A stretch of DNA of 58,262 bases from a virus (taxonomy: Duplodnaviria; Caudoviricetes), in the IMG/VR virus record IMGVR_UViG_3300017783_000021, positions 1-58,262 of that record, one strand, 5' to 3'. A model generated the notes under the pieces. It saw nothing but the letters and a program-made list of their open reading frames with translations. It was not told the DNA's origin and did no database searches. Shown here in pieces: positions 1 to 58,262 of this stretch (positions are counted from its first letter, which is position 1; each line of letters begins with the position of its first letter). A program made the position numbers and the translations under genes.

Positions 1-14
1 AAGACGAACTAATA

Positions 15-719
15 ATGCGTACACCAGACGCACTTATGAATGGTGAGAGTATATATGCCTGTGTTAAAAACTGTATTCCAATGATTGACGACCCATGGGA
101 AATTCCATTAATTGATTTAGATGCTGTGTTAGTTGCTATTCGTATTGCAACATATGGCGAAAAAATGAAAATGACAGTTAAAGTTCCAAACGTTGAAGAT
201 GAAGAACTAGATGTCGAAATTGATTTGGTTAACATTCTTGACAGTTTTAGAGGAAAAGTATGGGATCCAATTATCAAGTTTAATGATTTAAAATTGCACA
301 GTGCTCCGTTAAAATTCAAAGACCAAAACTTATACGAACAACAAAACTTTGAAACAAATCAATTTATTGCTATGATGCGTGATAATACTAAACCTCTAGA
401 AGAACGCAAACAAGAAATGTCTAAGGTGTTTGATGCTATCAGTGAAACAAACATTGATCTAGTTACTAATCAAATCAAAGCAATCGAATTGCCAGACGGA
501 AACATTGAGTACAATAATATTGCAATTAAAGAGTTTTTAAATAGTTTACCTGTAAAAGATTTTGAGATTGTTAGATCAGCATTAACAGAACGTCGAAAAC
601 TATTTGAATTACCAAAAACAAATGTTGCGGTGCCAGCCGCGATGCAAGAACAGGGAGCACCGGAAAGTTTTGAACTTCCTCTAGTGTTTAATCAATCAAG
701 TTTTTTCGCTTTGAAGTAA
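15..719 (+). CDS. Baseplate hub assembly protein, T4 gp26-like (5'-truncated by window edge)
   Basis: DLDAVLVAIRIATYGE resembles the gp26 family; ends ...SSFF like gp26 homologues; frame is open back to the window start. Confidence 0.7.
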   Translation: MRTPDALMNGESIYACVKNCIPMIDDPWEIPLIDLDAVLVAIRIATYGEKMKMTVKVPNVEDEELDVEIDLVNILDSFRGKVWDPIIKFNDLKLHSAPLKFKDQNLYEQQNFETNQFIAMMRDNTKPLEERKQEMSKVFDAISETNIDLVTNQIKAIELPDGNIEYNNIAIKEFLNSLPVKDFEIVRSALTERRKLFELPKTNVAVPAAMQEQGAPESFELPLVFNQSSFFALK

Positions 720-940
720 GACAATGTCAATCGCCTGACGAAATTACCGCTTTACTAAAACGTTACGAAAAAGAATACGAAGCAATCGAAAAAGATATAA
801 TCGAACTTACATGGTATATGCGTGGCGGTGTGTCCGTAGACGAATCATATAACCTTAGTCCTAGTCAACGCAAAGTTTGTCACGATCTAATCAAACAAAA
901 CATCGAACTATCAAAAAAATCAGGTAATAACTTATTATAA
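701..940 (+). CDS. gp51-like baseplate hub/tail assembly chaperone segment, probably translated via -1 frameshift from the upstream gene
   Basis: Frame open 692-940 (FFRFEVRQCQSPDEITALLKRYEKEYEAIEKDIIELTWYMRGGVSVDESYNLSPSQRKVCHDLIKQNIELSKKSGNNLL*); first in-frame ATG only at 818; slippery T TTT TTC at 701-707. Confidence 0.6.
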   Translation, partial: FFRFEVRQCQSPDEITALLKRYEKEYEAIEKDIIELTWYMRGGVSVDESYNLSPSQRKVCHDLIKQNIELSKKSGNNLL

Positions 941-944
941 AGTG

Positions 945-1456
945 TGTTAGTAGATGAACTACGTTCATCTGTGTTATCGCTTTCGCTCAAACACATTTAT
1001 TTCTTTATATGAAAAGATAATTGCGATAGCAATTTAGCATCATGTAGATTGTTTCAGTCAGACGGAACCTACTAAATGGTTCCATCTAATCTTGAACATC
1101 ATGTGAGTTCGTCACAGCCAAGACTTGGAAGTAGGTTGTTTGTTTATACACCTGTTTGTGGGGCTCTAACCTTTCCCCTACCTACGTCGACATCACGTAA
1201 AATTCTGTTTTACAAATCGCTTTGCTACCGCAAGCCGCTTCGCGGCCTCTTACGCTACCTCCCGCCTCGTTCCGTTGCGTGGAGTTTTTTCAAACACAGT
1301 GTTTTCGACTGACAGTATTCAATCTACGTTAACCAGTGGCCCAATTCTTTTGATGGCTTACCTCACAGTGGTGGTCGATCAACGTGTACGAGTGTGATTA
1401 TCACATCACCTTTTTCTCAGCGGTATTATAAACTGGCCCGCCAACCTTGTGTACTG
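945..1456 (-). ncRNA. Putative large structured non-coding RNA / structured ssDNA element (family not recognised)
   Basis: Largest intergenic gap; 59/120 G+C at 1201-1320 against an AT-rich background; long-range helices 1044-1051/1320-1327 and 1054-1059/1307-1312; nested hairpins; G-U wobbles that work only on the minus strand. Confidence 0.6.
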
Positions 1457-1888
1457 TTATATTGCCTTTAAATTTTGAAGTGCTTCTTTGAGAATCTTTG
1501 AACTGCCAACTCTAACATTAATAATTCCATTGTAATACTCATCCGTCTCTAACACACGGCGTTCAAATTGTTCTCTAGCCTCTAAGTAACTCATTAAGCC
1601 TCTGCTGTTGCAATAATAAAGTATTTCTCTTGTGAAATTTTCCGCGCCTAGTTGTTGCACATCCGCATTCAAATGATCCGAGGAACCCCAATAGTCCTTC
1701 CAATCTGATTCTACTTTACTTCTGCGTTTATTTTTCTTGCCTTTGAGTGGTGGGCGTGTTTTTTTAAATTTTGCGAGTTTTTTGCCTATATATTTGCGAT
1801 TGTTGGTAGTGTTAGTAATAAGGTATACAAATCCTTCACAGTCTTCTGGAAGATTTTGTACTTTTTTGCCTTGATAAGTCCACTCCAT
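1457..1888 (-). CDS. GIY-YIG family endonuclease (single domain)
   Basis: GFVYLITN...KYIGKK; YWGSS; conserved E (YLEAREQ) and YN (YYNG). Confidence 0.85.
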   Translation of the reverse strand: MEWTYQGKKVQNLPEDCEGFVYLITNTTNNRKYIGKKLAKFKKTRPPLKGKKNKRRSKVESDWKDYWGSSDHLNADVQQLGAENFTREILYYCNSRGLMSYLEAREQFERRVLETDEYYNGIINVRVGSSKILKEALQNLKAI

Positions 1889-1893
1889 GCAGA

Positions 1894-1899
1894 TACTTA
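1894..1899 (-). promoter_or_regulatory. Late-promoter-like box (TAAGTA variant) 5 nt before GIY-YIG ATG
   Basis: Same box-to-ATG spacing as the TAAATA boxes at 12119, 12594 and 37945. Confidence 0.4.
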
Positions 1900-1906
1900 C
1901 CTGTGC

Positions 1907-2137
1907 CTAATCTTGAGTGTCTTGATTCTGAATTGCCTTCTTCTTTGCCTTTAAGTTTTTACGCCTGTCTTGTATTTCATAACGCCTTTGTGTGCATAAT
2001 TTTCTAATATCACTTAGAATAGAACGCAGTTTTCTTCCGTTTTCGTCAAAGCCTTTAGCCTCCCAACGTTCATTTGTGTTATAATAATCCATAATTGCTT
2101 GGATCAACACTTCGTGTGTTGTAGGTTTATCAGCCAT
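1907..2137 (-). CDS. Small basic helical protein (possibly Hc1-like DNA-binding)
   Basis: 76 aa, basic C-terminus, overlaps the gp46 stop; family is a weak guess. Confidence 0.55.
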   Translation of the reverse strand: MADKPTTHEVLIQAIMDYYNTNERWEAKGFDENGRKLRSILSDIRKLCTQRRYEIQDRRKNLKAKKKAIQNQDTQD

Positions 2138-3911
2138 TGACTACCTCTGTGTCATTTTCATAACTTGTAAAACCGTTTTCTTTTATTACTTTTAGTATGT
2201 TGTTAACTCTTGCACTTAATTCTTCCTTGTGCGATATTAGATAGATGTTTTTGTTTCTTTCACGTGCCATCTTTTTAAGAATACCAATCGAACTTTCAAC
2301 ACCAGCAGTATCCATTCCGCTATCAATCAACTCATCAATAAACAATAGGTTAATGCTTTGGTATAAACTTTCCCACACATCACGGAAACTCCAACTCATA
2401 GATAAAATAAGTCTATTTCGTTCACCTCTACTAAGGTTATCAAAGTCTAAGTCACGTCCTAGTTCTGTAATTTCTACTGTTAAATCATTTAAAAACTTAA
2501 CTTGATGTGGCAATCCTGTTTTTTCTAAGTAATATGCTAGACGTTTGTTTAGCACAGCCAAGTTTTGATCAATAATACGTTTACGTATAAAGGAATCTTT
2601 GCTTGTAAGTAGTTTATACAAGAAATCCATATGTGCTTTTATATTCTGTAGTTCGTTCATATGATCCCAAGACACATCTTTTATTGCTGTCTTTCTAAGT
2701 TCTTCCATCTGCTCTGTGTAAGGATTTACATCTTCATCTTTTTCTTTTTTTCTGTCTTCGAGGGTAGCAAGATTATTTCTATGATTAAATGCTTCTTCGG
2801 CAGTTTCGTAAAATGTTTTAGGCCTGCTATCTATTTCTCCTATATCTTCAATTTTTGTATTGCAGTCATTAAGTTGTAGTGTAACTCCGTCAATATATGT
2901 TTGACTTTCACTAACATCATTTTCTTTTTCTTTTAATAATTGTTCATGTGAACCATCATGTAGATCTTGTCCACATGTAAAACACTTTTTACTTTGAATA
3001 TCTTTTAGTTCTTGTTCATATTTTTTGTGTTGTCGATCAGCACGTTGTAATGATGCTTCTAAACTTGCTTTTTCTTTTGTTAAATTTGTAAGTTCTGTAT
3101 TTTTTGTTTCCCAATCACTTAACTTATTAAATGATTCTATCTCAGCATCAATATCAACTTGAATGAGTTGCATAATTGCTTTGCTTAATCGCGAAATTTC
3201 TTCTGCCTGAGAGGCGTCCCAAGCCTTGCTTTTAATTTCAAGGGCATTAATAGATTCTTGCACAGCCTTGTTTGCACTTTCGATACCATTAATACGAGCA
3301 TCTTCTTCAGTAATACTGTCACGAATACCTTTTTGTTGCTCCTTGAGATGTTCTGCCTTCTCAGATAGAATGGTGATACCTAATAACTGTTCAATAATTT
3401 CGCGTTGGGCGTTATTACTGAGAGATAGGAAAGGCTCTGTGTAAGTATTAAGTGCCACCAGGTGTTTGAACATGCCGTGACTCATGTTCAAAAGACGTTC
3501 TATATCTTGCTGTGTTTTACGACTATCGCCTTGCGATTCGTCAATGTCGTCAGCAGTTGAATCTACGTCATTAATATAAAATTTTAATACATTCTTTTTT
3601 CTTCCACGTTCAATTCTATATGAACGACCTTCTTTTTCAAATTCAACAGTAACTAACATATCCTTACCGTTAGTTTTGTTAATTAAATTTTCTTTACGTA
3701 TTTTAGTAAGTGCTTCACCGTATAATGCATAACTTAACGCATTAATAATTGTAGTTTTACCTGTACCGTTACGTGATCCTGCATCATCACCACCTAGGTC
3801 CATGTTTTCGCCAAGGACTAGTGTTAGAAAGTTTTTATCAAAACCTACTGCTTGTGTTGTATTTCCAACACTCATAAAGTTTTTAACTGTTAAAGTCTTA
3901 ATTTTAAACAT
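2130..3911 (-). CDS. gp46: Recombination endonuclease ATPase subunit (gp46/SbcC/Rad50)
   Basis: Walker A NGTGKT, coiled coil with CFTC zinc hook, LSRGE signature, Walker B LFIDE, ISH H-loop. Confidence 0.95.
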   Translation of the reverse strand: MFKIKTLTVKNFMSVGNTTQAVGFDKNFLTLVLGENMDLGGDDAGSRNGTGKTTIINALSYALYGEALTKIRKENLINKTNGKDMLVTVEFEKEGRSYRIERGRKKNVLKFYINDVDSTADDIDESQGDSRKTQQDIERLLNMSHGMFKHLVALNTYTEPFLSLSNNAQREIIEQLLGITILSEKAEHLKEQQKGIRDSITEEDARINGIESANKAVQESINALEIKSKAWDASQAEEISRLSKAIMQLIQVDIDAEIESFNKLSDWETKNTELTNLTKEKASLEASLQRADRQHKKYEQELKDIQSKKCFTCGQDLHDGSHEQLLKEKENDVSESQTYIDGVTLQLNDCNTKIEDIGEIDSRPKTFYETAEEAFNHRNNLATLEDRKKEKDEDVNPYTEQMEELRKTAIKDVSWDHMNELQNIKAHMDFLYKLLTSKDSFIRKRIIDQNLAVLNKRLAYYLEKTGLPHQVKFLNDLTVEITELGRDLDFDNLSRGERNRLILSMSWSFRDVWESLYQSINLLFIDELIDSGMDTAGVESSIGILKKMARERNKNIYLISHKEELSARVNNILKVIKENGFTSYENDTEVVNG

Positions 3912-4936
3912 TATAAATTCCTATAGATATCTAAAAGTGTATTTGGTCTGTATTGTTCGCTTTGAATCTTTGTAATCTGATCAGTTACAATTTGATCAAC
4001 ACTTTCAAACTCTATTTCTCCTCTTTCAAGTGTTAGTGCTTCGTCGTTTTCTTCTGTATTAGGTAGTAAACTAATTTCTCTAACATCATATTGTGCAGAA
4101 AAGTTTTCTTTAATAAAGTTAGCCTCTTCGTACGAGATATCGATATCCAATGTTACACGTAGATACAAGTTACTAGGTGTAAGAATATTTTCTGTGTTAT
4201 CTAATAGTTGTGATAATTTAACTGTTCGATACTTAGGGCAATCTTTCCAATCAACGTATTGTGGTTGACCACCCCACTCTAGTATCATCATTCCTCGTTC
4301 GTCGTCCCATGCATCGGCATAATTGTGCGGAAAGGCATTGCCGATATAATGTATATTATTTTGCACTTGACGTTTATGGAAATGACCACTAAAAACTAAT
4401 TCTTGACTTTTAAAGTCTGCGGCTTTAACTTCTCCTGTGTCAGGCATTTCAACCATAGCATTCATTTTAAAATGAGGAAGTTCAAAATGACCAAACATAT
4501 ATTTGCATTTCATTTTAACAACTTTTTTCCATTCTTCGCCTACTAGCCACGGAACCAATGCAACATTTCCTACTACTTCGGGTTCTGTAACTACTGTTAC
4601 TCCGGGTACGTGTTTTCCAAAAACCACACTATGAATATCTCGTTTGTCTTTGTAATATAAATCATGGTTGCCTGGAAAGAAATAAAATTCTTTAAATGCT
4701 TTACCTAATTTTTCTAGACACCTTAGACTAGTATCCATAGTCGTAAGATTTAAGGCACTTCTGTTATGGTGCCAATCTCCGCTAAAAATACCTACGTCAC
4801 AATTTTGTGATTTTGCTTCACTGATATACCAATCAACAAATCTTTCACAGTCGTCATTGTGAATTTTACTATTTGATTTTAAACCAAAATGAATGTCTGT
4901 AAATACAGCCGCTTTTTTAAACAGTTGTTCTGTCAT
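3911..4936 (-). CDS. gp47: Recombination endonuclease nuclease subunit (gp47/SbcD/Mre11)
   Basis: Metallophosphoesterase motifs DIHFG, GDWHH, GNHD, GHFH; coupled to gp46. Confidence 0.95.
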   Translation of the reverse strand: MTEQLFKKAAVFTDIHFGLKSNSKIHNDDCERFVDWYISEAKSQNCDVGIFSGDWHHNRSALNLTTMDTSLRCLEKLGKAFKEFYFFPGNHDLYYKDKRDIHSVVFGKHVPGVTVVTEPEVVGNVALVPWLVGEEWKKVVKMKCKYMFGHFELPHFKMNAMVEMPDTGEVKAADFKSQELVFSGHFHKRQVQNNIHYIGNAFPHNYADAWDDERGMMILEWGGQPQYVDWKDCPKYRTVKLSQLLDNTENILTPSNLYLRVTLDIDISYEEANFIKENFSAQYDVREISLLPNTEENDEALTLERGEIEFESVDQIVTDQITKIQSEQYRPNTLLDIYRNL

Positions 4937-4962
4937 GCCTTTTCCTATTATAGTTCTTTACT

Positions 4963-4991
4963 AGTATACGTGAAACAGTTGTTGTTGTCAA
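4963..4991 (-). promoter_or_regulatory. Sigma70-type promoter for gp47-gp46
   Basis: Minus strand TTGACA-N17-TATACT. Confidence 0.75.
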
Positions 4992-4992
4992 C

Positions 4993-5844
4993 CTAATAGT
5001 CTGCCTTTGGGCGTATCATGTTCTTGTAAAATTCTGCCAATTTTTCTTTGTCTTCTTTGAACACTTCTTGATTCTGTCTAGTAAACGAAGGATTTAATCC
5101 GTTGTCTTGCAAGATATCATCTCGAATGTTTTGATTTTTCTTTTCAATGTTTAAAACTCTTGTAAATGAATTTGTAACAGCCGCAGTGTAATAAGCAAAC
5201 GGATTTAAACTTTTTGACTCGTCAAACTGTAAACCAATTTGCGAAAGTTGTAAAACAGCCTGTGCTCTCATCTCGTCATTGTAAGTATATCCACGCCAGT
5301 TTGAACGTGTACCATATCTGTCAGCAAGTTTTAAAAACATGCGTCCTAAGTCCTCAGTCATACGTCCATGACCTTTGTTAAAATGCCCGTTATGAATACC
5401 ACCTTCCCAGTGGCTTTTTCCTACACAAATTAATTCATCTTTATCATTAAATTTCCAATGCTGGAAAGGTGGAAAATTTACCTTTGTATGTTCGTCAGCC
5501 ACAGTTTTTGTTTTTCGTTTACGTCCTGGCTCTAACGGAACATGATCAAACGTCATAATCCTAAAGATTAAGTTTGTTTTTTCAATTTTTTTCCAATCAG
5601 GCAGTACTTCGGCTTGTTTAACTTTTTTCTTGGCCGCCTTTGCTTCTTCGTATAGTCTTTTACCTATTCGATCTGCTTGATTGCGTTTTGCTTGTGCTAT
5701 GCTTAATCTATTAACTTTTTCTAAACTTGGCAGTATAATATCATACTGTGCATCTTCGTCGTCTACAAAACTACAGTAAGTTGCCTTACTTTTGTGAATT
5801 TCCGCTAATAGATCCTTATTTGTTAAGTATTTCGTTCTTTTCAT
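4993..5844 (-). CDS. gp55: Late-transcription sigma factor, T4 gp55-like
   Basis: YLTNKDLLAEI N-terminus; NWRGYTYNDEM...QFDESKSLNPFAYYT; conserved 55-47-46 order. Confidence 0.85.
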   Translation of the reverse strand: MKRTKYLTNKDLLAEIHKSKATYCSFVDDEDAQYDIILPSLEKVNRLSIAQAKRNQADRIGKRLYEEAKAAKKKVKQAEVLPDWKKIEKTNLIFRIMTFDHVPLEPGRKRKTKTVADEHTKVNFPPFQHWKFNDKDELICVGKSHWEGGIHNGHFNKGHGRMTEDLGRMFLKLADRYGTRSNWRGYTYNDEMRAQAVLQLSQIGLQFDESKSLNPFAYYTAAVTNSFTRVLNIEKKNQNIRDDILQDNGLNPSFTRQNQEVFKEDKEKLAEFYKNMIRPKADY

Positions 5845-5867
5845 ATGAATCTCCGATTAATATAAGT

Positions 5868-5896
5868 ATTATAAACTACGTAGTTAAAAAAAGCAA
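5868..5896 (-). promoter_or_regulatory. Sigma70-type promoter of the gp55-like gene with a palindrome in its spacer
   Basis: Minus strand TTGCTT-N17-TATAAT; AACTACGTAGTT at 5874-5885; GGAG RBS before ATG. Confidence 0.6.
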
Positions 5897-5908
5897 TAAA
5901 TATTGTTA
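5871..5908 (+). promoter_or_regulatory. Late promoter element copy 1 (AACTACG-N16-TAAATA)
   Basis: ATAAACTACGTAGTTAAAAAAAGCAATAAATATTGTTA, near-identical to 12568-12605; TAAATA matches the core of the T4 late TATAAATA box. Confidence 0.7.
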
Positions 5909-5927
5909 ACAAAAGGAGCCAAAATAT

Positions 5928-6725
5928 ATGAGTACTAATCCAAACAGTTTCGTAGATAAAATAGGAAGTTTCGGAGAAAGGTTTGCTAAAGGAGCCGCAC
6001 AGGCTACTGGCATCGGCCAAAATCCGGGTGCTGTAAGAGGGTTAGGAAAAATTATTGGCCAAAAGAATTTAGAACGCTTGGGACTTGATTTAGCACCAGG
6101 CGGTGGTGCACAATACCAGTCTCCACCGTCAACGCATTTAGCACTAATAGATAGTCGAGTTAAAATCAAAATTTCTCCAGAATACTTACAAGGACCAGCA
6201 AGTGCATTAAGCAGTCTTGGTGGAGTTGTGTTTCCTTACACACCTCAAATAGTTGTAACCACTAGAGCCAATTACGAACCTATTCATCCTACACATAGTA
6301 ATTATCAGTTTCAAGCATACCGCAACTCACAACTGGATGCATTAAGTATTGTAGGAACATTTACATGTCAAAATGTTGGTGAAGCAAAAATGCTTTTAGG
6401 TAGCATACATGCATTAAGAACAATTACTAAGATGCATTTTGGTAGCGGTCAAAATGTAGGTGCACCTCCACCGGTAGTAAGACTATCAGGATACGGTGAA
6501 TATAATTTTAATGATATGCCAGTAGTAGTTGGAAACTTCTTCTATACACTCAATGAAGATGTTGACTATATTGATGTTGCGACCACTGAAGGTGCTAAAA
6601 CTACAGTACCTACAAGAGCAGAGTTTACAGTTGAATGTTTACCAGCGTTTTCAAGAAGGGATCAAGCATCGTTTTCTTTGGAAGGTTACGCTAAAGGTGA
6701 TATGAGATTCCAAGGAATGATATAA
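5928..6725 (+). CDS. Baseplate/tail-tube junction protein (gp48/gp54-like)
   Basis: VFPYTPQI...GAPPPVVRLSGYG tube-like fold; first gene of the baseplate cluster; AGGAG RBS. Confidence 0.6.
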   Translation: MSTNPNSFVDKIGSFGERFAKGAAQATGIGQNPGAVRGLGKIIGQKNLERLGLDLAPGGGAQYQSPPSTHLALIDSRVKIKISPEYLQGPASALSSLGGVVFPYTPQIVVTTRANYEPIHPTHSNYQFQAYRNSQLDALSIVGTFTCQNVGEAKMLLGSIHALRTITKMHFGSGQNVGAPPPVVRLSGYGEYNFNDMPVVVGNFFYTLNEDVDYIDVATTEGAKTTVPTRAEFTVECLPAFSRRDQASFSLEGYAKGDMRFQGMI

Positions 6726-7018
6726 TGTATAAAAGTTCAAGTTTATATGGTACAACACAGTTAACTGAAAATGGTCTAGATATTTTAGACTATAGAAAAA
6801 TACCAGAAATTGTAAGTGATGTACCTTACTTAATAAAACCACAATACAATTATAGACCAGATTTACTAGCAAGTGATTTGTATGAAGATCCAAATCTTTG
6901 GTGGGTATTTAAAAGTAGAAATCCAAACGAACTAGAAGATCCTATATTTGATTTTGTTGCAGGAGTTGAGATTAAAATTCCAAATATCGAAACCATTAGA
7001 CGTGTAGTTGGGGCCTAA
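6725..7018 (+). CDS. gp53: Baseplate wedge subunit, gp53-like (LysM-like)
   Basis: YRPDLLASDLYEDPNLWWVF...IKIP motif. Confidence 0.8.
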   Translation: MYKSSSLYGTTQLTENGLDILDYRKIPEIVSDVPYLIKPQYNYRPDLLASDLYEDPNLWWVFKSRNPNELEDPIFDFVAGVEIKIPNIETIRRVVGA

Positions 7019-7020
7019 CT

Positions 7021-10000
7021 ATGGATGCCTATAGAGATCGTCAAAAAGATGTCAAAGAAAATCCCGAAGCAGTAAAATTTGCAAACAAAGATGATAGTAA
7101 TATCACCGGCGAAAAACAAGTAAGTGCACCATCTGCTAAAGAACAATCTTTAGCATCACAAGCCGATAATATAGAAAAATTCTATAATGGAAGAAATCCT
7201 AACGTACTTCATTCTTATAATAGTTTCAATTATATTTTTACATTAAGAGCAATAACTAATGATCAATTAAAGGCTTCAAAATATCATTCAGCATTTCAGT
7301 CGTCTTCTGAATCTTCAAACAGTTATATCGTATTACGATCAGGCGGTTATGCTAGAGATAATTCGTTAGATGCATTTGGTGGCTCAGGCAAGGATATTGA
7401 CGGTGCTCCGAGTACTCCGGGTAATTTTAAAACAGGATCACAAAAAGGAAAAGATCTTTTTATTGATAACGTACAACTAGAAAATGTAATGGACCTAGGA
7501 ATACAAGGAACTAGTAATTTAGTAACTGGAAGATTTACTGTTACTGAACCTTATAGTGTCGGCGGGTTCTACGAAGAATTGTTCAATGGATCAAAATTTG
7601 CTGGACACCAGCATTATTTAGAGGCTCCGTTTTTATTATCTTTAGAATTTATAGGACATAAATTTGAAAAAGATAAATTAAAAACTGAACGGGTACCAAA
7701 AGCAACAAGACATTTTCCTATTAGATTTGTTAATTCAAGAATGAGTGTAAATGAAGCAGGATCAACATACAACGTTGAATTTTTTGCAGTTAATCATGAA
7801 GTTAGCAAAACCTTTAATGCAGTATTACCTGAAAACTTAGATGGACCAACGCAAAGTAATCCATCAGTTTCGAGCATACTAACCCATTTGTTTGTTGAGA
7901 TGAATACTGTACAACAATCATTACAAGATCAGTTAAAAGAAAAAAACAAAGAAACAGTTAAAGAGAATCCAGTTACTGAAGAAAACAAAACGGCAACGGC
8001 TAAGTTTGGCAAAGCCGCAGTTTTTCCGTTTCAACCTCACAAATATATGATTTGGTTTCCAGAAAGTTACAGTTTAGATATAGGCGATAACACACAAATG
8101 TCGTCTGACCCTGACATGGGACCAATGGTAAATCGTAATGTTGGCACTCCACCAGGAAAAAGCAAAATTATAATGTTTGACGCTTTGCTTAATAATGTAA
8201 CAAACGATCAGTTTGAAGCATGGAAAGGCTTTGCTACTCCTTTCTTACAACCTGAAATGGAAGAAGGAGTTAATAAAAAAGATTATCCTGAATATGAAAA
8301 AACATTGATCAACTCAAGCGATATTGCAAATTCAAGGATGCAATCTAGCGAGAAACAAACATACACTGGATTTTTTCATGTACCTAAATTGCAAGACAAG
8401 GTTGTGGAAGCAGACAAAAAAATTGAAGCAAAGAGAACAGAAGTAAATGAACTAATAAAAAACATGAGTGATGTTAGTCTGAAGGCGGCCGCCAAAAGAC
8501 GTTCTATAGAATTAGAATTAGAAAAATATTTTAAAATTCCTAAGAAACAACTAGACACTATTTTAGAAGGTGAAAAAGTTGCAAACGATGATCCTAGTCA
8601 AACACGAGCAACATTAACATACCAAAATTTTCAAGATGTTGATACAGACGGTGTAGACTCAAGAAGTAATGCACCTCCTCCGGAAAACGCGGCAATTGAT
8701 ACAGCAATTGAAAAAGTTAATAAACTCCGCGAAGAATATATGACAGAATTGTCAAATGTTGAAAAAGCAAAAGTTAAAGTTGATAAGGCAAAAGCAGAGT
8801 TAAAAGAATTAAGCGATCAAAAAGGTAAAGTTTACGAGGAGAAATATCAGCGTTATGGAGAAAGCAGGAATCGTTCTTGGCAATTTAAAAAAGGTACGTC
8901 ACTAGATGCTAACATAGATAAAATTATTTTTGATAGTGTATATTCTACAAAACTTGACGACGAAGCATCAGATGAATATAATCAAACAGGTTATATTAAT
9001 TGGTACAGGATTGAAAAAATAGCATTCGCTAGAGGGTTTGATACATATACAAATACTGAGGTATATGATTTTCATTATATTATACAACCTTTTAAAGTTC
9101 ATTATAGTTCGTTACCTATTCCACAGGATGTATACAACTATGATACAATGCGTGAATTAGCCGTAAGAGAATACAACTATATCTATACAGGAAAGAATTT
9201 AGATGTTTTAGAATTTAATCTTGATTTTAACAATGCATTCGCGGCCACAGCATTTTATAGAAAACAAGCAACAGCAGAAGGTGAACAAGGAACAGTTGCA
9301 CAAGAAACTGTAGCAATTAAACCACCTCCATTATCAGAGATACTTGTAGATCCTGCATCTAACAGAGTCGGCGCACAACGCCGCAAAGCCGCGGCAAAGT
9401 CTGCTAGTGCTACATCGACAGCACCTACAGCAAATAATGCCAGCGATACTGCTAAATTTTTACACGATGCATTATATAATACTCCGGGAGAAAAAGCATT
9501 AATACAATCAGAGATTAAAATAGCAGGAGATCCAGTCTATCTTTTAAGTAGCGGTGTTACTAGCAGAGCAGTCTTAGATGCTACAAATGTGGAAACAAAA
9601 TATGGCGAAGTTAATACATTTAGTAGAGAAGGAGATATTTTGTTTAGGTTTGGTACAGCAGAAGATTTGCCAACGTCAACAGAAATTGCATCTGGTAAAA
9701 GTACTATGTTGTTAGACGAAAGTGTTTATAGCGGATTGTACAAATTAATACGAGTAACAAGTAATTTTAATAATGGTGTGTTTACACAAGATTTAGAAAC
9801 ATTTAGACGTCCTAATCAAAAACAAGATTATGTTGAAAACAGACCAGTATCAGTAACTAAAAATGTTTCTCAAGCAGATGAAACCAAAGCACCAGCAAGT
9901 GAAGAAAATCAAGATAAAGGAAAAAAGAAACCAAAACTTAAATTGACACAAGAAGATTTAAAAAATCTTGCATATCATGGACCGGGTGCATTAGGAGGAA

Positions 10001-10257
10001 TTTCACAACAAGCAGTAGTAGAAATACCATCAGATGCATTAGGACTAAATCCAACTGCTTTAGGCGGATCAGTTTTTACTAGTGTATCACAAGCACAACA
10101 GGTAGCACAACAAATAGCCTCAGGAACATTTGATGCTAAAAGTTTTACACCTGAACTTGCTCAAACAGCAATTGAATCAGGAAAAGATAACTTAACAGAT
10201 GTCACAACAGGTACAGTTACTAGTGTACCTAGAGGCAGACAGGACATAGGACAATAA
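7021..10257 (+). CDS. Large baseplate hub protein (gp27/VgrG-like, with insertions)
   Basis: Between gp53 and gp5; C-terminal IKIAGDP...SGLYKLIRVTSNFNNGVFTQDL hub-like motif; internal coiled coil. Confidence 0.55.
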   Translation: MDAYRDRQKDVKENPEAVKFANKDDSNITGEKQVSAPSAKEQSLASQADNIEKFYNGRNPNVLHSYNSFNYIFTLRAITNDQLKASKYHSAFQSSSESSNSYIVLRSGGYARDNSLDAFGGSGKDIDGAPSTPGNFKTGSQKGKDLFIDNVQLENVMDLGIQGTSNLVTGRFTVTEPYSVGGFYEELFNGSKFAGHQHYLEAPFLLSLEFIGHKFEKDKLKTERVPKATRHFPIRFVNSRMSVNEAGSTYNVEFFAVNHEVSKTFNAVLPENLDGPTQSNPSVSSILTHLFVEMNTVQQSLQDQLKEKNKETVKENPVTEENKTATAKFGKAAVFPFQPHKYMIWFPESYSLDIGDNTQMSSDPDMGPMVNRNVGTPPGKSKIIMFDALLNNVTNDQFEAWKGFATPFLQPEMEEGVNKKDYPEYEKTLINSSDIANSRMQSSEKQTYTGFFHVPKLQDKVVEADKKIEAKRTEVNELIKNMSDVSLKAAAKRRSIELELEKYFKIPKKQLDTILEGEKVANDDPSQTRATLTYQNFQDVDTDGVDSRSNAPPPENAAIDTAIEKVNKLREEYMTELSNVEKAKVKVDKAKAELKELSDQKGKVYEEKYQRYGESRNRSWQFKKGTSLDANIDKIIFDSVYSTKLDDEASDEYNQTGYINWYRIEKIAFARGFDTYTNTEVYDFHYIIQPFKVHYSSLPIPQDVYNYDTMRELAVREYNYIYTGKNLDVLEFNLDFNNAFAATAFYRKQATAEGEQGTVAQETVAIKPPPLSEILVDPASNRVGAQRRKAAAKSASATSTAPTANNASDTAKFLHDALYNTPGEKALIQSEIKIAGDPVYLLSSGVTSRAVLDATNVETKYGEVNTFSREGDILFRFGTAEDLPTSTEIASGKSTMLLDESVYSGLYKLIRVTSNFNNGVFTQDLETFRRPNQKQDYVENRPVSVTKNVSQADETKAPASEENQDKGKKKPKLKLTQEDLKNLAYHGPGALGGISQQAVVEIPSDALGLNPTALGGSVFTSVSQAQQVAQQIASGTFDAKSFTPELAQTAIESGKDNLTDVTTGTVTSVPRGRQDIGQ

Positions 10258-10258
10258 T

Positions 10259-12118
10259 ATGGCAATCTTTAATAAAACACTAAAAGCAGGCGGCCAGATT
10301 AATGATGCAAAATCTGAAAAAATTGCGGAGTTGTCTTCAGGACCGGGACCGTATATGGCGAAGGTAATGAGCAATGCTGATTACACTAAACATGGTAGTT
10401 TGAGTGTTATACTATTGGGAAATGAAGACGGATTAACTGATGTTCTTTCTAGCAGAATTTCTTGTAGGGTAATGTTACCTTTCTATAGTGTAAAGGATTA
10501 TGAGAATGCTGGCGGCGATCCACAAAAATATGAAGATACTCAGCAAAGTTATGGTATGGTGTTTCCATCACCACAGGTAGGAACAAAAGGTCTTGTAATA
10601 TTCATTAATAAAAATATTGAACAAGCAGTATGGATTGGGTCATTAGCAGAACCAGAAATGAATCACCAGATACCTGACTATGCGGCCAAAACAGATATTG
10701 CAACTGATGATGACACTTATAATAATCTAAGTCCTGGTCCAGATGGATTACCTGTAGGAAATTATAATAAAAAGGCATTTGTTGGACAAACAGGTGACGA
10801 TAAAATTAAACACCCTGTTGCTGATATTGCATATAGATTAAAAGAACAAGGACTGTTAGCAGACAATATTAGAGGACTTACAACTAGTAGTGTTAGACGT
10901 GATGCAGTCGGACATATGTTTGGAATTAATACACCCGGCAGATATTCCGGTAAGGAAAAAATTGTTGGTGCAGAAAATGCAAAACTTAAAGTAACACAAA
11001 CCGGCGGCCACGTATTTGTAATGGATGATGGTGATTCTGTAGGAGAAAATAATTTAGTTAGATTAAGAACCAAAGCCGGACATCAAATTCTTTTACATGA
11101 TACAGATGATTTAATTTACATAGCAAATTCAAAAGGTACTGCTTGGATTGAATTATCATCAGAAGGTAAGATGGATGTATTCTGTGACGATAGTATTAGT
11201 ATGCGTACTCGAGGAGATTTTAATTTATTTGCTGATAGAGATTTTAACGTTGAAGCAAAAAGAAATATTAATTTAAAAGCGGCAAACTATTTTCAAGAAG
11301 AATCAAACCATCATAGACAGATAGTAAATGGTTCACAGAGGATAATGGTTAAAGGTAATAGTGATGTAAAAACACTAAACAGTCGATTAGATACAAACGA
11401 TTATCAAGTGAATACAAACAATTTAAGTATTGCAAATAGAATTGATACAAAAATACAAAGCGGTAATTTTGATCTTGCAACTACACTTGGTATTAGACAA
11501 ACCGCAGGAACTAGTGTAAACATAAAAGCAAATAGTTCAACAGCAATAACTGAAACATTTGTAGAATCTGATGTGTATAGTAAAGGATATACTACAACCT
11601 GGATTAACGATGATAACGAATTAAAGTTTTATCAAGCACTTAAACGAACACAAGATCCTGATTCTCTAGAAGCAAAAATTCCTAGTGATACAGATTACTG
11701 GGCCGAGTTTGCAGGGCCAACAAATAAAACTGGCGCCGGCAATGGGCAAATTAATATATCTACAACAGACAACGATATTTCGATCGATACTTCGGGTGCT
11801 AATGTTAATATTGAAACAGACAAAGTTGTTTACGTAGACGGTACTGAAGCAGTTCATCTTAATCTACCTGGACCTGGACCTAAGCCAACTATATCTGCTA
11901 ACGGGTCAGCACCAGCGGCTAGTAGGTTTATTGATCATCTAGGTGTAGTACAATTATGGGAAAAAGAAGTAACTGCCAAATGGGAAGGATACAACTATTA
12001 TAGATCTAGCACATTTGAATCTATACTAAAAAGAGTACCCACACATGAACCATATGATCAGCATGAGAATTTAAATATTGTTGCTGTTTCAAAACAAGCA
12101 ACGGATAGAGAGAAGTAG
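10259..12118 (+). CDS. gp5: Baseplate central spike, gp5/Vgr-like
   Basis: N-terminal OB-fold (SYGMVFPSPQVGTKGLVIF); GGHVFVMDD...GHQILLHD beta-helix repeats; no lysozyme domain recognised. Confidence 0.75.
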   Translation: MAIFNKTLKAGGQINDAKSEKIAELSSGPGPYMAKVMSNADYTKHGSLSVILLGNEDGLTDVLSSRISCRVMLPFYSVKDYENAGGDPQKYEDTQQSYGMVFPSPQVGTKGLVIFINKNIEQAVWIGSLAEPEMNHQIPDYAAKTDIATDDDTYNNLSPGPDGLPVGNYNKKAFVGQTGDDKIKHPVADIAYRLKEQGLLADNIRGLTTSSVRRDAVGHMFGINTPGRYSGKEKIVGAENAKLKVTQTGGHVFVMDDGDSVGENNLVRLRTKAGHQILLHDTDDLIYIANSKGTAWIELSSEGKMDVFCDDSISMRTRGDFNLFADRDFNVEAKRNINLKAANYFQEESNHHRQIVNGSQRIMVKGNSDVKTLNSRLDTNDYQVNTNNLSIANRIDTKIQSGNFDLATTLGIRQTAGTSVNIKANSSTAITETFVESDVYSKGYTTTWINDDNELKFYQALKRTQDPDSLEAKIPSDTDYWAEFAGPTNKTGAGNGQINISTTDNDISIDTSGANVNIETDKVVYVDGTEAVHLNLPGPGPKPTISANGSAPAASRFIDHLGVVQLWEKEVTAKWEGYNYYRSSTFESILKRVPTHEPYDQHENLNIVAVSKQATDREK

Positions 12119-12129
12119 TAAATAGCATT

Positions 12130-12564
12130 ATGGCAAAGTATACTGATATTGTAATAAAACCAAATCCTAATACTATCGGAAACGAAAGTAGACGAAGTAA
12201 CGTCTATAGAGGAATTAGCACAGTTAATCCTCAAACAACAACGTTTCAGTCTTATGATTTAGAGTTAATTAAGCAAGACCTTATTAATCATTTTAACATC
12301 CGCAAGGGAGAAAAAATATATAATCCTGAGTTTGGTACTATTATTTGGGACGCATTATTTGAACCGTTTACTGATCAAGTAAAAGAAGCAGTTTTAAATG
12401 ATGTAAAGCAGATTATTGATTCAGATCCGAGGGTTGATATTGATAGTTTAGCAATAGTAGAAAGAGATTATGGATTACAGGTACAATGTGTACTATTTTA
12501 TAATAAATTTGATGTATCAGAGGCATTACAATTTACATTTGATAAAGCAAACGCTCTGGGATAA
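12130..12564 (+). CDS. gp25: Baseplate wedge subunit gp25-like
   Basis: LIKQDLINHFNIRKGEKIYNPEFGT...DPRV. Confidence 0.9.
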   Translation: MAKYTDIVIKPNPNTIGNESRRSNVYRGISTVNPQTTTFQSYDLELIKQDLINHFNIRKGEKIYNPEFGTIIWDALFEPFTDQVKEAVLNDVKQIIDSDPRVDIDSLAIVERDYGLQVQCVLFYNKFDVSEALQFTFDKANALG

Positions 12565-12567
12565 AAA

Positions 12568-12605
12568 ATAAACTACGCACTTAATAAGGACAATAAATAC
12601 TGTTA
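12568..12605 (+). promoter_or_regulatory. Late promoter element copy 2
   Basis: ATAAACTACGCACTTAATAAGGACAATAAATACTGTTA ending on the A of the gp6 ATG. Confidence 0.7.
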
Positions 12606-15600
12606 TGGCAAGCACTGATGGACAAAATTCACTTTTAGCAAATCAAGATTGGGACAAAATCTACAAAGCATTTACGAATGCTGATTTTAGTTCTTACGAT
12701 TTCCCAACGTTGCGTAGAACTATGATTGCATATCTACGTGCAAACTATCCTGAAGATTATAACGATTTTATTGAATCAAGCGAATACCTTGCATTAATCG
12801 ATATGATTTCTTTCCTAGGGCAAAGTTTATCATATAGATTTGATTTAAATGCCAGAGAAAATTTTATCGAACTTGCTGAAAAGCGTGATAGTGTATTACG
12901 TTTAGCGAGATTAGTTGGATACAATCCTACAAGAAATACTCCATCAAATGGATTATTAAAAGTTGTTGGAGTTCAGACAACAGAAAATGTACAAGACAGT
13001 TTAGGAAACAATTTAGAAAACACATTTATTAATTGGAACGATGACACAAATAGTAATTGGTTAGAACAATTTCAAGTTGTTTTAAATTCTACTCTGCAAG
13101 GTGGTACAGTAATTGGAAAACCAAATCAAAGTGAAGTTATTGACGGTGCAACAGTAGAGCAATATAAAATTAATACACAGAATACAGATGTTCCTTTGTT
13201 TACATTCAGTAAAAATGTTACTGGAAGATCAATGCAGTTCGAAGTAGTAAGTGCCGGAATTGATGATGGAGCAATAGTTGAGGAAACTCCGTTGCCAGGA
13301 AGAATTCTTGGTATGTTGTATAAAAATGATAAACGTGGTAACAGTTCACCAAACACAGGATTTTTCTTTAATTTTAGACAAGGACAATTACAAAGTTCTC
13401 CGTTTACAGTTTCTGATCCTAGTCCAAATGAAATAGTTAACATTGATATTCCTGGAATTAATAATTCCGATGTTTGGTTATGGCAACTAGACAGAAACGG
13501 TCTACCTACAACTGAATGGACAAAATTAAATTCAATTTACGGAAGTAATGTAATTTATAATAGTGTAAACAAAAATATTAGAACACTTTATAATGTTACA
13601 ACTAGAGATGCTGATCAAATAAGTTTAAATTTTGCAGACGGAAGTTTTGGCGATTTACCTTTAGGTAGATTTAGAGTATATTACAGAACATCAAATGGCT
13701 TAACATATACTATCAGACCAAACGATATGCAAAACATTATTTTGCAAATTCCGTATTTTAATAAAAAAGGTCAAGGGCAAACTCTTACAATACAGTTAAG
13801 TTTAGAAGCAAGTTTAACAAATGCAAGTGCTACTGAAACAACTGCTGATATTAGAACAAATGCACCACAGAACTTTTATACACAAAATAGAATGATTACT
13901 GGTGAAGATTATAATTCATATCCGCTAACAGCAAGTAATAATGTTGTTAAAGTTAAATCAGTAAACAGAGTTAGTTCTGGAATTTCAAGACAATTTGAAA
14001 TACAAGATCCAACAGGAAAATACAGTGCTGTAAACTTAATAGCAGATGACGGAATACTTTATAAAAATCCGTATGATAGTGATTTCAACTTTACATTTCA
14101 AACACGAAATGATATTTTAGGTGTTATTAGAAATACTATCGAACCTGTTGTTAATAGTTTACCTACAAAAGCATTTTATTATGATAACTTTCCTAGAATT
14201 ATAACAAGTGATATTAATATTGATTGGGTAAGATCAACTGAGTCGTCAACAAACAGTACTGGTTATTTTAGAAATACAACTAATGCATCACCGATTACTG
14301 TTGGAACTTTCACTACAAACAATTTTAAATTTGTTAGTGCTGATAGTTTAGTTAAATTTGTTCCACCTACTGGAAAATACTTTTTAACTGACGGATCTTT
14401 AACAAGTACAAAAACAAAAGATAGTTTAAATTATATTTGGGCAAAAACAGTTCAAGTAAGCGGTGACGGTTCGAATGGCGGCGCCGGAAACTTAGATGAT
14501 GGTACAGGACCAATTGTGTTTAGTGAGAATATTCCTTCACTTGCAATACCAAGTGTTATTATTCCTAATATTGTAACAAACTTTCCAAGTGATTTAGAAT
14601 TGCAGTTAGTTGATTTAGTTTTTAATTACAAAACATTTGGTATACGTTACGATCAAGCAAACAAACAATGGAAAATTATTGTAAACGCTAACTTGAATAC
14701 CAAAGATGATTTTAGTTTAGAACGTCAAGGTGACACAACAGGGTCAAAACTTGATAAGAGTTGGTTTGTACTATTTGAAACAGACGGAGAAACTTATACA
14801 ATTACATATCGTGGCCTAGATTATAGATTTGAAAGTGAAAAACTTATTCAATTCTTTGTTGATAAAGGTATTAAAAAGTACGATAGCGAAACAGGACTAG
14901 TAATTAAGGACCAAGTAAAAGTATTAAAAGTTAACGAAGACCCTGTATTAGATAAAATTTTAGAAAAAGATTATCAGTGGGAAATTATTGGCGGTATTTT
15001 AAATGCTGACGGATTTGAAGAAGTTAATAAAGTAAGAGTCAATTTTTATGATTCTGACGATGACGGAATGATTGATGATCCGGATAGTTTTGTACAAATT
15101 GTAAATCCTACTAATATTGATGCAAGAGGATATAAAGATAAATTTGTATTCTTTAAAACAACTGTTAGTAACGGCATTACAACAACAACTAAAGTTCCGT
15201 CTACTAGTTTTGTAATTTTTGATAAAGAAGCAAACGTAAGTAGTTTAACTGGTTATGACAACGGACAGTTATTTTATTTTTACGATTCTAAAGAAGATAT
15301 TGTAAAGGTTTTTGACAGCGTTAGCGGTACATTAACATTAGATACATCATACTTTGCTAGAGCAGGTAGAGATGGATTAAAGTTTCAATACAATCATAAT
15401 GCACAGAATGATAGAAGATTAGATCCAGGTAAAACTAATATTATTGATTTGTATGTTTTAACAAGAGCATATGATCAAGATTATAGAGTTTTTGTAAACA
15501 ACGGAGGTATTGAACCAGTGAAACCAACAAGTGCTTCGTTAAGACTTGAACTAAATGGTGTATTATCTGGGGTTAAATCAATAAGTGACGAAATAATCTA

Positions 15601-16126
15601 TCATGCTGTAAATTACAGATCGTTGTTTGGGTCTAATGCAGATGCTTCTTTACAAGCAACATTTAAAGTTGTAAAAAGTGCAGGTAGCACAATAAGTGAT
15701 AATGAAATTAAAAGTAGAATTATTGATGCAGTAAATAGATTTTTTGTTATTGAAAATTGGGACTTCGGTGAAACATTTTATTTTACAGAATTAGCAACTT
15801 TTGTACAACAGGAAACTGCACCAGAAGTTGCAAACTTTGTTATAGTTCCAAGAAGTGGATCACAAGCATTTGGAAGTTTATATCAAATTAAATGTAGAGC
15901 AGATGAAATATTCATCAGTACAGCAAGTGTAGACAATGTAGAAATTATTGATCAAATTACAGCAAATAATTTGAAAGCAGATGGAAATGTAATTACATCT
16001 GTAGATGCTGGTGGAACAGTTTCTGTTTCTTCTAGCAGTGGAACAACTAGCAGTGGATCGACTACTAGCACTAATACAGGTGTAAGTTCAGGTTCAAGCG
16101 GATCTAGCGGTTCAAGTGGTTATTAA
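12605..16126 (+). CDS. gp6: Baseplate wedge subunit gp6-like
   Basis: DFPTLRRTM...DFIESSE...ARENFIELA...LARLVGYNP; FADGSFG; QNRMITGEDY; Ser/Gly-rich tail. Confidence 0.85.
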   Translation: MASTDGQNSLLANQDWDKIYKAFTNADFSSYDFPTLRRTMIAYLRANYPEDYNDFIESSEYLALIDMISFLGQSLSYRFDLNARENFIELAEKRDSVLRLARLVGYNPTRNTPSNGLLKVVGVQTTENVQDSLGNNLENTFINWNDDTNSNWLEQFQVVLNSTLQGGTVIGKPNQSEVIDGATVEQYKINTQNTDVPLFTFSKNVTGRSMQFEVVSAGIDDGAIVEETPLPGRILGMLYKNDKRGNSSPNTGFFFNFRQGQLQSSPFTVSDPSPNEIVNIDIPGINNSDVWLWQLDRNGLPTTEWTKLNSIYGSNVIYNSVNKNIRTLYNVTTRDADQISLNFADGSFGDLPLGRFRVYYRTSNGLTYTIRPNDMQNIILQIPYFNKKGQGQTLTIQLSLEASLTNASATETTADIRTNAPQNFYTQNRMITGEDYNSYPLTASNNVVKVKSVNRVSSGISRQFEIQDPTGKYSAVNLIADDGILYKNPYDSDFNFTFQTRNDILGVIRNTIEPVVNSLPTKAFYYDNFPRIITSDINIDWVRSTESSTNSTGYFRNTTNASPITVGTFTTNNFKFVSADSLVKFVPPTGKYFLTDGSLTSTKTKDSLNYIWAKTVQVSGDGSNGGAGNLDDGTGPIVFSENIPSLAIPSVIIPNIVTNFPSDLELQLVDLVFNYKTFGIRYDQANKQWKIIVNANLNTKDDFSLERQGDTTGSKLDKSWFVLFETDGETYTITYRGLDYRFESEKLIQFFVDKGIKKYDSETGLVIKDQVKVLKVNEDPVLDKILEKDYQWEIIGGILNADGFEEVNKVRVNFYDSDDDGMIDDPDSFVQIVNPTNIDARGYKDKFVFFKTTVSNGITTTTKVPSTSFVIFDKEANVSSLTGYDNGQLFYFYDSKEDIVKVFDSVSGTLTLDTSYFARAGRDGLKFQYNHNAQNDRRLDPGKTNIIDLYVLTRAYDQDYRVFVNNGGIEPVKPTSASLRLELNGVLSGVKSISDEIIYHAVNYRSLFGSNADASLQATFKVVKSAGSTISDNEIKSRIIDAVNRFFVIENWDFGETFYFTELATFVQQETAPEVANFVIVPRSGSQAFGSLYQIKCRADEIFISTASVDNVEIIDQITANNLKADGNVITSVDAGGTVSVSSSSGTTSSGSTTSTNTGVSSGSSGSSGSSGY

Positions 16127-16137
16127 TAGGAACACCA

Positions 16138-19100
16138 ATGGCATATAGCGATAGACAAGGTACCCCGGTAAACATAGAAAACAAAGACAAGTTACGTAAT
16201 AGTTCTGATTTGTTACCTATGTACTTTCGTACAGAAACTAATAGAAAGTTTCTCGGAGCAACTGTTGATACTTTAATAAACAAGGGTAATCTTGACAGAC
16301 TAAATGGATTTGTAGGTGAACGTAATACAGAAAATGCAACATCAAAAGATGTATATATTCCAGAACCTACAGACAACAGACGTAGATACAATTTTCTTCC
16401 GTCTGCTGTAACAAAAAATCCTATTGACAACACTAATAAATGGACAGGAACATATGACGACCTTATAAATCAAATAGATTTCTTTGGCGGAGTTACTGAC
16501 AACCATGATAAGTTGTTTCAAGCAGAATATTTTGCTTGGAACCCAATGTTTAATTTTGATAAATTTGTAAATTACAGACAATATTACTGGTTAAGTCAAG
16601 GTCCTGATCCAGTTAGTATTTCAGGAAACCCCGGAAACACTGAAAGCGAATATAGTGTTTCCAATAGTAATCAAAATTCTTATGTTTTTACACCAAACGG
16701 ATTTAGTAATAATCCAACTGTTGTTTTATATAGAGGCGGAACATATAAATTTAAGATTAATGCAACTGGCCATCCTTTTTATATTAAAACAACTAATACA
16801 ATTGGTATTGGTGATCAGTACAACGATGGTGTTGAGAATAATGGTGCAGAATCAGGAACAATTACGTTTACAGTTCCGATAAATGCTCCAGACAATCTTT
16901 TCTATGCATGTCAATATCATCAAACTATGCAAGGAATGTTTGAAATTAGAGATACATCACAGGATTTAACAATTGATGTATCAGAAGAAATTTTAGGTAA
17001 AGCAAACTTTACAAGTGCTAATGGAGTAAAATTAACAAATGGAATGAAAGTTAATTTTATTGGTGATGTATTACCTACAAAATATAGAGAAAAAAATTGG
17101 TATGTTGAAGGTGTTGGAGATAGAATTACACTTATTGACGAAACAGAATTAGATACTCCGGAAGTATATGCAAAAAATAAAGAATATGAGTTTGATGTTG
17201 ATCCGTTTGATGACACACCATACGATGATACTGAGAATAGTCCGATAACTCCAGAATACATTACTATTAATAGAGCAAGTAAAGATAAAAACCCTTGGAG
17301 TAGATATAATAGATGGGTCCATAAAGAAATTATTGAACAAAGTGCTTCGTATAATAATACATCTCCAATACTAGATGAAAATAATAGAGCAGTAAGACCT
17401 ATCTTAGAATTTAAATCAAATCTTAAATTGTTTAATTTTGGTGAAAATGGTATTGGTAATGTTGATTTAGTTGATACAGATACACTCGACGTTATGAGTA
17501 ATGTTGAAGGAAGTTTTGGATACTATGTTGATGAAGTACTTTTACGCAAAGGTATGCGTGTTATTTTTAATTCTGATCCAGATATTACTGTAAAAGGTAA
17601 AGTATATGAAGTAGATTTTATTGAATATGATGGTCAATCTAGATTACATTTAGTTGAAAAATATGCACCACTTATTAATGATAGTGTTATTGCAACAGAT
17701 GGCGTTGCCAATCAAGGAACTTCGTATTACTACACTGGAACAGAGTGGAGTAAGTCACAGCAAAAAACCAAATTAAACCAAAGTCCATTATTTGATTTAT
17801 TTGATTCTAATGGTAATAGTTTTTCAAATCAAACAAATTATTTCTCTACAACATTTATAGGAAATAAAATTGCAAGTTATAAAGAAGGAACAGGAAGTAA
17901 TGATCCTATTTTAGGATTTCCAATCAGTTACCAAAATATTAACAACGTTGGTGATATTACTTTTAACTTTGATTGGGACGACAGTGAGTTTACATACCAA
18001 GAAAATATAACTGCAAAAACTGTTGATACAGCAAGTGGCCTTGTTTATGATTTTAATGACGAAAAATATTATAGTGGGTGGCAGTTAGTTAAAAATAAAG
18101 TTACTAGACAAAGAATTTTACAAGTTTTTGATTTATTTGAAACAACAGATAGAATTGCAGTTAACGCAATTAACAAACCTTTTGACTATGATTTAGATAT
18201 CATTGTAGAATTTAACGGTGTAACTTATAAAGAAACTACCGACTTTGAAAAAGTTATTGATAAAAACAAATCAACATATGAATTAAAATTTAAGAAACCA
18301 ATTGCCGGCGGCACCAGAGTAACTTTAAAAATACTTACAGATCAAAAGCCAAATGCAAATGGTTATTATGAACCTCCTATTAACTTAACAAATAATAGTG
18401 AGAATAATGATCTTAAAACATTTACACTAGGAAGTGTATCGGATCATTTCAAAACTATATTCCAAGCAAATTCTACTATTACAGGAAAATCAGTAGGTAC
18501 TAATAATGCTAGAGATATTGCTAATATTCATCTAGATGGTAGTAGATATGTTAAACACAAAGGAAGTATTTTACCTGCAATATTATTTTTAATTCAAGAA
18601 GATTTAAATTTTGTAAACTCTATGCGTAAAAATGCTAGAGATTATAATTTCTTTAAAGATGCGTTTATTGCTAAAGCAAGTCAATTAGATAAAACTGATA
18701 ATATTGCTACCGACGTTGATACAATATTATATGAATTAAGTATTAATAAGTCATCAAACTCCTCGTATTTCTATTCAGATATGGCAGGATTTGGTAAAAA
18801 AGCAGAACGTTTAAAGTTTACTGTTAAAAATGGAACACAACAAGTGTTTGCAATTAATAATGCATTTAACACTTCAACTGTAAGTGACCGGGCAGTGTAT
18901 GTATATCTAAATAATACACAGTTATATTTAGGTACTGATTACGAATTTGACAATGTTGATAATACGTTAACTGTAAAAGTTGATCTTGCAATCAATGATG
19001 TTGTAGAAATTATTGATTATGATACTACTGGTTCAGTTATTCCACATACTCCTACCAAGTTAGGATTATATCCATCATACAAGCCAGAAATATTTGTTGA

Positions 19101-22100
19101 TAAAAGTTATCTAACTCCAACAAAAGTTATTCAAGGTCATGACGGATCGATAACAAAAGCGTTTAATGATGAACGTGATGATATGTTACTCGAGTTAGAA
19201 AAACGTATCTATAACAATTTAAAAGTAAAGTATAACAGAGATATTTTTGATATTCTTAAAAATACTCCTGGACAATATAGAACAAATAACTTTACTAGCA
19301 ATGAATTTAACAAAGTTTTAAGAACAGATTTTGGTTATTGGGCAAGTTTATTTGATGTTGATTTTGAAACAAATTCAGTATCAGACGATTCCATTCCGTT
19401 CTCTTACAACTTTAACACAATGATTAATCGCCAAGATCAACAGTTACCAGGATCTTGGAGAGCAATTTATAAGTTATACTTTGATACTGATAGACCTCAT
19501 ACTCATCCATGGGAAATGTTAGGCATTACAGAAAAACCAACTTGGTTTGATAGCGTTTATGGCAAAGCACCATACACAAGTGGTAACAAAATTTTATGGG
19601 ACGACCTTGAAAGAGGGTTAGTACGTGATCCTGCAGGAACAAAAATTTATAATGATTTTGCTAGACCTAAATTATCAACCAATATACCAGTAGACGAGTA
19701 TGGTGATTTAATTGATCCAAGTAAAATTAATATTGTAAAAGCAATCTTTATTACAGAAGTTAAAAATAATTGGAAATACGGCGACGAAGGCCCTGCAGAA
19801 ACTTCATGGAGAAAAAGTAGTTGGTATCCTTTTGCATTACAAAACGCTGTTGCATTAACAAAACCGGCACAATATTTTGGTAGTTTGTTTGATGTTAATC
19901 AAAACTTAATTACAGCAAGTGGTAATGTTGTTTATTCTGAAACAGGCAAGATTTTTAATCTTAAAGAAGCAAAATTAAAAGACCTTAAGTTTGACAATAA
20001 AAGATTTTTAGGTTTAGGATATCATGTTCCAATTATAGAATACGTTAAGAGTTTTGATAAAGATCTTAAAGAAATATTTTATGACAAACTAATAAACACA
20101 TCAAGTAACTTAACATATAAACTAGGTGGATTTGCAAACAAAAACAGATTAAGAGTTTTAGCAGAAAGTTCAAATCCTAATACTGCTGACAACAGTGTAT
20201 TTTTACCAAGTGAAAACTATCAATTAACACTTAGAAAAAGTAATCCTATTAAAAGTGTAAGAGTAAGTGGTATAGTTGTTGAACAAACTGAAAAAGGTTA
20301 CCTAGTTAGAGGTTATGATAATCTTCGTCCATGGTTTAATATTTACAAGCCTAAGCATGGTAAGAACGATGTTGCAGTTAATGTTGGCGGCAAACAAGCA
20401 AACTTTGTTTTATGGAGTTCTGGAAAATTTTATGGCGAGAAACAAATTGTAGAATTTGAAGGACAGTATTATAGAGTAAAATCAAATCATACTAGTACAG
20501 AAAATTTTGATAACAGTAAGTTTACTGTATTAGGAGAATTACCTATAACTGGTGGTGCAGAAGTTGCAAGAGCATTAGCATTTGAAGACAAGGAAACTGA
20601 AGTCAGTTACGGAACTGTGTATACTAGAATACAAGAAGTATATGATGTAATTTTAGGATATGAACATTGGTTAAAAGAACAAGGATTTGTATTTGACAAA
20701 TATCAAAGAGAAACGTTATCGATACAAGACTGGAATCTAAGTGCAAAAGAATTTTTATATTGGACAACACAAAAATGGGCCGCAGGCAGTGTTATTGCAT
20801 TAAGTCCATTTGCGGATAATTTAGAATTTGAATTTAAGTATGCAACAGTAGATAGTGTATTAAACAGTTTTTATGAATACAGTATTCTTTCTGCAACAGG
20901 AACACCATTACCAAAAGAAAATTTAAGCATAGTTAGAGGTTCAGGCAAGTTTACACTGTCAACAAAGAATACACAAAAAGGTATTTTCTTTGCAGTATTG
21001 AATCTTGTACAATGGGAACACATTGTAGTATTTGATGATAAAAGTCAGTTTGGTGATATCATATATGACCAAGAAGCAGGATATAGACAAAAACGTATTA
21101 AGTTAATTGGCTTTAGAACTAGCGAATGGGACGGTGATTATGTAAGTCCAGGGTTTGTATTTGATGAAGCAGTAGTTAACGATTACGCTACTGGACTTGA
21201 TTACAATCTAGGTGATGTAGTAAGATTTAAAAGTAAGTATTATAGTGCTTCAAAATTTTTACCAGCAACAAAAGTATTTAATTTTAATGACTGGGTGTTT
21301 ATTGGTGATAAACCAGTTGCAGAATTATTACCTAATCTAGATTATAAAGCAAGTTCTTTTGAAGATTTTTATGCATTAGAAAGTGAAAACTTTGATAAGC
21401 AAACAACTGACCTTAGTCAACACCTATTAGGATATCAAAAGCGATTATATCTTGATAATTTAGTTAGAGATGATACTGCACAGTACAAATTTTACACTGG
21501 ATTTATCAAAGAAAAAGGAACGTTTAATGCAATAGAAAAACTTAATCGTTTAACTATTGACGGTACTAGTACTGACATTTCAGTAAATGAAAACTGGGCA
21601 GTCAAAATTGGTAGTTTAGGAAGCAGTGCAACATCAAAAGAAATTGAATTAGTACTTAATGAATCTGAAAATGTTGAAAATCCACAAGCATATCAATTTG
21701 TTCAAACAAAAACAGTTAACACTGAAACAAACACTATACAATTATTAAACAACGACTTAACACTAAAGCCTGCGGATTTTAATAGTGCTCCGTGGAAAAA
21801 CTTTAATTTAAATGATAGTGGTGTTAGTTTAACTACAGTACAAAAAATACCAACAGCAGGTTATGCTCGCATCGAAGATGTTGATCACACTGTGTTTAAT
21901 AGTAGTGCTATTATTACTGATACAACTATACCTACACTTAATGAAGGTGCAAGTATTTGGGTAGCCAAAGATAAAAACGATACTTGGAACATTTATAGAT
22001 TAGTTGCTAGTGATGCTAGAGTAATACAAACAGAAAATGATTTAGTTGTTATTACTGACGGAATGTTATCTTTAACAACTGATGTTCCCCATGGTCTTAA

Positions 22101-25100
22101 AGAAGGCGATATCATTGTTATACGATGGTTTGACAATCAAATAAATGGAACACACACTGTTGCAGAAGTCAACGGACTAACAGGATTTAAGGTTGCAACT
22201 GATTTAACAACTATTACATTGGCAGAAGATAGTGCAACAGGAACAATATTAACTCTAGAATCAGTACGTGTAACTACACCAGCACAAATTAATAATATCA
22301 AAGATGTTGGATCATTTGATGTCGGTAGTAAGATATGGGCAGACAATACTGGAAACAATGAATGGAAAGTTTATGAAAAAACTACAGCATTTGTTGAGAA
22401 TCAATTTAAAGATGTTTCTCCTGATGCATTGTCATATGCTACTAGTATTGCATATGGTAATCAAGGTAGAACTATTGTAGTTGGTAATCCGGATCAAACA
22501 GTTGAAGGTAGTGTTTTAGTTTTAAGAAGAAAATTAAATTCAGAAGTTACTACATTAGAAGGTAGCAGTGGATTTAATATTGGCCCATCATTTTCAGATC
22601 AATGGGTATCACCGAGTGTTAACGCAGGATTAGGCCATAGTATTTCATTGTCGTCAACATCTAATACATTAGTTGCAGGCGCTCCGTTTGCAAGTGCAGT
22701 AAGAACAACTTCGACTGCAGAAAGACCAAAATTCTTTTACAGTACTAATACAGCAACAGCGAGTAGTCTTACTAAACAAGGTATTGTAAAAATTACATCA
22801 TTTAATACCCTTACAAATGTTTACGATAACAGTTATGTAGTTTCTAGTCCAGTACCTTCAAACAACGAAGAGTTTGGTTACAGTGTTGCAACAAGTGATA
22901 CTAGATTAGTTGTAGGTGCTCCGGGTAGAGGATCTAACACAGGTGCAGTATATGTTTACAACAAAGGAACTGATTGGGATTACCTAGAAGAAATATTAGC
23001 ACCAGACCATACTGAAGGCGACCGATTCGGTGAACAGTTAGTTGCATCAAAAGATTTAGGAATATTAATTGTTTCAGCAAAGAAAAAAGAAACTATTGAA
23101 CAAGCAGGTGACAGCACAGTTAAAAATACTGGTAAAGTTTTTGTTTATTACTATGATGGTACAGGATATAATCTAATACAAACTATTGACGAATCATTAG
23201 TTACTAGTTTAAGTAATACTGATTTACTTGGTAGTTCACTAGGTATTAGCGATAATGGAGATACACTTGTTATAGGAGCACCATTAACAGATGGAGTAGA
23301 AGTTGATCAAGGTGCTGTTCATGTTTTTGAAAGACAAACACAGAACGATTCTACAACGGGTTATGCATTTAAAGAAACTATTTTAAGTCCAAGTATTCAA
23401 AACGGTGAAAATTTTGGACATAGAATTGCAGTTAATCCTAATGGTACAAGTTTTGCAGTTTCAAGTGCGATTGGTAGTAATGATAAATTAACAACATTTG
23501 ATGTGTATAGCGAAAAGAAAGCAGGTGAAACTTATGTTAATGATCCTACATCACCGCGTACAGATAATTCAACAACGTTTGATGCATATAGTTTAAATTT
23601 TGTTGATAAAGTCTCAGGCACAGGTGCAGTTTATACGTTTAGTAAACTTGGTGATAATTTTGTATTTGGACAGAAGTTAGCAAGTAACGATCTACAAACC
23701 AATGATCAATTTGGCACAGGACTTGCTTATAGTTCTACTAGTTTATATGTAGGTGCACCGAATTTTGCAATTGATGATAATGATGACGATACTGTTGATC
23801 CAAAAACTGGAATACTTTTTGTTTATCAAAAAAATGCAACTGCTGGTTGGAACACTTTAAGACAACAAGGTAGTTTAACAGATCCATTTAGTATTGATAA
23901 ACTGTTAACTTACAGAACCGATACACAAACTATTGTGGACTTCTTAGAACCAATTGATCCTGTAAAAGGAAAAATACCTTACATTGCAGAAACAGAAATT
24001 ACATTCAAAGGTGAAAGAGATCCTGCAATTTATTCAACCAGTGATCAAGCAATAAATGTTGATCCTGATATTAATTGGGGTGCTGATCATGTTGGAGAGA
24101 TATGGTGGGACCTAAGCACAATTAGATATACTTGGTATGAGCAAGGTGATATTGAATTTAGAAAAAATAATTGGGGACAAATATTCCCTGGGTCAAGTGT
24201 TGATATCTACGAATGGGTAGAAAGTGATGTTTCTCCGGAAGAGTGGAACAATATTGCTGATACAACAGAAGGTATTGCGGCTGGGTTTAGTGGTAAATCT
24301 AAATATGACGATAATACATATGTGCTAAAAAGAGTTTATGATACTTCAACAAGTAACTTTGTAAGTAGATATTATTTCTGGGTTAGAAATGCAGTTATAC
24401 TACCACAAAGATTTACAACACAAATAGCAGTTGGGTTAAGTGAGCAAATAGCAATCGACACAAGAAAACTGCCTGCTAATGAAATTGCTAGTATTATTGC
24501 TGATCCTAAAAACTATGGAATTAAGTCTGTACAATTATTAGATACCAATGCATTTAGTGTTACGAATGTTAAGACAACATTAAGTGATAATAATGTAAGT
24601 TTGAATATTCAATATAAAGATATTAAAACAGATATTCCAGATCACAATAGTTGGTTATTATTAGACGAAAATCAAAGAGATAAAATTGATAATGAATTAT
24701 TAATTAAAAAACTATATGACAGTCTAGTTGGGTTTGATTCTTCAGGCAATGCAGTTCCAGATCCTACACTACCTGTACAGAAAAAGTATGGATTAGCAAT
24801 ACGTCCAAGACAAAGTATTTTTGTAAACAGATTACAAGCACTAAAAGTATTAATTACATATACTAATAACTTACTTGCAAAAAGTAGAATTGTAGATGAA
24901 AAAGATATTAGTGGATTGTTCACTAGTGATCCTAAGCCTACACTGATTAGTGGAAAATATGATATTGAAATAGAGGAAGATGCAGATCTATCAGATATTA
25001 AAACACAAGATTTAAAACAAGCAACTGCAACAGCAACGATTACAAATGGTAGAATTAAAAGTGTTAAAATAGATGATGCTGGATATGGATATAAAAATGC

Positions 25101-28100
25101 TCCAGAAATAGAAATCAGTGGCGAAGGTTATGGTGCTAAATTTAGTTCAACAATTGATAGTCAAGGTCGATTGACTAATATCGAAGTTTTAAAAGAAGGT
25201 AAAAATTATTCTAGAGGAACAATAAGAATTAGACCGTTCAAAGTTCTAGTAACAAATGATGTTACTGCTGGAAACTATTGGACAATGTACGAATGGAATA
25301 TTAATTCTGAAACTTGGACTAGAACAAATACACAAACATATGATGTACGTACATTTTGGAATTACAAAGATTATGTAGTTTCTGGGTTTGATGTAGATAG
25401 TATTATAGATTACAAAATTGCAGAACCATATCTATTAAGAACAATCGATCCTACTGTAGGACAACTTGTTGAAGTAACTAATGTTGGTGACGGTAATAAA
25501 ATAATTTTACAAAAAGTAGAATCAAACGGTACTTGGAACGATGAATATGATATTATGTTTAAAGCAAACAGTACGATTGAATTTAGTTCTAACTTATATG
25601 ATTATTCGGGATTAAGTTTTGGGTTTGCGGGAACTGAAAACTTTGATATTAATTTATACGACGAGCAACCTACACAAGAGTCAAGAGTTATTTTAGGTGT
25701 TATTAATAATAACTTATTTGTTGACAATTTAAAATATGCTTGGAATGAATTTTTATTTACTGCTATTAGATATGCAATTAGTGAACAAACATTTACTGAC
25801 TGGATATTTAAAACTAGTTTGATTAGTGTTAAGAATAACTTAGGCGGCTTCACAAGGAAAGTTAATTACAATCTTGACGATCCTGGGAATGTTGAAAAAT
25901 ATATTGAAGAAATCAAACCTTATAGCGTAACCATTAAAGATATGATTACAAGTTATAATACATTAGAACAAGGTAATATGTTTAGTACAGACTTTGATTT
26001 ACCTAGTAGATATAATGAAACAACAGAGAAATTTGAAGTACTTAATGAAAATAGCGAAGACATAACAACTGAGCCATTTAATCAATGGTTTGAAAATTAT
26101 AAATTTAGTGTTGATAAAATTGATATTGCTGATGCCGGTGCCGGATATACTCAAACACCGATTGTAGTAATTAGTGGCGGCAGAGAATCAAAACCTGCTA
26201 TCATACAAACTAAACCATTTAGAAGTATTGTAACCACAGACTACGATAATCAATATGTTTATGTAAACACTACAAGTGTTCCAGGACATTTTTATGATAC
26301 AACTAATGTAATTGCACAAAATTTAGTTTATCAAATTCCAAGATTTCCAGCAGTACCTGAAATAAAAACTACAACACCTTTAGGAGCAATCGGCGTTGCA
26401 ATTAATGGAGTTAGTATTTTTAATCCAAGTTCTGCTGTAACAGCCAGACTAGGTGGAGTTACATATACAGTAAACGCAGTATATGAACATAAAGAATCAG
26501 GTATCGACGACGGTGCTGGCCATCCACAAGAAGATGGAATATATCATTATCATAGTGATCCTAAATTTATGTATACCAAAGATGCTAATACTCATAGTGA
26601 AATCTTAGGATTTGCATTTGATGGATTTCCGATTTACGGACCTTACGGATATAATAAAACAAATGATAAAACAGTAGTATTAATGAAATCAAGTTATCAA
26701 TTAAAAACTACACCACGTGCTGACGGCAGTATGCCAACAGGCCGCTACAATGAAGATTATGAATATGTAACTGGTTTAGGAAACCTAGATGAAAATAATG
26801 GTAGATTTATTCAAACACCTGAATACCCTTCAGGAACTTATGCTTACTTTATTACTGTAGCAGAAAATGCAGATAACGAATTAGAACCAGCATTTCCATA
26901 TATTGTAGGACCAAACTATCATGGTACTCCGTTGTTACCAAACGGTAATGGAACTATGCCACAAAGCGGAAATATAAATGCAACCGCAACGGCATATGTT
27001 AGTAGAAATAAATTAGGTAATATTGTAATTAACAATCCAGGTGCTGGATATGTAACTGCACCAACAGTTACAATTACAGGTGGCGGCGATACTACTTCAA
27101 CAGCCAAGGTTGTTGCAGTGTTAGAAAACAATAAAGTAAGAACAAGTAAAACACAACTTAGATTTGATAGAATTAGTTCACAAGGAATATTAGCAACAGA
27201 TTCGTATATAGATACTTTTACAAGTACCTCAGGACAAGTTACATATAAATTAACTTATGTACCAACTGTTGACAAGCGTGATTTTACAATTAGTATTAAT
27301 AATGAAACTGTGTTTATTGAAAACTTTGATGTTTCAATTAGAACATTAACAGATCAAACATATAAAAAACAAGTCGGTTATGTTATTTTAAAAACACTTC
27401 CTAAACAAGGATCAACAGTTACAATTACCTATAAGAAAAATGTTGCCTTAATGAATGCTGTTGATAGAATTAACTATTTCTATAAACCAACAGATGGCAT
27501 GCCTGGCAAAGATCCAGCACAGTTAATGACTGGTATTGAATATCCAGGTGTAAAAGTACAAGGGTTAGATTTTGGTGTTAGTGTTGGGTTTGATGGATTA
27601 CCTTGGTTTAGTCACGGTTGGGATACTTTCTCAGGTAACAATTCAGATTATGCTTTTAGAGCCGACGGTAGTACAACAGAATTTACACTTCCGTATGTTC
27701 CTGAATTAAACACAAAGGTAAATGTTTATTTTGATGGTATAAGACAAGATCCTACAAACACACCGACTATAGTAGGAGATGGTAACACAGGAACATTTAC
27801 ATTAAATGTTAGTCCTGCAGATGGTGCCCTAGTAGTATTCCGAAAAGAAGACTCAGACGGAAGTACAGTACCTACAGACGTAAACAATCTTGATACTTTA
27901 ATTAGTGGTGGTACTCTAGCATACAACACAGCAACAGGTAATTCACCTGAAGATATAAGTTTAGATGGTGACGGATTTGTAACTCCGGATACATCATATG
28001 CTCCGGAAGAAGTTGTACCAGGCCAAGTATTTGACTCATTAAGCATGAAAGTCTATAACGCACCTGCAGACGGATCGCCAATTATTGATATTACAAGACA

Positions 28101-30132
28101 TTTTGGTAATGGTAGTATTACAGAATTTAGTTTCAACAAGTACCCAGGAACAATAGATAGTATTAATGTTACAGTTGGACCAAGTGATCCAGCAACAAAG
28201 ACTAGTGCTTATAAAACTCAAGGTACTGATTATACAGTTGACTTTGCTAATAAGAAAATTATTTTAAATACTGCACCTGCAGATAAACAGATAGTTACAA
28301 TTACAACATTAAATGTCGGCGGTAGCGACATGCTTGAAAAAGCAGATTTTGTAGATGCTGGCGATAGTACAATAGAATTTATTTTAACAAGTAAGTACGA
28401 AGATGTTAAGAGTGCATTTGTAACTGTAAACGGTATTACTCAACAATATCAAATATCAGAAGATGCTGATTCAGGAAGTGCAAAAATTGTTTTAACTGAT
28501 CCACCAAACGATATGACAGATGCTGTAACACAAATTACTGCATTAAGTGGATTAGCAAAAACATATAGTGAAGTTAAAACAGATGTATTCAACATTGCTA
28601 GTGATAGCGGTGATGAATTTTATCTAAGCCAAGTACCAGGAAATATCGAACCGTTCCATGCAATGGTAGTTGTAGAATTAGATGGTAAACGTTTAAGAGC
28701 ACCTGACACAATTTATTATGTTGCCAACGGTGTTACACTTGATTATCTAGTAAGTCAAAACCCAGACTATCCTGCATTTAGTTTAGCATTGGGTGAGTTA
28801 GAAGTTCATAAGAACGGTGTTCGATTACAACCTATTGCAGACTATCAGTTTAACACTGCAACAAATTTACTTACTTTCTATGATGGAAAATTAGCGTCAG
28901 GAGATGTAATTGCAATTACATTGTTACGTGGACATGATTATGAGATTAGAAAAAATACTACTGATGATAGTACTAATGCTGGCTTTATAAAAATTACAAA
29001 TAATAGTGCAGATGACAGTACAGGATTAACAGAAGGAAATGTACTTAAAGTAACAAGTTATTCAAACCACGATGCCAACTTAATACGTAAAGAAGTTTAC
29101 AAAGGTAATCCGGGTGGTACTTATAAGTTAAGTAGAAAAGCACTCGACGTTGGATATATTTGGGTTGAATTAAACAATACCGCATTAATTGCAGATGTAG
29201 ATTATAAAATTTTAGATAATGATACAACAGTGTATATTGATAATAGATTTTCACAAGAATTAACAGATAGAGTTGTTATAACATCTTTTAGTGAAGATAA
29301 AAACTTTGACGGTGTAGGATATAACGTATTCAAAGATATGCTTAATAGAAATTTCTACAAGCGTATTAGTAAGCAAGATACAACAAAACTAGCAGAACAA
29401 CTAAATCCAACAGATTTAGAAATTAAATTACAAGATGCTAGTTTCTTTGATACTCCTAGTCCAGAAAAGCGTGTACCCGGAGTAGTAATTATTGGTAAAG
29501 AACGTATTGAGTTTTATCAAATTGATGGCAACACGTTAAAACAAATTAGAAGAGGTACGTTAGGTACAGGTATTCCGACAAAACATATTGTAGGAACAGA
29601 GGTATTTGACTTTGGCCCAACACAAACTATGCCTTATAAGGATAGTGTAAACATATATGAAATTATTGTACGTGAAGGATTACCGAATGGTAAAGGAACT
29701 CATGTGTTAGAAACACTTAATATAACCAGTGGAGCAGATGCACATGATCAAGTAGAAGTGTATGTGGGTGGCATAAAACTGCAAAAACCGACTACTAATC
29801 TAAATCCGATAACTAAACATAGTGCTTCGATTGCGTATGATAGTAACGAAACAAACAGTTTAGGTGTTGCAAGTGATGTGGTTCAACTACCAGAATATAC
29901 GGTAGAACCAGTTGCAGACAGCACTGCTAAAGGATACTATAAACTAATATTAAGGGACGAACCAGAAGTAGGAACGGAGATAAAAGTGGTACAAAAACAA
30001 GGTCGTGTGTGGTATACACCAGGATCAACTACTGCATCCGATGGTGTTACACTACAAAGAGCAGAAACACCACAGGCTAAGTTCTTGCTTGACAGAACCT
30101 CTGGCTTACCTATAATAAATATTAAGGAATAA
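16138..30132 (+). CDS. Giant (4664 aa) baseplate wedge/structural protein, gp7-like position, with cupredoxin-like, FG-GAP-like propeller and YHYH domains
   Basis: Uninterrupted ORF after gp6; HPF...CQYHQTM; repeated FGxS...LVVGAP...GAVYVY; GIYHYH...GFAFDGFPIYGP. Confidence 0.75.
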   Translation: MAYSDRQGTPVNIENKDKLRNSSDLLPMYFRTETNRKFLGATVDTLINKGNLDRLNGFVGERNTENATSKDVYIPEPTDNRRRYNFLPSAVTKNPIDNTNKWTGTYDDLINQIDFFGGVTDNHDKLFQAEYFAWNPMFNFDKFVNYRQYYWLSQGPDPVSISGNPGNTESEYSVSNSNQNSYVFTPNGFSNNPTVVLYRGGTYKFKINATGHPFYIKTTNTIGIGDQYNDGVENNGAESGTITFTVPINAPDNLFYACQYHQTMQGMFEIRDTSQDLTIDVSEEILGKANFTSANGVKLTNGMKVNFIGDVLPTKYREKNWYVEGVGDRITLIDETELDTPEVYAKNKEYEFDVDPFDDTPYDDTENSPITPEYITINRASKDKNPWSRYNRWVHKEIIEQSASYNNTSPILDENNRAVRPILEFKSNLKLFNFGENGIGNVDLVDTDTLDVMSNVEGSFGYYVDEVLLRKGMRVIFNSDPDITVKGKVYEVDFIEYDGQSRLHLVEKYAPLINDSVIATDGVANQGTSYYYTGTEWSKSQQKTKLNQSPLFDLFDSNGNSFSNQTNYFSTTFIGNKIASYKEGTGSNDPILGFPISYQNINNVGDITFNFDWDDSEFTYQENITAKTVDTASGLVYDFNDEKYYSGWQLVKNKVTRQRILQVFDLFETTDRIAVNAINKPFDYDLDIIVEFNGVTYKETTDFEKVIDKNKSTYELKFKKPIAGGTRVTLKILTDQKPNANGYYEPPINLTNNSENNDLKTFTLGSVSDHFKTIFQANSTITGKSVGTNNARDIANIHLDGSRYVKHKGSILPAILFLIQEDLNFVNSMRKNARDYNFFKDAFIAKASQLDKTDNIATDVDTILYELSINKSSNSSYFYSDMAGFGKKAERLKFTVKNGTQQVFAINNAFNTSTVSDRAVYVYLNNTQLYLGTDYEFDNVDNTLTVKVDLAINDVVEIIDYDTTGSVIPHTPTKLGLYPSYKPEIFVDKSYLTPTKVIQGHDGSITKAFNDERDDMLLELEKRIYNNLKVKYNRDIFDILKNTPGQYRTNNFTSNEFNKVLRTDFGYWASLFDVDFETNSVSDDSIPFSYNFNTMINRQDQQLPGSWRAIYKLYFDTDRPHTHPWEMLGITEKPTWFDSVYGKAPYTSGNKILWDDLERGLVRDPAGTKIYNDFARPKLSTNIPVDEYGDLIDPSKINIVKAIFITEVKNNWKYGDEGPAETSWRKSSWYPFALQNAVALTKPAQYFGSLFDVNQNLITASGNVVYSETGKIFNLKEAKLKDLKFDNKRFLGLGYHVPIIEYVKSFDKDLKEIFYDKLINTSSNLTYKLGGFANKNRLRVLAESSNPNTADNSVFLPSENYQLTLRKSNPIKSVRVSGIVVEQTEKGYLVRGYDNLRPWFNIYKPKHGKNDVAVNVGGKQANFVLWSSGKFYGEKQIVEFEGQYYRVKSNHTSTENFDNSKFTVLGELPITGGAEVARALAFEDKETEVSYGTVYTRIQEVYDVILGYEHWLKEQGFVFDKYQRETLSIQDWNLSAKEFLYWTTQKWAAGSVIALSPFADNLEFEFKYATVDSVLNSFYEYSILSATGTPLPKENLSIVRGSGKFTLSTKNTQKGIFFAVLNLVQWEHIVVFDDKSQFGDIIYDQEAGYRQKRIKLIGFRTSEWDGDYVSPGFVFDEAVVNDYATGLDYNLGDVVRFKSKYYSASKFLPATKVFNFNDWVFIGDKPVAELLPNLDYKASSFEDFYALESENFDKQTTDLSQHLLGYQKRLYLDNLVRDDTAQYKFYTGFIKEKGTFNAIEKLNRLTIDGTSTDISVNENWAVKIGSLGSSATSKEIELVLNESENVENPQAYQFVQTKTVNTETNTIQLLNNDLTLKPADFNSAPWKNFNLNDSGVSLTTVQKIPTAGYARIEDVDHTVFNSSAIITDTTIPTLNEGASIWVAKDKNDTWNIYRLVASDARVIQTENDLVVITDGMLSLTTDVPHGLKEGDIIVIRWFDNQINGTHTVAEVNGLTGFKVATDLTTITLAEDSATGTILTLESVRVTTPAQINNIKDVGSFDVGSKIWADNTGNNEWKVYEKTTAFVENQFKDVSPDALSYATSIAYGNQGRTIVVGNPDQTVEGSVLVLRRKLNSEVTTLEGSSGFNIGPSFSDQWVSPSVNAGLGHSISLSSTSNTLVAGAPFASAVRTTSTAERPKFFYSTNTATASSLTKQGIVKITSFNTLTNVYDNSYVVSSPVPSNNEEFGYSVATSDTRLVVGAPGRGSNTGAVYVYNKGTDWDYLEEILAPDHTEGDRFGEQLVASKDLGILIVSAKKKETIEQAGDSTVKNTGKVFVYYYDGTGYNLIQTIDESLVTSLSNTDLLGSSLGISDNGDTLVIGAPLTDGVEVDQGAVHVFERQTQNDSTTGYAFKETILSPSIQNGENFGHRIAVNPNGTSFAVSSAIGSNDKLTTFDVYSEKKAGETYVNDPTSPRTDNSTTFDAYSLNFVDKVSGTGAVYTFSKLGDNFVFGQKLASNDLQTNDQFGTGLAYSSTSLYVGAPNFAIDDNDDDTVDPKTGILFVYQKNATAGWNTLRQQGSLTDPFSIDKLLTYRTDTQTIVDFLEPIDPVKGKIPYIAETEITFKGERDPAIYSTSDQAINVDPDINWGADHVGEIWWDLSTIRYTWYEQGDIEFRKNNWGQIFPGSSVDIYEWVESDVSPEEWNNIADTTEGIAAGFSGKSKYDDNTYVLKRVYDTSTSNFVSRYYFWVRNAVILPQRFTTQIAVGLSEQIAIDTRKLPANEIASIIADPKNYGIKSVQLLDTNAFSVTNVKTTLSDNNVSLNIQYKDIKTDIPDHNSWLLLDENQRDKIDNELLIKKLYDSLVGFDSSGNAVPDPTLPVQKKYGLAIRPRQSIFVNRLQALKVLITYTNNLLAKSRIVDEKDISGLFTSDPKPTLISGKYDIEIEEDADLSDIKTQDLKQATATATITNGRIKSVKIDDAGYGYKNAPEIEISGEGYGAKFSSTIDSQGRLTNIEVLKEGKNYSRGTIRIRPFKVLVTNDVTAGNYWTMYEWNINSETWTRTNTQTYDVRTFWNYKDYVVSGFDVDSIIDYKIAEPYLLRTIDPTVGQLVEVTNVGDGNKIILQKVESNGTWNDEYDIMFKANSTIEFSSNLYDYSGLSFGFAGTENFDINLYDEQPTQESRVILGVINNNLFVDNLKYAWNEFLFTAIRYAISEQTFTDWIFKTSLISVKNNLGGFTRKVNYNLDDPGNVEKYIEEIKPYSVTIKDMITSYNTLEQGNMFSTDFDLPSRYNETTEKFEVLNENSEDITTEPFNQWFENYKFSVDKIDIADAGAGYTQTPIVVISGGRESKPAIIQTKPFRSIVTTDYDNQYVYVNTTSVPGHFYDTTNVIAQNLVYQIPRFPAVPEIKTTTPLGAIGVAINGVSIFNPSSAVTARLGGVTYTVNAVYEHKESGIDDGAGHPQEDGIYHYHSDPKFMYTKDANTHSEILGFAFDGFPIYGPYGYNKTNDKTVVLMKSSYQLKTTPRADGSMPTGRYNEDYEYVTGLGNLDENNGRFIQTPEYPSGTYAYFITVAENADNELEPAFPYIVGPNYHGTPLLPNGNGTMPQSGNINATATAYVSRNKLGNIVINNPGAGYVTAPTVTITGGGDTTSTAKVVAVLENNKVRTSKTQLRFDRISSQGILATDSYIDTFTSTSGQVTYKLTYVPTVDKRDFTISINNETVFIENFDVSIRTLTDQTYKKQVGYVILKTLPKQGSTVTITYKKNVALMNAVDRINYFYKPTDGMPGKDPAQLMTGIEYPGVKVQGLDFGVSVGFDGLPWFSHGWDTFSGNNSDYAFRADGSTTEFTLPYVPELNTKVNVYFDGIRQDPTNTPTIVGDGNTGTFTLNVSPADGALVVFRKEDSDGSTVPTDVNNLDTLISGGTLAYNTATGNSPEDISLDGDGFVTPDTSYAPEEVVPGQVFDSLSMKVYNAPADGSPIIDITRHFGNGSITEFSFNKYPGTIDSINVTVGPSDPATKTSAYKTQGTDYTVDFANKKIILNTAPADKQIVTITTLNVGGSDMLEKADFVDAGDSTIEFILTSKYEDVKSAFVTVNGITQQYQISEDADSGSAKIVLTDPPNDMTDAVTQITALSGLAKTYSEVKTDVFNIASDSGDEFYLSQVPGNIEPFHAMVVVELDGKRLRAPDTIYYVANGVTLDYLVSQNPDYPAFSLALGELEVHKNGVRLQPIADYQFNTATNLLTFYDGKLASGDVIAITLLRGHDYEIRKNTTDDSTNAGFIKITNNSADDSTGLTEGNVLKVTSYSNHDANLIRKEVYKGNPGGTYKLSRKALDVGYIWVELNNTALIADVDYKILDNDTTVYIDNRFSQELTDRVVITSFSEDKNFDGVGYNVFKDMLNRNFYKRISKQDTTKLAEQLNPTDLEIKLQDASFFDTPSPEKRVPGVVIIGKERIEFYQIDGNTLKQIRRGTLGTGIPTKHIVGTEVFDFGPTQTMPYKDSVNIYEIIVREGLPNGKGTHVLETLNITSGADAHDQVEVYVGGIKLQKPTTNLNPITKHSASIAYDSNETNSLGVASDVVQLPEYTVEPVADSTAKGYYKLILRDEPEVGTEIKVVQKQGRVWYTPGSTTASDGVTLQRAETPQAKFLLDRTSGLPIINIKE
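30116..30121 (+). promoter_or_regulatory. Late promoter TAAATA box
   Basis: TATAATAAATA followed by AAGGA RBS and the ATG at 30136. Confidence 0.5.
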
Positions 30133-30135
30133 CAA

Positions 30136-30795
30136 ATGTCAAACGAGGATAAAAAGTTGAACCAAAAGCCAGAAGATAACAAGAAACCAAATGAGAATAC
30201 AGGAATATTGATGGAAGGTCATATTAAGATATTTGACCCCAAATCAGGCGAAATACTTGTAAACAAGCGTAATGCTATTCATTACGAAAATATGAGTATA
30301 TCCTTAGCAGAATCATTAGGTAACGAGGGTCGAGGTAACATTGTTGAAATGGCATTTGGTAATGGTGGTACTACAGTTGACCCAACAGGTATTATTACAT
30401 ATTTGACACCGAACAACACAGGCGTAAACGCTTCATTATATAATCAAACTTATTACAAAACAGTTGATGACAATAATGTAAACAACACAGATCCTGCAAG
30501 AAATTTTATTGAAACACGTCATACATTAGGAACAACATATACAGATATTATTGTTAGTTGTTTACTAGATTACGGTGAACCATCAGGACAACAAGCATTT
30601 GATAACAGTACAAACCTTGAAGGAAATTATGTCTTTGATGAATTAGGATTAAGAGCATACAACACAGAAGGTGCTAACGAAGGTAGATTATTAACACATG
30701 TTATTTTCCACCCTGTACAAAAATCTTTAAACAGGTTAATTCAAATTGATTATACAGTTAGAATTCAAAGTTTAACTAACTTGAGCGAGAATTAA
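30136..30795 (+). CDS. Virion structural protein (baseplate/fibre attachment)
   Basis: MAFGNGG...FDELGL...LLTHVIFHPVQKS; located between the wedge protein and the fibres. Confidence 0.6.
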   Translation: MSNEDKKLNQKPEDNKKPNENTGILMEGHIKIFDPKSGEILVNKRNAIHYENMSISLAESLGNEGRGNIVEMAFGNGGTTVDPTGIITYLTPNNTGVNASLYNQTYYKTVDDNNVNNTDPARNFIETRHTLGTTYTDIIVSCLLDYGEPSGQQAFDNSTNLEGNYVFDELGLRAYNTEGANEGRLLTHVIFHPVQKSLNRLIQIDYTVRIQSLTNLSEN

Positions 30796-30798
30796 TAG

Positions 30799-32787
30799 AT
30801 GGCATATACAGTAAACTTTACAAATGCGGTTCAAAAGACTCCGATTACTGTTGATGACAATAGTAGAAATACTAGTGATACATCATTAACATTAATAGGA
30901 AGAAATGAACCAAGTTACGGTCAAAGCATTGCAGAAAACTTTGTTCATGTATTAGAAAATTTTGCTAATCCAACATCACCAAGCAATCCAATTGAAGGAC
31001 AGTTATGGTATGACAGTGCAACAAACAGATTACAAATTAATGATAGTACAGCAGGAGCGTCTAATTGGCGACCAGCAGGCGGAGTACATGTTAGTGCAAC
31101 AGAACCAAGCAATCCGATTAAAGGAGACATTTGGGTAGACACAACAAATTCTCAATTATATTTGTACACTGCAAACCAATTTCAACTTGTTGGTCCAAAC
31201 TTTAGTGGCGGACTTAAATCAGGCGCTCAAGCAGAACAGTTAGTTGATACAAAAGGAATTACACACACTATTATCAAACAATATGTTGATGATAAAGTTG
31301 TTACAATTATTTCAAAAGATCAATTTATTCCTAAACAAATTATTGAAGGCTTTACAGAATTATATCCAGGTATTAATATTTCAGCAAAAGACTTTGACGG
31401 TAACGGTATTGTATTAAACAAATTACATGCAAGTGCAACAAAAGCAGATGCGTTAAGTGTTACACAGCCTGCGGTAGAAGTTGTAAATGCAAACAACTTT
31501 TTAAGAAGTGATATTACTGACACAATGAACGGACAGTTATATGTGCGTAATGATGGTGGAGTAACTATTGGTTCAAACCAAATTTTTAACTTAGAAATTG
31601 CAGAAAATAATGCTGTTATTAAAAATAATAGTGTAGATGGTAATATTGATTTTTCAGTATTTCCAAACGATACAGGAACACTAGAAACTATTGCAAGATT
31701 TGATGGCGCCAATAAACGATTGGGTATTAATAATTTAAGTCCATCAACTACATTAGATGTTACAGGTAGTGGACATTTCACACAAAGATTAACTTGTAGT
31801 TCTATAGAAGAAGCAACAAGCACAACTACAGGAAGTATTACAACTGGTGGCGGTATTGGTGTTGCTAAACAATTATACGTTGGCGGTAACCTAACAACAA
31901 AAGGACACTTTAGAGTTGGTGAAGATGCTCCTTTAGATAATGCAACTGGTATTGCACCTAGTGTTGATGACAAATTAACTATTGGTACGCCTAGTTTAAG
32001 ATTTAAAAATGTTCATTCAGAAATATTTACAGGTAGGCTTGTAGGTACAATGGTAGGTGACGTTACAGGTAACGTTAACGGAACATCAGATAGACTAGTT
32101 GCTTCAACAACATTTAAGATGACTGGACACGTTGCTGACTCAACAGGATTTAGTTTTGATGGACAAACTGGTGGAACAGAAAAAATATTCAATGTAACAC
32201 TTACACAAGATGCTATTGATGAACAAACAGAAAGTACAACAACAGAATCAAACGAAGACTTCATATTACTATCAAGAGACAATACAGGTTTAAGAAAAGT
32301 ACAATATAAAAACTTCTTTGCTGGTGCACCAACAGTACCAGTAGGTGGAGTTATGCCATATGCAGGTAGTGCATCACCAACAGGATATTTACTTTGTGAC
32401 GGTTCTGAAGTGCCTATTGCAAGTTATCAAGATTTATATAAAGTTATTGGTACGACATATGGTACTGGTGTAAATCCAAATACATTTAAACTTCCTGACT
32501 TACGTGGTAGATTTGCACTTGGTAAAGATAACATGGATAATAACTTAACTGTTCAGGATACAGACAATAACCCAGTTGATGCTGGTGGCGGTAGTGCAGG
32601 TAGAGTAACAGATACATCTGCAGAGTCATTAGGTGGATCAGCAGGTAATGAAGCAAAAGATATTTCAGACAATGCAGTAGGTCAAGGAACGCAGTACACA
32701 CAAGATACAGGTACTGGTGTTTATAGTAACGTTAATGTTATGAATCCTTACTTAACATTGAATTACATCATAAGGGCACTATCGTAA
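30799..32787 (+). CDS. Tail fibre protein with C-terminal tail-collar domain
   Basis: Shared fibre N-terminus; VPVGGVMPYAG...YLLCDG...FKLPDLRGRF...MNPYLTLNYII collar motif. Confidence 0.8.
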   Translation: MAYTVNFTNAVQKTPITVDDNSRNTSDTSLTLIGRNEPSYGQSIAENFVHVLENFANPTSPSNPIEGQLWYDSATNRLQINDSTAGASNWRPAGGVHVSATEPSNPIKGDIWVDTTNSQLYLYTANQFQLVGPNFSGGLKSGAQAEQLVDTKGITHTIIKQYVDDKVVTIISKDQFIPKQIIEGFTELYPGINISAKDFDGNGIVLNKLHASATKADALSVTQPAVEVVNANNFLRSDITDTMNGQLYVRNDGGVTIGSNQIFNLEIAENNAVIKNNSVDGNIDFSVFPNDTGTLETIARFDGANKRLGINNLSPSTTLDVTGSGHFTQRLTCSSIEEATSTTTGSITTGGGIGVAKQLYVGGNLTTKGHFRVGEDAPLDNATGIAPSVDDKLTIGTPSLRFKNVHSEIFTGRLVGTMVGDVTGNVNGTSDRLVASTTFKMTGHVADSTGFSFDGQTGGTEKIFNVTLTQDAIDEQTESTTTESNEDFILLSRDNTGLRKVQYKNFFAGAPTVPVGGVMPYAGSASPTGYLLCDGSEVPIASYQDLYKVIGTTYGTGVNPNTFKLPDLRGRFALGKDNMDNNLTVQDTDNNPVDAGGGSAGRVTDTSAESLGGSAGNEAKDISDNAVGQGTQYTQDTGTGVYSNVNVMNPYLTLNYIIRALS

Positions 32788-34628
32788 TGGCATATAATGT
32801 TAACAAAACAGACGGAACTCTTTTAACAACTGTTGTTGACGGAACTGTAGATAGTACTTCTGCAGATATTTCGTTAGTAGGAAGAAAATTTAGTAATTAC
32901 GGTGAAGTGTTAAACGAGAATCTAATTAAAATATTAGAAAGTTTCGCAAATACAACTGCACCAGATAATCCATTAGAAGGACAAGTTTGGTATGATAAAC
33001 TTGAAGGACGTTTAAAAGTTTACACAGGTACAACATTTAAACCAACAGGTGGACCATTAGTACAAGAAACACAACCACAAGGACTTGTAAAAGGTGACTT
33101 ATGGATGGATTCGTTAAACAATCAACTTTATTTTTATGACGGTGTTGATCTAGGTTTAGCAGGTCCAATATATACTTCAGCACAGGGTAAACATGGTTGG
33201 ATTGTTGAAACAGTTGTTGATTCAAACGACAATGGTAGATCGATTACAAAATTATTTGTTAATGATTTACTTGTAGGTATTTTAAGTAAGTTTGAGTTTA
33301 CACCTAAAACAGCAATTACAGGATTTGCTAGTATTAAAGTAGGATTAAATTTTAGTACAAATGTCTCAGGATTAAAGTTACACGGCACAGCGTCTTCTGC
33401 AGATACTATTGCTGGTATTGATCCTGGTAACTTTTTACGTGCTGATATAGCAAGTACATCTCAATCACAATTAAGTATTCAAACTGATTCAGGTATAGTT
33501 TTAGGTGGAGAACAAGATCTAAACATTGAAGTTGTAGGTGATGTTACAATATTTAAAAATAACCTACAAAATAAAGATTTCAAAATACAAGTTAACTCAC
33601 AAAGTAATGGTGGTATTATTGATGCAATAGAAATTGATGCTGACATAATGAAGGTTAATATTTTTAAAGATAAAACAGGTAGTGAAGTTGAAGTAGGCGG
33701 AAGTTTAATTGTTCAACAGAACTTAACTGTTAACGGAACAACATTGTTTGTTGATTCACAAAATTTAAGAATTGCTGATAGAAATATTCAACTTGCATAT
33801 GCTGACGGTTCAAGTGAAACTGATGTACTAGCAGATGGCGGCGGTATTACACTTGTAGGCGACACTGATCACACATTTAGTTGGAGTAGAGTTAATACAG
33901 CATGGACAAGTTCTGAGTCAATCAGTCTTGACGCTGGTAATGAATTTAGAATTGCACAAAATAATATTATTAACACAACCACTATAGGTACAAGCGTTGT
34001 TAATTCGAATTTACAAAACGTAGGAGTGCTTACAGAATTACAAGTTGACGATATTGATATTAATGGCACAACTATTAGTACAAGAGATACTAATGGAAAT
34101 TTAAATTTTAATATAAACGGTACAGGAAATATTGTTTTAAATCCTGATAACGAAGGTGTTGTAACACAGATTAAAGGTGTTAAAGACCCAACTGATGCAC
34201 AAGACGTCGGTACAAAAAATTATGTTGACACACAAATAAGTTCAAGAACACTTTTCTTAACTATTAATACAACAGGAATTAGTGATAAAACTTCAACTGT
34301 AGATGGAATACCATATCTTTTAAATACTTTGGCACCTGCATCAAACTTTGTAGATGGTGCTCAAGCAAGAATTTTAGCAGAAGATTTAACACTTGCAGGC
34401 GCACAAACTAATATTACAGTTACATCAACACCAACTGGAACAACCAACACATTCTTAATTGGTCAAACAGCAGTTGACAGAGGTGGATTACAAAACAGTG
34501 AATCTGTTTTATCAAGTATTTCAGTTCCAGATGGTATTACACTATCAGGAAGTGCGTTGGGAGTGGTAAGAACATACCATTTATTAACAGTGAGCGGAGG
34601 GACTTGGACGTATACAAGTGCGTTGTAA
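32787..34628 (+). CDS. Tail fibre protein (paralogue 2)
   Basis: LVGRKFSNYGEVLNENLIKILESFA...EGQVWYD N-terminus; DPTDAQDVGTKNYVD. Confidence 0.75.
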   Translation: MAYNVNKTDGTLLTTVVDGTVDSTSADISLVGRKFSNYGEVLNENLIKILESFANTTAPDNPLEGQVWYDKLEGRLKVYTGTTFKPTGGPLVQETQPQGLVKGDLWMDSLNNQLYFYDGVDLGLAGPIYTSAQGKHGWIVETVVDSNDNGRSITKLFVNDLLVGILSKFEFTPKTAITGFASIKVGLNFSTNVSGLKLHGTASSADTIAGIDPGNFLRADIASTSQSQLSIQTDSGIVLGGEQDLNIEVVGDVTIFKNNLQNKDFKIQVNSQSNGGIIDAIEIDADIMKVNIFKDKTGSEVEVGGSLIVQQNLTVNGTTLFVDSQNLRIADRNIQLAYADGSSETDVLADGGGITLVGDTDHTFSWSRVNTAWTSSESISLDAGNEFRIAQNNIINTTTIGTSVVNSNLQNVGVLTELQVDDIDINGTTISTRDTNGNLNFNINGTGNIVLNPDNEGVVTQIKGVKDPTDAQDVGTKNYVDTQISSRTLFLTINTTGISDKTSTVDGIPYLLNTLAPASNFVDGAQARILAEDLTLAGAQTNITVTSTPTGTTNTFLIGQTAVDRGGLQNSESVLSSISVPDGITLSGSALGVVRTYHLLTVSGGTWTYTSAL

Positions 34629-34638
34629 GGAATAAAAT

Positions 34639-36981
34639 ATGCCATATACTATTAACAGAACAGACGGAACAACATTAGTAACACTAGCAGACGGTGTAGT
34701 TGATACAACTACAGATTTACAATTAGTAGGTCGCAATGTTGCTGGTTACGGTGAAATACAAAATGAAAATTTTGTCAGACTATTAGAAAATTTTGGCTCT
34801 ACTACAGCACCAAGCAAAGCACAGGTAGGCCAACTTTGGTTTGATAAAACAGTTAATTCACTTAGACCTGCTGTTTTTGATGGAACACAATGGCGTCAAT
34901 TAGGAATTGTACAAGTTTCAGCAACAGAACCTAGTAATAGAAAAGAAGGTGACCTATGGTGGGATTCTGCAAAGAATCAATTATATGCTTGGTCGGCCGA
35001 TGGTGACAATCATGTACTTGTAGGTCCTGAGGATTTAATATCTTACAGTGTTACTAAATGGGTTTCAATGGTACTAACAGATACAAGTGCAGTAGATCAT
35101 CCTGTTACAGTTGGTTATATCAATAACGTTGCATATGCTGTTATCGCTGACACAGAATTTACTATTGATCAAACAGCAACACCGTTACCTAACTTTACTA
35201 AATGTTATAGAGGTACAGTATTAAAGGGTACAAATGCAAATGGTGTAAGTACAGACACAAAAAATCATGGTACTGCAACTGATGCTGATAGATTAGTAGG
35301 TAAAGCAGGTGATACATACGCAAACAGAGAAGAAAACGAAATCATTACTGGAGTATTCAACTTTCAAAACAATAATGGTATTAATGTTGGTCCCAATAAT
35401 GAATTAAAAATTAATGTTGATAGTGTTTCTGGAAACGCTGGAGTCAACAATGAAACAAATGACGTATTATCATTTGGTGTAAATTACACAGGTAGTGGTG
35501 CAGACAAAACAATTTTCTACATAGAAGGCAAAGACGTAAAACCTTATGCAGACAATCAAGTGAATCTAGGTGCGCCAACAATGAAATATAGAAATATCTA
35601 TGCAGATGCTATATATTCAAATGTGGTTGGTGATGCATTAGGTAACTTTAGTGGTACATTAACAGGTGCAGTAACAGGTAACGTAACAGGTAACGTAACA
35701 GGAACAGTAACTGGACCTACAATTGGTACAGTCAAAGCCACTGGCGGTAAAATTATTGTTAACAACGACTTACAAATAGCATTAACAACTGCTGGCAGAG
35801 ACGGCGAAGCAGGTAATTACGAAGGTTATTTTGACGGAACAGCAAAATATGTTGTTGACGGAGTGTATAGAACTAATAATCAAACTATTAGCGGAAGCAA
35901 AACATTTTCAGCCACACAGAATTTTAATGCCGCAGTTAATGTTAACCATACGTTAAGTGCAGACAATGTTAATATTACCGAAGGTACAATAGGTAGTAAC
36001 GGCAACACAACAAGATTACAGTATGCAACTATTGATAATTCGAATATTGAAGATACAAACATAATTAGAGCGACAATCGACAATGGATCAACTATTGATA
36101 ATAGTGCGTTAGGTACTTTAGGTATCCTAAGTAATGTTAAATCAACTAAATTTACAGATGCAAACGACGTATCATTTAAATTTGTAAGCACAGATGGTAC
36201 ATTTGGTAATGCTGATAACAATACTGTTGTTACACAATTAGCAATTAAACAATATGTAGACGATAAAGTAGGTGCAATACCAAAAGATTTAACGTTTCAC
36301 TTAGATACAAGGGATATGAATACAAATGCTGTTAAAGCACAGTTAGAAAGACTTGCACCTGCCGCTGGTTATGCCGCAGGAACTAAGGCAAGAATACTAG
36401 GATCGCATTACTTTTCAAATATACCTTCAGGACAATTCTATCGTAGATACGGAACTAATACTGGTGTAAGATATGGTATTGGTTATATTGGTGGTAGAGC
36501 ATATTCATATACTGGTGTAAAAGCAAATGTTAATGATTTGATTAATGCTAAAAGTGCTATTACAGGATATGAATTTGTTAAAAAAGGTATTGGTGCATCA
36601 ACTACGCAAATTGTTAATGTAACAGCAGATCCTTTTGTAGATGATTATGCTGACAGTTATTGGATTGTAACAGATAGAGGACTAACACAAAACCAAGCAG
36701 ATTATATTGGATTACCACAGGCAGTAAATGCAAGAGTTCTTGTATTCCAAGATGGTGTTGCAGTAGGTTACGCATATGATGAAACTACAATTAACATGGA
36801 TGGTTTAAAATCAGGCTCACGTTTAGGTAGAGGAACATATACTGGAAATGATTTTGTAATTGAATGGTTCCAATTAGGAGGATTATTCAGCAGTGATCCT
36901 AATACACAGTATAGTACTTACAGTTATGATATTACAAAAACTATATTAAGCGGAAGTTGGGAGTTTGTAGGAAACTTTTAA
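34639..36981 (+). CDS. Tail fibre protein (paralogue 3)
   Basis: Shared N-terminus LVGRNVAGYGEIQNENFVRLLENF...GQLWFD; GNVT repeats. Confidence 0.75.
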   Translation: MPYTINRTDGTTLVTLADGVVDTTTDLQLVGRNVAGYGEIQNENFVRLLENFGSTTAPSKAQVGQLWFDKTVNSLRPAVFDGTQWRQLGIVQVSATEPSNRKEGDLWWDSAKNQLYAWSADGDNHVLVGPEDLISYSVTKWVSMVLTDTSAVDHPVTVGYINNVAYAVIADTEFTIDQTATPLPNFTKCYRGTVLKGTNANGVSTDTKNHGTATDADRLVGKAGDTYANREENEIITGVFNFQNNNGINVGPNNELKINVDSVSGNAGVNNETNDVLSFGVNYTGSGADKTIFYIEGKDVKPYADNQVNLGAPTMKYRNIYADAIYSNVVGDALGNFSGTLTGAVTGNVTGNVTGTVTGPTIGTVKATGGKIIVNNDLQIALTTAGRDGEAGNYEGYFDGTAKYVVDGVYRTNNQTISGSKTFSATQNFNAAVNVNHTLSADNVNITEGTIGSNGNTTRLQYATIDNSNIEDTNIIRATIDNGSTIDNSALGTLGILSNVKSTKFTDANDVSFKFVSTDGTFGNADNNTVVTQLAIKQYVDDKVGAIPKDLTFHLDTRDMNTNAVKAQLERLAPAAGYAAGTKARILGSHYFSNIPSGQFYRRYGTNTGVRYGIGYIGGRAYSYTGVKANVNDLINAKSAITGYEFVKKGIGASTTQIVNVTADPFVDDYADSYWIVTDRGLTQNQADYIGLPQAVNARVLVFQDGVAVGYAYDETTINMDGLKSGSRLGRGTYTGNDFVIEWFQLGGLFSSDPNTQYSTYSYDITKTILSGSWEFVGNF
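35671..35702 (+). repeat. 12-nt coding tandem repeat (VTGN)n
   Basis: GTAACAGGTAAC x2 plus partial copy. Confidence 0.8.
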
Positions 36982-37463
36982 TGTATGAAATTAAGAAAGA
37001 ATTTATTACTAACGTAGATGAGATTATGTTGCTAGTAAAAGAGCATGAAAGCAAATTTACTAGAAGAGGAAAAGGCGCAAAAGACAGGCACGAAACGAAG
37101 TACGGTAAAAGTAACTTTAGTTCTTTGTTTATGAAAGATATGAACGAAGAATTAGTTGAAACTATTTGGAAAACAATACCAGATGAACGTAAATGGTGTT
37201 CACAAGTAGTAGTAAACAAATATCAACCGGGTGATTGGCTAATCAAACACCAAGACAGTGCCGGAGGATATTGGAAGTTTTTGTTAGTTTTTCTAACAGA
37301 AGGTGAACCGCACTTTAAATACTGGGACAAGAAAGATAATGAAGTACTTGTTCAAGAAATAAAAGGAGCAATGTTTGATATGCCAATTGATACTTGGCAT
37401 GAAGTAACGGAGATAAAAGAAAATGAAGACCCGAAATATAGTCTTTGTTTGATATGGGAATAA
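36981..37463 (+). CDS. 2OG-Fe(II) oxygenase superfamily protein
   Basis: VVNKYQPGDWLIKHQD (HxD)...WHEV...KYSL; start likely at the TAATG overlap at 36981. Confidence 0.8.
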   Translation: MYEIKKEFITNVDEIMLLVKEHESKFTRRGKGAKDRHETKYGKSNFSSLFMKDMNEELVETIWKTIPDERKWCSQVVVNKYQPGDWLIKHQDSAGGYWKFLLVFLTEGEPHFKYWDKKDNEVLVQEIKGAMFDMPIDTWHEVTEIKENEDPKYSLCLIWE

Positions 37464-37468
37464 AAATT

Positions 37469-37942
37469 ATGGCTGAAAAAAGTATGACATTAATGTTTAA
37501 TAAATCCAACGGTGCAATGATTGGCGGATTTGAAACAAGTGAAACACCGGCACAATATTTAGAAGGTGTACGGTATAAAACACTGGCGTATGATCCAGAA
37601 ACACATGCTTATGTTGGCGATTATGCAACAGGTAGTATTCAGGAAATTCCTGAAGATGATAATCAATATATTGACGAAGAATTACTAGATAATAATGTTG
37701 AAGAAAATATTATTAGAGAATACCCAATATACACACAACTTAATATTATTATGGATGTGTTACATAACAATTCAGATATTGTTAAAACAAAAGAATTTTT
37801 ACAAATGATGTCATTCATCGAAGATGAACGTGCTAAAAATGCGGCTCGAAAAGAAGTTTACAAAGCAGATGATAGTCCTTACAACTACGTTTCAAAAGAA
37901 GATTCTATCGCTGATGTCAACACTAGACTAGATCAAGATTAA
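37469..37942 (+). CDS. Hypothetical protein, possibly fibre assembly chaperone
   Basis: Acidic 157-aa ORF between fibre genes; EYPIYTQL motif; start reassigned to the ATG at 37469. Confidence 0.55.
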   Translation: MAEKSMTLMFNKSNGAMIGGFETSETPAQYLEGVRYKTLAYDPETHAYVGDYATGSIQEIPEDDNQYIDEELLDNNVEENIIREYPIYTQLNIIMDVLHNNSDIVKTKEFLQMMSFIEDERAKNAARKEVYKADDSPYNYVSKEDSIADVNTRLDQD

Positions 37943-37944
37943 GG

Positions 37945-37950
37945 TAAATA
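37945..37950 (+). promoter_or_regulatory. Late promoter TAAATA box
   Basis: TAAATA-CACTT-ATG, same spacing as at 12119 and 12594. Confidence 0.55.
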
Positions 37951-37955
37951 CACTT

Positions 37956-39719
37956 ATGCCATACATAGTAAACACATATAACGGACAGCAAATTGCAATA
38001 GTAAACGATGGTGCTATTGATCAAACTACTGATATTAAATTAATTGGTAGAAACTATGCTGGCTTCGGAGAGATTCTTAACGAGAACATGATTAACCTCA
38101 TGGAAAACTTCTCCGGTACTACACCTCCACCGAGACCACTTGCTGGACAGTTATGGTATGACTCAGCAAACAAGGTTTTAAAATTTTATGATGGTAACCA
38201 GATGCGTATTGCAGGCGGTGCTGAAGTTGGACTTATACAACCGACAGGATTAGCAAAAGGTGATATGTGGTGGGAAGAAGATGGTGAACAGTTATATGTT
38301 TATAATGGTGAAGATTTTATTCTAGTTGGTCCAGTTGCATCTGGTGGTGAAGGTGTATCACAGGTTAATGTTGCAACAATTAAAGATACGTTAGCAAATG
38401 ATAGAACAATTCTTAAAGTTACTGTACAGGATCAAGTAATTAATATTGTTTCAAAAGATGAATTTACAATAGACAACAGTGCAAATCCTATTGCAGGATT
38501 TAGTGCAATCAAAAAAGGTTTAAACCTTGCAAGTAAAACTACATTTCCAGGAATGCGTTATTGGGGAACAGCAGATGATGCTGATAATCTAGGCGGAATA
38601 CCAGCGGCACAATATGTTCTTAACAGTGGACTACAACAATTTAGTGATGTAGTAAGTTTCTTAAATGATAATGGTATTGTATTAGGTGCTGGTAGTGATT
38701 TAAAATTACATATTACAAACGGTGATCAAGTTAACTTAACAAACCAAGTAGGACGTATTATTAGATTTAACGTAAACAATCTTGGTGCAGGTGCAGTTAA
38801 TGTAGGAAGATTTGAAGGTCCAGAATTTTTACCTGGTGCAAATAGCACAGGAAGTATTGGTAGTAATAGTAATAGATGGGCAAATGGATTTTTTGATAAC
38901 GTTAGTATTGAAGCAAGTGGTGCATTAAATGGTAATGTTGTAGGTAATGTTACAGGTAATGTTACAGGAAATACAACAGGAACACATAACGGCAACGTTC
39001 AAGCAAGTGTTGGTACAAGTACATTTAACAACGTAACAGTTGGCGGAGTGTTGACAGCAGATCTAACAGGTACATCAACAACAGCAACAAAATTAATTAT
39101 TGATGCAGGTACTGCATTTACAGCAACAACATCTACTCCGGCGGCAGTTGATAAAAGATCGATTGTAGCACGTGATTCTTCAGGAGAAGTATTTGCAACG
39201 GTATTCAATGGTACAGCAACAAACGCAACGTCATTGGGTGGAGCAACAGCAGACATCACTGCAACATCTAACACTATTGCACAAAGAGATTCAGATGGTG
39301 ATTTAGTTGCACGTAAATTTGAAGGTACAGCAACAGCGGCACAATTTGCTGACTTGGCAGAAATTTATAAAGGTGACTTAGAGTACGAGCCCGGTATAGT
39401 ATTAGTATTTGGCGGCGAAGAAGAAGTAACAACAACTGATAAATTTTGTGATCATAGAATTGCAGGAGTTGTTTCAACAGAACCGGCACACTTAATGAAC
39501 TCAAACGCAGACGGAATTGCTGTAGCATTACGTGGTAGAGTTCCGTGTTATATTGAAGGTCCTGTGAATAAAGGTGATTTAATTGTTACTAGTCCAAAAA
39601 ATGGAATAGGTACAGCATTAACTAAAGATAGTGCATTACCAAATTCATTATGTGTACTTGGAAGATCGCTTGAAAACAGCACTGACACAGGTATTAGACT
39701 AGTAGAAATAGTAGTGTAA
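37956..39719 (+). CDS. Tail fibre protein (paralogue 4) with C-terminal intramolecular-chaperone-like domain
   Basis: Shared N-terminus; C-terminal ADLAEIY...AGVVST...VALRGRVPC...KGDLIV. Confidence 0.75.
   Translation: MPYIVNTYNGQQIAIVNDGAIDQTTDIKLIGRNYAGFGEILNENMINLMENFSGTTPPPRPLAGQLWYDSANKVLKFYDGNQMRIAGGAEVGLIQPTGLAKGDMWWEEDGEQLYVYNGEDFILVGPVASGGEGVSQVNVATIKDTLANDRTILKVTVQDQVINIVSKDEFTIDNSANPIAGFSAIKKGLNLASKTTFPGMRYWGTADDADNLGGIPAAQYVLNSGLQQFSDVVSFLNDNGIVLGAGSDLKLHITNGDQVNLTNQVGRIIRFNVNNLGAGAVNVGRFEGPEFLPGANSTGSIGSNSNRWANGFFDNVSIEASGALNGNVVGNVTGNVTGNTTGTHNGNVQASVGTSTFNNVTVGGVLTADLTGTSTTATKLIIDAGTAFTATTSTPAAVDKRSIVARDSSGEVFATVFNGTATNATSLGGATADITATSNTIAQRDSDGDLVARKFEGTATAAQFADLAEIYKGDLEYEPGIVLVFGGEEEVTTTDKFCDHRIAGVVSTEPAHLMNSNADGIAVALRGRVPCYIEGPVNKGDLIVTSPKNGIGTALTKDSALPNSLCVLGRSLENSTDTGIRLVEIVV
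38931..38968 (+). repeat. 12-nt coding tandem repeat (GNVT)n
   Basis: GGTAATGTTGTA GGTAATGTTACA GGTAATGTTACA GG. Confidence 0.8.
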
Positions 39720-39770
39720 ACTACGTATATAATGGTGTCTTAAACGCATTTTAAGCGTCATACAGCGGTG

Positions 39771-40448
39771 TTAGTTACTTTGTAATACGTTTGACGCCAT
39801 AGGAAAAATTTCAGCAATAACAGACGCACAAGCCTTTGCAATATCCATATGTTCTTTTTGGGTACCGTTAGCACCACGCAATTCAATATAATGGATCCAA
39901 CTACGTAGAGTACCGTTCATATACAATGTAGTTTTGGTTATACCTTCGGGTAATACCTTACGTGCTTGTTCTTTGGCAATGCCTTTTTTGATTGCCCAAT
40001 CGTATTCTTTTTTGGCAAGATGTGCAATACGCATTTGTGCATGTAACCAATCAAGTTGTAATTTTTCATCTTCTACTTCGATTGAATTCTGTCTATTCTT
40101 TGTATCTTGCAATCTTGCTTCGCTGTATTCGAACATTTGATCTTGTTCATCAGGGTTAGCATATCGTTGACTAAACTCTTGGAATGCAAAACTACGATGA
40201 CGTACAATTTGGTGTGCAATGTCCCTAGTTGTTTTTATTTCTAAACAAGCGTTTACCATTTCTAGCGGTGACCAATGAGCGTGTTTGATTAGATAATTAA
40301 TTAAACGTTCACTTGTTTCTGTGTTAATTTGTGCAGTTGGGTTTGAAACCTTTGCACAAAAGGCAATAAGTTCTTGTAGGTCAGTTAAACCTTCTTGTTC
40401 AAATTCTGCTGTTGCTTTACTATAACTTATCAATTTAACTTGTGTCAT
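39771..40448 (-). CDS. thyX: FAD-dependent thymidylate synthase
   Basis: HWSPLE; RHRSFAFQEFSQRY signature; EQARKVLP. Confidence 0.97.
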   Translation of the reverse strand: MTQVKLISYSKATAEFEQEGLTDLQELIAFCAKVSNPTAQINTETSERLINYLIKHAHWSPLEMVNACLEIKTTRDIAHQIVRHRSFAFQEFSQRYANPDEQDQMFEYSEARLQDTKNRQNSIEVEDEKLQLDWLHAQMRIAHLAKKEYDWAIKKGIAKEQARKVLPEGITKTTLYMNGTLRSWIHYIELRGANGTQKEHMDIAKACASVIAEIFPMASNVLQSN

Positions 40449-40807
40449 TTCTTTTTACCTTGCCTTTTAATTTTAAAATTTACTTTTTTAGTAAATGCAT
40501 TTCGTGATTCATTTACACTATCTTGTAACTTCTCTAGCATTACACTAAAGTCAATAGTTTCTATTTGGTTTTTGTATTGAGTAATAACAGTATTAACTGT
40601 TGCAGTTGCTTGATCAATTGAATGGGATTTCCGCACAATATCCTGTACGTCAATTACATATTTTTCTTTTGTTTTGAGATTTAGTATTAGATGCTTCAGA
40701 TACTTTATGGGAAGACTTTTAATATTAATAGAACTTAAAACGTCTTCCCAATTAGCATCGAAGTTTGATTCATCTACGTATAGTTTACCGCGAGGACCTT
40801 TGGCCAT
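40445..40807 (-). CDS. Hypothetical protein
   Basis: 120-aa ORF overlapping both neighbours. Confidence 0.7.
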   Translation of the reverse strand: MAKGPRGKLYVDESNFDANWEDVLSSINIKSLPIKYLKHLILNLKTKEKYVIDVQDIVRKSHSIDQATATVNTVITQYKNQIETIDFSVMLEKLQDSVNESRNAFTKKVNFKIKRQGKKK

Positions 40808-41367
40808 TACGCATCAACTTTTTTCCTAGTTGAAGATGCTTTTTTAGGCTCTGCAGGCGGATCCATTTCATCTGCTCTGCGTCTTAGCGATACAACTTCT
40901 TTATACAATGCATCTGCTCTTTGTCTATAGTTTTTAGCAATAGTCATTTTATTGCCTTCTTCATCTGGTTCAGACTCAGGTTTGATTGCAAGTTCAGATA
41001 CATCAACACCTCTTTGAGATGCGATTTCTTCATTTAGTTTATCTAAATTAATCCAACTCTCACGTTGTGGTGTAGGTGTAATTGTTATTTCTTTTGTTTC
41101 TACTTTTACCAAGTAGTTTGATCTGCTAAGAGCACTTAAGATGTTACTACCGTCTGCAAATTTTCTTACTGCAAGTACAGTTGCAACTTCTTGTGCATCT
41201 TGACCGTTGTTTGATTCAACAACTTTGAATAGTTCATCATGCCAACTTGGATTTAACTTCTCCACTGGAATGACTAATGCACTGTAAGGATCTCCTGGCA
41301 GTGTACGATAAGCAATGACAACTTTTTTACCGTTGACATTTCCTACGTGTTTAATTGCTTGTGCCAT
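40807..41367 (-). CDS. Hypothetical protein
   Basis: 186-aa ORF, AAGGAG RBS. Confidence 0.75.
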   Translation of the reverse strand: MAQAIKHVGNVNGKKVVIAYRTLPGDPYSALVIPVEKLNPSWHDELFKVVESNNGQDAQEVATVLAVRKFADGSNILSALSRSNYLVKVETKEITITPTPQRESWINLDKLNEEIASQRGVDVSELAIKPESEPDEEGNKMTIAKNYRQRADALYKEVVSLRRRADEMDPPAEPKKASSTRKKVDA

Positions 41368-41378
41368 AATTTTCTCCT

Positions 41379-41684
41379 TTAGGCTGTCGGCGCTTGAGCC
41401 GGTGCCTCTGGTTGACCTTCTTTATTTTCTTCTGCTGGTTTCACTGCATCAAGGAATTGATTTAGTCTGTTATAAGTGTTTCCTACAACAGCCATTTCAG
41501 CCGCCTTAAATGTTCCACGTGAACTTGCAACATCGATAATAGTTTTTAATGCCTGTAAATCTGTAACTGTTAAGTCTGGACTTGCAGGATTCGCTGGGTT
41601 GGCAGGATGATTTGCATCAGGTTTAATCTGACTAGCACCTGTTTCTGCCTTCGGTGCTTCCGTGTTTTCAACTTTTTCGTTCAT
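41379..41684 (-). CDS. Hypothetical protein
   Basis: 101-aa ORF, AAGGAG RBS, (PAN)-repeat linker. Confidence 0.75.
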   Translation of the reverse strand: MNEKVENTEAPKAETGASQIKPDANHPANPANPASPDLTVTDLQALKTIIDVASSRGTFKAAEMAVVGNTYNRLNQFLDAVKPAEENKEGQPEAPAQAPTA

Positions 41685-41710
41685 AAATAGAATCTCCTTC
41701 GTACATTTAA

Positions 41711-42019
41711 TTATACAACTTCACACTCGTCATCGCTAAGAACTGAACAAGCAAGACTGAAATATGATAGTTCTGAGCCCTTTTCGAAGCCAATTTGGCA
41801 AATATTTTCTAACTTGTTATCAATAATTTTTAAATTTGGAACTACTGAGAACCTACCATCGAGGTTATTGTAAATCCAATTTTTAATATCATCAGCAACA
41901 TTGTCTACTCTCCAAGTTGTTATTCGAACATCAATTTTTTCAAAATGAATTGGCATTGTGTCTAATTCTCTTATACCTAATATGTTTAACGGATTAGGAT
42001 CTTGCATTAAGAGTTTCAT
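41711..42019 (-). CDS. Hypothetical protein
   Basis: 102-aa ORF coupled to the upstream stop. Confidence 0.65.
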   Translation of the reverse strand: MKLLMQDPNPLNILGIRELDTMPIHFEKIDVRITTWRVDNVADDIKNWIYNNLDGRFSVVPNLKIIDNKLENICQIGFEKGSELSYFSLACSVLSDDECEVV

Positions 42020-43311
42020 TATGCCGCCTCTTTTGCATCATAGTAACATGTTACACCGTGTGGTGCTTCTATAGAAGTGTCTGAATGAATTACCCATACT
42101 GTATCACAGTAATTCTCATCACCCCAGTTCCATGAATACCCATCTGTAAATACTAAAAGTTTTTTTGGTGTAATACCATGCTCTTTCATGTATTGCCAGT
42201 TTGCATCAAAGTCAGTGCCGCCTCCGCCTGCAAGTTCATAATCTTCGATTGTTTCACCTGCATCAGGAGTAAAATCTTGTTCATTATAAACTTCAGTATC
42301 AAAGCACCATACTTTAATTTTGTAATCATCGTATTGATCACAAATTCCTTTTACTTCACTTAGAAAATCTCTTGCTTCACTGCTACCAATTGAACCAGAC
42401 ATATCAAGTGCGATAGCAATATCAATAGTATCTTCAAAGTCCATGCCAGGAAGTACTGCTGATGTGTGCCAACCTTTACGTGAAGGTCTCATAAATGAGT
42501 AATTACTTTTAATAGTAGACTGAATTTGTTGATTCAGTATTTCACGCCAGTTCATTTTAGGTCCAGTAAGTTCTTTAATAATACGTTGTACACCTTTAGG
42601 AACATTACCAACACCAGCCGCCTGTGCAGAACTAACCATTGCTTCTTTCATTTCATCACGAATTTTTTTAAGTTCTTCTTTTGAATATGTTGGTTGTTTA
42701 CCTTTACCGCTTTTACCTTTTTTAGTTTTACCTGCAGGACCTTGACCTTTACCCTTTTCCCAATCAATATGTTCGTCAAGCAATCTACCTAATTGTTCAA
42801 GTTGTTCTTGATCATATTTTTTAAAGATATCATCATATACAGCCTCTGATGCCCAACCGTAATATTTAGGATCATGAAAGGGTTTAACCTGTGTAATCAT
42901 CTCGCCAATATTATGACGAATCAAATCACCGTTAACACAATAGTCAGCGGCAATGTTATAAATTTGTGCATCACGGCTATCTCTACGTGTAAAGTGATCA
43001 TATACACAGTGTAGGATTTCGTGTCCAAATAAAAATTCTGTTTGTTTTTGTGTTAGTTCGTTTACAAAGTTTTCATTATAATAAAAGTTACGACCATCTG
43101 TTGCCGCCGTTGCACACCAATCAGTTGCGTCAATAATTTTAAGACGTGTAGCAAGATTACCAAAAAACGGTTGACGTATTAAAAGGGCAATACGAGCCGT
43201 TGTTAATTTTTCTAATACTTTAGTACTATCGAACTTTGACAAGACCTTTTCATAGATCTTACCATCTATCATTGTTTGTTCTACTGCGGTTGTTTGTTGT
43301 GACATGTTCAT
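42019..43311 (-). CDS. Metallopeptidase-VWA domain protein (DUF2201-like), MoxR partner
   Basis: TAATDG, HEILH zinc motif, MIDAS DMSGS, GGGGTDF, FTDGY. Confidence 0.88.
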   Translation of the reverse strand: MNMSQQTTAVEQTMIDGKIYEKVLSKFDSTKVLEKLTTARIALLIRQPFFGNLATRLKIIDATDWCATAATDGRNFYYNENFVNELTQKQTEFLFGHEILHCVYDHFTRRDSRDAQIYNIAADYCVNGDLIRHNIGEMITQVKPFHDPKYYGWASEAVYDDIFKKYDQEQLEQLGRLLDEHIDWEKGKGQGPAGKTKKGKSGKGKQPTYSKEELKKIRDEMKEAMVSSAQAAGVGNVPKGVQRIIKELTGPKMNWREILNQQIQSTIKSNYSFMRPSRKGWHTSAVLPGMDFEDTIDIAIALDMSGSIGSSEARDFLSEVKGICDQYDDYKIKVWCFDTEVYNEQDFTPDAGETIEDYELAGGGGTDFDANWQYMKEHGITPKKLLVFTDGYSWNWGDENYCDTVWVIHSDTSIEAPHGVTCYYDAKEAA

Positions 43312-43331
43312 TTGCTCCTAACTATAATAAT

Positions 43332-43359
43332 AGTATAGCATCTTTAAGAGTATTGTCAA
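43332..43359 (-). promoter_or_regulatory. Sigma70-type promoter
   Basis: TTGACA-N16-TATACT with TGn extended -10. Confidence 0.65.
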
Positions 43360-43360
43360 C

Positions 43361-43936
43361 CTAAAATAACGAAAGATATTCAGTCTGCATGTCCATTTTG
43401 GCTTTACTATATGAGTAATTTGGACATGAAAACCCGGCTGTAAAGTCTCCTGGTTTAAAAACATAAGTTATCATACCACTTGGCATTTTGGAAGTTTTTA
43501 AACCATCTCCGGCATCTGTAACAAATGGTAGTAGATCTATTTTGGAAATAATACCTACCGCTTCTTTATCACATACAAGTAGATAATCTGCATACGATTC
43601 TGGTAATGTTCGTCCGTAACTTGAACCTCGTGAATTCATAAGTTGTAGATCTGCTACATGTTTTTTAGGTCTTTTTGTTTTTGATGTAAACAATGATCCA
43701 GCACCGTATTTCATTTCAATTGTAATACCGTCAGGCCCAATGTGATCAACACCCTCTTTGTTTACATACTGTAATTTTCCATCTGAAAACATTTCTAGTG
43801 AACGTTCAAATAAATCACTTTTATCAAAACGTAATTTGCGTTCATTAAGTTCGTCGCCTACTGTTTCAACAAGTGAAAGATACTTGCTCCAGTCTACAGT
43901 AGTGTTTAACCAATTTGATAGTTCTACAGTATTCAT
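43361..43936 (-). CDS. Putative PD-(D/E)XK restriction-endonuclease-fold protein
   Basis: E...GVD-x8-IEMK pattern. Confidence 0.55.
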   Translation of the reverse strand: MNTVELSNWLNTTVDWSKYLSLVETVGDELNERKLRFDKSDLFERSLEMFSDGKLQYVNKEGVDHIGPDGITIEMKYGAGSLFTSKTKRPKKHVADLQLMNSRGSSYGRTLPESYADYLLVCDKEAVGIISKIDLLPFVTDAGDGLKTSKMPSGMITYVFKPGDFTAGFSCPNYSYSKAKMDMQTEYLSLF

Positions 43937-43962
43937 TAATTTTTCCTTTTACAACTGTACTT

Positions 43963-43991
43963 ATTATAACAGAAAAATACCTAAAGGTCAA
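43963..43991 (-). promoter_or_regulatory. Sigma70-type promoter
   Basis: TTGACC-N17-TATAAT. Confidence 0.65.
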
Positions 43992-44000
43992 ATGATTTGG

Positions 44001-44504
44001 TTAATTAAAAACCTTATCGTAAAATGGTTTCAGCCTAGCCAAAACATTATAATAATCTTTTTTATCTTTGTATAATTTCTTTGGAACTAGATCACCTGCT
44101 AATGTGCTTTTGATCATATTACAATCTAAGCATAAAGTTTGAGTATTTTGATCACAATGGCTCCCGCCGTCTCGTTGTGTTTCGATATGATCTACAAATA
44201 ACATACCCCATGCTACACGATCACGTATTAGTTCGTTGTCGATTAACTTAACTTTAGGATGTTCCCATGGATTATGATTACATATATCGCACTGTTTCTT
44301 TTTATGAAATGTCCACGGACGATCTGTTCTAGCAGGCCCGCCGTATTCTCTTAATAGACTTTGATGTTGTTCACAGAGTCTTGATCCTTTACCTTTATAT
44401 TTAGAAGAGTTTTCATTACAGTAAGGAAGTGAACAAGTAGCAGTTATAGAAGTTTTTATACCAGCATAACCTTGAATGTATCTTTGGAAAAAATGTTTGC
44501 TCAT
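44001..44504 (-). CDS. HNH endonuclease with zinc-binding motifs
   Basis: CDIC...VDHI...GGSH..NTQTLCLDCN; extra N-terminal C-x4-C...CxxH. Confidence 0.85.
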   Translation of the reverse strand: MSKHFFQRYIQGYAGIKTSITATCSLPYCNENSSKYKGKGSRLCEQHQSLLREYGGPARTDRPWTFHKKKQCDICNHNPWEHPKVKLIDNELIRDRVAWGMLFVDHIETQRDGGSHCDQNTQTLCLDCNMIKSTLAGDLVPKKLYKDKKDYYNVLARLKPFYDKVFN

Positions 44505-44519
44505 ATCAGACTCTTTCTA

Positions 44520-44550
44520 ATAAAGCGAGGGGATCCGAGGAGACCCCCTC
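44520..44550 (-). terminator. Rho-independent terminator-like hairpin after the MoxR gene
   Basis: Minus strand GAGGGGGUC-UCCUCG-GAUCCCCUC then GCUUUAUU. Confidence 0.6.
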
Positions 44551-44559
44551 TATAGTTAG

Positions 44560-45654
44560 TTAGGACGCCATAGCGGCCTGTACATACTTTCCATACTTGT
44601 TATGAAACCTGTCAAAGTTTTTTAAGTCCTGGGGACTAAATGGAAGTTTGTAAGTAGAAATTGCAACCCTTACACCCATCACAACAAGTTCTGTTTCGAA
44701 GTTATCCATCATAAATCCAAAGAAATTGTCTGCTAATGCATTCCATCCTTTTTCTTTACGTTTGAATGCTTCTTGAAGTTCATAACACATAGACACAGTC
44801 AACGAGTACATAGCACTGATGTCTGTTGCCTCCATGCTCTTAACCTTCCCAGAAAGAATGTCTTCTGGATTAGGCAGTTTAGAAGCAACCTTACGGTGTG
44901 CCGCAAATTTAACTGCTAATCCCTCCCCGACTGCACCTGCCACGAGGTCTGTCAACGTATTCTCAGGCAAGTCATCGTCAAGAAGATCGCTCACAAAACT
45001 CCACGAACGTGGAGTAGCGAATGCACGTGAACTACTCTTAGGATCAAAATCATAAAGATCTTGTTTTGCAAAAGAACAGTAACCCACTACATCTGAGTGA
45101 ATTTTGTTTTCGGTTGCCCATTGCAACCAGTCTTCGAAATCTACTCTCATTTCCAAGTGTAGGAAACGATTTGATAACGGAGCAGGCATTCTATAAGTAA
45201 CACCTTTATCTGTTTCTCGGTTACCTGCCGCAATAATCATTACGTTATCAGGTAATACGTAACTACCAACACGTCTGTTAAGAACTAGTTGATATGCCGC
45301 CGCTTGTACAGCCGGCGATGCTGAATTCATTTCGTCCATAAACAAAACGATATGTTTAAACTTTTTAGCCATTTCGGCACTAGGCAATTCAACAGGCGGT
45401 GCCCATTTCATTGTATTATCGTTTGCCGCATAATATGGCATACCTTTAATATCTGTAGGATCCCATAACGACAATCGAATATCGATTAGATGTGATTTTT
45501 CAAAACTATCAGTAATCTGACTTACAATATCAGACTTACCAATACCTGGAGGTCCCCATAAAAATACTGGACGACCTTTTAGCATTGCATGACGCAATGC
45601 AGTTTTCGCTTCATTTGGAGTAACTGTACGTGACTCTGTTGCTTGTGTTGACAT
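44560..45654 (-). CDS. MoxR-like AAA+ ATPase
   Basis: GPPGIGKS, LFMDEMN, AAGNR, PLSNRF, ATPRSW. Confidence 0.9.
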   Translation of the reverse strand: MSTQATESRTVTPNEAKTALRHAMLKGRPVFLWGPPGIGKSDIVSQITDSFEKSHLIDIRLSLWDPTDIKGMPYYAANDNTMKWAPPVELPSAEMAKKFKHIVLFMDEMNSASPAVQAAAYQLVLNRRVGSYVLPDNVMIIAAGNRETDKGVTYRMPAPLSNRFLHLEMRVDFEDWLQWATENKIHSDVVGYCSFAKQDLYDFDPKSSSRAFATPRSWSFVSDLLDDDLPENTLTDLVAGAVGEGLAVKFAAHRKVASKLPNPEDILSGKVKSMEATDISAMYSLTVSMCYELQEAFKRKEKGWNALADNFFGFMMDNFETELVVMGVRVAISTYKLPFSPQDLKNFDRFHNKYGKYVQAAMAS

Positions 45655-45690
45655 TTTTTTACCTCTCTATGTTTAACTAACTATAACTAT

Positions 45691-45718
45691 ATAATAGCAT
45701 CATTAGTAAAAATGTCAA
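45691..45718 (-). promoter_or_regulatory. Sigma70-type promoter
   Basis: TTGACA-N16-TATTAT with TGn extension, resembling the promoter at 43332. Confidence 0.6.
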
Positions 45719-45761
45719 GCGATTTTTAATATTTTTTTGGAAAAAAACTATCCAAAATGAA

Positions 45762-46145
45762 CTATTCTAGTTCTTTTGCCATAGCACGAGCAAGTCCATA
45801 TTGTTTAATATCACCAGCAAACATCATAAGTTGTAAAGCCATCTTTTCGCTTAACACATATATACGCTTACGTGTAACATAATATGGAGTGTCGATAAAT
45901 TGATCTAAGTATAAGAATACTTGTGGAGTAAAGTTTATGTCGTTCGGAAAATGTATTTCGTGGACTTTAAGGTCGGCCTGTTCTACAACAAATGCAAACC
46001 CTTCTTTTGTTAAACGTAACCCGGCATCACCTTTTTCTCTTATGTTCTGCCACATAAGCATATGTTGTTTTTTAATAGATTCTTCTGTTACATCTTTTTC
46101 AGCGGCTATTAAAAATGTTTTTGTGTATGCTGTCTTTTTATCCAT
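45762..46145 (-). CDS. Hypothetical protein
   Basis: 127-aa ORF, TAATG coupling. Confidence 0.7.
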   Translation of the reverse strand: MDKKTAYTKTFLIAAEKDVTEESIKKQHMLMWQNIREKGDAGLRLTKEGFAFVVEQADLKVHEIHFPNDINFTPQVFLYLDQFIDTPYYVTRKRIYVLSEKMALQLMMFAGDIKQYGLARAMAKELE

Positions 46146-46426
46146 TAATGGAATTTTCCGTTAGTTAACTCGACAACTTTAAATTCTTCTGTATGAAACA
46201 GTTTGTTTAATTTTTTAGCAAGATTGATAGCATGTCCAGGATTAGAAAAACTAGTTTTCTTATATTTAGGTCCTGGTGTAGGACTTACTGCACTACTACT
46301 TTTTAAATTAAAAGGCTTTCCTTGATAAAATACTGCCCATATAGCAGTAGCATCGAGAACTTCCTCACATCTAAATGTATTTTTATCGGTATACTTTAAT
46401 AGTACTTTAGGTTTTGGTCTGCTCAT
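46145..46426 (-). CDS. Small basic hypothetical protein
   Basis: 93 aa; AAGGA RBS; preceded by a TAAATA box and an AACTACG site. Confidence 0.75.
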   Translation of the reverse strand: MSRPKPKVLLKYTDKNTFRCEEVLDATAIWAVFYQGKPFNLKSSSAVSPTPGPKYKKTSFSNPGHAINLAKKLNKLFHTEEFKVVELTNGKFH

Positions 46427-46473
46427 ATACGTTGTTTTCCTTTATTAACTACGTATATATTTATCAAACTTAT

Positions 46474-46695
46474 CTAAAGTTTACCACCATCCATCTCTAT
46501 AGTAATATCAGGTTCTGCTGTTTGTTGTGAATCTTGCAACTCTACTAGACGTGCTAACACCATGCTAATACTGTCTGCGAGGTCTCTGTACTGCTTTGAA
46601 TCTAATTTAACTTCCTTAGCCTGTGTACGTTGTGCAACCTTTACAGATTGTAGGAAATTTTCGATAGCAATAGTATTAAGAGGATTTCGAGACAC
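46474..46695 (-). CDS. Hypothetical protein
   Basis: 73-aa ORF in operon context. Confidence 0.6.
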   Translation of the reverse strand: MSRNPLNTIAIENFLQSVKVAQRTQAKEVKLDSKQYRDLADSISMVLARLVELQDSQQTAEPDITIEMDGGKL

Positions 46696-47155
46696 GAGCC
46701 AATGTTTCCTTCATTTCTAAATCTGTTGTAAATGGACCTTCAAAACTATATCGTTGTAATGTGATAAGTTTAGGACAAAAACTTTTTACCCAACCTTTGT
46801 CAAATTTAATACAATAGTAACCTGCACAATATAAACTCTTTGACTTTTTACTTTTACTAAACAGTGGCAGACCTTTTTTAACATCATATAAAGGATTAAA
46901 AGGTTTAGTACTTGTTGGAAAATTATAAACTTCGTGCTTTATATTCTTTTGTTCCATTTTTTGTCTAATTTGTTCAAAGAAGTTTTGACCAAATGTATTA
47001 TGGATATCATCAATAGTATCAAATTTAATTTTTTCTAATTTAGTTATTAGATAGTAACAATTAGTATCTTTTTGTAGTGTTCCTACTTTACGACCCCTGT
47101 CTTGTACAATCCAAAACTTATTAGGAACTAATTGTTTAGCGAGAAGTTGTTGCAT
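46676..47155 (-). CDS. Hypothetical protein
   Basis: Likely start MQQLLAK after a GGAGG RBS. Confidence 0.7.
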   Translation of the reverse strand: MQQLLAKQLVPNKFWIVQDRGRKVGTLQKDTNCYYLITKLEKIKFDTIDDIHNTFGQNFFEQIRQKMEQKNIKHEVYNFPTSTKPFNPLYDVKKGLPLFSKSKKSKSLYCAGYYCIKFDKGWVKSFCPKLITLQRYSFEGPFTTDLEMKETLARVSKSS

Positions 47156-48158
47156 GTTTTCCTCCATATCTTGCGTTTAATGGCTCTGCAAAACTTTGAG
47201 CCTGTTCTGTTATCTTGTTTAAATCATAAGAACTAGTAAATTGTACTAATCGTACACCTACTTGTTTTATATCTTTTGCACCTTCAATTGCTTCTGCAAT
47301 AGTTGTAGCAATAATTGTTTTAATGTCTTCAGGTTGTGCAGTTAAGTCACACAGTGTAACATTACGAGTATAATCATCTAGCACACGATGTTCTTCACCG
47401 TTATGATCTACCCAACGTTGTAGCATCATGTTATTCCATGCATAACCTTTGCTGTCTTTATCTGCAAATGCTTCTTGTAAGCCTACTTTGTTCTTAGTGC
47501 CTTTTACTCTTACACCAGGATACGCACTAAACACATTGTCACTTGTGTCACCACGCATACATTTTTCAAACAATAACCATTGTGGAATAGGTGCAGGCTT
47601 TTCTGCTTTAGTTTTTTTATCTATAACACGATTACCTTTTTCATCAAAGTAACCTTCATGTGTAATAGTTGTTCTTTGCACTCCATTATATTGACGTACA
47701 TTAGGAGCAATGAGTTGTGCAAAGTCACCGTCAGTGCTAATAATAACATGATCATCATTAGGGTGTGCTTGTACCCAACCTGCAATAAGATCATCTGCTT
47801 CTAGTTGTTTATTTTGTAATACAGTACAATTAGTTTTATTACTAACAAAATCTTTAAACTCGTCAAATGTTTCCCAGAAAACAGTTTCTTCTTCTTGTTG
47901 TGCTACAGTAAGAGCATCACGAGCAACCTGTCTATTACGTTTGTAAGGTTCGTAATAGTCCTTACGCCAACTACGTCCTTCTAAGCAGAATACAACATGA
48001 CTGCCATTAAAGTCTTTCCATGCTTTACGAATACTTTGAAATGTTGTATGTAATGCCATACCTATTTTAACATCAGCCTCGCCTCGTACTACGTGTCTTG
48101 CACGAAAGAATGTGTTTGCTGTGTCTACTAAAATATATGTCATCTTTTTCTCCGCCAT
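47136..48158 (-). CDS. rnh: T4 RNase H-like 5'-3' exonuclease (FEN1/PIN fold)
   Basis: ILVD.AN, WRK.YY.PYK.NR, LEADDLIA, ISTDGDF.QL, GDTSDNV. Confidence 0.9.
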   Translation of the reverse strand: MAEKKMTYILVDTANTFFRARHVVRGEADVKIGMALHTTFQSIRKAWKDFNGSHVVFCLEGRSWRKDYYEPYKRNRQVARDALTVAQQEEETVFWETFDEFKDFVSNKTNCTVLQNKQLEADDLIAGWVQAHPNDDHVIISTDGDFAQLIAPNVRQYNGVQRTTITHEGYFDEKGNRVIDKKTKAEKPAPIPQWLLFEKCMRGDTSDNVFSAYPGVRVKGTKNKVGLQEAFADKDSKGYAWNNMMLQRWVDHNGEEHRVLDDYTRNVTLCDLTAQPEDIKTIIATTIAEAIEGAKDIKQVGVRLVQFTSSYDLNKITEQAQSFAEPLNARYGGKHATTSR

Positions 48159-48829
48159 TATATAGTTTTAAGTTGTACTGTTTTATCTAAATCTTCTAAT
48201 GCTTGAGCAAAACTGCTATCAAATAAATCAAATGCAATGCTTACTCTTTTATTGTTTTCTTCATGCTTAGGTACACTATGTAATACATAACTTGGAAAGA
48301 ATGTAAGTCCACCTTTAACATTTTCAAATCCTACTTTAACTTGTTGGTCCACTGGACAATAGTATACAGTCTGAGTGGCATAGTTGTCAAGATGAATATT
48401 ACCACTTAGGTAAGAAAAGTTTTGAGCACCGTGACCGTGTTGTGTAATTGGTTGTCCAGGGTGTACAACGTTTGCCCAACTATACATGTGTAAATTTCTA
48501 ATCGTTGTACTGTTTGAATGCATATATTCAATATATTGCTCTTTAATCCAATTCAATAAGTTCATAAACTGTGGAATGTTCTTTGTAACCTGAAAAAGGT
48601 TATATGCACTATATTGACCTGTAAGACTATCAGCACCTAACCCAGTACCACCGTCTTCGCTTAAACTATCTTTTTTAAAGTTATTGATCAAAGTTTGTTC
48701 GTTATCAACTAACCAATTCTTCATAAAATCGACATCGTCAACATTTGGATATACACAATTCCAAAAAGGAATATTCCATGTAGGAGCATATTCATTTAGT
48801 GGATGCATACTTTTCCAAGACTGTAACAT
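48158..48829 (-). CDS. Putative 2OG-Fe(II) oxygenase (HxH type)
   Basis: SWAN...HGH...LSG...FFPSYVLHSV...RVSIAF. Confidence 0.8.
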   Translation of the reverse strand: MLQSWKSMHPLNEYAPTWNIPFWNCVYPNVDDVDFMKNWLVDNEQTLINNFKKDSLSEDGGTGLGADSLTGQYSAYNLFQVTKNIPQFMNLLNWIKEQYIEYMHSNSTTIRNLHMYSWANVVHPGQPITQHGHGAQNFSYLSGNIHLDNYATQTVYYCPVDQQVKVGFENVKGGLTFFPSYVLHSVPKHEENNKRVSIAFDLFDSSFAQALEDLDKTVQLKTI

Positions 48830-49200
48830 TAACTTACCTCTGATTTATTATTACCAATGTTCTTAGTATTAATGTAACCTGCACCCATAGGATTTTCAGT
48901 ACTTGCTACTCCTTCGTCTTTAGCAACATTACCGCATAGTTCTTTAAACCATGCATCTACAATTTCTTCTTCTGAATCACCTTGATAACCGTTAAGTCTT
49001 AGATCTCGAATAAAAAATTCATTCCAATCAAGTTCAAAGAATCCGTTACGTGGGTTATTGTCTTTCATTTCAACATTAAGAACAGTTACGTATGGCTGTT
49101 TCTTCTTTGTTGCTTCTGCTTTAGCATCAGAAGTTTTTTCTTTAGATACTGTAGCAGGAATCTTGTTTTTTGTAAACAAGTTTTTTAGTTTATCTATCAT
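48829..49200 (-). CDS. Hypothetical protein
   Basis: 123 aa, GFFELDWN...VDAWF. Confidence 0.7.
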   Translation of the reverse strand: MIDKLKNLFTKNKIPATVSKEKTSDAKAEATKKKQPYVTVLNVEMKDNNPRNGFFELDWNEFFIRDLRLNGYQGDSEEEIVDAWFKELCGNVAKDEGVASTENPMGAGYINTKNIGNNKSEVS

Positions 49201-49269
49201 AATAGTCCTTTCTCTCTCAATTCTTCATCGAGCGGTTTTTTACTTTTATTTTTTGTTTTTTTCACTTTA

Positions 49270-50163
49270 TCAAGTTCCCCAGGCGTTTCCGAATAATGAT
49301 ATGTGTAGTCTTGGAGTGAATCTCCATCCTCTTTCCATACATGCTTCTGCGACTTGGTTAACGTTGAGAACATATTCTTCACTGCGTCCACCCAACGGCA
49401 TAAGATATACCGGACATTCCACCCCGGCACTTCTATAAGCGTCCACAGCCTTTGTAACTTCGTCAAAATCTTTATCAGTAGCGACAACAAACTTAAGATA
49501 GATGTCACTACCACTAACACTGCTATACTCACTAGCCACATCAGGCTTAATAGCAGTATCCCAAGGTTCTCCGCTAACTGAAAGTTTCGGGGAACAAGAC
49601 CATGTGACTTCAAATCTGTCTTGTGTGTCGAGATACTCTTTAAAGTCTTTGTGTAAAGTTTGTGTAGTGTTTGTTTCAAATGTAACATTTTTTAAGTCCC
49701 TCATACGTGGATGTTCAAAGAGTTCTACGTACAATCGTTGCCACGCCAACAACGGCTCTCCACCTGTCATGATCAAATGTATATCTTGACCATTGTCCAT
49801 TGTCCACTTGCCCTCAGGCAGTAAACTTAATAAGTGTTCAACAACTTCTTCAACTTCTGCTTGTTTATTAAAGTGTTTGAATTCAGGATAGATACTTGCA
49901 TATGTATCACACCCTGTATGTATAATAGGCAAGTCATTAAACTCTTTTGTAGTTTCATGTACACCTGCATCAAGTAAGTCTTGTACTTCTTGATTGCGAA
50001 TAATACCCATTTTTTGTTTTTCATCTCGCATCGGTTCATTTTCTAAACCAAAGTTCATGCAACGAAAGTTACAACCAAAGGTACGTAAGAACACACTAGG
50101 TACTCCTACAAATTTGCCTTCACCTTGTACACTATAAAATGCTTCACTATATCTTAACTTCAT
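49270..50163 (-). CDS. queE: 7-carboxy-7-deazaguanine synthase (radical SAM)
   Basis: EAFYSVQGEG...VFLRTFGCNFRC...GCDT, TGGEP, ETN, CSPKL, RFTPRLH. Confidence 0.9.
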   Translation of the reverse strand: MKLRYSEAFYSVQGEGKFVGVPSVFLRTFGCNFRCMNFGLENEPMRDEKQKMGIIRNQEVQDLLDAGVHETTKEFNDLPIIHTGCDTYASIYPEFKHFNKQAEVEEVVEHLLSLLPEGKWTMDNGQDIHLIMTGGEPLLAWQRLYVELFEHPRMRDLKNVTFETNTTQTLHKDFKEYLDTQDRFEVTWSCSPKLSVSGEPWDTAIKPDVASEYSSVSGSDIYLKFVVATDKDFDEVTKAVDAYRSAGVECPVYLMPLGGRSEEYVLNVNQVAEACMERGWRFTPRLHISLFGNAWGT

Positions 50164-50184
50164 TGTTTAACTCCTATACTATGT

Positions 50185-50213
50185 ATTATAGTGTTTATTT
50201 AGGTTTTTGTCAA
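50185..50213 (-). promoter_or_regulatory. Consensus sigma70 promoter for queE
   Basis: TTGACA-N17-TATAAT; AGGAG RBS. Confidence 0.8.
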
Positions 50214-50216
50214 CCA

Positions 50217-50648
50217 CTAACAACCATTATTCTCGCCATTAAGTATATCAATCATATCAATTTGGAGATCATCTTTCTTAACATACTTTTGTTTGTTTGG
50301 AATAACACCACGAATACCGCCCGCAGGCTTTTCTACATCTCCGTCACGTCTGAAAATTAAATGTATATGTGGATACATACAAGTTTGGCCTGCACTAGTA
50401 CCCATATTGATACCTATGTTATACCCTGTAATATTGTTATCTGATAAAACATTTTGGTTGCCCATTGTTTGTGCAAAGTTAAAACATTTAGTAATATTTT
50501 CTTCAGTGTTTTCTCTAGGAACAACAAGCGTATGTCCTTCTGTTACAGGATATGCATCTTTGTATACTACAAAGTCTCTAGTATTATAGTCTACGTCAGT
50601 CCAAGGTGCATTGCCATCTTGTTGTGCTTGTTCTAATGTGTAAGTCAT
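50217..50648 (-). CDS. HIT family nucleotide hydrolase
   Basis: DAYPVTEGHTLVVP; GYNIGINMG.SAGQT..YPHIHLI. Confidence 0.88.
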   Translation of the reverse strand: MTYTLEQAQQDGNAPWTDVDYNTRDFVVYKDAYPVTEGHTLVVPRENTEENITKCFNFAQTMGNQNVLSDNNITGYNIGINMGTSAGQTCMYPHIHLIFRRDGDVEKPAGGIRGVIPNKQKYVKKDDLQIDMIDILNGENNGC

Positions 50649-51373
50649 ACGTTACTCCAAACATGAAAACTATAACCTTTTCCGTTAGTATCGCCGCCAT
50701 TATTGTCTATTTCGTTTCCGTCGTATTCAATACGTTGTACAGTATCATCACCATTTAGATATTCAAGTGTATAGATCTTTAGTTTCTTAGGATCAAATTT
50801 ACCAACGGTTTCAATAACGCCTTCGAAGAATGTGCCTTTTTCTGCTGAATACATTTGGGCTGTGTAATCGCCTTCTGTGTCTTCACCTTCGTCTACGCCC
50901 ATTTCAACTAGTTCAAGTTCGTGGTTGGTTGCTTCGTTCCAAAGATCAATGTAGGCATTTAAGTCTTCATTGTTTACAAGTTCTTCAATAACGTTTGCAT
51001 TATACTCAGCACTGTCAACTTCTTCAATGTTTAAATTAGCATTATTATAATCTATGCCCCATTGATGTGTAAATCCAGTAGCCGACTCATACCAACTTGT
51101 GCTATAATCTTCACCTTCTACTTTTAGAAACTGTGCAAACTCTGGTACTTCTTTAAGGTTGTCGAATTCGAACTCTCCATCTTCTGCATTTACACAATAG
51201 TTGACAGCATCACTGTCACCATGTTCTTCAATGTGTGCAGACCAAAACTCATACTGCTCTTTTGTAAGATCCATGTACTCTGCTTCGCCGCCATATCCCC
51301 AAAGTTGAATACGATAGTAGCGTGGTCCTTTAATAGTTTCTAGTGTGTGTTCTTTTTCTTCAAGCGTGGCCAT
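50645..51373 (-). CDS. Highly acidic hypothetical protein
   Basis: 242 aa, very D/E-rich; GAGGAG RBS. Confidence 0.75.
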   Translation of the reverse strand: MATLEEKEHTLETIKGPRYYRIQLWGYGGEAEYMDLTKEQYEFWSAHIEEHGDSDAVNYCVNAEDGEFEFDNLKEVPEFAQFLKVEGEDYSTSWYESATGFTHQWGIDYNNANLNIEEVDSAEYNANVIEELVNNEDLNAYIDLWNEATNHELELVEMGVDEGEDTEGDYTAQMYSAEKGTFFEGVIETVGKFDPKKLKIYTLEYLNGDDTVQRIEYDGNEIDNNGGDTNGKGYSFHVWSNV

Positions 51374-51389
51374 TATACCAACTCCTCTG

Positions 51390-51578
51390 TTATGTTGATA
51401 ATGAGTTAACTGGTTTACATTGGTATGTAACTGAAGTCCAGTCTCCGTCGGGTGGAACTCCTAAATAATCTTGCAAGGCTAATTCACAATTAATTTTAGT
51501 ATCAAACCATTGCACATCTTGTTTAACACAGGTTGTACCTACGCAAACTGTTAGTAGTATATGCCAAATTAATTCCAT
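51390..51578 (-). CDS. Small Cys-containing protein with hydrophobic N-terminus
   Basis: 62 aa, four Cys, coupled to the upstream gene. Confidence 0.55.
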   Translation of the reverse strand: MELIWHILLTVCVGTTCVKQDVQWFDTKINCELALQDYLGVPPDGDWTSVTYQCKPVNSLST

Positions 51579-51967
51579 TATGCTAACTCCTCTGCTATGT
51601 AGCGTTTTAATTCCTTATCTTGGACATCTTCCGGGATTTCGTTTTTGTAAAATAGTTTATAACTATCACTGCCATACTTTCCTATGCCATATAGTTGTGT
51701 AGCATCTTCTCCGTCCCAATCTTTAAATTGTTCACTCATGCGATACAATCTTTTTGCTCTTACTCTTTGCATACCGAGTGGTTTAAGAACATCTTCGATT
51801 TGATCTCGTGTTGCATAGAGTAAAGATTCTGCATTAGACCACCGTTTAAAAAACTCTGTAAGTACAGGTTTTGTCTGTCGTCTATTGACTTGATTTAAAC
51901 AGATAACACCAACCATGTGTTGCCACTTATTTTCAACTTGCTGTTGTACCATCAAGTCGTCACGCAT
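51578..51967 (-). CDS. HhH-GPD DNA glycosylase, MBD4-like catalytic domain
   Basis: LKPLGM..VRAK; LYGIGKYGSDSY; catalytic D in QDKELKRY. Confidence 0.8.
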   Translation of the reverse strand: MRDDLMVQQQVENKWQHMVGVICLNQVNRRQTKPVLTEFFKRWSNAESLLYATRDQIEDVLKPLGMQRVRAKRLYRMSEQFKDWDGEDATQLYGIGKYGSDSYKLFYKNEIPEDVQDKELKRYIAEELA

Positions 51968-52524
51968 TAGTATAACTCTTCTACTTTATCACAAATTTTA
52001 AGTTTTTTGGCTTCATTAGCACTTAACCAAACATCTTGTGGCGGTAATAGTATTTCTTTAATTTTTACTTCAGTCATACCAAGACATTTTTTATAATGAT
52101 CGATCATTCTTTGTGTTGATAACTCAAATTCTTTGATACGTGCATATAGTTCGTGTTCTTTACCTCTACTACCCCAACTGTATTGATGTGATAGTATGCT
52201 AGTATTAGGTGTAAGTATTCTTTTACCTTTTTGTCCAGCAATAAAAATTAAAAATCCACAACTTGCAATAAGTCCTAATCCTACAGTTTTAATAGGTATA
52301 GTACTTGATTTCATTACATCAATAAGTGCAAATGCGGCATGTACATCACCTCCTGGTGAATTAATTATAATTGTTAACTGTGGCAATGGAGTATCACTTA
52401 AATTATGATTCATAATCCAACGAATTGCTTCCTTGCATGATGCCATTGTAATCTGATCCATTAAAATATAAACTCCGTTTGAATCTATATTTTGTGGACT
52501 TTGTCCTTCTTGTTTTTTAGCCAT
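51967..52524 (-). CDS. clpP: ClpP-like protease
   Basis: IIINSPGGDV, GLIASCG (Ser), ILSHQ (His), DVWLSANEA (Asp). Confidence 0.88.
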   Translation of the reverse strand: MAKKQEGQSPQNIDSNGVYILMDQITMASCKEAIRWIMNHNLSDTPLPQLTIIINSPGGDVHAAFALIDVMKSSTIPIKTVGLGLIASCGFLIFIAGQKGKRILTPNTSILSHQYSWGSRGKEHELYARIKEFELSTQRMIDHYKKCLGMTEVKIKEILLPPQDVWLSANEAKKLKICDKVEELY

Positions 52525-53047
52525 ATGTTCCTACATTTTCCCACGGATATACTAACCATACATCCTGTTCTGTTTTGTTTACTTCGTGGCATGTGTAACT
52601 TACATTATCAAAGTCACTGCCTAAATTTTCTGTTAGTGTTGCAAATTTTACATTATTCTTCCATACTTCATTCCAGCGAGGATCGTTAGGTAAGCACCCT
52701 GAGGGCCAATCTTGTTTAATCCAGTTGAACGTTGCACCAGTGTCATTTATATCATCTACAATTAAAATATTTTTTCCTTGTCCGCCACTGTCTTGATTAG
52801 GATAACCAAATGCATCTTCACTCATCCACAAGTTGCTTTCGCTATCTCTATCGTCATCACGTAGACTTACTTTCAACGCTTCACAACGTATGCCTGTCAT
52901 ATTGCTAATAATAGTAGCAGGAACATTGCCGCCGCGTGTAATGCCTACAATATAATCAGGACGCCAGTTGTCCTTGTACATTTGATTTACAATACTAACA
53001 CACATCTGTTCTATATCAGACCAACTGTAATAGTGTTTTTTAATCAT
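52517..53047 (-). CDS. Type I phosphoribosyltransferase (purine PRT-like)
   Basis: IVGITRGG; ILIVDDINDTGAT PRPP loop; WLVYPWE; start reassigned to 53047 (GAGG RBS). Confidence 0.88.
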   Translation of the reverse strand: MIKKHYYSWSDIEQMCVSIVNQMYKDNWRPDYIVGITRGGNVPATIISNMTGIRCEALKVSLRDDDRDSESNLWMSEDAFGYPNQDSGGQGKNILIVDDINDTGATFNWIKQDWPSGCLPNDPRWNEVWKNNVKFATLTENLGSDFDNVSYTCHEVNKTEQDVWLVYPWENVGTYG

Positions 53048-53339
53048 GTAATACCTCAGTAACTTTATCCCAGCGGAAACTTCTCCAACCATTGGCATTA
53101 ATATCCCATACCACACAAATATTTTCATTTGGTGCACGATTACGATTGATCTCTTCATCACTGGCAACCGGCATAGGAATGACGTCTTCTTTTAGTGTGC
53201 AAGTCATTACACGTTTATCACCATTAATCTTATTAAACGTAACTTCTACATTACCGCTATGTAATAAACCTTTTAACCAATCTTTCCCTGATTGTTCATT
53301 AAGTTTATCGATGTTGCTATTTGTTTTAACTGTGGTCAT
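53040..53339 (-). CDS. SH3/Sm-like (WYL-like) small protein
   Basis: VTFNKINGDKRVMTCTL...VWDINANGWRSFR. Confidence 0.7.
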   Translation of the reverse strand: MTTVKTNSNIDKLNEQSGKDWLKGLLHSGNVEVTFNKINGDKRVMTCTLKEDVIPMPVASDEEINRNRAPNENICVVWDINANGWRSFRWDKVTEVLHD

Positions 53340-53850
53340 AGTTTTCTTCCCTCTCTTTTAAATATTCTTCGTTGTGTATCCAACGGTAACCAGCATTCTG
53401 CCAGTTATTAGCAGTTGCATGTACAAAACGTACAAAGCCCCATTCTTTCTTTTTACGGCCCATATAAAATAAACTCACACAAGGTATTTCATTACCATCT
53501 TTGTCTTTAGCAAGTTCTAACCAATGTAGGTCTTCTGCTTTTTTAAATCTATAACTGCCTGGACCACGCCATTCTCTAGTAGAACCAACTACTGCACCTT
53601 CTCTTGAAATAAGAGGAATGTGTTCCCAGTATCCACCTTTAATAATATATGCTCCCCAGTTCCATGGATGATCATGTAGTGTAGGTTCATCACTTACAAG
53701 AACTTTATGTAATGTAATATTAAATGGAAACCATGTACGATTCTTTAAAAACACATAGTAACGAATAAGGTATGGAACCTTACCTGTTCTATCTGTAATT
53801 ACTCGACGTCTTCCTAATAGGTCCATCATTTTAGCAAGGAATGTCATCAT
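53326..53850 (-). CDS. Cupin-like hypothetical protein
   Basis: LHDHPW..GGYWE...HWLEL...WGF. Confidence 0.65.
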   Translation of the reverse strand: MMTFLAKMMDLLGRRRVITDRTGKVPYLIRYYVFLKNRTWFPFNITLHKVLVSDEPTLHDHPWNWGAYIIKGGYWEHIPLISREGAVVGSTREWRGPGSYRFKKAEDLHWLELAKDKDGNEIPCVSLFYMGRKKKEWGFVRFVHATANNWQNAGYRWIHNEEYLKEREENYDHS

Positions 53851-54158
53851 TCTAATAAATCCTCATTATCTTTATCTGCTTTAATCATAGTATACACATA
53901 ATTAAATTGATCCCATAGTGCTTTACAAGTAGGGTTACTTTTAATTAACTCTGTATCAATTGATTCAAATCTTCCTGAGTCATAATCGTCAAGACCATCA
54001 TAACTTGAAGTAAACACTGGTGATGTAATGCCACCTACTGTAGCACCTTCAGTATTGTAAGTATATGAACTATCAAATGTAATAGGTGTACTCTCACTGT
54101 CACTACCGATTGTTATAGTATATGAATCGTCTAAGGTATCGGTTAGTTTATTTCCCAC
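53847..54158 (-). CDS. Hypothetical protein
   Basis: Probable GTG start at 54158 with GGAG RBS; the longer call overlaps folE. Confidence 0.5.
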   Translation of the reverse strand: MGNKLTDTLDDSYTITIGSDSESTPITFDSSYTYNTEGATVGGITSPVFTSSYDGLDDYDSGRFESIDTELIKSNPTCKALWDQFNYVYTMIKADKDNEDLLE

Positions 54159-54837
54159 AAGCAAACTCCTGTTGCAATTTAATATTATCCATAAACTCTT
54201 TTTTAGTACCTGGATCTTTACTAAATGCACCATGTAATACTGTAGTCTGTGTTAAACTACTGTTAGCCATAATACCTCTGTTCTCACAACAACCGTGTGT
54301 TGCTTGTACATAGACACCTACGTTTTCGGAACCTGTTGCTTTCATAATCTCACGTGCAATATCATTATTAAGTTCTTCTTGCAGTGTACCACGTCTTGCA
54401 CACCACTGTGCAATTCTTGTATACTTGCTAAGACCAATTAATGTTTCAGCGGCAATAATACCAATGTATGCAACACCTGTTACTGGCTGGTGGTGATGTG
54501 AACAAACACTTTTAAGTTCGCTACGTACAACAAGCATACCTTTATAACCATCTTCTACGTGATTAGGAAATGCAGTTGCATTAGGCATAGGATTATAACG
54601 TCCTTGCATTAATTCATTAAAATACATTTTTGCAAGACGTCTGCCAGTATCCATACTGTTAGGATCTGTACTTCTATCAATTATGAGTCTGTCAAGTACA
54701 CTTTCAAATGCCTCTGTTGCTTCATCAATTAGTATTTGTTTTTCGCCGTCTTTAATATAGTCTGAAATGTTGTCGCCTGCCCAATAACGAGCGTTTGCTT
54801 CTTTAAGACGTTTTGTTACTTCTTCGTATTTCTTCAT
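54148..54837 (-). CDS. folE: GTP cyclohydrolase I
   Basis: SVCSHH, IGLSKYTR, LQEE, HGCCENRG; start MKKYEE after a GGAG RBS. Confidence 0.93.
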   Translation of the reverse strand: MKKYEEVTKRLKEANARYWAGDNISDYIKDGEKQILIDEATEAFESVLDRLIIDRSTDPNSMDTGRRLAKMYFNELMQGRYNPMPNATAFPNHVEDGYKGMLVVRSELKSVCSHHHQPVTGVAYIGIIAAETLIGLSKYTRIAQWCARRGTLQEELNNDIAREIMKATGSENVGVYVQATHGCCENRGIMANSSLTQTTVLHGAFSKDPGTKKEFMDNIKLQQEFACGK

Positions 54838-54853
54838 TTTTTCTTCTCCGAGT

Positions 54854-55969
54854 TTAAGACGTGGATGTCTCATTATTATATGATTGTAACACCTTTTTCA
54901 AATTATTACAACTAAAATATTGATCACTTAAAAAACGCACCAATTTGGATATGTTTACATAATGTTTTTTGTGATCTTGCATTACCCAATGTATTTTTTC
55001 AATTAGTTTATCTCTATTTGCAATATAACTATCCCAATCTTGTGTCCATTCTGCTGGATACTTGAAATAATCATCATACATTTCTGAATAACTTAATCTA
55101 TCAGGCATTAACGGAAATGAATTTACAATAGCACCTTCATACGCACTAATACCTAATGTTTCTTGTAAGTTAGCACTAAAGATCATCTTGCTTTCGCCTA
55201 ATAGATTGTGATATTCTACTTTGCTTAATCTTTGATCCTGGCAAACGACAAATTCATAATCACTTAATAATGCTTCTTTTAAATCTTTGAATATCTCAGG
55301 TTGTTTTTCAGGAGCAACTCTATGCGGAAACAAAATTAAGTTTCTTTTTTGCATACCCTGAAATGGAACAAGTGCATCAGCAGTGTATTCCATAGGCCAA
55401 CCTGTACGTACAATTTTTTTGTTTTCAATTAAACTATCTAGATCCTGTTTACTAATCTCAAGTAATTCTTCAGCAAACATATCAATATGAAAGTTACTAG
55501 CAAAATAATTATGATCAAAACATTCAAAGAAACTTTTTTCTGCATGTCTTACCCAAGGTTTATTACCTACTAGTCTACCTAAGAAATCTGCAGGATCATA
55601 ACTACCCGCATGCCATAATCCGTGTATTACTACGTTAATACCTAACAACTCTGCCATGTATTTGATATTAATAATACCTGGATGCCAAGCATCTGTGAAT
55701 AGTATATGATCCCCAGACTTAACTTTACCATTTGTAAAGGCTCTTGAAATTTTTTCGATCTGTGTAGATTTGTAAATGTTAGTTCCGCCAAAGTTTAGGA
55801 ACGCACCTGGTGTAGTTGCATCAGGAATATCATCTGCTCCGTCAATAACTTCAACAGTAATGTCATTACTAAACAAACTTGACTTAGAAATTATACGAGG
55901 TACATGTACTTTCCATTCACTAGTATAACGTGTTTCGACACTTTCTAAATCAACTAACCAAATCTTCAT
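54854..55969 (-). CDS. GT-B fold glycosyltransferase (GT4-like)
   Basis: FPHRVAPEKQP; ETLGISAYEG (E-x7-E); SYSEM. Confidence 0.8.
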   Translation of the reverse strand: MKIWLVDLESVETRYTSEWKVHVPRIISKSSLFSNDITVEVIDGADDIPDATTPGAFLNFGGTNIYKSTQIEKISRAFTNGKVKSGDHILFTDAWHPGIINIKYMAELLGINVVIHGLWHAGSYDPADFLGRLVGNKPWVRHAEKSFFECFDHNYFASNFHIDMFAEELLEISKQDLDSLIENKKIVRTGWPMEYTADALVPFQGMQKRNLILFPHRVAPEKQPEIFKDLKEALLSDYEFVVCQDQRLSKVEYHNLLGESKMIFSANLQETLGISAYEGAIVNSFPLMPDRLSYSEMYDDYFKYPAEWTQDWDSYIANRDKLIEKIHWVMQDHKKHYVNISKLVRFLSDQYFSCNNLKKVLQSYNNETSTS

Positions 55970-55971
55970 AT

Positions 55972-56196
55972 CTAATTCCTTTGTCTATTCTTTTTCCAAG
56001 CCAACTTTTTTTTGGCTTTGTTTTTAGTTCTATTATACATTTGCCAAGGATATGATTGATTATTATACAAATCCTTTTCATCATACATAAAACTTTTACC
56101 GTTTCCGTTAACCCAATTGTTAACGCACCAATCCTTGTACTTCTCAAGGTCATTAAAGATTTTTACAATCTCTGGATGATCCGCAAAATATGACAC
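55972..56196 (-). CDS. Hypothetical protein
   Basis: 74-aa ORF, GAGGAG upstream. Confidence 0.55.
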   Translation of the reverse strand: MSYFADHPEIVKIFNDLEKYKDWCVNNWVNGNGKSFMYDEKDLYNNQSYPWQMYNRTKNKAKKKLAWKKNRQRN

Positions 56197-56209
56197 TTGT
56201 CATTCTCCT

Positions 56210-56653
56210 CTAATACTTTGCATACTCGATATGGGCACCGTTTTCACCATCTTCACTTACGTCGATGTGTACTTCTCTGCCCGGGTGTTTTGCAATGATT
56301 TGTTCATATAAATCATCACTCATCATTTCACAACTCTTATAGTCTAGTTCTAAAGTTTTTTCTGCATATAGTTTCTCCAGCCATCGTTTGAATTGAATAA
56401 ATTCGATATCTCTATCGTTGTGTGTAACAGTGATACCTACTTTGAAATGGAATATGTGTCTGTGGGGATATCCCAAAAATGATACATCATATTCGTCACC
56501 TGTTGCAAGACTAGGATCATCTAGTGCCGCAGGATACTTGTGGATACCTTCTTTAGTAAAGGTTACCCAAATCATACGCTTTGCAGTTCGCATAATTTTT
56601 TCATGTGTTTCTTGAGTCATTGCTTCCTTCATTAGTTTGTCAGTTATACTCAT
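56210..56653 (-). CDS. QueD-like T-fold protein (LxxxHRHxF type)
   Basis: EGIH...FLGYPHRHIF...RDIEF...SCEM...VSEDGENGA; true start is probably the Met at 56632 or 56620. Confidence 0.75.
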   Translation of the reverse strand: MSITDKLMKEAMTQETHEKIMRTAKRMIWVTFTKEGIHKYPAALDDPSLATGDEYDVSFLGYPHRHIFHFKVGITVTHNDRDIEFIQFKRWLEKLYAEKTLELDYKSCEMMSDDLYEQIIAKHPGREVHIDVSEDGENGAHIEYAKY

Positions 56654-56682
56654 AGTATACTACCTTTCATCTTCATTGTCAA
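56654..56682 (-). promoter_or_regulatory. Sigma70-type promoter for the QueD-like/glycosyltransferase/folE genes
   Basis: TTGACA-N17-TATACT; the -10 box abuts the ORF-track ATG. Confidence 0.65.
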
Positions 56683-57205
56683 CCGGATTATCGTTTCCAT
56701 ATTTTGTCCAATCTGTGTAAGTTGAACGTTTCTTTAAGTCATGAACTTGATGAATCCAAACTCCGGAATTGGTTGCTTTAAAATCTTTGTCATCAATCTT
56801 AATACAAGCATTGTAGTTAAGTTGGTCAATGTAAGGAAGTTTTACACTAATTTGACTAATAAATTTATTATTTTCGTTATAGCCTGATTCGATTATATAT
56901 TCGTGATACTTAATGTCATAATCTAATGTTACAGTATAACCTTCTTTAAGTAATCCGTATACAAGTGTATCCCATGCTTTATTTGTTGCGTCATCACCGT
57001 GTGGTAGTTTTACTTGAAAACTTTGATTAGCACCAAGATAGATGTGATCAACATGATGCTTATTTGCATGTTCAATAACTTCTTTTAAAGGACGGCATCC
57101 TACAACAAACAATGTGTCCATATCAAATGCAGGAGTATGCTCTACTTCATATCCTGTAAAGTATACAACATCATCTTTTACACCATCACTATAATCACGT
57201 TTCAT
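56660..57205 (-). CDS. Hypothetical protein in deazaguanine cluster
   Basis: 181 aa; TLFVVG, HIYLGANQSF, IKIDD.DF..TN.GVW. Confidence 0.7.
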   Translation of the reverse strand: MKRDYSDGVKDDVVYFTGYEVEHTPAFDMDTLFVVGCRPLKEVIEHANKHHVDHIYLGANQSFQVKLPHGDDATNKAWDTLVYGLLKEGYTVTLDYDIKYHEYIIESGYNENNKFISQISVKLPYIDQLNYNACIKIDDKDFKATNSGVWIHQVHDLKKRSTYTDWTKYGNDNPVDNEDER

Positions 57206-57206
57206 T

Positions 57207-57389
57207 TTAACCTGCTAATTTGTTAAGTTGATCTTTGATACTTAATTTAATTTTTTTAAGTTTCGTTAGTAACCCTTTATGACCGAAGTCTCTATACATT
57301 GTACGTTCTTTTTCAAGTTCGTCAACCTTTTTTGCATAGTATTCGTGATCTTGGGTTAATTTTTTTACTTTTTTATTTTTGTTAGCCAT
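57207..57389 (-). CDS. Small basic coiled-coil protein
   Basis: 60 aa, GAGGAGG RBS, LKKIKLSIKDQL. Confidence 0.6.
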   Translation of the reverse strand: MANKNKKVKKLTQDHEYYAKKVDELEKERTMYRDFGHKGLLTKLKKIKLSIKDQLNKLAG

Positions 57390-58261
57390 TATACCTCCTC
57401 AAATAAGTTACTATATTGCGTACTTGCATTTACTGTCTTTTTACCAGTAGCACCTCTAGTGCCAATAATTGACATCCAGAATCTACTAAATTCTTCTATT
57501 ATTGCTTCTGCTTCGTCTCTGTTTGATGTTGCAAATATTGCCTCCACAACATCTCTAAAAAATAACCTGTCAAAGGACTCTTCGACAAGCATGTTCGGAA
57601 TGATTCCATTGTCGTATTGTCTATTGGCTTCTTGTACTGCATTAATGTGACTCCATACATTATGACCCATTTGGATCGCATAAGAAAAACTATCCCACGA
57701 TGTCTTTCCTTCTTTACCTATCTTATTTAGGTCGCCGGGTGCGTATATACAAATATCTTTGGCTTTTAAGTTTTGTGTAATAGGTGAATTTAAAAAACTT
57801 TTATGTTTACCTTCTCTAACAAATGCATCGCCAAACGGTGAAACATCAGTTGCTAGTGCTTTGTCGTCAATGCCAGGTACCATTCTATATACCCATTTAC
57901 TTCTATCACCTGTTTCTAGTTCACAATAAATTTGACCATTTGCTGTTGCCAGGAACGGACTTGCACAGTCAAATGTAATCATAAAGTTTTCATTGTGATA
58001 TTTACGAACTGCTCTTTGAATATCAGTTAGCAACGTTGCCCACTCTAATTTACTAGTACCCAAGAAGTGCATAACATCGTGTTTGCCTTTTTCGAGTAGT
58101 CCGTCAAATCTAAGTGCAACGATTCTTTTCAGCACCAAGTGTACATCACACATATTCTGACCGCCCATACTCCAACCATTAAAATGATCTGTGTATTTCT
58201 TAGGATCACAGTAGTCTTTCATTTGTTGATACCAGTCTTCTGCATCAGCATGATTTTCTCC
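57389..58261 (-). CDS. TGT/DpdA-like transglycosylase (5'-truncated)
   Basis: GWSMGG, MHFLG, TFDCASP are TGT-fold motifs; frame open to the window edge (GENHADAEDWYQQM); context with folE/queE. Confidence 0.72.
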   Translation of the reverse strand, partial: GENHADAEDWYQQMKDYCDPKKYTDHFNGWSMGGQNMCDVHLVLKRIVALRFDGLLEKGKHDVMHFLGTSKLEWATLLTDIQRAVRKYHNENFMITFDCASPFLATANGQIYCELETGDRSKWVYRMVPGIDDKALATDVSPFGDAFVREGKHKSFLNSPITQNLKAKDICIYAPGDLNKIGKEGKTSWDSFSYAIQMGHNVWSHINAVQEANRQYDNGIIPNMLVEESFDRLFFRDVVEAIFATSNRDEAEAIIEEFSRFWMSIIGTRGATGKKTVNASTQYSNLFEEV

Positions 58262-58262
58262 T

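What the first reader, a model, noticed from the sequence alone, without database searches (positions are those of the whole stretch)
1035..1456. Large structured non-coding RNA immediately downstream of a GIY-YIG nuclease gene: candidate new ribonucleoprotein system
Seen: in an otherwise gene-dense AT-rich genome, ~500 nt of GC-richer non-coding DNA begins right at the nuclease stop codon. On the minus strand, GUAGAUUG (1327-1320) pairs with CAAUCUAC (1051-1044) and UCAGUC (1312-1307) with GACUGA (1059-1054), closing a ~250-nt domain. Inside are GUAGGU/ACCUAC (1185-1180/1136-1131), GGGG/CCCC, UGUGA/UCACA (1116-1102) and AGAUGGAACC/GGUUCCGUCU (1087-1060). A 5' stem UUGGCGG/CCGCUGA (1444-1417) has a loop GCCAG that could pseudoknot with CUGGU (1336-1332). 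Several stems need G-U wobbles that would be C-A mismatches on the plus strand, which points to an RNA on the nuclease strand. I do not recognise it as tRNA, tmRNA, RNase P or an intron. Inference: a co-transcribed RNA partner of the small nuclease, which carries a basic KKTRPPLKGKKNKRR insertion (by analogy with HEARO/omega RNAs), or a ribozyme, or a replication-primer RNA.
Basis: partly seen in the sequence, partly recalled or inferred. Interest (0 to 1): 0.9.

Follow-up and report, generated by a model that had tools for sequence, protein, structure and literature searches.

The report
Ornate phage RNA beside GIY-YIG nuclease
A real, roughly 430-base, knot-rich RNA gene lies directly after a small nuclease gene in hundreds of uncultured T4-like water phages; one part of this RNA family was catalogued in 2010 as the Polynucleobacter-1 motif, and what it does is still unknown.

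Summary
On the minus strand, about 1462 to 1038, lies a conserved RNA gene. It starts inside the stop codon of a 143-aa GIY-YIG nuclease gene and ends at a terminator-like hairpin.

- **Structure.** In 62 distinct relatives, a 77-pair structure with two pseudoknots is 89.7% paired, and its covariation beats all 500 shuffles.
- **Linkage.** Searching by RNA motif alone, 210 of 211 testable loci have the nuclease gene just upstream. Searching by gp46 alone, 78 of 78 have it downstream. The pair is therefore a fixed, syntenic module, not a patchy mobile element.
- **Rfam.** Nothing matches the window. In 21 of 41 related loci, however, the 5' domain of the same RNA is RF01718 (Polynucleobacter-1), a motif of unknown function.
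- **Twin motif.** Two 10-nt motifs, one in a loop and one at the 3' tail, stay identical within each RNA through at least 8 sequence states. No partner for them was found in cis.

Best reading (0.4): an independent, trans-acting stable RNA kept next to a Seg-type endonuclease gene, as tRNA genes sit next to segB in T4. A nuclease-RNA complex remains possible (0.3). It is a new variant of a known kind.

The parts
1457..1888 (-). 143-aa GIY-YIG nuclease gene (catalytic domain only; stop codon 1459-1457)
   Evidence: Pfam PF19835 SegE_GIY-YIG, E 5.2e-36. PHROG 447 covers the whole protein. Y22, Y33, E103 and N120 are among the 42 columns invariant in 47 aligned sequences. The AF2 model has pLDDT 89. 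The best solved fold is the I-TevI catalytic domain: Z 8.3, rmsd 2.7 over 82 residues. Three more GIY-YIG enzymes follow.
1038..1462 (-). Structured RNA, about 425 nt, from just before the stop codon to the second copy of the twin motif
   Evidence: Conserved in every locus read. On 62 distinct sequences, 77 pairs are 89.7% paired. The covariation score is 0.298, against 0.143 for shuffles (0 of 500 as high) and 0.073 or less for slid partners.
1453..1457 (-). P1 5' strand (ACAGU); begins at the last base of the stop codon and pairs with 1316-1312
   Evidence: 100% paired; 4 of 5 pairs have compensatory change (CG 41 / AU 19 / GC 2, and so on).
1307..1324 (-). Hairpin H2 (GAUUG 1324-1320 / CAGUC 1311-1307). 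Its loop (1316-1312) is the 3' strand of P1, which makes pseudoknot 1.
Evidence: 98.4% paired; 4 of 5 pairs compensatory.
1327..1442 (-). 5' domain. H3 is 1442-1438 / 1423-1419. H4 is 1418-1416 / 1392-1390. The variable hairpin H5 is 1409-1406 / 1397-1394. The long-range helix H6 is 1384-1376 / 1335-1327.
   Evidence: H6 has 5 of 9 pairs compensatory (UA 33 / CG 29; AU 31 / GC 29). H5 has 4 of 4. Other lineages carry other 5' modules in this position, one of which is RF01718.
1149..1301 (-). Helix P-a (1301-1299 + 1296-1291 with 1158-1153 + 1151-1149). It crosses GUAGGU/ACCUAC (1185-1180 / 1136-1131), which makes pseudoknot 2. It encloses helix CUCC/GGAG (1284-1281 / 1262-1259) and the variable arm 1255-1195.
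   Evidence: These are among the highest mutual-information pairs in A3. 7 of 9 P-a pairs show compensatory change, but only 64% of cells pair, because MAFFT shifts the register between subclasses. The arm at 1250-1200 is absent or replaced in relatives.
1097..1107 (-). Twin motif, copy 1 (CUCACAUGAUG), displayed in a loop
   Evidence: It stays identical to copy 2 within each RNA while differing between RNAs.
1060..1087 (-). Hairpin AGAUGGAACC/GGUUCCGUCU between the two motif copies
   Evidence: 99.2% paired; only one-sided G-U changes. The 3' strand plus the tail is an exact 30-mer in more than 120 IMG/VR contigs.
1038..1047 (-). Twin motif, copy 2 (CUACAUGAUG), the single-stranded 3' tail
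   Evidence: No conserved 6- or 7-nt complement lies within -900 to +150 nt.
1007..1034 (-). Terminator-like hairpin (AAUUGC-UAUC-GCAAUU, 1034-1019) and U-rich tail
   Evidence: Read from the sequence. Present with compensating stems in relatives. It falls below the GC threshold of the simple terminator scan.
952..994 (.). Two further conserved hairpins at the end of the shared block (971-994 and 952-970). Probably bidirectional terminators for the convergent genes.
   Evidence: The block of similarity with relatives starts at 955. The 971-994 element recurs nearly unchanged in distant loci.

Best explanation
The region encodes a stable, independently folding, trans-acting RNA of about 425 nt.

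- **How it is made.** It is produced from the 3' end of the gp47-gp46-small ORF-GIY-YIG transcription unit. It ends at the hairpin at 1034-1019. This step is inferred.
- **Fold.** It folds into a swappable 5' domain and a conserved, pseudoknotted 3' core. This is shown by covariation.
- **Twin motif.** The 3' core displays two identical 10-nt single-stranded motifs, one in a loop and one as the 3' tail. I take these to be paired recognition sites for one trans factor, which is not identified. This step is inferred.
- **The neighbouring gene.** It encodes an active-looking Seg/I-TevI-type DNA endonuclease that has become fixed at this position.
- **Why they stay together.** As with segB and the T4 tRNA cluster, break repair started by the nuclease would co-convert the nuclease gene and the RNA gene together. 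That would keep them linked, keep them more alike between phages than the flanking core gene, and let RNA domains be exchanged. This is inferred by analogy.
- **Family.** The RNA belongs to the same gene family as Rfam's Polynucleobacter-1 motif, with a different 5' module.
For: **RNA reality and fold**
- type A; type B. In type B, 50 pairs score 0.382 against 0.159 for shuffles, 0 of 500 as high. Two pseudoknot helices are 100% paired with 4 compensatory pairs each.

**Each partner can exist without the other**
- L189 carries the RNA in another gene context without the nuclease, behind TTGACA-17 nt-CATTAT.
- Phage Melnitz has the nuclease at 77.8% identity next to nrdB with no RNA.
- In cyanophage Bellamy, a homologue is followed by a tRNA array.
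- In four loci, another ORF or a C-terminal extension lies between the nuclease domain and the RNA.

**Exchange signature**
- Over 169 loci, the nuclease averages 78.7% identity to the window's copy, against 68.2% for the adjacent 250 C-terminal residues of gp46.
- One 5' module (B5a) occurs with three kinds of 3' core: 19, 41 and 4 unique RNAs.

**Nuclease looks active**
-.

**Precedent**
- SegB drives preferred inheritance of the T4 tRNA region (PMC2330249, abstract seen).
- SegB drives amplification of adjacent tRNA and anti-defence genes, and segB is enriched near tRNAs in 296 phage genomes (PMC13096335, abstract and section 10 read).

**Expression**
- RNA-library contigs cover the RNA. 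In one run, only the RNA stretch was assembled. This is weak evidence, because these are contigs, not reads.
Against: - The nuclease gene is not patchy, as a homing gene usually is. It is present in 78 of 78 testable gp46-first loci and in 210 of 211 RNA-first loci. Simple vertical synteny explains the linkage equally well, and so does a physical partnership.
- Higher conservation of the nuclease than of gp46 may reflect constraint rather than exchange.
- The RNA starts inside the stop codon, with a nucleotide motif (AGGCA) conserved whatever the reading frame. That points to a tighter coupling than mere neighbourhood.
- No cleavage site, no empty site and no trans factor were identified.
- The function of the RNA itself is not explained.
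Confidence: 0.4

Rival explanations
1. Nuclease-RNA complex. The RNA is a dedicated partner of the GIY-YIG protein. It could act as a scaffold or targeting subunit, or as an inhibitor in the manner of an RNA antitoxin. The two identical motifs would be the binding sites of a protein dimer.
For: - Adjacency holds in 210 of 211 RNA-first loci.
- The RNA begins at the stop codon.
- The protein is a bare catalytic domain of 143 aa with no separate DNA-binding domain. It carries a basic beta-hairpin at residues 40-60.
- It is conserved like a core gene.
- The twin motifs change in parallel through at least 8 states with no partner in cis, as expected for sites read by one co-evolving factor.
Against: - The same small architecture (PHROG 447, profile of 148 aa) works without this RNA in Melnitz, cyanophages and rhizobiophages.
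- The RNA stands alone in L189.
- There is no variable guide-like end. The 5' end is locked in P1, and the 3' end is the conserved motif plus a terminator.
- Extra ORFs can lie between the two genes.
- Adjacency in a syntenic clade is not evidence of binding.
Confidence: 0.3
2. Cis-acting element. The RNA is a 3' UTR that stabilises or regulates the nuclease/gp46 mRNA, or a 5' leader of the next gene. The second option follows the 2010 table entry for Polynucleobacter-1, which marks it 'cis-reg: y'.
For: - No terminator or clear promoter separates the ORF and the RNA.
- Weinberg 2010 Table 1 lists RF01718 as probably cis-regulatory (PMC2864571; only the passage with the table row was seen).
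Against: - In the window, the RNA is followed by three hairpins and then by convergent genes, so there is nothing downstream for it to regulate.
- About 425 nt with several pseudoknots and a swappable domain is far more than known stabilisers need.
- L189 has its own promoter.
Confidence: 0.1
3. Replication-origin or primer RNA made next to the recombination genes 46 and 47.
For: - Its position is at the end of the gp47-gp46 unit, beside a baseplate-hub gene. T4 ori(uvsY) lies near genes 25/26; this is recalled, not tested.
Against: - Compensatory base changes select for an RNA fold, not for an RNA-DNA hybrid.
- No strand-skew switch was examined beyond, and none stands out there.
Confidence: 0.05
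4. Self-splicing or self-cleaving ribozyme of a mobile element: a group I-like intron with its GIY-YIG homing endonuclease.
For: - GIY-YIG genes are typical of phage group I introns.
- The best solved fold is I-TevI.
- The RNA has a pseudoknotted core.
Against: - No Rfam intron or ribozyme family matched, even at E up to 10.
- There are no exons on either side.
- RNA-library contigs show no joint across the RNA.
- The helix order does not fit P3-P7-P8 (my reading).
- The position is fixed.
Confidence: 0.03

Closest known systems
Polynucleobacter-1 RNA motif (Rfam RF01718; Weinberg et al. 2010)
   Same: In 21 of 41 related loci tested, the 141-nt model matches at 59-119 bits (gathering score 37). 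The match begins about 20 nt after the stop of the homologous GIY-YIG gene, which makes it the 5' domain of the same RNA gene. These RNAs share the window RNA's 3' architecture: twin motif, hairpin, terminator.
   Different: - The window's own RNA does not reach the model, even at E up to 10. Its 5' domain is another module.
- RF01718 covers only about a third of the RNA.
- The pseudoknotted 3' core, the twin motif, the phage context and the nuclease linkage are not in the one passage I could read.
- The function of RF01718 is unknown.
segB and the tRNA / stable-RNA gene cluster of phage T4
   Same: A small GIY-YIG endonuclease gene abuts stable-RNA genes in a T4-like phage. Linkage there is kept by endonuclease-driven co-conversion and amplification (PMC2330249 abstract; PMC13096335 abstract and section 10). 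A homologue of this protein precedes a tRNA array in phage Bellamy.
   Different: - Here the RNA is one large pseudoknotted molecule, not tRNAs.
- The nuclease gene is fixed rather than patchy.
- No cleavage site is known.
HEARO / omega RNAs of IscB and TnpB
   Same: A large structured RNA is tightly linked to a small nuclease gene, and the RNA overlaps the end of the ORF.
   Different: - The nuclease family differs (GIY-YIG, not RuvC/HNH).
- There is no transposon.
- There is no variable guide segment at either RNA end.
- There is no Rfam match to those families.
Group I introns carrying I-TevI-type GIY-YIG genes
   Same: The nuclease fold matches (Z 8.3 to 1LN0), and a large pseudoknotted RNA lies next to it in a T4-like phage.
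   Different: No exons, no splice joints and no Rfam intron match. The ORF lies outside the RNA.
Two-piece tmRNA of Melnitz-like and pelagimyophages
   Same: A pseudoknot-rich stable RNA of similar size is carried by related marine T4-like phages (PMC9004378; passages read).
   Different: No tRNA-like domain and no tag frame. ARAGORN and the Rfam tmRNA models find nothing.

Membership tests
Rfam RF01718 Polynucleobacter-1 RNA | Covariance-model score at or above the gathering score (37 bits) in the window itself | tested here: not met
   0 matches at gathering on the whole window. Nothing for this family at E up to 10 on 650-2000.
Rfam RF01718 Polynucleobacter-1 RNA | Homologous RNAs at the same genomic position reach the model | tested here: met
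   3 of 9, 10 of 12 and 8 of 20 loci, at 59-119 bits. I chose the loci; they are not a random sample.
Rfam RF01718 Polynucleobacter-1 RNA | The window's 5' domain is homologous to the 141-nt motif, rather than an alternative module | tested here: inconclusive
   The order of elements is similar: a hairpin with a GGCC/GGCU loop, then a hairpin, then a long-range helix after ACUCGU. No profile test links them, and 5' modules are swapped between lineages.
GIY-YIG nuclease superfamily (Pfam PF19835 SegE_GIY-YIG) | Profile match above the curated cut-off | tested here: met
   124 bits against a cut-off of 25, covering residues 3-123 of the protein and 1-123 of the profile.
GIY-YIG nuclease superfamily (Pfam PF19835 SegE_GIY-YIG) | Catalytic residues kept (GIY Tyr, YIG Tyr, Glu, Asn) | tested here: met
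   Y22, Y33, E103 and N120 are invariant in 47 aligned sequences of 55-92% identity and at 98% or more of 143. Their assignment as catalytic residues, by comparison with I-TevI, is recalled. The catalytic Arg was not placed.
GIY-YIG nuclease superfamily (Pfam PF19835 SegE_GIY-YIG) | GIY-YIG fold | tested here: met
   The AF2 model has pLDDT 89. VIA-align gives I-TevI Z 8.3 (rmsd 2.7, 82 residues aligned), PD-T4-3 6.6, UvrC N-domain 5.6 and T4 EndoII 5.3 as the four best of 48,161 chains. Foldseek alone was weak (E 0.12).
Free-standing homing endonuclease (Seg type) | Patchy presence or absence among close relatives | tested here: not met
   Present in 78 of 78 testable loci found through gp46 alone (2 more were too short).
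Free-standing homing endonuclease (Seg type) | Separate DNA-binding domain, and cleavage of the cognate site in endonuclease-free genomes | not testable with these tools
   The protein ends about 20 residues after the catalytic domain. No empty site was found to examine.
Group I intron | Match to the intron model, flanking exons, spliced junctions | tested here: not met
   No Rfam match. No minus-strand ORF of 40 aa or more between 720 and 1456. No joint across the RNA in 4 RNA-library runs (contigs only).
Guide RNA of an RNA-guided nuclease (HEARO/omega RNA type) | A variable, unpaired guide segment at one end of a conserved scaffold | tested here: not met
   The 5' end pairs in P1, 100% paired with compensation. 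The 3' end is the conserved motif followed by a terminator hairpin.
tRNA / tmRNA / RNase P RNA | Detection by ARAGORN or the Rfam models | tested here: not met
   0 genes found. 0 Rfam matches.

The most novel reading that the evidence does not exclude
The GIY-YIG protein and the RNA form a new kind of ribonucleoprotein. A bare GIY-YIG catalytic domain is held as a dimer on the two identical 10-nt motifs of an ornate RNA. The RNA then either aims the nuclease or keeps it silent until needed, in the manner of an RNA antitoxin. That would be the first RNA-dependent GIY-YIG enzyme, and it would give a function to the 16-year-old orphan motif Polynucleobacter-1.
Probability: 0.25. Interest if true: 0.9.

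Novelty: new variant of a known kind. Interest (0 to 1): 0.62.

Why it matters
Large RNAs with intricate conserved folds are rare. Most that have been solved turned out to be ribozymes or partners of enzymes; HEARO, for example, became the guide RNA of IscB.

This one is abundant:
- both marine and freshwater relatives.

The work here adds several things:
- It ties the orphan Rfam motif Polynucleobacter-1 to a defined phage module.
- It roughly triples the motif's size.
- It gives a covariation-backed fold with several pseudoknots.
- It reveals an unusual signal: two sites kept identical within each RNA. That signal points to a single trans partner that can be fished out experimentally.

Whichever reading is right, the module is a fixed feature of a large uncultured clade of T4-like phages, and no cultured phage in the 50,697-record collection carries it.

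Tried and rejected
**Searches and tests that found nothing or did not decide**

- **Rfam on the window.** The gathering search gave 0 matches. The E-value search on 650-2000 gave only a chance MALAT1 row at E 5.4.
- **ARAGORN.** No tRNA or tmRNA gene.
- **blastn against 50,697 phage records.** Four RNA variants were tried, types A, B, B' and C. None matched.
- **PDB by sequence.** No GIY-YIG chain at E up to 1.
The closing helices and the pseudoknot were rejected on covariation. UGUGA/UCACA is unsupported.
- **GUCUYGG / YYRAGAY.** This alternative to GUCGA/UYGGC is undecided. One pair shows UA 22 / CG 20 / other 19.
- **My helices 3 and 4 in the type-B structure.** They were wrong, at 36-46% paired.
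- **A third strand for the twin motifs.** No conserved 6- or 7-mer complement within -900 to +150 nt.
- **Tiny ORFs or stop codons in the motifs.** Considered. Every state reads NNA-UGA or NNA-UAA. I could not test it and make no claim.
- **Promoter scan.** The only good hit on the minus strand (1453-1425) lies in a variable loop and is not conserved. The 3 hits are fewer than the 4.4 expected by chance.
- **RNA libraries.** Contigs only. They show no ends, no strand and no expression level. The cover confined to 1086-1395 in one run is only a hint. The parts without cover mean nothing.
- **MAFFT Q-INS-i.** Not installed.
- **Early MAFFT alignment of all downstream regions.** Too heterogeneous to use.
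- **Glutamine-riboswitch-like words (GGAACG, GUAGG).** Noticed, but no Rfam match to those families.
- **Homology of the window's 5' domain to RF01718.** Not settled. I built no covariance model of my own.
- **Polynucleobacter genomes.** I could not look at the motif's context there.
- **2010 supplement.** The supplement that describes Polynucleobacter-1 was closed. It may already mention phage or GIY-YIG neighbours.
- **Literature searches.** No paper linked a GIY-YIG gene with this RNA. 'Polynucleobacter-1' occurs in one paper only.
Full report
**Setting**

The window is a 58-kb fragment of an uncultured T4-like phage. CheckV rates it 16% complete.

- On the minus strand lie a late sigma-factor gene, gp47 (3911-4936), gp46 (2130-3911), a 76-aa ORF (1907-2137) and a 143-aa ORF (1457-1888).
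- A baseplate-hub gene converges from the left.
- The 143-aa protein matches Pfam PF19835 (SegE_GIY-YIG) at E 5.2e-36 over the whole profile. It matches PHROG 447 over its whole length.
- Between its stop codon and the convergent genes there is no minus-strand ORF of 40 aa or more.
- Windows covering 1101-1400 have GC 0.475-0.485, against 0.28-0.41 elsewhere in the first 6 kb.
- The minus strand folds better than shuffled sequence (z -3.05, 0 of 100 as good). The plus strand reaches z -2.27.

**Is the RNA real?**

- A 24-base word from the region found six IMG/VR contigs. In them the block 955-2200 is 83-98% identical, yet the RNA part is almost invariant apart from one hairpin that changes on both strands.
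- The nuclease protein has at least 588 relatives in IMG/VR. Every one of the downstream stretches I read, from the 80 best loci, carries a GC-richer RNA-like stretch of 300-450 nt. These fall into several sequence classes.
- I aligned 62 distinct RNAs of the window's class (A3) and derived helices from mutual information.
- The resulting structure has 77 pairs in 14 helices.
  - 89.7% of cells are paired.
  - 40 pairs show change on both sides.
  - The covariation score is 0.298, against 0.143 for shuffles (0 of 500 as high) and at most 0.073 when partners are slid.
- A second class (A4, 51 sequences) gives 0.382 against 0.159 (0 of 500). Five of its helices are 99.7-100% paired, and two of them cross others as pseudoknots.
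- The RNA is real, and its fold is under selection.

- The RNA starts at the stop codon. The last A of UAA (1457) opens helix P1 (1457-1453), which pairs with 1316-1312.
- That partner is the loop of a local hairpin (1324-1320 / 1311-1307). The 5' domain is therefore closed by a pseudoknot. Both helices have 4 of 5 pairs with compensatory change.
  - On A3 these have no compensatory pair.
  - They pair exactly as often as shuffles do (80.2%, 500 of 500 shuffles as high).
  - The 3' strand is invariant, while the 5' strand changes together with its local partner.
- CUGGU belongs to a 9-bp helix (1384-1376 / 1335-1327) with 5 compensatory pairs.
- A second pseudoknot joins 1301-1291 to 1158-1149, across GUAGGU/ACCUAC.
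GUAGGU/ACCUAC and the 10-bp hairpin at 1087-1060 are compatible but nearly invariant. UGUGA/UCACA has no support.
- The arm at 1250-1200 is a variable insertion that is missing in many relatives.

**The twin motif**

- Copy 1 (1107-1097) sits in a loop. Copy 2 (1047-1038) is the 3' tail just before the terminator-like hairpin.
- Within each RNA the two copies carry the same letters. Between RNAs they differ.
- In classes A and B, the two variable positions agree in nearly all sequences.
- Over all loci, a loose pattern found 230 unique segments. It also catches chance hits in coding DNA. In 207 segments the variable dinucleotide is the same in both copies, and in 205 the following pentamer is the same.
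- The matched states are AC-AUGAA (91), AC-AUGAU (68), AG-AUAAU (20), GC-AUGAU (8), GC-AUAAU (6), GG-AUAAU (4) and several singletons.
- This is parallel covariation, not complementary covariation.
- No conserved complement of 6 or 7 nt exists within 900 nt upstream or 150 nt downstream.
- The simplest reading is that one trans factor reads both sites. I could not identify it.

**Linkage**

- Scans with RNA motifs alone, with no protein information:
  - 118 loci for the window's 3' core: 95 have the nuclease gene 290-730 nt upstream, 22 are cut by the contig end, and 1 (L189) lacks it.
  - 122 loci for a second 3' core plus two MAG contigs: 115 have it, 7 are cut, 0 lack it.
- A scan with the C-terminal part of gp46 alone gave 80 loci. 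78 have the nuclease gene downstream, 2 are too short, and 0 lack it.
- The module is therefore fixed and syntenic in this clade, not patchy.
- Over 169 loci the nuclease is 78.7% identical to the window's on average, against 68.2% for the neighbouring gp46 part.
- Both partners can exist alone.
  - L189 has the RNA in another gene context behind a sigma-70-like promoter.
  - The cultured phage Melnitz has the protein at 77.8% identity after nrdB, with only about 150 nt before the next annotated gene.
  - More distant homologues precede a tRNA array (Bellamy) or ordinary genes.

**Identity**

- Nothing in Rfam 15 matches the window.
- Rfam searches on related loci hit RF01718, Polynucleobacter-1 RNA, at 59-119 bits (gathering 37). 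Hits came in 3 of 9, 10 of 12 and 8 of 20 loci.
- Each match begins about 20 nt after the nuclease stop and covers the 5' domain only. The rest of these RNAs has the same 3' plan as the window's: motif, hairpin, motif, terminator.
- One positive locus has a nuclease 80% identical to the window's (L048).
- By a rough pattern-based sorting of 211 unique RNAs, 5' modules and 3' cores are combined in different ways. One 5' module occurs with three kinds of core.
- The family is thus a larger, modular RNA, of which Rfam knows one 5' module.
- The only paper in the library that names the motif is Weinberg 2010. Its Table 1 lists it as a likely RNA, probably cis-regulatory, from Burkholderiales and fresh water (PMC2864571, one passage seen).

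**The protein**

- In 47 aligned sequences of 55-92% identity, 42 columns are invariant. They include Y22, Y33, E103 and N120. The same columns hold in 143 sequences.
- The AF2 model has pLDDT 89. The basic stretch forms a beta-hairpin.
- The four best of 48,161 solved chains are all GIY-YIG enzymes: I-TevI Z 8.3, PD-T4-3 6.6, UvrC 5.6, T4 EndoII 5.3.
- It looks like an active DNA endonuclease consisting of the catalytic domain alone.

**Expression**

- Sixteen runs hold half or more of the sampled words of 900-2300. Six of the holding runs are RNA libraries.
- Laid contigs from four RNA libraries cover the RNA. One run assembled only 1086-1395, and no joint spans the RNA.
- These are contigs, so they show presence only.

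**Interpretation**

What is shown:
- a real, ornate RNA;
- a fixed module together with an intact GIY-YIG gene;
- partial identity with RF01718;
- a twin motif that points to a trans partner.

What is inferred is how the RNA and the nuclease relate.

- I rank first (0.4) an independent stable RNA whose gene is kept beside a Seg-type endonuclease gene by co-conversion. The precedent is segB and the T4 tRNA genes (PMC2330249; PMC13096335). The reasons are that each partner occurs alone, there is no guide-like end, and the pattern looks like exchange.
- The RNP reading (0.3) is kept alive by the 210-of-211 adjacency, the start inside the stop codon, the bare catalytic domain and the twin motif.
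- The cis-regulatory, origin-RNA and ribozyme readings are weaker.
- The first experiment to run is a binding and cleavage assay with and without the RNA.

Noticed in passing
window 699-940 (+): The baseplate-hub-like ORF (15-719) stops 10 nt after a T_TTT_TTC heptamer (701-707), and the -1 frame stays open to 940 (78 more codons). In relative L005, which is about 73% identical here, the same heptamer (1691) is followed by a 0-frame stop and an 80-codon -1 frame. This may be a programmed -1 frameshift.
   Followed up: partly
window 1889-1912 (-) and the same place in most loci: A conserved word, GGUAAGUA, lies about 5-8 nt before the nuclease start codon. In some loci it is replaced by UAUAUAAGU or UUUAAAUAAG. 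It could be a late-promoter-like or translation signal. No Shine-Dalgarno sequence is evident.
   Followed up: no
window 1463-1468 (-), 1903-1907 (-), and spacers of L020, L071, L076, L077, L189: The word AGGCA(A/C) lies just 5' of the RNA whatever the reading frame of the ORF end. It occurs again after the stop of the upstream 76-aa ORF. It is repeated several times where a spacer separates the ORF and the RNA. Whether it is a processing site, a promoter part or a protein site is unknown.
   Followed up: partly
window 1907-2137 (-): A 76-aa basic ORF between gp46 and the nuclease gene has no Pfam or PHROG match. It is nonetheless conserved at this position in many loci, at 28-82% identity.
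   Followed up: no
window 971-994: The hairpin GUGUUUGAGCG-AAA-GCGAUAACAC recurs almost unchanged downstream of the RNA in distant loci of all classes. Conservation this strong is more than a plain terminator needs.
   Followed up: no
L132, L099 (after the nuclease domain); L122, L179: In these loci, a C-terminal extension of about 95 aa or a separate small Cys-rich ORF lies between the GIY-YIG domain and the RNA.
   Followed up: no
L210, L211 (genome contigs): The only two hits in 185,579 species genomes are contigs of 335 kb and 153 kb in one MAG labelled Candidatus Neomarinimicrobiota. Both carry the nuclease gene upstream. They are probably large phage contigs binned with the bacterium.
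   Followed up: partly
L206 4438-4480 (phage Melnitz): Right after the Melnitz nuclease gene stands AUAGCAAC-UGCCAUA-GUUG, followed by a TATAAATA late-promoter word. It looks like the P1 helix of the type-B RNA with the whole interior deleted.
   Followed up: no
window 1591-1724: One RNA-library contig skips 132 nt in frame inside the nuclease ORF, at about residues 55-99 (depth 7, side 30). It may come from a relative with a shorter protein.
   Followed up: no
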